The notes under the pieces are model-generated. The model ran no database searches, was not told the origin of the DNA, and saw only the letters and a program-made list of their open reading frames with translations. A DNA stretch of 27,341 nucleotides from a virus (Duplodnaviria; Caudoviricetes): IMG/VR virus record IMGVR_UViG_3300043425_001053, positions 1 to 27,341 of that record. One strand, given 5' to 3'. Each line of letters begins with the position of its first letter. The stretch's first letter is position 1. The translations under genes and the position numbers were made by a program. Positions 1 to 27,341 of the stretch are shown piece by piece.

Positions 1-38
1 GGTACGAAAGAGATTGGATCGAGGAAAGCTTCTGCGAC

Positions 39-401
39 ATGGATATTGTAGAAGCCACCTCCCTGCTCACCGAGGTTTGTCACAAAGAGAATTCTCGGTG
101 GTGGAAAGATTTGGAGACAGGCCAGAGGATTAACAGGAATGTTGGGGAGCTTATTGCCCTTGTACATTCCGAGATGTCTGAAGCATTGGAAGCCCATAGA
201 AAAGGGCTGATGGACGACAAGCTCCCGCACCGATCTGGTGTGGAAGTGGAGTTGGCCGATGCCCTCATCCGAATCTTTGACATGGCAGGCGGTCTGCAAT
301 TGGATGTAGCTGGTGCTCTGCAAGAGAAACTGGCATACAACCGAGGACGTCGTGACCACACGCCAGAGGCACGAAGAGAGCAAGGAGGTAAGAGGTATTG
401 A
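39..401 (+). CDS. MazG-like nucleoside triphosphate pyrophosphohydrolase
   Basis: All-alpha NTP-PPase motifs ELIALVHSEMSEALEA and EVELADALIRIFD..K..YN..R. The frame is open back to the window start (YERDWIEESFCD from nt 3), so the true start may lie upstream. Confidence 0.85.
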   Translation: MDIVEATSLLTEVCHKENSRWWKDLETGQRINRNVGELIALVHSEMSEALEAHRKGLMDDKLPHRSGVEVELADALIRIFDMAGGLQLDVAGALQEKLAYNRGRRDHTPEARREQGGKRY

Positions 402-808
402 GTTATCCACAAAACAACCCAAAAGCTGCCATAGGGGCTACAAAGACCCCTCTGCACCTTGTCCCCCCTGCTCTTGTCATTGGGGCAGCGGAGGCAATGG
501 CTGACGGAGCTAGGAAATACGGGGCGTACAACTTCAGAGAGTCTGGCATTGCTGCTCATGTTTACATGGGAGCTATACTCAGACATTTGTATGCTTGGTG
601 GGATGGGGAGGATTTCACTAGAGATAGTAACATCCACCACCTGAAAGCTATAGCAGCAGATGTAGGGCTTATGCTCGACGCCATGGCCAAAGGCACCTTC
701 GTAGACGACAGGCCAACCCCAGGTGGTTCAGCGGATTTGCTGGAGCAGTGGAAACCCCCAACAACCCCAGACGTACAGGTGAACTATGACATCTCAACAA
801 CAGCCTAA
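398..808 (+). CDS. DUF5664-family (dATP/dGTP diphosphohydrolase N-terminal-like) protein
   Basis: NPK..IG..K.PLHLVP...GARKYGAYNFR...Y..AILRHL..W..GED...S..HHL signature; TTG start overlaps the upstream TGA; AGGAGG at 383-388. Confidence 0.8.
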   Translation: MSYPQNNPKAAIGATKTPLHLVPPALVIGAAEAMADGARKYGAYNFRESGIAAHVYMGAILRHLYAWWDGEDFTRDSNIHHLKAIAADVGLMLDAMAKGTFVDDRPTPGGSADLLEQWKPPTTPDVQVNYDISTTA

Positions 809-1046
809 CCACCCACTTGATGGGATGGAGCCAGCCGACTTCAACATCCGACGCTTCGAATTCGACCCCTCTTCAGTTAGGAATGTTGAGGATGTAGTTG
901 ATTTCCTCTCTAGCATGGGGCTGAAAGTTGTGTTGGTAGGCGGTACTACTTTCGAGCAACTCGGACAGAACCCAAGGTTCTGGAAAGAGATTGACGATAG
1001 CCTGACCATCAGGGAGTTTGAACGTGCAGCTGCTGCCAATATTTAA
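786..1046 (+). CDS. hypothetical protein (86 aa)
   Basis: Fills the gap between two recognisable genes in the same orientation, with short overlaps. Confidence 0.65.
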   Translation: MTSQQQPNHPLDGMEPADFNIRRFEFDPSSVRNVEDVVDFLSSMGLKVVLVGGTTFEQLGQNPRFWKEIDDSLTIREFERAAAANI

Positions 1047-1605
1047 CACGGCTGTAGCAGAACAACTACCCACAGCCACATTCTTCCCCTTGCTTAGCAA
1101 AGAGCAATGTGAGCAACTTGTTGCCACGTACAGCACAACACCTGCAGACCCAGCAAGGGTAGCAGGGGAAAGGCTTGACAAAAGCAAGAGGAGTGCTACG
1201 GTACACACAGTACCGCATGGAGAGGACAGCAAGTGGTTGTACGAGCTTGTATCCTCCCGAGTGGCTGGGTACAACCAGTTTGGGTATGAGTTCGATGTGG
1301 CAGGAATCTATCAAGACTTCCAGCTTCTGAGGTATGAGGAAGGGGACCACTACGACTGGCACCTAGACATAGGCCCAGGGATAGCAGCTCATAGAAAGCT
1401 GTCTGTAGTGATTCAACTGTCCGATCCTTCGGAGTATGAAGGGGGTAGTTTGATAGTGAACGCCGGGACTGAAAGGGAATGTCCCAAAGATCAAGGACAG
1501 ATAATTGTATTCCCTAGTTACATCTTGCACAAAGTGACGCCAGTCACCAAAGGCACTAGATGGTCTCTTGTATGCTGGGTACTAGGCAACAAGAGATTTA
1601 GGTAA
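1024..1605 (+). CDS. 2OG-Fe(II) oxygenase (prolyl-4-hydroxylase/PKHD-like)
   Basis: YDWHLD (HxD), RKLSVVIQLS, YEGG, FPS..LHKVTPVTKGTRWSLV (distal His and 2OG-binding Arg). GTG at 1024 chosen because GGGAG lies at 1012-1016. Confidence 0.9.
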   Translation: MQLLPIFNTAVAEQLPTATFFPLLSKEQCEQLVATYSTTPADPARVAGERLDKSKRSATVHTVPHGEDSKWLYELVSSRVAGYNQFGYEFDVAGIYQDFQLLRYEEGDHYDWHLDIGPGIAAHRKLSVVIQLSDPSEYEGGSLIVNAGTERECPKDQGQIIVFPSYILHKVTPVTKGTRWSLVCWVLGNKRFR

Positions 1606-1650
1606 ATAAAAAGCCCCCGTTCAGTACACCTGTTCGGGGGCTTCTTTTTA
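1604..1650. terminator. bidirectional intrinsic terminator between the convergent genome arms
   Basis: Stem AAGCCCCCG (1611-1619) / CGGGGGCTT (1635-1643), A-tract on the left and T-tract on the right, between stop codons at 1605 (+) and 1651 (-). Confidence 0.9.
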
Positions 1651-1911
1651 TTAAGGAATTATTACACCCACAGCTTCCGTAATAGTATCGGAAACAATCT
1701 CTGCTTGTGGGGTGCCATCAGTACCTATCTTAGAGAAGCTAAACTCCCACCCCTCCCCTTTACCTTCCAGCACCACCTCTTCGCTGTTGTTGAACACCAG
1801 CGACTTGCCTTCCACTATGGTGCCGTCCGGCCTTTTCACAACCAAGGTGTTGTACGAACACCCTGTCAAAAGCAGGGCAAGCACTATCACCCCGATTATA
1901 AAATACTTCAA
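1651..1911 (-). CDS. lipoprotein, possible spanin component
   Basis: Signal peptide MKYFIIGVIVLALL with lipobox LTGC; last gene of the lysis cluster. Confidence 0.7.
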   Translation of the reverse strand: MKYFIIGVIVLALLLTGCSYNTLVVKRPDGTIVEGKSLVFNNSEEVVLEGKGEGWEFSFSKIGTDGTPQAEIVSDTITEAVGVIIP

Positions 1912-2366
1912 TTGATCCTCTCCATCTTGCCATGGTCTAGTTTGTATATGGGGATGACACTCCCAACCTTTTCATCTGCAGTGTTTGTACCAAGCTGCAC
2001 ATACCTAGCCCTGAACGAGAGTAGTATTTCTTTTATCTTCCCTCTGGCCGATGGGCCACCAAGCTCTTTGATAATATGAGCCAGCTCTTTGTCAATCAAA
2101 TCATTCTCTTCCTCAGGTATCACCCCCTTGGCTATCAGCCAGTGTAGGATGTCATGCCACAAACTTCCCTCCAATATCCACTTGAAGTCAGGGAAGCTCG
2201 TAGCCCCGTCCCAAGCACACCACCTCTTTGCCGTCACCACCCTAGTCTCTGGGTCTACAGAGAAGAACTCATTCTCGTAGGCATGACGTATTGTGATGTT
2301 CTCGTGGAGTTTATGTGTGGCTGGTTCAGCCAACATATACTTAATGTTCTTATAGAAGACAATCAC
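1908..2366 (-). CDS. DUF1353-like protein
   Basis: WDGATS..D...GSLWHDILH...D motif; 4-nt overlaps with both neighbours. Confidence 0.65.
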   Translation of the reverse strand: MIVFYKNIKYMLAEPATHKLHENITIRHAYENEFFSVDPETRVVTAKRWCAWDGATSFPDFKWILEGSLWHDILHWLIAKGVIPEEENDLIDKELAHIIKELGGPSARGKIKEILLSFRARYVQLGTNTADEKVGSVIPIYKLDHGKMERIN

Positions 2367-2866
2367 AAGCCACCCTCCACCACTTGCATGTTCCAGTAGT
2401 TGAGGATGTTCCTCACGTAGTCCTTAGTCTCTTTGCTGTTCCTAGGACCAGTGACATCCTGCAAATACCTAATGATGTCAGCATACATTGGCTTGTCCCC
2501 AGACAACTTCTGCGCCTTGAGGATGTGACCAAGGCCAGCATTGTAGCTAGCCATAGCCAAGCACCACCTGTCTATGTCAGGCCTGGGTGCTTTCCACTGC
2601 TTGATAAGTCCAGCCATGTAGCAGGCCCCTGTGTAGATGGAGGCCTCAGGGTTGGTTCTATCTATACCATCATACCCAGCTTTCTCAGCCCAGTCAGCCC
2701 AAGCCATGGGGGTGAACTGAGCCACCCCCACAGCCCCAGCAGGGGACACTGCTGTGGGGTTGAGCTTTGACTCTTGCCACAGCTGAGCTTTATACAACCT
2801 CCAATCATACCCTGGCAGATACTTCTGCACAGCCTTCTGTATAACCTCGTCGTACTTGTCACTCAT
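2363..2866 (-). CDS. endolysin, SLT-family lytic transglycosylase
   Basis: QES catalytic Glu, AVSPAGAVGVAQF, ASYNAGLG and ETKDYV motifs. Confidence 0.9.
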   Translation of the reverse strand: MSDKYDEVIQKAVQKYLPGYDWRLYKAQLWQESKLNPTAVSPAGAVGVAQFTPMAWADWAEKAGYDGIDRTNPEASIYTGACYMAGLIKQWKAPRPDIDRWCLAMASYNAGLGHILKAQKLSGDKPMYADIIRYLQDVTGPRNSKETKDYVRNILNYWNMQVVEGGL

Positions 2867-3228
2867 AAAGTATTCCCACTCTCTATCTGACCAATCTCAC
2901 GTACCAGAGAGCCAAGCTCCGAACGCAGCTCACTCAACCTTTCGGCATCTCTGGGGGAGAACCCGTCACCAGATTGGGCAGCCCTCTCCAGTGTGAATAT
3001 TTGCCCCTCCACATTCTTCAACTTCAGTTCGGTGAAGCCGTAGTCTATCTTCCTGCTGAGATAGGAGAACTCAGTATCATGTTTATTCTCCAACCTCTTC
3101 AGCTCAACATCCTCGGCAAACACCCTATAGCTATACCCTATCACACCTGTGATTATAACCACAACAAGCAATGCCAGGTGTGGGTGGGTACGGCTAATTG
3201 CAATTAAGGCATCTTCCAAGAACTTCAT
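2863..3228 (-). CDS. single-TM membrane protein with coiled coil (holin or i-spanin candidate)
   Basis: Hydrophobic LALLVVVIITGVIGYSY followed by a helical coiled-coil region; directly upstream of the endolysin. Confidence 0.55.
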   Translation of the reverse strand: MKFLEDALIAISRTHPHLALLVVVIITGVIGYSYRVFAEDVELKRLENKHDTEFSYLSRKIDYGFTELKLKNVEGQIFTLERAAQSGDGFSPRDAERLSELRSELGSLVREIGQIESGNTL

Positions 3229-6200
3229 ACACCACCTCCAAGAACTTTGTTGCAGGCTGCCAAGGCCCTGCCTGTGACTAAACCACCGCCAGCAAACCCC
3301 CTCCTACCAAACAGCCTAGCCAACGGGTCTTCCTCGACGTAACTACCGCCAGCCTGCACATCATAAGGCAGGCCAGTGTACTTGTCCCTTCTAGTGGAGG
3401 GGAGGGCAGGTGCATTAGGCACCCTCACCACCCCACCCCTAGCCTTCAGCAACCTGGTGATGGGGCCTTCCTTAAGAAGAGCCTCCCCTTCCTCACTAGG
3501 CTTCCTCCAAGGAGTGGTATCCTCAAAGGTCATCAGGCTGTTGTTTTCTATAGAAGCCCTAGTCCGTCTCAGTTCAGAGACAAGCTGTTCATAGGACATT
3601 GAATGGTTGTTGCCCTCAGCATACACCTGATCTCGTATCTTAGACAAAGTGTCATCGGAGATAGGGGTGGGGTAGAACTGACCAGTGGCTATGCCCCAGA
3701 CCGTCTCCTTGTCCAGCCCCCTGTCTTCCAGAATGTTCCTAATCTTTAGGGTGTCAAGGCCTAGTACGTTAGCCGCTTCCGTCTGTTCGTACAGAATGCG
3801 TTGGGCCTCGTACCTGTCTTTGTTGATATTCACATACCTAGAGATGATGTCCTCTGGTGTTGACCGGTAGTCCACCCCCAAGGTGACGGAGTTTTCAACT
3901 ACGCCAAGGTAATCCCCTGCAACAAACTCTATGTGTTTGTCTAAGGACAACTTACCCCAAGTCAACCCTAATTGGTTAATCGCAGCCAGTTGTGGGTCGG
4001 TAGGCAACCCTGTGTACCTTTCGTATTTGTTTAAATAGGCGTCGGCAAACCTTCTAGCGCTAGTAACAAACCCTGGCTCTATTGTCTCCCAGAACAACCC
4101 TATGGTAGAGGCAGTAGAGTCTGCACCGGACATACCGTAGGAAGACAAACTTGACCCGGACCTAGTCTCCCCACTCTCAGAAGATAAGCCAACCCATGCG
4201 TTAATCAAAGCCTCTGTTACAATGGCTTCGCTGAGAAAAGGTTTTAGCGCAGCAGAAAAGAAAGCTGCACTAGACTCCATCAGCATCACATCCAACTCTT
4301 GCTTGGTCATTGTCCCTTCTTGTACCTGCCTCAGCGCAGCCTTGGCTGGCGCCCTGAAGAAGTCGTAGGGGTCAAGAGAGTTGGTGTCTGCCTTGTACAA
4401 TTCCCCAGTCTCTGCATCCCTGACAACAAACACGGTGGGGTCCTGTGACCATGGTGTGCGAGAGATGACATCAACAGCCCTTTGCTCCTCAGGGGAGGAC
4501 AGGCCTGCCAAGGTTTTAGTCAGGTCAGACAACCCCTCTGTTCCTGCACCACCAAAAGCCGTGAAGGCCGTAAGCCTCCTAAGCCCACGGGCATACAGGA
4601 CAGGGTTGCCAGAAGAAAGTTCTTCAAACCCAAGCTTGATAATGTTGTTGGAAGTACGGACGACTTCTGAGGGGAATCCCACGAAGTTACCAAAAGGCAG
4701 CGTACGAAGCTGCTTAATCGCGTTAGGGACCAAATCGTAGTTAGGTAATACATCCCTTACCACCTTGGCCGCTCGTTGCCTCAGCACCTCGTCAGGCTCG
4801 TTGGGGAAGGCTTCCTTCAACGTGGCGTAGTAATCCTCGAACTCCCCTATTTTAAAGAAGTCGTCAGTGCCCATGTACACAGCGCGAGGTGTGTTCACGG
4901 CTGTGTCGGCAACCTTACCAACAGTGGAGTTGAATTCGTCAGCCTTCCTCACGAACCAATCGCCCAACCCATTAGGGTTGTCAAGGGCGGTTTTCATCAT
5001 CTCCGAGATGTCGCCAAGTCGGACGTCAGTGTTGATGATACCAAGCCTTAGGTAGTCTTCATACACCTTCTGGGCAGCGGCATCTACGCCACCACCAATC
5101 TCGTTAGACACTGCCCTCCAAGCTTTGGTGGCTGACCCAACAGGGTTGCTACCATTTGCTGCCCTCATCATTGTCGCACCGAGCAGGTTCTTGAAGTGTG
5201 TAGTGTGGCTGTAAATTGTCTTGGCTGACTGGGACATACCCTTCCAGCCTATGAATGCCCTCAACCCCTTGCTGAAAATGTCATCGGCAGAAGGGCTGAC
5301 AAAAGACACTTGTGTGCCAGATATTGCCCTAGCCATCTCGGGAGTTGTATACCTGCCACGACCAAGGGCTTGCCCCGGCATTGCTGCCTCGGTGCCTTGC
5401 TCAACCACATCAAGGATGGTGTTGGTGCCAGTGATGGGGGTGGTGTAGATACCTTGCGGAGAGTCAAACAAGAACTTACCATCGCCAACCTCAAGCAAGT
5501 CTCTGGAGAATTGGTCAGCTTGCACGAAGCCTACAAGCTTCCTAGCACTCTGAATGACATTGTCGCCAGGATTCACAATCTCTCCGAGCAGCTTCCTTAG
5601 CTCCTCAGGTACATCTTTACGTTGGGAGAACACAGAGGTGTTCACCTTCACAGCGTCGTTGATGTAGGCATCAAGGCCCCTACCGTCCCTCTCTAGCAGG
5701 GCAACAACCCTACCTTCAGCAAGCTTGGCAGCTTCCTCAAACGGCATGCCCTGTGCCATGTTCTCATTAGTCAAAAAGTCTACAGCCTCTGATCTTGCAG
5801 TGGGGCTGGGGACATAGGACGGATTGGTGTAGGCCTCATAACTTCTGCGAAGATACTTGCCTTGACCGTCAATCAACGTCTTCTTAAATTCCTCATACAC
5901 AGCAGGGCTGTCAATCATCCTCTGTGTGAGGCCGTCTATCATGGCCCTTGCTGTGACCACTTCAGTTCTTACATCATCCGGCAGAGCTGCAATATCAGTC
6001 CTGTTCCCAGAGGTGAAGGCTTTATGCACTTTCTCCATCAGGGTGTTTGTAGCGTCTTCTACGCTACCACCGGAGGTGGATGCAAGCTGCCTAGCCATAC
6101 GATCAATAGAGGTGTTCAACCTTGTGGCGACATGGCTGGCTTCACTAATGAGGGCCCTTTGCTCAGACTGTGATTTCTGCGACATGTCGAACAAAGTCTT

Positions 6201-7517
6201 AGTCCAATAGCCACGGCTTGTGAAGGTCTGATTCCACAACCGGTTCCAAGCACCAGAGAAGGTAGAGCCAGTCTGCTGCTCTATTTGCCTAAGCTCGTCG
6301 TCGGCCAAGGTGAGTGACGTAGTGCCACGGGCAGGGGTTGCCCCGGCAGGGTTAGCAACCTCACCCTCATAAGAGTTCCAGACGGTTGCTCCGTCAGGCC
6401 TTTGGTAAGACCTCCACAACGGGTTGCCATTCTCATCCTTCACCTGCTGTACAACAGGACGACCGTCCCTGTACACAGGCCTGCCATTCTCCAGCACAGG
6501 CTCTACAACCTTCCTGGCATCTTCTTTTATCTCACGTACCATGCGGTACACAAGCTCGCCTTTCTCATTCTGCACAAGCTTGGCCACACCTTGATCAAGA
6601 GCTTTCTTTGCCTCGGGGGTATTAATCCTACGAAGCATGCCGTACAAAGTGGCAGAGCCAGCAAACATGCTAGACAGCAGGGCATCTTGCCCAGCCATCT
6701 TTATCCTTCTCACAACCTCTGGGTCTTCCTCTTCAGTGGAGAGGTAGGCAGTAAGTGTCTTCAACCCTGAGTCCCCTGGGAACATATCCTCAAGGACGTC
6801 TATAAGGTTGTCAGCGTGTGGGTCAGTGATTAGTTGGTTAACCCCAACATCTGATGCCACAGACGCTATAGTAATTCGTGAGGCAGCGCTAAGTCCCTTC
6901 AGAAGTGTGGAGCCTGCCACCCAAGAAAATCCTGCAGGCACCGCCACTACATAGGGGGCAATGGTGCCTACGAAAGTTTCTGGCCTGTCATACTCTACTT
7001 GACCTTGGTCGTTCATAGAGATGAAAGAGTTCTTGCGGGTTGTGTCTGCAGTGATGATAGACAGACCAGCAGCCACCAAAGCTTGTTGCTTGCCTTTTTC
7101 TTCTGGAGTGGCCTCAAACCCAAGTGTGTCCCTAACAGCGTTGTTGAGGGACAGCAGGCTTTGTACCGCAGGGGTGATTGCACCACCGTATACGGAACGA
7201 CGGGCCTCGTTGGCTATTGCACTAACCTTGCCCCTCGCCCTTTCCAGCATGGTGGGTTCTGTGTAAGGCTCTACGCTTTGCTCGGAGGGCACGCTCTCCC
7301 TGGCCACAGGCCCTTGTTCCGGGGCCGGTGGTTGTGGAGTATTCTGGTAAAACCTATACCCTTCATCACGAATGGGTGTGGGCGTAGACTCCCTAGGAAA
7401 ATCAGAGTCGGCAATAAGGCCAGCCGCTACAGCCTTCCTCCTCACCTCGTCTTTAGAAGTTCCTTCAGGTACATCCTTAATAATCCTGCCGTTAGGGAGT
7501 CTTACGTCCATATCCAT
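3225..7517 (-). CDS. large internal virion/ejection protein (1430 aa)
   Basis: Largest ORF, last of the internal-protein block; N-terminal VRLPNGRIIKDVPEGTS and C-terminal GG.V.VP..P....DK.TGLPY motifs that I recognise from podovirus internal proteins. Confidence 0.7.
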   Translation of the reverse strand: MDMDVRLPNGRIIKDVPEGTSKDEVRRKAVAAGLIADSDFPRESTPTPIRDEGYRFYQNTPQPPAPEQGPVARESVPSEQSVEPYTEPTMLERARGKVSAIANEARRSVYGGAITPAVQSLLSLNNAVRDTLGFEATPEEKGKQQALVAAGLSIITADTTRKNSFISMNDQGQVEYDRPETFVGTIAPYVVAVPAGFSWVAGSTLLKGLSAASRITIASVASDVGVNQLITDPHADNLIDVLEDMFPGDSGLKTLTAYLSTEEEDPEVVRRIKMAGQDALLSSMFAGSATLYGMLRRINTPEAKKALDQGVAKLVQNEKGELVYRMVREIKEDARKVVEPVLENGRPVYRDGRPVVQQVKDENGNPLWRSYQRPDGATVWNSYEGEVANPAGATPARGTTSLTLADDELRQIEQQTGSTFSGAWNRLWNQTFTSRGYWTKTLFDMSQKSQSEQRALISEASHVATRLNTSIDRMARQLASTSGGSVEDATNTLMEKVHKAFTSGNRTDIAALPDDVRTEVVTARAMIDGLTQRMIDSPAVYEEFKKTLIDGQGKYLRRSYEAYTNPSYVPSPTARSEAVDFLTNENMAQGMPFEEAAKLAEGRVVALLERDGRGLDAYINDAVKVNTSVFSQRKDVPEELRKLLGEIVNPGDNVIQSARKLVGFVQADQFSRDLLEVGDGKFLFDSPQGIYTTPITGTNTILDVVEQGTEAAMPGQALGRGRYTTPEMARAISGTQVSFVSPSADDIFSKGLRAFIGWKGMSQSAKTIYSHTTHFKNLLGATMMRAANGSNPVGSATKAWRAVSNEIGGGVDAAAQKVYEDYLRLGIINTDVRLGDISEMMKTALDNPNGLGDWFVRKADEFNSTVGKVADTAVNTPRAVYMGTDDFFKIGEFEDYYATLKEAFPNEPDEVLRQRAAKVVRDVLPNYDLVPNAIKQLRTLPFGNFVGFPSEVVRTSNNIIKLGFEELSSGNPVLYARGLRRLTAFTAFGGAGTEGLSDLTKTLAGLSSPEEQRAVDVISRTPWSQDPTVFVVRDAETGELYKADTNSLDPYDFFRAPAKAALRQVQEGTMTKQELDVMLMESSAAFFSAALKPFLSEAIVTEALINAWVGLSSESGETRSGSSLSSYGMSGADSTASTIGLFWETIEPGFVTSARRFADAYLNKYERYTGLPTDPQLAAINQLGLTWGKLSLDKHIEFVAGDYLGVVENSVTLGVDYRSTPEDIISRYVNINKDRYEAQRILYEQTEAANVLGLDTLKIRNILEDRGLDKETVWGIATGQFYPTPISDDTLSKIRDQVYAEGNNHSMSYEQLVSELRRTRASIENNSLMTFEDTTPWRKPSEEGEALLKEGPITRLLKARGGVVRVPNAPALPSTRRDKYTGLPYDVQAGGSYVEEDPLARLFGRRGFAGGGLVTGRALAACNKVLGGGV

Positions 7518-7525
7518 TCCTTAAA

Positions 7526-8860
7526 TTAAAGATCAAACCAACTGGTGGGTTCGTTACCATTCTGCTGCGTGGGGTAGATGGTTGTGGGGGTATCAACAGC
7601 CTCTGGCCTGAGTTGCGGGATTGAGTCCACTGCGGAAGATACTTTGTCCAGCAACTCCTGCATTATCTCGCTCTCTACATAACCCTCTTCCCTCATCGTA
7701 CTCACCATGTCAGACAACAATGGTCCAACCGCAGTAAAGGCAGCGCCTATGGACTCACCTATAGAGGAGGCCCTAATGTCGTCACGGAGGTTGTTTGCGT
7801 TAGAGACCACATCCTGGAACACCCGGCTTATCCTAGTGTACTCCTCTGGAGTTTTAATGTCTACATAGTTCAACCCACGTTCGTTGAGCTTCCCCACAAA
7901 CAAAGACTGTCCTGCAGGAGACAATATATCTTTTGCCATCTTCGGGTAGTCAGTCTTCTCGACCACTGCCCTGAATACCTTTTGATCGTCCTCTGGCTTA
8001 AGCACCCCATCAATCCTTTCTTGTGTCACCTTCTGGTCGATGGTGTTGCCACGGGAATCAGTGGTTGTGGTGATGGTGAAAATTCCCCAGCCTGTTCCAG
8101 CGGGGTCAGGTACTATATCTACCTTGGCTTCTACTTTGTCATTTGGCTCAAACCCAGAAGTGTTCAAAGATTTAACAAAGTTAACTGCTTGGTCGTAGCC
8201 CTGAAGCCTGTTTACTTTATTGAAGGCATCTCTTACAGACTCGTTAACAAAAGCACCTTCACTCTCCAACCTAGCCAAGCTTTCCTGCCTGAAGTCTTCT
8301 TCAGACTTGCCTTGGAACAAACCTTTAACTTTCCTCAGCAACCCCTGCCCAGCATTTGTCGGAGGGACTACAATGGAATTCACCTGAGCCATAGCAGTTT
8401 CCATGTCAGGGATGGACTGGGCTACCCTCACCGCCTCTTTGAAACCCTCGGCTTCTTGAGCTGAAAGCTCCATGGCCTTCTCTCGAAGCAGGGGGAGGTA
8501 AGACTCAGGAACGAACTGCGTGCCGTACTGTGCTTTGTATTGCTCTTCCATTACAGGCATGTAGCGGTTCTCAAGGAACCACTCTTCAGGGCTTTTACCA
8601 GCCTCTTCTATCTGCTGCTGCATGGCAGAGATTCTTTCAGCCTGTGTTACTGCTGCCCTGTACTTAGCCTTCTGGGCCAATACAGGCTCGCTTGTGAGGA
8701 ATTCTGTTGCCTTGTTGCGGAGGTGTGTGTTGACAAGGCCTATGCCCGCCTCCGCAATGGCAATCTTATAAGCCTCTCTTTTAGACTCTTTGTATTGCCT
8801 GTCGTTTCGAGTTTGCTGTCGGGTAAGCAGCGACTCTCCAAGCTCTTTAATGTCTGCCAT
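7526..8860 (-). CDS. putative internal virion protein (444 aa)
   Basis: Helical, charged sequence; position within the ejection-protein block. Confidence 0.55.
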   Translation of the reverse strand: MADIKELGESLLTRQQTRNDRQYKESKREAYKIAIAEAGIGLVNTHLRNKATEFLTSEPVLAQKAKYRAAVTQAERISAMQQQIEEAGKSPEEWFLENRYMPVMEEQYKAQYGTQFVPESYLPLLREKAMELSAQEAEGFKEAVRVAQSIPDMETAMAQVNSIVVPPTNAGQGLLRKVKGLFQGKSEEDFRQESLARLESEGAFVNESVRDAFNKVNRLQGYDQAVNFVKSLNTSGFEPNDKVEAKVDIVPDPAGTGWGIFTITTTTDSRGNTIDQKVTQERIDGVLKPEDDQKVFRAVVEKTDYPKMAKDILSPAGQSLFVGKLNERGLNYVDIKTPEEYTRISRVFQDVVSNANNLRDDIRASSIGESIGAAFTAVGPLLSDMVSTMREEGYVESEIMQELLDKVSSAVDSIPQLRPEAVDTPTTIYPTQQNGNEPTSWFDL

Positions 8861-8861
8861 A

Positions 8862-9422
8862 TTAAGGCCTCGTAATCAAACTATCTGCAACAGGCTTCTC
8901 GGCAGCCTTAGGTCTTGCCAAGATACTTTCCACCGGGGGAAGCTTCTCTATCTTCTCTTCTATCTCTTTAGGCACCATGCCAGGTGTAGACTTCTTCAAG
9001 GTCTTCTGCACCTTTTCAAACTTATTCTTCAGCTCTGACTCAACACCTCCCTCCTCATCATCGTCTTCGTTATCTATAACGAAGTCCACGCCAGCCCTCT
9101 CGGCCAGTGCCATGATGATGTAGGCTGTGGGCTCTATCAACAGCAGGAACAAATCTGGGTTCCACTTCCCTTGTTTGAAGCCTTCGTACAGCAAAACTTG
9201 TACAACTGAGATGACAGGGATGCCATTGGCCAAGGCCTCTATAAGCTGCGTATAGGTGGTCTCTTCTATGAGGCCACTGAAGATAGCCTCAAGGGCGTCT
9301 TTCTTCTTGGTGAACTCAGGAGGCCCCTCAAAAGGGGCAGGGGACTCCGGGTCATTTGTGAGAGACATTCCTGGGATTGGCCTTGCCATCTTTCCCTGAT
9401 GCTTGAGGTATCTTTCGTCCAT
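8862..9422 (-). CDS. conserved podovirus structural/assembly protein (186 aa)
   Basis: RPIPGMSLT..P...P.E.PP and G...GKWNPDL motifs; tightly coupled to neighbouring genes. Confidence 0.6.
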   Translation of the reverse strand: MDERYLKHQGKMARPIPGMSLTNDPESPAPFEGPPEFTKKKDALEAIFSGLIEETTYTQLIEALANGIPVISVVQVLLYEGFKQGKWNPDLFLLLIEPTAYIIMALAERAGVDFVIDNEDDDEEGGVESELKNKFEKVQKTLKKSTPGMVPKEIEEKIEKLPPVESILARPKAAEKPVADSLITRP

Positions 9423-10417
9423 TACACAGTCCTTATAGAAGCAAAGTTATTAAAAGCTGTCCTGCCAAAGTCACCGTATTGGGGCAGGTTAGCAGCAAAG
9501 AACTCGATACGGCTGTTAGGTGTTGCACCATAGTTAATACCTGAAGCCTCATACCTGCTTTGGATGGGGGCCGAGTTGAACTGCGGCACCACATTAGAAA
9601 CATTCTGTACGGTGTACTGAGGCTCTGACGCGAGGCCAAGTTTCTGAGCAGCCCTCATGCCAACACCTTCAGTCACCCTACCTGCCACTGTATCTATAGC
9701 TTTGCCGGGCAGTTGCTTAACTGCAGTTGTGGCGTACGAACCTACGTCAGAGAGGAACTTGTTAAACCCTTTGCGTTCACTATCCACAATAGTGGAGATG
9801 TTTTCCTTAGGGACTTCGTAGAACCTAAAGTCCTCAGCGGCAGACTGGAAAGGCTTAGCCACTTCAAACGTATCGGGGTCGTCAAGGCCGAGGCTTGATT
9901 CATACGCCTTCGACACACCCACCTCAACTGTGTTAGCCACCTGCCTGAAGGGCGAGGTGATGTTAGACACATCGTCCGCCACACCACTCATAAAAGCTTT
10001 GAAGCCTTCCCCTACCGTAGCAGGGGAGTTGGCGATAAGCGGAGTGGACTTACCAGCGAAGGAAGCAACTTGGTTAATTACACCTTTGCCCACATTGGAG
10101 ACAAAGCTGCTGATGCCATTGCTCACTGTCTTGTAGGCGTTGCCTACAGTGCTAGCAAACTTACCAGCCGTCTGAAGTATCTTACCCACACCAGAGACTA
10201 TAGCTGAGGAGGAGCCAGCCATGGCCCCTACCCCAGCACCAAGGCCTTTGGCTAGGGCACCTCCAATACCCGGAAGGACGAACATAAGGGCAATCTGTCC
10301 GACCACCCCTATCTTGTCCATAAACTTGCCAACCTTACCGGCGGCACGTTTGATCTCCTTACCAATAGACTTGAAAGTATCTTTAATACCTTTCCAAGCC
10401 TTCGAGAGAAAACCCAT
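9422..10417 (-). CDS. putative membrane-inserting ejection protein (331 aa)
   Basis: Lys-rich amphipathic N-terminal helix followed by a Gly/Ala-rich hydrophobic segment. Confidence 0.55.
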   Translation of the reverse strand: MGFLSKAWKGIKDTFKSIGKEIKRAAGKVGKFMDKIGVVGQIALMFVLPGIGGALAKGLGAGVGAMAGSSSAIVSGVGKILQTAGKFASTVGNAYKTVSNGISSFVSNVGKGVINQVASFAGKSTPLIANSPATVGEGFKAFMSGVADDVSNITSPFRQVANTVEVGVSKAYESSLGLDDPDTFEVAKPFQSAAEDFRFYEVPKENISTIVDSERKGFNKFLSDVGSYATTAVKQLPGKAIDTVAGRVTEGVGMRAAQKLGLASEPQYTVQNVSNVVPQFNSAPIQSRYEASGINYGATPNSRIEFFAANLPQYGDFGRTAFNNFASIRTV

Positions 10418-12651
10418 TAACTTGTACCCCCAAAGAATGATTTAGCAAGATTGACAAGGTGTGTGGTGGCATCATAGTTTCTGCCAGCCGCACTCTCATT
10501 GCCAATGGCGGAGGCGTACAACTGAGCCTCCCTGTCCTGCCTGTTTTCGTATGCCTGTAGATCGAACGTCGCCCTGTCCCTCAACTCTTGCCACAAAGCG
10601 GCTTGAGCTTGCAGGCTCATATTGAAAGCATTTTGTACGTTCTGTTGGTTCACAGCATTCTGTGCAGCTGTATCCGCAGTGTTGGCTTGTCTCCTCCACT
10701 GCACGTTGCTCTGCTCAATGGCCTGCCTGTTAGCTGCATTCCACTGCTCTATCATCAACTCTTGCTGGGCATTGAACTGATCCACCTGAGCCATGAGTTG
10801 TGTGTTGAACTGGTCAACAGCAATGGTATTACCAGCGTTTATAGCTGCAGTTTTATTGGCCTCAACAGCATTAAACTGTTGCATGGCGTTATACTGCGTA
10901 GCGTTAAACTGAGAAATGTTGGCAGCGAGAGAGGCCATGAACTGGTCGGCCTGCTGTTGTGAAGCTGCGTTAAACTGCTTAGCTGCGTTGGTGGCTGCCT
11001 GATTAGACAGCAACCTTTGTTGTTCAAACTGAGTGTCCAGCAACATTGCTTGTTGCTTGTTGCTCAGGTTGGTGAGATCCATCTGCAGGAAAGCTTGGGC
11101 ATTCTGTGCAGCAAGTTTAGTGTTTGCATCCAGAGTGGCCAGGTCAAGCTGGGCCAGTGCCACAGCGTTCTGCATTGCAGCCTGCTGTTTGTTATTGGCA
11201 TTGGTCAGACTCATTGTCTGGACGAACTGTGCGTTAGCCACCCTAGCCTGTTGCTCGTTAGAGAGGTTGGCTAGGTTGAGGTTGAACACAGCTTGTGCGT
11301 TCTGCAGATTAGTTTGTTGCTTGAACTGGGCCTCTGTTATAGCGGCCTGCTGCTCGAAGTTCTTCTGTTGAGCTATACTCTGCTGGATGGCTTGTGCATT
11401 CTGCTGAGCCAGTGGCATAGCGGATTGAATAATTGCATCCACCAAAGCATCTCTGCCAACAGTGGAGGCATCCATCCCTCGCCTTACCAGCATCTGTTCC
11501 ACAGCAGCTACAGCAGGCCTTGCCCAAGCTGGTGTTTCTCCAGTCTCAATACCCTGCAACAGAGCATCCAACTGGGCACTGACCAAGGCTTCAGTGGGCA
11601 GACCGCCTATCAACCCCCTCTGCTCTTCTGTGAAGTTGGAGAGTTCCATCTCCAGAGCTGCAGGGTTGTTGGCAAAGGCCGCTATCTGAGCCTCTGTGAG
11701 GCCCGCCTTGCGAAGTTGTGTCTTAGCCCTATCAACCCTAGCGGCCTCAAGCCCAGCCACCTTGGCGGCCTCTGCAAAGGCTTCAGGGGTCATCTGCCCT
11801 ACGGCAGCTTCCACTGTAGAGCCAGGGAGAGCCTCCACTGTCTGAGCCTGTGCTGTTGCACCTGTAGACAGGGTGGGTGTAGCCACCGGCTGAGCAATTG
11901 CCTGCTCACTCACAGCGCCTTGTGCGGCAGTGGTTGGTGCCTGTGCTGCCACTTGGGCAACGTCAGTGACTAAGGCCGGAGGTGCAATTGCTGGAGCCAC
12001 CGCCTGCTGCACACCTGCTTGTTGAGCAGTGATGACAGGGGCTTGTTGTGTTGGGGTCACCTCCACCTTAGCAGGCTCGCCAATCTGCACAACATCTTGC
12101 TGGCCAGTTATAGTGCCGTCAAGGTTTGTAGGTTGTGCTGTCCCTGTAAGGGTTGGGGTGAGTTCAAACTGGCCTCTGGCCCCAGCCCCTAGCATAACTT
12201 TGGCCTCCTCCATCCTAGCCAAATCTTGGCCAGTGGAGGTGGTGGGGACAGTGGTTGCCCCTGGAGACAAAGTCAAGGCCGGAGGCAGTCCATAATCAAC
12301 CACAAGGGGTTTAACAACTGGCTGTTGTTGCGTAGTCGTAGGTTGCACAGGGGTTGTAGTTACAGGAGCTGTAGTGGGTGTAGGTTGAGTGCCCACAGGA
12401 GTTTGTGTTGGTGTAGGTTCAGGCTGTGCCACAGCGGGGCTGCCTCCCCCTATTACGGGAGAGGAGCCTTCATAAGCCTTGGCAACTTGGTCAAACGTGG
12501 CCCCTTGGAACCTGCCACCGTCCACGTTAATACCAGCATACAAGTCCTGGGCACTCACCCCTGCCTTGATAGCTGTTTGCAATATCTCGTCTGGAGACAT
12601 TTGCGGATTGGCTGCAATAAAAGCGGCTACGTCCTGGGCAGTGTATGCCAT
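10417..12651 (-). CDS. Gln/Ala/Asn-rich ejection (pilot-like) protein (744 aa)
   Basis: Pro/Thr-rich N-terminal half and 11-residue QFNA repeats in the C-terminal part; AGGTGG RBS. Confidence 0.65.
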   Translation of the reverse strand: MAYTAQDVAAFIAANPQMSPDEILQTAIKAGVSAQDLYAGINVDGGRFQGATFDQVAKAYEGSSPVIGGGSPAVAQPEPTPTQTPVGTQPTPTTAPVTTTPVQPTTTQQQPVVKPLVVDYGLPPALTLSPGATTVPTTSTGQDLARMEEAKVMLGAGARGQFELTPTLTGTAQPTNLDGTITGQQDVVQIGEPAKVEVTPTQQAPVITAQQAGVQQAVAPAIAPPALVTDVAQVAAQAPTTAAQGAVSEQAIAQPVATPTLSTGATAQAQTVEALPGSTVEAAVGQMTPEAFAEAAKVAGLEAARVDRAKTQLRKAGLTEAQIAAFANNPAALEMELSNFTEEQRGLIGGLPTEALVSAQLDALLQGIETGETPAWARPAVAAVEQMLVRRGMDASTVGRDALVDAIIQSAMPLAQQNAQAIQQSIAQQKNFEQQAAITEAQFKQQTNLQNAQAVFNLNLANLSNEQQARVANAQFVQTMSLTNANNKQQAAMQNAVALAQLDLATLDANTKLAAQNAQAFLQMDLTNLSNKQQAMLLDTQFEQQRLLSNQAATNAAKQFNAASQQQADQFMASLAANISQFNATQYNAMQQFNAVEANKTAAINAGNTIAVDQFNTQLMAQVDQFNAQQELMIEQWNAANRQAIEQSNVQWRRQANTADTAAQNAVNQQNVQNAFNMSLQAQAALWQELRDRATFDLQAYENRQDREAQLYASAIGNESAAGRNYDATTHLVNLAKSFFGGTS

Positions 12652-12667
12652 TTATACCACCTATATG

Positions 12668-12898
12668 TCACTCGGAAAGGGGCAGTTTTGACACCATCTC
12701 TGCTGTGATGGAAGCTACCACCTCAGCAACTGTCTTGTCGCCATGCTCAGCAATGGACAGTACGAAAGGTTCCGCACAATCCCCTGTGTACACACCGCCA
12801 ACCCAACGGAAACCTATCACACCATTACGGAGATCAAGAGTGTCTATGCTTATCTGTGGGTGTGTTGCCACACCCGTATCAATTACTAGCGAGGCCAT
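12668..12898 (-). CDS. hypothetical protein (76 aa), possible fibre chaperone
   Basis: ATG at 12898 (MASLVIDTG) preceded by GGAGGG, immediately after the fibre stop codon. Confidence 0.6.
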   Translation of the reverse strand: MASLVIDTGVATHPQISIDTLDLRNGVIGFRWVGGVYTGDCAEPFVLSIAEHGDKTVAEVVASITAEMVSKLPLSE

Positions 12899-12899
12899 C

Positions 12900-14855
12900 T
12901 TAACCCTCCAAAGTATAGTAGGTAATAACCCAAGCGATGGACATGGTAGCGTTCGCATCCGGGTCAACAGTCAGTTTGAGGTTTGTGCCGTCTGTAGTGC
13001 GGTTGGCCAGGGTAAACGAACTAGTGCCGGCGGCCAACCCAGTGGTGATTGTAACATACCTGTCTGTATCAGAGCCATCGCCGATGATAATGTCTTCTAC
13101 AGTGGCGCCAGAGACCGTACCGACGATAGACTCGATGTAAGCATTGCTGGGCAGTATGGCTTGGTCTACCCCGCCGATATATTGCAGCTCGTGCGTGCCT
13201 GACCAAGTATTAGTCCAACGTACTTGGCGACGGCGGTCGGGGGATGCTCCAATTACAGTAGCCCCACTAGCTGGCAGAAGGGCGTGGTTTTTATTCCCAG
13301 ATTTGTCCAACACTTGGCCCGTGTTGGACTGCGCATCTTCGGCGTTCCAGTTGGCTACAACCCCGATCAGCTGCAAGGTGAACCCTGTCACGGAGAAGTT
13401 GCTGCTACCGTTGCTGTAGAACCCAAGCCGCGTGTAGGAGCCGAGGCAAACGAACTCGATCTCAAGTTCACCATCGTTGGCCGATGTATATACCCCAATC
13501 TGCTGCCCCCCGGATGACAAGTCAGTAGTGGAGTTCCACTTCAACTCCACGGTGCCAGAGTTGACAGTCAGATTCATGCGGATACGGTATCGCTTGTGGA
13601 AGACGCTGGTGTAAGCAGCACTGGCGATACCAAGGCCGCTCGTGTTGATGGCGCTGGTGATATCACTGCCTGAGGTTGTGAATGTCTCAAACCCCGAGCC
13701 CCCACCAAAGTTGCTCCACGTCCAACTAGACAATATGGTCTGGTTCGGAATTGCACTACCGGTTGCTATATCTTGCGGCGCTGGCCCCATCACCGCATGA
13801 CGCAGGCACTCGGCCACAGTCAGAGCGCGGTTGTACAGGCCCGCCTCATAGAAGTCGCCTTCTGTGCGGGTGGTGCTGGTGCCGAGTACGTAGAGCGGGA
13901 CGGCGTTGTTAACTGAAGCTACCTTCTTGACTGAGCAGGCCGTGAAAGTGGCACTAGCACCGGCCCCGGCAACATGCCAGATATAAATTCTGGGGGTTGC
14001 TCCAGTCGCCACAAAACGCGCCGTGGAAACTCCTGTGGCAATTACACCATTTGGTGCTGTGTCAATTGCTGTAGCACCCATTCTCCATACTCCGGACGCT
14101 ACCGTTCCGGTAAGCACTACTTCAATTACATCACCAGCAACAATACCTACTAAGTCTTGTTGCATGGCTCCGCGGTTCGGTGAGTCCGTCCCGGTAATTA
14201 CAGCACTGCCACCGCCTATCACGGCATTCCCGGTACCAACACTGGCGTTTACCCACGCCCCAGGAGACGCCACAAAGTCACCGTTGCTGATGCGTTCAGT
14301 GGTCAAGTCGCCATGAGCTGCGATAACCACAGCACTCCCAAGCTGCACCCCATCAACCACAAAAGTCACGCTGCCAGCGACAGACGCGGTCTCGCGTGCA
14401 ACAGGAATTTGAATCAGCGGAGCCACGTTTGTAGCTGACGTCAATGCCACGGTACTGTCGTATGTGAGCCCATTCAGGGTAAGCCTGAGGATTCCAGTGG
14501 TCAGCAGCGTGATGATGACGCCGTTGGTGCCATCGTGCTTGTGGTACAAAATCTCATTTGCGCTGGGGCGTGTAGTAGTTATACGCTTCCGCACCCATGG
14601 CGTGAAGCTGTTTGTGCCCATGTCCAGATTGGCATTGTCCAGCGCCTGAATCCCGTTGCTGCCGCTGGAGGCCGCTGTAATTGCCACACGTATAGCTTGT
14701 CGCAGGGCCCCAAACTGGTGCCGCAGAAGGCCCCTGGCATCTGATATATCCTTAGATACAGCCAAGGAGCCTACGATAGACCCTGTATCGTTGGCTGTAG
14801 GGGCCAAGAGCCTTGGCGTAGCTTCGTCAAGACCTATTAGTTCGTAAGTAGCCAT
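12900..14855 (-). CDS. receptor-binding/tail fibre protein with LamG (concanavalin A-like) and CBM-like domains
   Basis: VTFVVDGVQLG, GLYNRALTVAE and W...G.VLDKSGNKNH LamG motifs; ISNGDF CBM-like start; GGAGG RBS. Confidence 0.7.
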   Translation of the reverse strand: MATYELIGLDEATPRLLAPTANDTGSIVGSLAVSKDISDARGLLRHQFGALRQAIRVAITAASSGSNGIQALDNANLDMGTNSFTPWVRKRITTTRPSANEILYHKHDGTNGVIITLLTTGILRLTLNGLTYDSTVALTSATNVAPLIQIPVARETASVAGSVTFVVDGVQLGSAVVIAAHGDLTTERISNGDFVASPGAWVNASVGTGNAVIGGGSAVITGTDSPNRGAMQQDLVGIVAGDVIEVVLTGTVASGVWRMGATAIDTAPNGVIATGVSTARFVATGATPRIYIWHVAGAGASATFTACSVKKVASVNNAVPLYVLGTSTTRTEGDFYEAGLYNRALTVAECLRHAVMGPAPQDIATGSAIPNQTILSSWTWSNFGGGSGFETFTTSGSDITSAINTSGLGIASAAYTSVFHKRYRIRMNLTVNSGTVELKWNSTTDLSSGGQQIGVYTSANDGELEIEFVCLGSYTRLGFYSNGSSNFSVTGFTLQLIGVVANWNAEDAQSNTGQVLDKSGNKNHALLPASGATVIGASPDRRRQVRWTNTWSGTHELQYIGGVDQAILPSNAYIESIVGTVSGATVEDIIIGDGSDTDRYVTITTGLAAGTSSFTLANRTTDGTNLKLTVDPDANATMSIAWVITYYTLEG

Positions 14856-14864
14856 TAGGCCTCC

Positions 14865-15080
14865 TTAACTGAAGATTGTAAAACTGTTGCCGTCTTTGTC
14901 TAACACTGTGGCAACAACTATTAATGGGTGGTATCCTGAGGCCAACACAACATTACTGACAGTGTGGCTGTTGCTATCCGAATCTCTTGCGGAGGTGCTA
15001 AGCAGGTTGTCATAAGGACCCCCTCCAGCACCTTCCTCCCTCTTGGCCAGAGAGATATATCGCCGGAATCTGCTAAACAT
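14865..15080 (-). CDS. small tail-associated protein (71 aa)
   Basis: TAATG stop/start overlap with the upstream gene; lies in the fibre block. Confidence 0.55.
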   Translation of the reverse strand: MFSRFRRYISLAKREEGAGGGPYDNLLSTSARDSDSNSHTVSNVVLASGYHPLIVVATVLDKDGNSFTIFS

Positions 15081-15631
15081 TAGTCTTGGGTCACTGTAAG
15101 ATCGACAGTGAACACTTCACCGGACACTGGTGTGTAACCATTCCGGGCCACCAACTGGCCGTACAGAATACCGGAAGTACCAGTTTTATAGGGCCTGTCT
15201 ATATTAACCACAACACACACTGCGTTGCCCCCAGCACCTGCAGTGGCGTTACCGATTTTCCAACCTGTAGTAGGAAAAGAGATGATGTCAACCAGCGTCA
15301 GCACTTCTGCATCGGAGGGTGCAAAGGCAGAGTTGTCGGCTACTTCTGTAATGTCCGAGGTAAACAACCACAACTCAGCATCAAGCTTAGTGGCTTGGTT
15401 GGCAGAGCTGTAAAGGGTGGCTTTGTTGATTGTACCGGTGCCCACCTCAGCCCTAGCCAGCTTAGTATCGTTGAGGGCTGAAGTGCCAGCCGCACCAAAG
15501 GTGTAGTGGTCGTTGGTAGTTGCCTCGCTAATCACATCTCCAGCAGAGTATGCTGTGGTGTCCGCAGGCCTTGTAATGCTGTCTCGGACAACCCTTGTCC
15601 GGAACTGTGTTAGAACTTCTGTTGGTTCCAT
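15080..15631 (-). CDS. beta-rich virion structural protein (183 aa)
   Basis: ITRPADTTAYSAGDVI...LYGQLVARNGYTP; AGGTGA RBS; lies in the fibre block. Confidence 0.6.
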   Translation of the reverse strand: MEPTEVLTQFRTRVVRDSITRPADTTAYSAGDVISEATTNDHYTFGAAGTSALNDTKLARAEVGTGTINKATLYSSANQATKLDAELWLFTSDITEVADNSAFAPSDAEVLTLVDIISFPTTGWKIGNATAGAGGNAVCVVVNIDRPYKTGTSGILYGQLVARNGYTPVSGEVFTVDLTVTQD

Positions 15632-15641
15632 GGTTCACCTA

Positions 15642-16457
15642 TTATGTGTTCACGAAGAAAGAACTGCCTGAGGAGTTAAGCACAGCTACGTTTGCTGTGG
15701 CTGTAGCACCTATTGCCACCCTGAAGTCTGCTGCGGACAAAGCTGTTACCGTATTGTCAGCATTTAGTCTGAGGAACGTAACGGCACTTGGGTTTGTAAG
15801 CGTGAATACGTTACCACCCACTGTTGTCGCGCCGAGCGTTGACCTGGCTGTTGCTGCTGTTGCTGCAGTAAAGAGTGAAGAGCCAGTGGCCCCGCCGCCT
15901 AAGGTAGTCCTAGCAGTGGCCGCATCGGCGTCGTCTAGAATTGTTCTGGCGAAGCTGGTGAGGTCGGTGACGGCGTAGGTGTCAGAGGCCGTGGTGTATA
16001 TCATCTTGTCGGCAGAGGTTGTCAGCCCAGAGATAGACTGCAGCCCTGCATCATAAGCCTGCACGTTTGTGCCAATGGTGTAGCCATTGATGGAGTCCGC
16101 GTACACCACGCCGTCGATGTACAGGTCTTTAAACTTCTTAGAGGAAGACCCCAGGTCTATGTCATCGTCCGTAGCTGGCTCTATTACACCGTCTTTAAAC
16201 ACCAACTGCTTTACAGCGGAAGAGCTTACATCAACAAACAGCTCAACGGAGTTGTCTGTGTTGTTCACCACAACTTTGTTCAGCCCGTCTGGGCTGGAGA
16301 TTAGTGGTACTGGGGCACCTTCGCCTGTGGTGCCGTCGTGTTTATGCCCTGTGGAGGCGTTGAAAGCAGCCTCTGTCTGGTTGTATTCATCATTGAACAA
16401 ACCAGCAGTGATGTCATCCCCATCAGTAAACACACTTTGTCTTGTGTATCCTGCCAT
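15642..16457 (-). CDS. short tail fibre / fibre adaptor
   Basis: N-terminal GYTRQS..DGD.I...FNDEYNQ...GHKHDG virion-anchor domain; shaft repeats AATARTTLG and AATARSTLG. Confidence 0.75.
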   Translation of the reverse strand: MAGYTRQSVFTDGDDITAGLFNDEYNQTEAAFNASTGHKHDGTTGEGAPVPLISSPDGLNKVVVNNTDNSVELFVDVSSSAVKQLVFKDGVIEPATDDDIDLGSSSKKFKDLYIDGVVYADSINGYTIGTNVQAYDAGLQSISGLTTSADKMIYTTASDTYAVTDLTSFARTILDDADAATARTTLGGGATGSSLFTAATAATARSTLGATTVGGNVFTLTNPSAVTFLRLNADNTVTALSAADFRVAIGATATANVAVLNSSGSSFFVNT

Positions 16458-16458
16458 A

Positions 16459-18063
16459 TTATTTCCTTCCGGAGGGCATTATTTCTACATGATACCCGTG
16501 TATTGTATGTGGAGGGAGTTGGCCTTTGCTGTAGAACTTGAAGGACATACTATGCCCACTGCCTTGCAAAGGAGTACGCCTGAGTGGGGAGGACACGTCA
16601 CCGAAGTCTGCAGCCCCAAACTCTGCAACACCAAAGATTGCAGGGGCTCCGGTTATGGAGATGGCCACAGGGGGTGGTTGTGTTGTCTGCCTATCTGCAA
16701 AGTCAAAAACAACCTGCATTGATAGGTCCACTTGACCTTCGTTGGTGAGGGCTAGATTGAAGTAGTGTAACGTCTTCCGAACCCCCAGGTCTCCAAAGTG
16801 GGAGTCTGGCGATTGCCACTCCGCCTCTATGTCCTCGCCATCAAAACTATTCCCGACGTCGTGTAGGTATACCCACCCATCTTCTGAGCCGTGGTATATA
16901 ACCTCTTCCTCGTTACTGTCGTAGTATGACCCTATCGACCGAACCCCTATGTTGCGAAGCTCAGACCACTGAAATCCACGAGAGCCGTCTTGGCCAGTGA
17001 CTAGGGTACCGCAGAAGCCGTGCTCCACTGAAGCCCCATCCGAATAGAACATCCTGTACTGGTTCTTGCCACGTATGGCCACACTACTTATAGTGTAGGA
17101 AGATTTCTCATCCAGGACAAACTTAACCAGGGGGCTGATGCCCTTACCCACAGAACTCAAGTCTACGTCGTCAATTCTTTCTGTTGCTGCCACCGACCTA
17201 AACCCATCATTGGACAGGAAGATGAGGTCACCACCAATCTCTTGTATAGAGTAGCCGTCAGCACAGCCCAGGTTGTTTGTCACACTAACCACAGCCACGG
17301 TGAGGGCGTCGTTAATATTCACCAACTTATGTATGCTGGTCTCACCAAAGATATACAAACTGTCACGGAAAGTCTTTATGCCGGTGATTGCCTCCGGCAA
17401 AGTTACGCTACCAGACCCGGTGCCAGTGAAGTCATCAAAGTCGTTAGTCTTGCTGTAGTACACAGTGTTGGGGGCGTTGGTTGTGTCCACTACGCACAAG
17501 TGCTTCTCGCAAACATCCAGCCACTTACCTGCTACTGGCGTAGCAATCTCTGTATAGTGAAAAGTCCTACCACTCCCAGTACCATTTATGTGAAAATGGG
17601 CAACCTTGTTTGGGCCTGTAGCAATCTCCAACGTCCCATAGGGGTTTGTGGCATGATCTATAGTACCTTTGGCCAACACAAACTGTGCCTGCCCTTGGGA
17701 AGCCCTAGTGAGGGTTGTCAGCGCTGCCAGGCCTGACTCAACTACACCAGTGTGTGTTGTATCTTTATTAACCTGTATCCAGTTAATCCCATCTTCCCCG
17801 TAGTAGATGTCATCGTCTACTACAACTACAACCCCAAGGGCGTATGGGTGCACCCCTAGGATTGGGTTGGCTCCACCCGGGCGGGTGGCCGACACTCCAC
17901 CGAACTTCTCATAACCGTTTATCCTACGGTAGCCGCCTTTAAGGCTGACTTCGTAGTTGCGCAGCCTCAAGGCCGCACCTGGAGAGTTGAGAAGATCGAA
18001 CTTGTTTGAGTTAAGGGCGAGGCCCCCGTTACAGGAAGCGTAGACTGGTTGTGAACGAGCCAC
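16459..18063 (-). CDS. tail nozzle / tubular protein B (beta-propeller)
   Basis: 534-aa beta-rich protein with GC....SIQEIGGDLIFLS.DG.R motif; GTG start after GGAGG; follows the adaptor. Confidence 0.75.
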   Translation of the reverse strand: MARSQPVYASCNGGLALNSNKFDLLNSPGAALRLRNYEVSLKGGYRRINGYEKFGGVSATRPGGANPILGVHPYALGVVVVVDDDIYYGEDGINWIQVNKDTTHTGVVESGLAALTTLTRASQGQAQFVLAKGTIDHATNPYGTLEIATGPNKVAHFHINGTGSGRTFHYTEIATPVAGKWLDVCEKHLCVVDTTNAPNTVYYSKTNDFDDFTGTGSGSVTLPEAITGIKTFRDSLYIFGETSIHKLVNINDALTVAVVSVTNNLGCADGYSIQEIGGDLIFLSNDGFRSVAATERIDDVDLSSVGKGISPLVKFVLDEKSSYTISSVAIRGKNQYRMFYSDGASVEHGFCGTLVTGQDGSRGFQWSELRNIGVRSIGSYYDSNEEEVIYHGSEDGWVYLHDVGNSFDGEDIEAEWQSPDSHFGDLGVRKTLHYFNLALTNEGQVDLSMQVVFDFADRQTTQPPPVAISITGAPAIFGVAEFGAADFGDVSSPLRRTPLQGSGHSMSFKFYSKGQLPPHTIHGYHVEIMPSGRK

Positions 18064-18065
18064 GG

Positions 18066-18833
18066 TTATCCTCCAATTCTATCGTCCCTCATGTAGGACA
18101 TGTTGGTTCCTGTAAGGTCTATGGACATCTTCCTTTCACCTTGCCTGTAGTCGGTACGAGCAAGGTTTGCCTGCATCTCATTCTCTTTAAACTGGTGTAT
18201 GTAATACCTTGCCTTGTCATACAAGACATGCGTGTACTCATCCGGGATGAGCAGCACGTCACCGTGGGCTGACAACCTTGTGGGCCTAACCCATGCTGTG
18301 AAATACACCCTGTAGGTCTTGTTGGGCAGAGGGGATAGGCCAAAATACCTACCATCTTGGCTAACTATTACCCTAGCCGGTTCGCCATACTGCTGCTCTC
18401 CGCCAGCGTCTGCTGCCTCTTTCTCCCTATACCTTGCCACCCAGTCATCGAATGTGATGAAAGGGAGGTTCCTATATTCGTAAGGCTCTGTTGCGCCAGC
18501 CACGCCCTCTGTGGTGATAAAGAAACTATCCCAGTCTACCTTACCGTAGTCTGTGGCGACTGATGTACTGCCAGTCTTGAGCAGCGTCCACCTAGTACCG
18601 GCAGTCACTTCTCTGTAAAGGTTGCCAGCGAAAGGGTCATTGGCGTTCCCCTCTGCTGCGGCCAGAAAAGGCCACTCTTTGTTGTGTGAGCATATCTCTA
18701 GGTATGCCCTATTAACCGCGTTCTTTACAAACGCCTGCACCCCAACTGCACTCGAAAATGTGGAGGACGTGAGTTGCACTTCGTTTGTTTCTGTCAATAT
18801 GTCATTGACTGCCTGCAGGTATGTTGTGCTCAT
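18066..18833 (-). CDS. head-tail adaptor / tail tubular protein A
   Basis: TTYLQAVNDIL...NEV N-terminus, WPF and SP.P.K.Y motifs; first gene after the capsid gene. Confidence 0.75.
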   Translation of the reverse strand: MSTTYLQAVNDILTETNEVQLTSSTFSSAVGVQAFVKNAVNRAYLEICSHNKEWPFLAAAEGNANDPFAGNLYREVTAGTRWTLLKTGSTSVATDYGKVDWDSFFITTEGVAGATEPYEYRNLPFITFDDWVARYREKEAADAGGEQQYGEPARVIVSQDGRYFGLSPLPNKTYRVYFTAWVRPTRLSAHGDVLLIPDEYTHVLYDKARYYIHQFKENEMQANLARTDYRQGERKMSIDLTGTNMSYMRDDRIGG

Positions 18834-18843
18834 ATCCTTCCTT

Positions 18844-18877
18844 AAAGAGGAAGAAGGGGGCTTTCGCCCCCTCCCCC
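18844..18877 (-). terminator. intrinsic terminator after the major capsid gene (probably leaky)
   Basis: Minus strand AGGGGGC-GAAA-GCCCCCT followed by an interrupted pyrimidine tract TCTTCCTCTTT. Confidence 0.75.
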
Positions 18878-18883
18878 TAGACC

Positions 18884-19870
18884 TTACGAGTCAGTAGATG
18901 TGTTCCAGAAGATTTTCACCAAGGCTTCAGGCCTCAGAACCTTCCTGCCATACACATGCAGACCACGTACGATGTCGCCGAAAGAACTCGGGTCACGCAG
19001 GGTCTCAACACTCAACAGCGTTTGCGCAGTGGCTACAGCAGAGATGTGACCTGCCAGAGCAATCTTCGCATTGGTGCCTGTCGGCATGTTGTTGGACTTG
19101 TACATGGTGAAGCCACGCAGCATGCCGCTGGACACAAGGCCGTTGCGGATAGAACCGGCACCAGCGTTGTAGTCTACAGACAGAAGCTTGCTTGAGGATT
19201 CAGACAACACCTCATAGAACAGAGGGGATGCCACGAACCAACGACCTTCTTCCGGCACGTTCTGGTCGTCCAGAAGTCGTGCGGCACGGGCCAGCACATC
19301 CACTGGGTCGGACTTGCCAGTACCAAAGCCGATGAACACAGCTTCAGTTGCGCCAGCATCCAGGTCTGCCAGTGTGCCTGCAGTTGCATCGTCAGCACCG
19401 ACTACGAGGTCGGGGTTGCTGGTGGATGCGTTGGCACTCATGTAGGTCAGGATGGCTGAGTCCATGTTATCCTTCAGTGCGTATGCAGCTGAGGAGGTTG
19501 CCACGGACGCGAAGTTAACGTGGGACATCTTCTTCTCGATGTCGTCCACGATGAACTTAAACGCACGAGCCTGGTCTACCACCAGCACCAGCTCTTGGTC
19601 GGTCAGCATAGTCTGCGTGGTATCTGCACCACGGGTGTATGCGTAGGTGGTGATGGTCGGCTCTTTGATGATGTTCACACTGTCGCCGAATGCACTGATC
19701 TCGCCGGTGTAGTCGGTGTTCGTAATCGCTTCTACAACAGAAGCTTTACGGAAGAAGTTTTGAATCTTCTTGGAGTACACCTCAGGCAGGAAGAACGCAT
19801 TGGTCTGGCCGGAAACGCCAGTATCAAAGTTCGACAGCGTCGGTGAACTACCTTCTTGAAAATTGGCCAT
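18884..19870 (-). CDS. major capsid protein (HK97 fold)
   Basis: FLPEVYSKK, ITNTDYTGEISAFGDSVNII, VPEEGRWFV and FGDIVRGLHVYGRKVLRPEAL motifs. Confidence 0.92.
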   Translation of the reverse strand: MANFQEGSSPTLSNFDTGVSGQTNAFFLPEVYSKKIQNFFRKASVVEAITNTDYTGEISAFGDSVNIIKEPTITTYAYTRGADTTQTMLTDQELVLVVDQARAFKFIVDDIEKKMSHVNFASVATSSAAYALKDNMDSAILTYMSANASTSNPDLVVGADDATAGTLADLDAGATEAVFIGFGTGKSDPVDVLARAARLLDDQNVPEEGRWFVASPLFYEVLSESSSKLLSVDYNAGAGSIRNGLVSSGMLRGFTMYKSNNMPTGTNAKIALAGHISAVATAQTLLSVETLRDPSSFGDIVRGLHVYGRKVLRPEALVKIFWNTSTDS

Positions 19871-19891
19871 TCTTTATTTCCTTATGAATTG

Positions 19892-20761
19892 TTAAATAAC
19901 CCTCCCTTCACGAATAGCTTTGTCGATTTCTTTTTCGAGTCGGTCATATTCGTCCATCGAGAGTCTTTTAATTTCCTCCCTCGACCATACCTTACCTTGG
20001 ACAGGGGCGTTATCCCCGGCTGTCTTGGAAGATACAAGGCTGTCTGCCCCGTTTGTTGCGGTCTTGGAGGGGGCTTTTTCAGAAGACGACCCCTTGGATG
20101 CTTTTCCTGTTTCCAACTTGAAAAGGTTGATTGCCTTTATTGCCAGTTGACTGTTTGTCGGGTTGTTGTAAATCCAATCCTGTATCTCTTGGGGTTGGCT
20201 CTCCGCCCACATGTGAAAATCATCGTCGTTGCGGAGTTCTTCAATATCAGGGTGGGCTTTAGCTACCTCGGACATGGCCCTCTCTTTGGCCAGCTCCAAC
20301 TCACGCTTCTCAATGTCACTAAGCTTGGCTTTCACCTCGCTTGTTTCCTCAAGGGCGATAAGTTGTGCGATAGACTTCATTGCTTCAAAAGCAGCTGGGT
20401 CTTTCTGTCGGAGTTGTTCCAACTCTTCCTTGGTCTTAGGCGGTGTCTTAGTGGCTGTGTCGCCTACCGCAGAACCTTTGGTGTTGAGTTGTTCTCGTAG
20501 TTCTCTAACCGTCTTGTCATGATGGGCTTTAAGATCTTTCCATCTCTTTTCAAAATCGTGCGGACCAGTACCTGTTCCTTGCGAGCCAACGTCGTCGCCT
20601 TCTGTGTTCTCGACTTTAGTATCTTTGGCTTTTTGGGCAGGTCTCTTTGGTACAAAGAGGGTGTTAGCGTTGTCTACAGTTGCTTCACCGCCATCTTTGT
20701 GCCAAGGCTTGTTCTGGTTGTACGGATTGGAATTGTCAATCGAAGTATCAAGGTCAGTCAT
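19892..20761 (-). CDS. capsid scaffolding protein
   Basis: FEKRWKDLK.H, HPD, F..WAE.QP and C-terminal EIDKAIREGRV; ATG at 20761 preceded by GGAG; directly upstream of the capsid gene. Confidence 0.8.
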   Translation of the reverse strand: MTDLDTSIDNSNPYNQNKPWHKDGGEATVDNANTLFVPKRPAQKAKDTKVENTEGDDVGSQGTGTGPHDFEKRWKDLKAHHDKTVRELREQLNTKGSAVGDTATKTPPKTKEELEQLRQKDPAAFEAMKSIAQLIALEETSEVKAKLSDIEKRELELAKERAMSEVAKAHPDIEELRNDDDFHMWAESQPQEIQDWIYNNPTNSQLAIKAINLFKLETGKASKGSSSEKAPSKTATNGADSLVSSKTAGDNAPVQGKVWSREEIKRLSMDEYDRLEKEIDKAIREGRVI

Positions 20762-20845
20762 TAGTTTCTCCGCTGGGCTTGTTCTCATACTTGGTGGCCC
20801 AAGAAGGGGCAAGTTGTACAAGGTGGCCTAAGAGTTGTTTTTATC

Positions 20846-21259
20846 TCAGAGGGTCTGAGGGTTTCTTTCCAACAAGGAGGTGGCCCGTTGCCCGTCGGCA
20901 ACTTTGGGGGCTACTTGTTGTGTTTGCGGTGCATCTGCCATCGCCTCTGCTTCCTCCATCATTTGCTGGAGAACATCTACGCCTATGACGGCGGTGGCTT
21001 TGGCAGAGAACACAAATTCTCCATCCGAGAGACGGGCAGGGATGTCGTCAGACAAGCCGGTACCTGGGCCTTCCACAGGCCCGTCTCCACTAAACTCTGT
21101 GGCAGCTACAAGCAGGGCATCCACTATCTCAGATAGTGCTGGGTCTGCTTGCAAAGCTGCTTGTAAATGTTGTATCTGTTGTGGCTGCAGAGTGGAGGAG
21201 ATGAGGCTCTCCACCGCATCTACCTCCACCTGGGCATCAGTCTTCATCGGTGGGTTCAC
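20846..21259 (-). CDS. head-assembly region protein with GPGTGxSDxIPARLSDGEFV motif (137 aa)
   Basis: Motif seen directly; GTG start after GGGAGG; lies between portal and scaffold. Confidence 0.75.
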   Translation of the reverse strand: MNPPMKTDAQVEVDAVESLISSTLQPQQIQHLQAALQADPALSEIVDALLVAATEFSGDGPVEGPGTGLSDDIPARLSDGEFVFSAKATAVIGVDVLQQMMEEAEAMADAPQTQQVAPKVADGQRATSLLERNPQTL

Positions 21260-21470
21260 GTACTGCCCTCCCTACTGTCTTAGGCAGGGCCTCCAACATC
21301 CTTAGAGAACTCAGCTTCCCCTGGGCGCGGTACAGGCCCTGTTCCGATATTCCCGTCTCCAGTTCCTGTAACGCCTGGGTTCGGAGCACCAGGAGGTATT
21401 CCTCCAGGGCCGCCCATACCAGGGGGTCTTTGACCAAGGGGATTAGCCTCTTCGCCAGGGATTTGTCCAC
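21237..21470 (-). CDS. small conserved protein overprinted on the portal 3' end (77 aa)
   Basis: L..LV....W..L..YL...LE......YRAQG....LR.L..L pattern typical of post-portal small proteins; GTG at 21470 with AGGTG upstream. Confidence 0.7.
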   Translation of the reverse strand: MDKSLAKRLIPLVKDPLVWAALEEYLLVLRTQALQELETGISEQGLYRAQGKLSSLRMLEALPKTVGRAVREPTDED

Positions 21471-23430
21471 GTTGAGCACCTATGATTGCAGCGGCAAGCT
21501 GTGCCTCTTCTGGGGAGTTGATAACTTCCACCGGGTCGAGGTCAAGTGACTTGGCCAACTCTGTGATGATGTGTGTTGCCCTCACATAAGGAGCAACTGC
21601 CGGCAACCCCATCGCTGTCTGCAGGAACATTATGAGCCTCTGGCTCCTAACTTCTTTCTGCATCAGACTGGATGTGCCCATAGCCCTGACCTCCAGGTCG
21701 CCCTCTATAGGCAACTCCCCTTCATGGTATTGCATATTCCAGAAGAAGAAGTCTTGGCCCAACGGCCTGAACAACTGGTTGTCAAGATTGCTTATCACGG
21801 TCTTTATGTTAAGGCTTGCGGCTCCGAGCAGCATAGACATGCCGGAGGCCGTCCTTGTCATGCTCTGAACACCTGTCTGTCCGTGGCTATAACTTGGCAA
21901 ACCTGTGGACTCATCCGCCAACTGCCTAAACTTATCGAACATCATCATGTTCTCGTTGGCAGTGTTGGGGAATTTCAGTGCATACACAGACTGGCCCGGT
22001 TGGCCGGACAACCTTCTGAAGATTTTACCGTTGTAAATCTCCATGTCTTGCCCTGGGACAAGGGCGCCTTCATCAATATCGAAAACCATCCCACCAGCCA
22101 GAGCCAAGTTGTCAATTGCCATCCTGGCATGGCCATTCATTACCTTCTGACTGTCTGCCATGTTCTCTGGCACACCAATCCCGAAGATGCTATAGGGGTT
22201 TTTCTCGTAATTAAATATGTGGTAGGGGATTCTGGCCGGGGTGAAGGGGTTTACTGCTACCCTCAACAGGATATTGCCACAAATCCAGGCATTAATCTGT
22301 ATCTCGGCTAGCTCTCCTGCACCTTCTGGCACGTTCAAGCCAACTTGCTTGGCTTGTTCCACCCCCATACAACCCCAATATTCCAAAACCTCATACCTGT
22401 CTGAGAAATTCTTCCCACTGCCCTCTTCTTTAGAGGAGTGGAGGTCGTTCTCAAAAGATTGTTTTACATAATTGGGGCCTTCCTTCAACGCGGAGACGAT
22501 TGCCTCGCTGTTAAACAGCGGCATCCTCATCAAACCACGCATCTGGCTCTCATTAAACTTGTGTCTGTGGATAAACCACAGCATATCTTCTTTGCAAGTG
22601 GCATTTGGGTCAGGGTATGCGTCCCAAACACTCACAAATTCTATACGAGGTACCTTAACCTGCACAGGTTTGTACTCTCGCTCACCAGTTTCTTCGTTCT
22701 TCACCCATTTGTTAAGCGTTTTAACATAGGTGAAAGGGCCTTTAATCACACCAGTGCCCAGCAAAACCTGCTCAAACACTGCATTGCTCACCTCAGTGAC
22801 GCTGCTGGACTCTTCCAACTGGTCGTGAATGAGCTTTTGCATGTTCTCGGCGGCTTCTTTTGCCGGACTTACCTGCACAACTTCCGGGGAAGGGGCAGGC
22901 CCGGTGGTGAGAACCTCTTCTTTCTTGCTTTTTTTGCCGCGAAAGAGCGAGCGAAGCGAGCCAAACGTGGTCCCTGCGCCGAGTTCTTTGCCGTCGCCCG
23001 CATACCCCACGTTGTAGGGTATGTCGGGCGTATCCTCTTCTGCCATTTCTGGGACATTTGCTGTGGGCTGCGTAGACAAATGTGCATACTTGTCTGCTCC
23101 CTCTGGCACTTCCGTCTCCCTCACCCCAATGGGGAAGGAGTTGCCACCAAAGATGATGTCGATTATCTGGCCGTAGCCTGCAAGAACTTTGGTCTTTGTC
23201 GCCTTAACGAAGACTCTGCTCTTTTCGCTCTTACGGAATTTGACATCTTTGCCATACACGCCACGGTAGTTCTGGTAAGCTTCTACCATCCTACGTTCGT
23301 GAGGGTCTTTTGCGGTGGAGGCCTGCTGATACCTATCTTTAATAATCCCTACAAGTGCAGAGACTTCGGTCTCGTCCAGCTTGTCTGCTGTGGGCTGGAT
23401 AGGTTCAGCCAGGTAGTTCGCATTCGCCAT
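21280..23430 (-). CDS. portal protein
   Basis: 716 aa directly after terL; SRVFVKATKTKVLAGYGQI, YPDPNAT, YEKNPYSIFGIGV, MNGHARMAIDN and RTASGMSML motifs. Confidence 0.9.
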   Translation of the reverse strand: MANANYLAEPIQPTADKLDETEVSALVGIIKDRYQQASTAKDPHERRMVEAYQNYRGVYGKDVKFRKSEKSRVFVKATKTKVLAGYGQIIDIIFGGNSFPIGVRETEVPEGADKYAHLSTQPTANVPEMAEEDTPDIPYNVGYAGDGKELGAGTTFGSLRSLFRGKKSKKEEVLTTGPAPSPEVVQVSPAKEAAENMQKLIHDQLEESSSVTEVSNAVFEQVLLGTGVIKGPFTYVKTLNKWVKNEETGEREYKPVQVKVPRIEFVSVWDAYPDPNATCKEDMLWFIHRHKFNESQMRGLMRMPLFNSEAIVSALKEGPNYVKQSFENDLHSSKEEGSGKNFSDRYEVLEYWGCMGVEQAKQVGLNVPEGAGELAEIQINAWICGNILLRVAVNPFTPARIPYHIFNYEKNPYSIFGIGVPENMADSQKVMNGHARMAIDNLALAGGMVFDIDEGALVPGQDMEIYNGKIFRRLSGQPGQSVYALKFPNTANENMMMFDKFRQLADESTGLPSYSHGQTGVQSMTRTASGMSMLLGAASLNIKTVISNLDNQLFRPLGQDFFFWNMQYHEGELPIEGDLEVRAMGTSSLMQKEVRSQRLIMFLQTAMGLPAVAPYVRATHIITELAKSLDLDPVEVINSPEEAQLAAAIIGAQRGQIPGEEANPLGQRPPGMGGPGGIPPGAPNPGVTGTGDGNIGTGPVPRPGEAEFSKDVGGPA

Positions 23431-23432
23431 GT

Positions 23433-25376
23433 TTAATACCCAAACTCTTCATCGTAAATGATGTGACGGTCGGCTTTATATCTCGCCATCCTAGTATACA
23501 CATCTTCCATTGGCGGCCTGCTCATAAGCAAATACCTGCCAGCGTCGTATGCGTGGTCCTCAGCTGTGGTGTCCACATCCTCGTTGTCATTCTTGTCGAG
23601 TGGTATCACTTGCAGCTGCTTTATCCAGTTGACACAGTTTGAGAAGATGAGCATCTTAGGCTTACCATTCTCCCTGATCTTCAACCTTTCATGTATTTGT
23701 ATCTTGCCAGCCTTTCTGTTCTTGTCTGCTCTGCGCAGCTTGTGACCAGACCTGAGAAGCTCCTCACCTACTGTAGGCCCTGTAGACCCTGTAGTGTTCC
23801 AGGAAGCACCGTCCAGCACACCCATTATCTCACGCATCTCCTGAGACTCTGCTTGGTGCATAGCCTCTCCTAGGGCCTTCCCTGTGAGCCCCTTAGCGTA
23901 CAACTCCCTGTAGAAAATAATGGTACCATCGTCTGGGTCAACTGCTGCCCAAAGACAGCATGACGGGGCTCGATAGCCATAGTCAATTGCCTTGACACGT
24001 TCCCAATGCACAGGTATTTCGAAGGGCTGTATGACGTGGATGTGAGGCATGAACTCAGGGAAGGCAGCGCCCTCGATGATGTCCCAGTCGCCCTCCAACA
24101 ACCTTTGACGCTGTACTGGGTCCATGGACTTCAGCATGCGTTCGTACTCACCATCACTGGCAAGAGTCGGGTTGTCTGACAGCTTAGCGGGGATGAACTT
24201 CCTGCTCACCCCATCCTCTCCAACAAACGTCTGCCCATACGGTGCAGGGTCTACATACCGCTTCTTCACCCATGCGTGGCCAGGGCCACCAGGGTTGGAA
24301 GTGCAACGCATGTAGGTTTTAATTCTTGGGTTGGTTGTTCTGAGACGGGAACGCAAGTAGTCCCAAGCAAAGCTTGTGGCCAAGTGCGTAATCTCATCAA
24401 ACCCTATCCATGAATATGCCTTACCTTGGTACTGGTACACGTCACTATCTTTCTCAAGATAGCCGAAGTACCCTTTGGCACCTGAAGGAAATATCCATGT
24501 CTTCTTGCTTTCTTTGTACTCAGCACCAGGGAATGCTAATGGGTATAGCTCCCGTGACTTATCTATAAGTTCATCCAATTCACCCAGCGTCTTACGCAGA
24601 ATGAGGAAGCGGTGCTCTTTCTCGTGTACATAACGAAGAGGGTCTACAAGCATGGCGTATGACTTACCACCACCTGCAGCACCCCCGTACAATACGTCCT
24701 TCTCAGCTGCCGCCAAGAAGTCTGTCTGCGGCCCAGGATGTGGCCTAAATGCCACAGGAGTGGTACCGTCTTCTAGGTTGGTCACCACAGCCTGTGGAAG
24801 GGATTGAAGGTGCTCCTCAGAGATGATGGCGGGGGTCTTATTGGCCACGCCATCCCCGGCATCCAACCTCTGAGCAGCTTCCTTCTTTTTGTTAAGGAGG
24901 CTTTTCTGCCTCTCTAATTTTGCTTGGAGACGTTCTACGTCTTTCTTCTTCTTGTTGATGCTAGAACGGACGGCACGCTTTGCTTTTGCTTCAGCACCTT
25001 GCCTATAACCACCACGGGCTTGTCTACGTTTCCTGACGGGAATGCCGTTGGTTCTTAGGACGAAGCTGCCATCTTCGTTTCTTTCATAGTTATCGGGATT
25101 GACTTCCCAATCTTTTACTTTTGAGTCTGAGGGGAGGACACCCTTGTCCCTTTCGGCTACGGCACGACGAAGACCTTCTCTGCTAAGCTTCTCTCCTGTT
25201 ACGGAGAAGATGTAATCAACACCTTCCTGCAGAGACAACCTCTTCTCAAGGATGCCATCAATAGCCTTGTTCAAAGCCTCAATGTGCCCAGCTATGGGCC
25301 TCATCATTCCTTCAGCATCAGGGGCAAGTTCATACCCCCACTTAAGCCTTGGGGTGGCTTTGATATAACCTTCCAC
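23433..25376 (-). CDS. terL: terminase large subunit with ~200-aa N-terminal extension
   Basis: Walker A YGGAAGGGKS, Walker B IGFDE, SNPGGPGH, nuclease motifs IDYG and EDHAYDAGRY. Confidence 0.95.
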   Translation of the reverse strand: MEGYIKATPRLKWGYELAPDAEGMMRPIAGHIEALNKAIDGILEKRLSLQEGVDYIFSVTGEKLSREGLRRAVAERDKGVLPSDSKVKDWEVNPDNYERNEDGSFVLRTNGIPVRKRRQARGGYRQGAEAKAKRAVRSSINKKKKDVERLQAKLERQKSLLNKKKEAAQRLDAGDGVANKTPAIISEEHLQSLPQAVVTNLEDGTTPVAFRPHPGPQTDFLAAAEKDVLYGGAAGGGKSYAMLVDPLRYVHEKEHRFLILRKTLGELDELIDKSRELYPLAFPGAEYKESKKTWIFPSGAKGYFGYLEKDSDVYQYQGKAYSWIGFDEITHLATSFAWDYLRSRLRTTNPRIKTYMRCTSNPGGPGHAWVKKRYVDPAPYGQTFVGEDGVSRKFIPAKLSDNPTLASDGEYERMLKSMDPVQRQRLLEGDWDIIEGAAFPEFMPHIHVIQPFEIPVHWERVKAIDYGYRAPSCCLWAAVDPDDGTIIFYRELYAKGLTGKALGEAMHQAESQEMREIMGVLDGASWNTTGSTGPTVGEELLRSGHKLRRADKNRKAGKIQIHERLKIRENGKPKMLIFSNCVNWIKQLQVIPLDKNDNEDVDTTAEDHAYDAGRYLLMSRPPMEDVYTRMARYKADRHIIYDEEFGY

Positions 25377-25768
25377 TAGTCTTCTTCCCTTTTCATTGGG
25401 AGGATGAAGATACCACCCTTCCCTTCATGCGAGACATCAAGTCTCTCGGTTTTGGGGTTGGTCCTGTCAAGAATGACAGAGGCTGCTTTGAGCTTCTGCT
25501 CAGCCTGCACTACACCCTCTTTGCTATTCATTATCTTCACTACAGCGATGGCTGCATTAACTGAGTGTCCTGCAAGAACACTTTCAGCAACCTCTGCAAT
25601 TTCCTTCCTCATTTCCTTCACAGCTCTGTACGGCTGCTTATAACCAGCTGCCCTTGCCGCTGCAACAAGGTCACCATTGTATTCTTCGATGAGGTCAAGG
25701 AACCTTTGTTGCATCTCCGTCAAGGGCCTTTCCCTCTGGGGACTGGCTGGCATGTTCGTCATTGACAT
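25376..25768 (-). CDS. terS: terminase small subunit (putative)
   Basis: LTEMQQRFL...GD...AARAAGY HTH-like N-terminus, AA..ILDR, C-terminal GGIFILP.K; directly upstream of terL. Confidence 0.75.
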   Translation of the reverse strand: MSMTNMPASPQRERPLTEMQQRFLDLIEEYNGDLVAAARAAGYKQPYRAVKEMRKEIAEVAESVLAGHSVNAAIAVVKIMNSKEGVVQAEQKLKAASVILDRTNPKTERLDVSHEGKGGIFILPMKREED

Positions 25769-25871
25769 TCACTGTTTCCTTTTTCTTTGAGGGGAAAGAC
25801 ATTTCCCACCTCTTCCTCATCTCTTCATCGGAGATGTATTGGGGCCTTCGGCCACTACCTTTACCAGACAT
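25695..25871 (-). CDS. small basic phage protein (58 aa), absent from the ORF track
   Basis: Manual translation MSGKGSGRRPQYISDEEMRKRWEMSFPSKKKETVNVNDEHASQSPEGKALDGDATKVP; the GKGS.RRP...W...F pattern resembles a common small phage protein. Confidence 0.55.
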   Translation of the reverse strand: MSGKGSGRRPQYISDEEMRKRWEMSFPSKKKETVNVNDEHASQSPEGKALDGDATKVP

Positions 25872-26107
25872 AACCCACCATGTGTAAGAGACTCTTCATC
25901 CTTTTTCATCCTCCTTACCCTTCCCTAAACATTCCCTTAACAATTGCTTTATTAATATTATTATTATTAATACTTAAACATTTGCACGCTTAGGGGGAGC
26001 GGCTTCGCACGCTCTATACTGTGTTACTATGTTTTTGTATACTGGCATATACTAATATCATGTTTTTAACAAAAACATTACAAGAAAAATAAAAAATATT
26101 TATTCCG

Positions 26108-26123
26108 TGTGATTGCAGTCACA
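26108..26123. promoter_or_regulatory. CRP/Vfr-type binding site
   Basis: TGTGA-TTGCAG-TCACA, an exact TGTGA-N6-TCACA core, next to an AT-rich tract. Confidence 0.55.
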
Positions 26124-26201
26124 TCATCCTCACATTTCTTAGCATTGTTCTGCCATCCTCTAAGCATCTTTCTATCATCTACCACAGCATATACCAAGCA
26201 T
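26122..26201 (+). repeat. helically phased CAT array
   Basis: CAT at 26122, 26133, 26143, 26154, 26165, 26176, 26188 and 26199. Confidence 0.6.
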
Positions 26202-26441
26202 TGTTTCCACGGCCTAGGAGCGTAGCTCTCCACCGTGGCTACTATCGGGCAGCCAGCAATTGTGACATGCCAATTTCCCAGAAAATTGAGCGGAGGGGAC
26301 TATATCCCCCACCACCCCCACGTGGGCACCTGCCCGCCCCCATGTGTGTGTCCGCGTGTGTGCGTGCGTTGGGGCACTTCTTGACGCGACGCGTGTGTAC
26401 GTGCGCGACACGCACGCCTGAGTCTTCTATTCGCGGGGAGG

Positions 26442-26461
26442 TACTGGACAAATTTACAGTA
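26442..26461. promoter_or_regulatory. LexA SOS box 1
   Basis: taCTGGACAAATTTACAGta (CTG-N10-CAG with TA flanks). Confidence 0.7.
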
Positions 26462-26490
26462 TTGACAGGCTGGGGAGAGTATGTTAGAGG
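26462..26490 (+). promoter_or_regulatory. putative sigma70 promoter
   Basis: TTGACA, 17-nt spacer ending in TGn, then TAGAGG (imperfect -10). Confidence 0.45.
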
Positions 26491-26498
26491 GGGTGGAC

Positions 26499-26518
26499 TA
26501 CTGTACACTTATCCAGTA
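26499..26518. promoter_or_regulatory. LexA SOS box 2
   Basis: taCTGTACACTTATCCAGta. Confidence 0.75.
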
Positions 26519-26530
26519 CCCCGGCCTATA

Positions 26531-26550
26531 TGCTGTATAAATATCCAGTA
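26531..26550. promoter_or_regulatory. LexA SOS box 3
   Basis: tgCTGTATAAATATCCAGta. Confidence 0.8.
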
Positions 26551-26561
26551 GAATCAACGAG

Positions 26562-26620
26562 GTGTTACCGATGTTACCTGAAGTAACACTGGATGCTACC
26601 TGAAGTAACACTGGTAACAC
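26562..26620. promoter_or_regulatory. TGTTAC/GTAACA enhancer (UAS) array, CbrB-like; includes a 22-bp tandem repeat
   Basis: TGTTAC at 26563 and 26572, GTAACA at 26583, TGCTAC at 26594, GTAACA at 26605 and 26614; GATGYTACCTGAAGTAACACTG twice (26570-26613). Confidence 0.65.
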
Positions 26621-26638
26621 TTTCTGGCCTGTTCTTTG

Positions 26639-26658
26639 CACTGTATGGATGTACAGGA
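26639..26658. promoter_or_regulatory. LexA SOS box 4
   Basis: caCTGTATGGATGTACAGga (CTGT-N8-ACAG). Confidence 0.8.
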
Positions 26659-26678
26659 GAAAATTCTTTTCCCTTCAA

Positions 26679-26691
26679 AATCAACGACTTG
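26679..26691 (+). promoter_or_regulatory. IHF binding site
   Basis: AATCAA-CGAC-TTG matches WATCAANNNNTTR exactly, with an A/T tract upstream. Confidence 0.7.
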
Positions 26692-26708
26692 CAGCACATT
26701 TTCCAAAG

Positions 26709-26725
26709 TTGGCACGCCACCTGCA
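26709..26725 (+). promoter_or_regulatory. sigma54 (RpoN) -24/-12 promoter
   Basis: TTGGCACG-CCAC-CTGCA; GG (26711-26712) and GC (26723-26724) are separated by 10 nt; predicted +1 near 26736. Confidence 0.75.
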
Positions 26726-26735
26726 CTGTTCTTGG

Positions 26736-27085
26736 CGTCCCGGTGCGTTCCTGCCGGGGTCGCCGGAATGCTGACAGGCTTGCTGGGCGTTATCAGTGCA
26801 TAGGCCAAGGTATGTCTAAGACATATGCGGCTGTCCTGTTACGTGAGTGAGGCCACCAAGGCCGGCAGGGAGTCTATAGGACTCTGGCGTGAGATCGCCG
26901 CCGGCCTCGCAAGGATGCCAGCCAGTTACGGAAAACCTATTTAAGCCGCCCCAGAGGGGGCCGTTACGGGTAGAACGGATTGGCAACGGGTGAGCAGGGC
27001 ACGGGAATTAAAGCAGGCGTGAGTCTAGGGCAATCTGTCCCTAGCGGCTGGCGCGGGTAAAGCCGGGCAAAAAGCAATAAGTGTT
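26736..27085 (+). ncRNA. putative structured leader/ncRNA
   Basis: No + strand ORF of 60 aa or more starts here; several short stems; bounded by the predicted sigma54 start and the ribozyme cleavage site. Confidence 0.45.
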
Positions 27086-27130
27086 CAGGGGTATGCCCCT
27101 GCTGATGAGGCCAGAGGGCCGAAACACTTA
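27078..27130 (+). ncRNA. type III hammerhead ribozyme
   Basis: Stem III TAAGTGT/ACACTTA; GUU cleavage triplet (27083-27085); stem I CAGGGG-TATG-CCCCTG; core CTGATGA; stem II GGCC-AGAG-GGCC; GAAA. Confidence 0.93.
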
Positions 27131-27157
27131 CTAAGGGTGAAGGGTAAAGGTCAAGCC

Positions 27158-27341
27158 ATGACACAATCAAAGCGAGCGAAAGTAGCGGCCAGAAAGTATC
27201 TGGCGAAGGTGGAGAGACAATGGCAGGAAGAACAAAGGCAAGCCATTGAAGCTAAGAGACTGGCAAGGGGTAAGACAAAACAAACAGCCAGCTTCCGGGC
27301 ATCGAAGGCAGGCAGGCCACAACCAGCCAGCAAGGGTCAGG
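27158..27341 (+). CDS. first early gene, basic protein (runs off the window)
   Basis: ATG at 27158 after AAGG; open to the window end: MTQSKRAKVAARKYLAKVERQWQEEQRQAIEAKRLARGKTKQTASFRASKAGRPQPASKGQ. Confidence 0.65.
   Translation, partial: MTQSKRAKVAARKYLAKVERQWQEEQRQAIEAKRLARGKTKQTASFRASKAGRPQPASKGQ

Follow-up and report, generated by a model that had tools for sequence, protein, structure and literature searches.

The window analysed here, a stretch of 27,341 nucleotides, is part of the genome (about 50 kb) of a Zobellviridae-like podovirus. It holds a minus-strand late arm, with the genes for the small and large terminase subunits (terS and terL), portal, capsid and tail, and ends in the first early open reading frame (ORF). 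The terS gene marks the divergent late arm that adjoins the control region, which itself lies between terS and the early genes and is made up as follows.

25376..25768, minus strand: terminase small subunit gene, terS (phrog_4044, E 1.4e-4; 73% identity in the nearest relative)
26444..26459, no strand: LexA box 1, four mismatches to the consensus, abutting the -35 hexamer
26462..26490, plus strand: sigma70-like promoter, TTGACA, 17 nt, extended -10 TG-n-TAGAGG without T at -7
26501-26516, no strand: LexA box 2, four mismatches, accessory
26533-26548, no strand: LexA box 3, three mismatches, accessory
26563..26619, plus strand: CbrB-type enhancer, TGTTAC-N14-GTAACA-N16-GTAACA at 26563/26583/26605
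26572, 26594, 26614, plus strand: three interleaved half-sites in the enhancer
26641..26656, no strand: LexA box 4, five mismatches, flanked by the enhancer and the IHF site, a predicted block to activation
26679..26691, plus strand: IHF site, consensus match; all full modules have it at -31/-32, forward or reversed
26710..26724, plus strand: sigma54 -24/-12 element, GG-N10-GC, predicted start near 26736
26736..27077, plus strand: predicted untranslated leader, variable, not CrcZ-like
27078..27130, plus strand: type III hammerhead with GUU triplet, predicted cut after 27085 (Rfam and fold)
27158..27341, plus strand: first early ORF, small and basic, running off the window end

A 48-kb record, G001, which is 92% complete, is 99.99% identical to the window over positions 1-26262 and encodes, beyond it, a family A DNA polymerase, a primase-helicase, an ECF-type sigma factor of its own and an amidoligase cluster. 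The polymerase, the sigma factor and the amidoligase cluster, together with the lack of an RNA polymerase, are the gene content of PA11-like Zobellviridae. The best matches of the DNA polymerase are found in Pseudomonas Zobellviridae (TC6, PA11 and O4, 60%), and those of TerL and the capsid protein in phages of the HTVC103P/HMO-2011 type (52-58%). As judged by the polymerase matches and by the taxonomic range of the regulatory motif, the host is likely to be a Pseudomonas-like bacterium. The sequencing runs that contain at least half of the sampled words are labelled as freshwater or wastewater metagenomes, and none of 50,697 cultured-phage records matched positions 25800-27341 by blastn. The lack of a repressor or integrase in the window, pointed out in the original prediction, extends to G001: the 69 ORFs scanned in G001 and in the nearest relative, G002, gave no match to T7-like RNA polymerase, integrase or repressor families. 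HTH_3, S24 and resolvase domains (PF01381, PF00717, PF00239) were each found in none of five records (G001, G002, G003, G005 and G007), and the tyrosine integrase PF00589 in none of ten, the records searched being 12-95% complete and most of them incomplete. A genome end may lie near a GGGGA-N5-TCCCC hairpin region (26277-26344, 79% conserved in G002), because G001 starts at 26262 and the end of L227 is close by. An alternating purine-pyrimidine tract (26343-26416), 5' of box 1, is present in L228 and absent in G002, and a group I intron is located in the terL region of the nearest relative (L213:200-466, minus strand; Rfam E 1e-8).

Four LexA-type boxes, as originally claimed, stand out in the control region (26444, 26501, 26533 and 26641), with 3-5 mismatches to what we take to be the LexA consensus; the next best site in the scan has 9. 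None of 300 window and 2000 intergenic shuffles produced more than one such box; CTG-N10-CAG by itself is about as frequent in the window as expected (15 found, 14.8 expected). The boxes resemble the CTG-N10-CAG boxes of host SOS genes and overlap promoter elements, which suggests that they are gammaproteobacterial LexA operators; the pattern also precedes recN, recA and lexA in P. nitroreducens (three of the four places fetched). Box 4 is the poorest match, and box 1 occupies the same position in L213 and L228, its core being retained in strain X4. The promoter next to box 1 was predicted correctly as far as its TTGACA at 26462 is concerned, but it is not a normal sigma70 promoter, since its -10 hexamer, TAGAGG, lacks the canonical T at -7. 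It is absent from the output of the promoter scan and, with this defective -10, is likely to be weak. Four LexA-flanked sigma70-like promoters were seen in the clade (window 26485-26490, both L213 copies and L228), and each has a G in place of the T at -7 of its extended -10.

At 26563-26610, the array agrees exactly with the published CbrB consensus, TGTTAC-N12-14-GTAACA-N15-19-GTAACA (PMC8871633), with spacers of N14 and N16 in the window and of N13 and N17 in L213, where the enhancer is conserved. Across the whole window TGTTAC/GTAACA is not enriched (14 against 13.6 expected); here, five exact half-sites fall inside 60 bp, a cluster unmatched in the shuffles (maximum of 2 in 300 window and 3 in 2000 intergenic shuffles), which confirms the array originally described. 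The IHF site (26679), scored against a consensus that we presume to be correct, and the sigma54 element (26710) are each at chance level when taken singly. As a pair at the observed spacing, they appeared in none of the 2300 shuffles (0 of 300 window, 0 of 2000 intergenic), so both elements were rightly placed. With its GG-N10-GC element, and an IHF site between this element and the enhancer, the promoter appears to be of the CbrB type, in which CbrB and IHF activate sigma54-dependent transcription under carbon limitation (PMC6296734). The coverage of RNA run X10 is confined to terL and 25876-26036, outside the module; no transcript of the locus turned up, but assembled contigs of this kind do not establish absence.

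Bacterial genomes (10 of the 64 parts of the collection) were scanned for the enhancer together with a -24 motif, which yielded 120 loci. The -12 GC is present in 96 of them, and a CA-rich RNA follows in 92 of these 96; by record title, 81 are Pseudomonas or Ectopseudomonas and most of the others Cellvibrionales-type genera. Rfam recognized CrcZ strongly in 3 of 11 host loci and weakly in one, and the host match starts at the place equivalent to the predicted phage start. The phage promoter shares with the Pseudomonas crcZ and crcY promoters the enhancer consensus, the 20/22-bp subsite spacing, the IHF position and the sigma54 core, of which up to 23 of 26 bases are identical to crcZ cores (PMC6296734, PMC8871633). 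It differs from them in that the enhancer lies 23 bp further out and carries extra half-sites, a LexA box has been inserted, and the downstream RNA is not CrcZ. Promoters of the crcZ type, mostly with CA-rich RNA, were also seen in Cellvibrionaceae, Hahellaceae, Saccharospirillum and Spongiibacteraceae (L233, L235, L248, L252, L255, L263, L276, L295, L307, L340 and L351), and therefore the range of the motif exceeds the family said to be the only home of CbrAB.

The combination recurs in other phages. Viral contigs were searched for a LexA box preceding a sigma54 element, the enhancer being outside the search pattern, and at least four CbrB half-sites were found in 16 of the resulting 61 loci, as against 31 of 2715 background windows (promoters included). 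Enhancer, LexA box and sigma54 core are united in 16 phage contigs, namely this phage and 15 others from uncultured phages, which fall into about seven groups of promoters and stem from no fewer than three terminase lineages. In these 16 contigs a LexA box lies between enhancer and IHF site; this arrangement occurs in none of the 96 host promoters, where no LexA box was found within 300 bp. Among the matches listed, the module separates the late arm from the early genes wherever the flanks suffice, and many modules have an ORF 26-133 nt from the promoter. The LexA box is at -69/-70 with a forward IHF site in the window and L213, and at -57/-58 with a reversed IHF site in the 14 other contigs, the flip shifting the offsets by approximately whole helical turns (-58 to -69; -124 to -147). 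Enhancer, IHF site and sigma54 element are found without a LexA box in L367/L368, L373 and L383; L367/L368 and L373 also have the hammerhead, and L383 ends too early to show one. The published consensus, the comparison with host promoters and the recurrence in phages thus argue for the regulators named in the original prediction, that is, LexA, CbrB, IHF and sigma54.

Several contigs carry sites of other kinds, the Fur-like and parS-like ones being judged by consensus sequences that we assume. Palindromes resembling parS are located 190-400 bp 5' of the sigma54 element in integrase-less phages (L214, L422, L429, L433, L434, L444 and L449), and Fur-like boxes with tandem LexA boxes precede sigma54 elements that lack a CbrB array (L396, L399, L415, L419-L421, L424-L426, L435, L439 and L441). 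Arrays of the TGAC-N7-GTCA type accompany IHF/sigma54 or LexA/sigma54 promoters in L212, L214, L219, L224 and L440, which suggests a second host enhancer protein. In L402 there are at least four tandem units, each consisting of a sigma54 motif and then a LexA box.

Alignment with related phages had been proposed as a check, and in G002 both the order of the elements and their near-identical spacing are kept: a LexA box with TTGAC, the enhancer, a box at -70, the IHF site at -31, the sigma54 element and the hammerhead are all retained, with core offsets within 1 bp of those of the window. In strain X4, positions 26552-26934 are unchanged (box 4 included) and boxes 2 and 3 are destroyed, a loss that mosaic exchange could explain as well as selection. 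Conservation of the sites therefore holds for the core and the hammerhead, but not for boxes 2 and 3 in X4 or for the leader, and the number of LexA boxes among close relatives ranges from 2 to 4. A palindrome of the TTATCG...CGATAA type stands in place of the missing boxes 2 and 3, in X4 at window 26500-26550 and in L213 at about -195. The strain comparison leaves out run X8. A metagenome scan returned five loci, three of them true relatives and none new across the enhancer, and among 80 terminase loci, many of them too short, only L002 showed the module.

The putative ribozyme has the CUGAnGA/GAAA core, three stems and NUH triplet of a hammerhead. Its match to Rfam Hammerhead_3 at 27078-27130 (E 4e-8, 44.5 bits) bears out the hammerhead of the original prediction, but the score falls below the gathering score of RF00008 (48.5). 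In X4 it differs by seven substitutions and a 2-nt insertion, all in loops, at position 7 or in a G-U pair (read by hand), which leave core and stems intact, and a hammerhead is found at the equivalent place in L213. Among 127 hammerhead-pattern loci, only the nearest relative has the module 5' of the hammerhead. We regard the element as a likely constitutive mRNA-processing site and not as part of the sensor. The hammerheads of PaP3, Bcep176 and HF1/HF2 also lie just 5' of early genes, where processing of long transcripts has been proposed, and that of PaP3 is active in vitro (PMC3088659); they differ in that no link to a host-regulated promoter is drawn there, whereas the ribozyme predicted here follows such a candidate promoter and has a GUU triplet. 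Reviews describe the role of phage early-mRNA ribozymes as largely open (PMC6765202). In the case of LUZ24, we noted a type I hammerhead between gp5 and gp6 (L454:2409-2486). The C of its GUC triplet (2478-2480) is a mapped RNA 3' end, T004 at 2480, to which the supplement of PMC10914365 assigns no terminator class; the main text of that paper makes no mention of a ribozyme. This coincidence lends in vivo support to ribozyme processing of phage early mRNA. GP100 has an unannotated type II hammerhead (L361:570-640) after its first early ORF, overlapping a sigma70 consensus (z -3.0).

Our preferred reading, which we hold with confidence evenly divided, is that the module is a host-controlled main early promoter, which CbrB would switch on when carbon is scarce and LexA would keep repressed until the DNA is damaged. 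From the sites, their spacing and their recurrence we infer binding of these proteins and the logic that would connect them. CbrB, together with IHF, would activate the sigma54 promoter in carbon-poor cells, LexA at box 4 would block either the bending by IHF or the contact between CbrB and sigma54, and boxes 1-3 would repress the weak upstream sigma70-like promoter. Healthy cells would then show little early expression and starved, damaged ones much, and lysis would be deferred without any phage repressor. Whichever promoter had fired, constitutive cutting by the hammerhead would leave the first genes with the same 5' end, protected by a hairpin. This phage and those that share its layout probably let the hunger of the host and damage to its DNA time their first genes.

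A bolder version is tentative and, in our view, rather doubtful: a widespread group of podoviruses lacking repressor and integrase would run a lysis-or-wait decision entirely on host regulators, with a sigma54 AND gate (CbrB on, LexA off) at the first-entering end and with Fur and parS sites as interchangeable modules in relatives, so that healthy hosts would carry the phage quietly and starved, damaged ones would be lysed. Entry of the T7 genome is pulled by transcription; if the same applied here, the promoter of the module could even gate DNA entry. A true gate is favoured by the 19-kb early arm of G002, which, unlike those of LUZ24, K4, TC6 and GP100, holds no TTGAC-17/18-TAnnnT promoter, that is, no sigma70 promoter of consensus quality. 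Several observations oppose it. G005 has the full module plus several LexA-free sigma70 promoters of consensus type farther along the early arm, the early arm of G001 has one 10/12 sigma70 match (inside an ORF), and G002 has a strong terminator after its second gene, so that the module may control just two genes unless it is read through. Nothing visible in this phage supports a long carrier state, as a search of it yielded neither a parS-like site nor a plasmid gene. The original proposal of a lytic programme gated by the host is consistent with the regulator sites, but its dormancy switch is something we only infer, and the LexA-free relatives, strain X4 and LUZ24 speak against it, as do the ordinary promoters that some relatives have downstream.

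The same observations bear on an alternative that is possible, although we would not expect it, in which the module boosts early expression instead of gating it: CbrB and sigma54 would start transcription in starved cells, LexA would dampen it, and the SOS response to infection would lift the repression within minutes, with no deferred lysis. Versions of the module free of LexA boxes, the variable box number among close relatives and the LexA-free consensus promoters of G005 all fit this idea, as do the cultured phages. Nine of these were scanned, five whole or nearly so and four in part, and none has the CbrB enhancer array; LUZ24, O4, K4, GP100 and Slicky01 carry single parts of the module. 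A LexA box abuts a -35-like hexamer in four of the nine (O4, K4, LUZ24 and Slicky01), a sigma54 motif lies near the early end in four (TC6, GP100, O4 and K4), and an early hammerhead is present in two (LUZ24 and GP100). The cultured relatives are described as lytic, and P002 of LUZ24 (at 331), which adjoins a LexA box, is an active start in ordinary infection in LB, among five early promoters (PMC10914365 and its supplement); LexA can therefore modulate at most there. What a mere booster does not account for is the position of the LexA box beside the IHF site, fixed across about seven promoter groups, the lack of strong sigma70 early promoters in this clade, and the parS-like and Fur-like sites of several related contigs, which fit persistence better than speed.

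It is improbable that the region is docking or decoy DNA at the first-entering end, trapping sigma54 polymerase, LexA and CbrB (e.g., as a trigger of the host SOS response or a shield of the end) and yielding no useful transcript. Tandem or overlapping sigma54 motifs with LexA boxes and without an enhancer (L402, L392, L431 and L403), as well as the bare sigma54 motifs near the end of TC6, GP100, O4 and K4, could be explained in this way. The sigma54 element of the window, however, is arranged with its enhancer and IHF site as in a crcZ promoter and faces the early genes, and a decoy has no need of helical phasing.

The leader was originally described as about 350 nt long, hairpin-rich and structured, a claim that does not survive: its folding is ordinary (z = -0.9 for 26736-27085, 40 shuffles; -1.5 with the ribozyme included), blastn found no similarity to the L213 leader, and the segment 26768-26840 is replaced in run X5. 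It is very unlikely that the promoter serves to make a regulatory RNA of about 350 nt freed by the hammerhead, either a counterpart of CrcZ/RsmZ or an antitermination element, for although the strongest host targets of CbrB are small RNAs (PMC6296734), the leader of L213 has a folding z of -2.4 to -3.7, and non-coding leaders of 430-590 nt, some strongly folded (z -1.7 to -9.2), precede a small basic ORF in TC6, O4, GP100 and CW02, the features just listed and the short promoter-to-ORF distance of many modules stand against it. Identity with CrcZ/CrcY was rejected (0 AANAANAA motifs, no match to Rfam RF01675), as was an RsmY/RsmZ/CsrB-type sponge, with GGA found 7 times and expected 6.3 times, no excess; ANGGA occurs 4 times against 1.4 (p 0.05), and in the L213 leader 4 times against 3.4. 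Five ACGG words in 80 nt (26925-27005) were noticed after the fact; the counts, also post hoc, are 5 against 1.2 in the leader and 8 against 2.7 in that of L213, with no significant excess in five other leaders. Nothing in the window reached the Rfam gathering level, and mir-466 and other weak matches were put down to chance. The first early ORF is where it had been predicted, starting at 27158 and cut by the window end, and a basic 60-aa ORF has the equivalent position in L213. It matched no PHROG or Pfam family, and neither these databases nor the ESM Atlas backed its candidacy as a lambda-N-like antiterminator.

Our literature search, mostly outside subscription journals, returned no report of a CbrB-driven or LexA-blocked sigma54 promoter in a phage. 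The module is real and recurrent, and as a way of capturing host regulators it is apparently undescribed, its role as a switch being putative. At present, a phage with neither integrase nor repressor is scored as strictly lytic; if CbrB and LexA do time the early genes, lifestyle calls based on gene content miss a class of phages with deferred lysis. Pseudolysogeny in nutrient-poor water would then gain a concrete mechanism at the level of DNA, and the module would offer a naturally occurring example of an enhancer-driven sigma54 promoter that LexA blocks.

Control of phage timing by host regulators is already known, through LexA in GIL01, through Spo0A and parS in phi29, and in the deferment by CtrA (PMC9437464). 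The sigma54-like promoter P015 of phage YuA is, like the one proposed here, a phage promoter read by host sigma54 (PMC10914365), with the difference that no enhancer, IHF or LexA site is named for it, LexA and IHF having 0 occurrences in the main text of that report. GIL01 resembles our phage in having several host LexA boxes at its leftmost promoter and no recognised CI repressor (PMC4551915, PMC9437464); it differs in being temperate, in its Bacillus host, in its need for gp7 and in having no sigma54 enhancer. Parallels may also be drawn with the control of phi29 by Spo0A and parS and with the 'lytic deferment' by CtrA, in which a virulent-type phage carries sites for host regulators in a divergent intergenic region and these time lysis (PMC9437464). 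The parS sites of phi29 have parS-like counterparts in modules related to the present one, but not in this phage, and the regulators are others: here, an activator-dependent sigma54 promoter appears to be combined with a repressor.

Follow-up and report, generated by a model that had tools for sequence, protein, structure and literature searches.

A stretch of phage DNA of 27,341 nucleotides (the window) carries near its right end, at 27078-27130 on the plus strand, a real and complete type III hammerhead ribozyme motif. We give about even chances to the proposal that this ribozyme cuts the nascent early transcript after U27085, and that the transcript would start about 350 nt upstream at a σ54/IHF promoter furnished with a CbrB-type enhancer. 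The combination of a hammerhead with a conserved CbrB-type σ54 promoter and SOS boxes was not found described, and we draw it here from two diverged genomes, that of the phage in the window and that of a relative (G002).

Table 1. Positions of the features discussed in the text, in the window unless another record is named
Feature	Position	Strand	Remarks
LexA/SOS-box-like palindromes (four)	26444, 26501, 26533, 26641		within 26444..26656
Enhancer-like array TGTTAC-N14-GTAACA-N16-GTAACA	26563-26610		exact CbrB consensus; second overlapping palindrome to 26619
IHF-consensus site	26679..26691		between array and σ54 element; single exact match in the window
Candidate σ54 (RpoN) -24/-12 element GG-N10-GC	26710..26725	+	predicted +1 near 26736
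Predicted leader, about 350 nt	26736..27085	+	would be released with a 2',3'-cyclic phosphate; deduced from promoter and cut site
Type III hammerhead ribozyme	27078..27130	+	Rfam RF00008, pairing, shuffles, syntenic copy in G002
Stem III	27078-84/27124-30		7 bp
GUU triplet	27083-27085	+	predicted cleavage between 27085 and 27086
N17	U27085
Stem I hairpin	27086-91/27096-101	+	6 bp, loop UAUG
Core CUGAUGA	27102-08	+
Stem II	27109-12/27117-20	+	4 bp, loop AGAG
GAA	27121-23	+
Probable first early ORF	27158..27341	+	basic, K/R-rich, at least 61 aa, open at contig end
G002 type III hammerhead	L081:1503-1557		GUA site; same place as the window motif

The phage and its gene layout

The minus strand of the window, a 27-kb record, encodes terminase, portal, capsid, tail and lysin genes. 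Two further records, G001 and L225, derive from the same phage and both end before the hammerhead; G001 (99.99% over 12.8 kb; 92% complete) supplies a further 22 kb or so, with replication and early genes lying on what is the plus strand in the window. The phage also encodes a sigma factor. Its terminase is closest to those of Pelagibacter phages of the HMO-2011 type (57%), and the best 14 matches of its DNA polymerase are Pseudomonas phages at about 60% (Zobellviridae TC6, PA11, O4). We take the phage for a Zobellviridae-like podovirus, for which a Pseudomonas-type host is likely, with the terminase affinity pointing elsewhere. The first solid gene that follows the hammerhead in G002 has homologues among the early genes of GP100, PA11 and O4, and a 241-aa gene of G002 has its best match in Pseudomonas phage GP100. 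The early-gene homology behind the G002 hammerhead implies that the ribozyme heads the early arm, a placement already made in the original prediction and now supported by the early genes of G001 and G002.

Architecture of the hammerhead and of the ORF behind it

A search with the Rfam hammerhead models had been named as a check on the original prediction: RF00008 is matched by 27078-27130 (+) over the whole model (positions 1-54 of 54; 44.5 bits, E 7.5e-7), at a score below the gathering score of 48.5 bits, which is a curation threshold and no structural feature. All model positions are matched, with CUGANGA, GAAA and NUH present in type III order, and 17 of 17 pairs are Watson-Crick (6, 4 and 7 in stems I, II and III). 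Sequence and Rfam thus agree with the complete core (CUGAUGA, GAAA, UH) and the three perfectly paired stems initially described. With a descriptor of the same strictness as the motif itself, 0 of 1000 dinucleotide-shuffled versions of the window gave a match, and with a loose one 3 of 1000; the fold z-score of the motif against shuffles is -2.91. The cut after U27085 at GUU holds as a prediction of the site's position, and GUU is indeed a less common triplet, accounting for 4 of the 116 hammerhead-like motifs in an IMG/VR pattern set in which GUC occurs 89 and GUA 23 times.

The next ATG, at 27158, lies 27 nt after the hammerhead and 32 nt from the end of its core, which is mid-range for phage hammerheads, and its Shine-Dalgarno (SD) duplex (-5.9 kcal/mol) is within the range of the late genes. 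Searches with the 27158 ORF found no homologues. The ORF that follows the hammerhead in G002 is basic as well; the likeness between the two is marginal (shuffle p 0.009 global, 0.049 local), and BLASTP between them gave no match. On these sequence features the ORF is probably a gene, with moderate support, so that of the earlier statement that the ribozyme ends 27 nt before the first early gene the distance stands as given, and the gene status of the ORF is moderately supported only.

Conservation in G002 and other relatives

G002 is the one diverged relative covering the region (its terminase reaches 94% in the best segment), and its hammerhead scores 32.3 bits against RF00008. In a comparison of these two sequences, 4 of the 6 pairs in stem I and 1 of the 5 in stem III are changed in both members, and none is broken. 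The flanks of the two hammerheads do not align. The presence of the motif at the same place in both phages may reflect common descent or replacement, and either points to selection. Among the variants listed are a 2-nt insertion into loop I, carried by a strain in run X4, and a longer loop with stem I intact at a low-depth contig end (X5).

Four cultured Zobellviridae were screened, all four with the core pattern and three with Rfam: GP100 was the sole hammerhead carrier, with a type II motif in its left-end (early) leader region, and O4, PA11 and CW02 showed neither a hammerhead nor a CbrB array. Among 80 loci from terminase scans (25 of 64 parts), many of which stop short of the region, the type III motif was found only in L002. 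Small-terminase scans yielded 4 metagenome and 3 viral loci, with no new one reaching the hammerhead, and a GTDB scan returned 4 MAG contigs at 56-58%, without host information and with no close relative among them. One apparent relative (L223) was rejected as a chance match, and a 12-nt stretch common by eye to the PA11 and O4 leaders was not significant.

These data bear on the reading of the hammerhead as an inactive or neutral passenger, to which we accord only the slenderest chance. The score under the Rfam cut-off, the inactivity of 4 of 18 consensus-conforming hammerheads reported in PMC3088659 and the lack of a hammerhead in three related cultured phages would fit it; against it stand the perfect core and stems, their retention in G002 despite diverged flanks, and GP100's hammerhead of another type (type II) in its early leader region.

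A promoter-like module resembling the crcZ promoter

The longest intergenic block conserved with G002 spans 26552-26743 (76% identity) and contains an array that conforms exactly to the three-part CbrB consensus TGTTAC-N12-14-GTAACA-N15-19-GTAACA (PMC8871633). The array is the single match in the window to its own pattern, which was found in 0 of 100 shuffles, and the three-part consensus is exact also in G002 (L546). It is followed by an exact match to what we take to be the IHF consensus and by a candidate σ54 element with one mismatch to the full σ54 consensus as we assume it. Four palindromes conforming to what is presumably the SOS-box consensus accompany these elements: the box at 26444 abuts a TTGACA (26462-26467), which the boxes at 26501 and 26533 flank on the other side, in an arrangement of box and TTGAC that recurs in G002 and L227, and the box at 26641 lies between the enhancer and the IHF site. 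A strict LexA-box pattern matches these 4 sites and no others in the window, 3 in G002 and 1 in L227, against 112 matches in 300 simulated genomes, about 0.4 each.

Conservation with G002 follows the motifs: of the motif columns 57 of 58 are identical, of the remaining columns 88 of 134; all 30 half-site columns of the array are identical, as are 12 of 12 motif columns of the σ54 element and 0 of its 4 spacer columns. The offsets are equal in both phages (147 and 116 nt from array to σ54 element, 31 nt from IHF site to σ54 element), and conservation stops at 26743, just past the predicted +1, after which 4 of 17 positions are identical. In 300 simulated genomes with 279 σ54-like sites in all, an enhancer of this kind never accompanied such a site, and an IHF site did so once.

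In sequence and by analogy, the module appears to be built like the Pseudomonas crcZ promoter, which makes CbrB-type activation a candidate. In Pseudomonas putida on poor carbon sources, transcription of crcZ, crcY and PP2810 depends on the joint action of CbrB, IHF and σ54 (PMC6296734), and the window shares with these genes the three-part CbrB consensus, the IHF site and GG-N10-GC at similar distances (PMC6296734, PMC8871633), its geometry resembling that of PP2810 (PMC6296734). Unlike crcZ, the candidate module of the window lies in a phage, is accompanied by LexA-like boxes, and would yield an RNA that ends in a ribozyme and is free of CrcZ's A-rich motifs. CbrAB is described as confined to Pseudomonadaceae, and a search of G001, G002 and three other records for the enhancer-binding protein domain PF00158 gave no match. 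Host-read phage promoters have a parallel in the σ54-like promoter P015 of Pseudomonas phage YuA (PMC10914365), and host-repressed ones in the LexA-controlled phage GIL01 (PMC4551915); both phages are unrelated to ours, and the pertinent passages of these papers name no CbrB-type enhancer or ribozyme.

Recurrence of the module and its specificity

TGTTAC/GTAACA arrays alone are common in phages: 3 of the 104 distinct sites of one such pattern have a σ54-like element within 260 nt. The three-part consensus, too, is unspecific as a pattern alone, with about 270 IMG/VR stretches containing it. A scan for it over 29 of 64 IMG/VR parts gave 94 distinct sites, with a σ54-like element downstream in 5 of 90, upstream in 6 of 93 and in 0 of 57 far controls; 9 loci, G002 included, have such an element, two of them counting on both strands. 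An array followed by a σ54-like element is seen at L315/L549, L544, L554, L562, L581, L593, L596 and L501, most of these loci having an IHF-like site in between, and the distance from array end to σ54 element is 66 nt in L581, L593 and L596. Thus, the array-IHF-σ54 module occurs in other phages too, and where their sequence extends far enough operon starts lie behind it; CbrB is not necessarily its activator. A protein other than CbrB would fit the L544/L554 family, in which these half-sites occur again downstream of the promoter; hammerhead cores lie 650 (L544) and 609 nt (L554) downstream of the array and σ54-like element. A general link between phage hammerheads and σ54 sites was rejected, there being no enrichment (4 of 73 sense versus 4 of 73 antisense).

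Pairs of IHF and σ54-like sites are frequent, at an estimated 160 or so IMG/VR stretches (L356-L474), and their distance is 27-30 nt in 78 of 100 distinct sites where 26-34 was allowed; the sequences suggest that σ54 promoters are commoner in phages than reported. SOS-box-like palindromes, possible LexA operators or decoys, stand in tandem upstream of σ54-like elements in L425 (many copies) and L396. GG-N10-GC elements facing the early arm also occur near the genome end in GP100 (L234:265-280) and, as read by eye, in O4 (~L233:49755, minus strand) and PA11 (~L235:43050); O4 has one LexA-like box at L233:49703. The left end of GP100 (LT986460.2, Zobellviridae) is like the window in that its σ54-like element at 265 is followed about 310 nt later by an Rfam hammerhead (573-644). 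It is unlike the window in that this hammerhead is of type II and comes after a 49-aa annotated ORF, with no TGTTAC array or IHF consensus there.

The array and IHF site might instead serve the genome end at the DNA level (as an origin, in packaging, or as operators of a phage protein), with transcription coming from the TTGACA promoter or through the phage sigma factor and the hammerhead trimming the product. This reading, which we hold to be unlikely, could draw on the commonness of arrays without a σ54 site in viral contigs, on the analogy that puts the region near a genome end, on the sigma factor encoded by the phage and on the σ70-like promoters seen by eye in the corresponding region of PA11, O4 and GP100. 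It accounts less readily for the order array-IHF-GG-N10-GC at fixed offsets in two phages and ahead of operons in others, for motif columns conserved around a free spacer with conservation ending at the predicted +1, and for the poor -10 box of the TTGACA promoter (26462), which the promoter scan did not call.

Likely activity of the ribozyme

GUU is a cleavable triplet, GUC and GUA being the fast natural sites (PMC3138052). Folding of the window motif adds a predicted pair between U17 and A14. The last base of loop II is G, which 3 of 34 type III motifs have at this place (29 of the 34 have A), and loop I begins with U, as in 24 of the 34. By eye no pseudoknot between loops I and II is evident in the window motif, and G002 shows 5 bp of loop-loop complementarity. 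At emergence the predicted probabilities of stems I, II and III are 0.95, 0.96 and 0.91 in local and 0.96, 0.65 and 0.62 in global folding, those of stems II and III falling to 0.13 and 0.08 in global folds of longer transcripts. The triplet and the atypical loop II suggest a modest rate, and the modelled folds indicate that cleavage is most likely co-transcriptional and perhaps modest, because the stems are favoured at emergence and outcompeted in longer RNA, and because of GUU, the U17-A14 pair and the G of loop II.

The same GUU site, U17-A14 pair, atypical loop II and competing folds would suit a slow conditional switch acting on translation or decay of the first ORF, with a logic like that of glmS, in place of a constitutive trimmer. 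The arrangement in G002 could be read likewise, in that stem III overlaps its ATG, and loop II/stem II contains a strong SD (-10.7 kcal/mol). We nevertheless regard a switch as very unlikely: the overlap with the ribosome-binding site is absent from the window, no ligand-binding domain was seen, and predicted accessibility of the ribosome site is hardly altered by cleavage (0.55 to 0.49 in the window, 0.50 to 0.48 in G002), for which reason a translational switch by cleavage was rejected.

Predicted fate of the leader and of the processed transcript

Hammerhead cleavage leaves a 2',3'-cyclic phosphate and a 5'-OH, chemistry that the original prediction had stated and that is established (PMC6765202). 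It had also held that the leader is released as a discrete RNA. A task of its own for such an RNA is unsupported, the leader being unconserved in G002, of unequal length (350 nt in the window, about 475 nt in G002, with no alignable sequence between them) and, in the window, of a fold z-score of -0.89. It is quite improbable, in our estimate, that the released leader is the product that matters, as a small RNA like CrcZ or RsmZ or as a cyclic-phosphate signal whose 3' end the hammerhead makes. The promoter layout is that of the small-RNA gene crcZ, and the G002 leader, which folds better than shuffles (z -2.17), opens with three GGA-loop hairpins (L081:1041-1100), Rsm-RNA-like and absent from the window. 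The motif counts speak against such a role: GGA occurs 7 times in the window leader (6.1 expected) and 10 times in that of G002 (13.8 expected), hairpin GGA is not enriched (p 0.12 and 0.74), and AANAANAA is absent from the leader. A sponge for Rsm/Csr or Crc, of CrcZ or RsmY/Z type, was rejected on this lack of GGA or AANAANAA enrichment. Rfam detected no second ribozyme or RNA family in the leaders of the window and G002, the matches to mir-466 and sR46 falling far under their cut-offs.

The processed mRNA is predicted to begin 72 nt before the ATG at 27158 with the stem I hairpin (27086-27101), which is kept in both the MFE and the centroid structure of 27086-27160. RNase E prefers a 5'-P over a 5'-OH and likewise over a 5'-PPP (PMC10939160). 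The earlier argument that a 5'-OH end is a poor substrate for 5'-dependent RNase E stands in itself, and is qualified by the fact that the 5'-PPP of an uncut transcript is disfavoured as well. As both ends are disfavoured, the gain from a 5'-OH would lie in escape from RppH conversion to 5'-P, with direct entry of RNase E unaffected.

Proposed model

The model that we favour begins with a host enhancer-binding protein, CbrB or a relative (the phage encodes none), which would bind the array; IHF would loop the array to the σ54 polymerase, and transcription would start near 26736, with the LexA boxes damping both the σ54 promoter and the weaker upstream TTGACA promoter. The ribozyme would fold on emergence and drop the leader of about 350 nt, so that the processed mRNA would start with a 5'-OH and a 6-bp hairpin 72 nt before the first ATG. 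Its end would be identical from either promoter, and its entry into 5'-end-dependent decay slow. The idea of one end whichever promoter fired had been put forward before; the two candidate promoters fit it. More broadly, and tentatively, it is possible that this phage and several others with the module let host CbrB and LexA time their early genes, the ribozyme making a fixed, decay-resistant end. If this is true, proteins of the host would suffice for the phage to read the nutrition and DNA damage of that host; and should CbrB read the enhancer, early transcription of the phage would be wired to host catabolite status, of which searches of the CC-licensed PMC/bioRxiv literature showed no case. 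A piece of about 800 bp holds the candidate promoter, leader, ribozyme and first gene, and the stabilisation idea could be tested on it without phage culture.

Relationship to known phage hammerheads

The closest precedent is HHphage of HF1/HF2 (Perreault et al. 2011, PMC3088659), a hammerhead that likewise precedes the first ORF of an early polycistronic transcript, at 13 nt versus 27 nt in the window; the same source maps the 5' end of an HF2 transcript within 3 nt of its hammerhead site. HHphage as described there is unlike the window motif in being a core variant from an archaeal virus, whereas the window core is canonical, the host is bacterial, and a candidate promoter of σ54/CbrB type lies upstream. 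The intergenic hammerheads of PaP3 and Bcep176 (PMC3088659) and RF00008 (clan CL00010) share with the window the topology, the core, the 6-bp stem I and the 4-bp stem II; the window motif departs from them in its score under the cut-off, the rare GUU, the G end of loop II and the lack of an evident pseudoknot.

A pattern with the window's stem II retrieved 128 IMG/VR stretches from 23 of 64 parts, and 118 distinct motifs, G002 included, fold as type I (77), type III (39) or neither (2). Within 70 nt of the motif, an SD and an ATG ORF of at least 50 codons follow in 71 of the 109 cases with enough downstream sequence, against 193 of 1480 random control positions. Hammerheads are known to flank prophage genes and the HF1/HF2 case is published (PMC3088659), so a phage hammerhead just before a ribosome-binding site is a common and already published arrangement. 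For this reason the ribozyme alone is less remarkable than the original prediction held, being one further case of a known and unexplained pattern; the role of phage ribozymes is described as still open (PMC6765202).

Other features of these genomes

A C-rich tract at 26280-26345 of the window resembles the start of the GP100 record and the termini of O4 and PA11, and by this analogy is probably a physical genome end or terminal repeat. A run of alternating GT/GC dinucleotides (26339-26420), present in L227 and not in G002, gave rise to the spurious mir-466 match. In G002 a stretch of about 870 nt, possibly an intron, splits the large terminase gene (L002:10001-12790) directly behind the Walker A region, and an extra 214-aa ORF lies between the small and large terminase genes (L002:9350-9994). 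The last 250 nt or so of G001 (L218:7850-8131) are GC-rich and likely represent a chimeric contig end; by eye this end resembles what we take to be the C-terminus of a bacterial DNA ligase.
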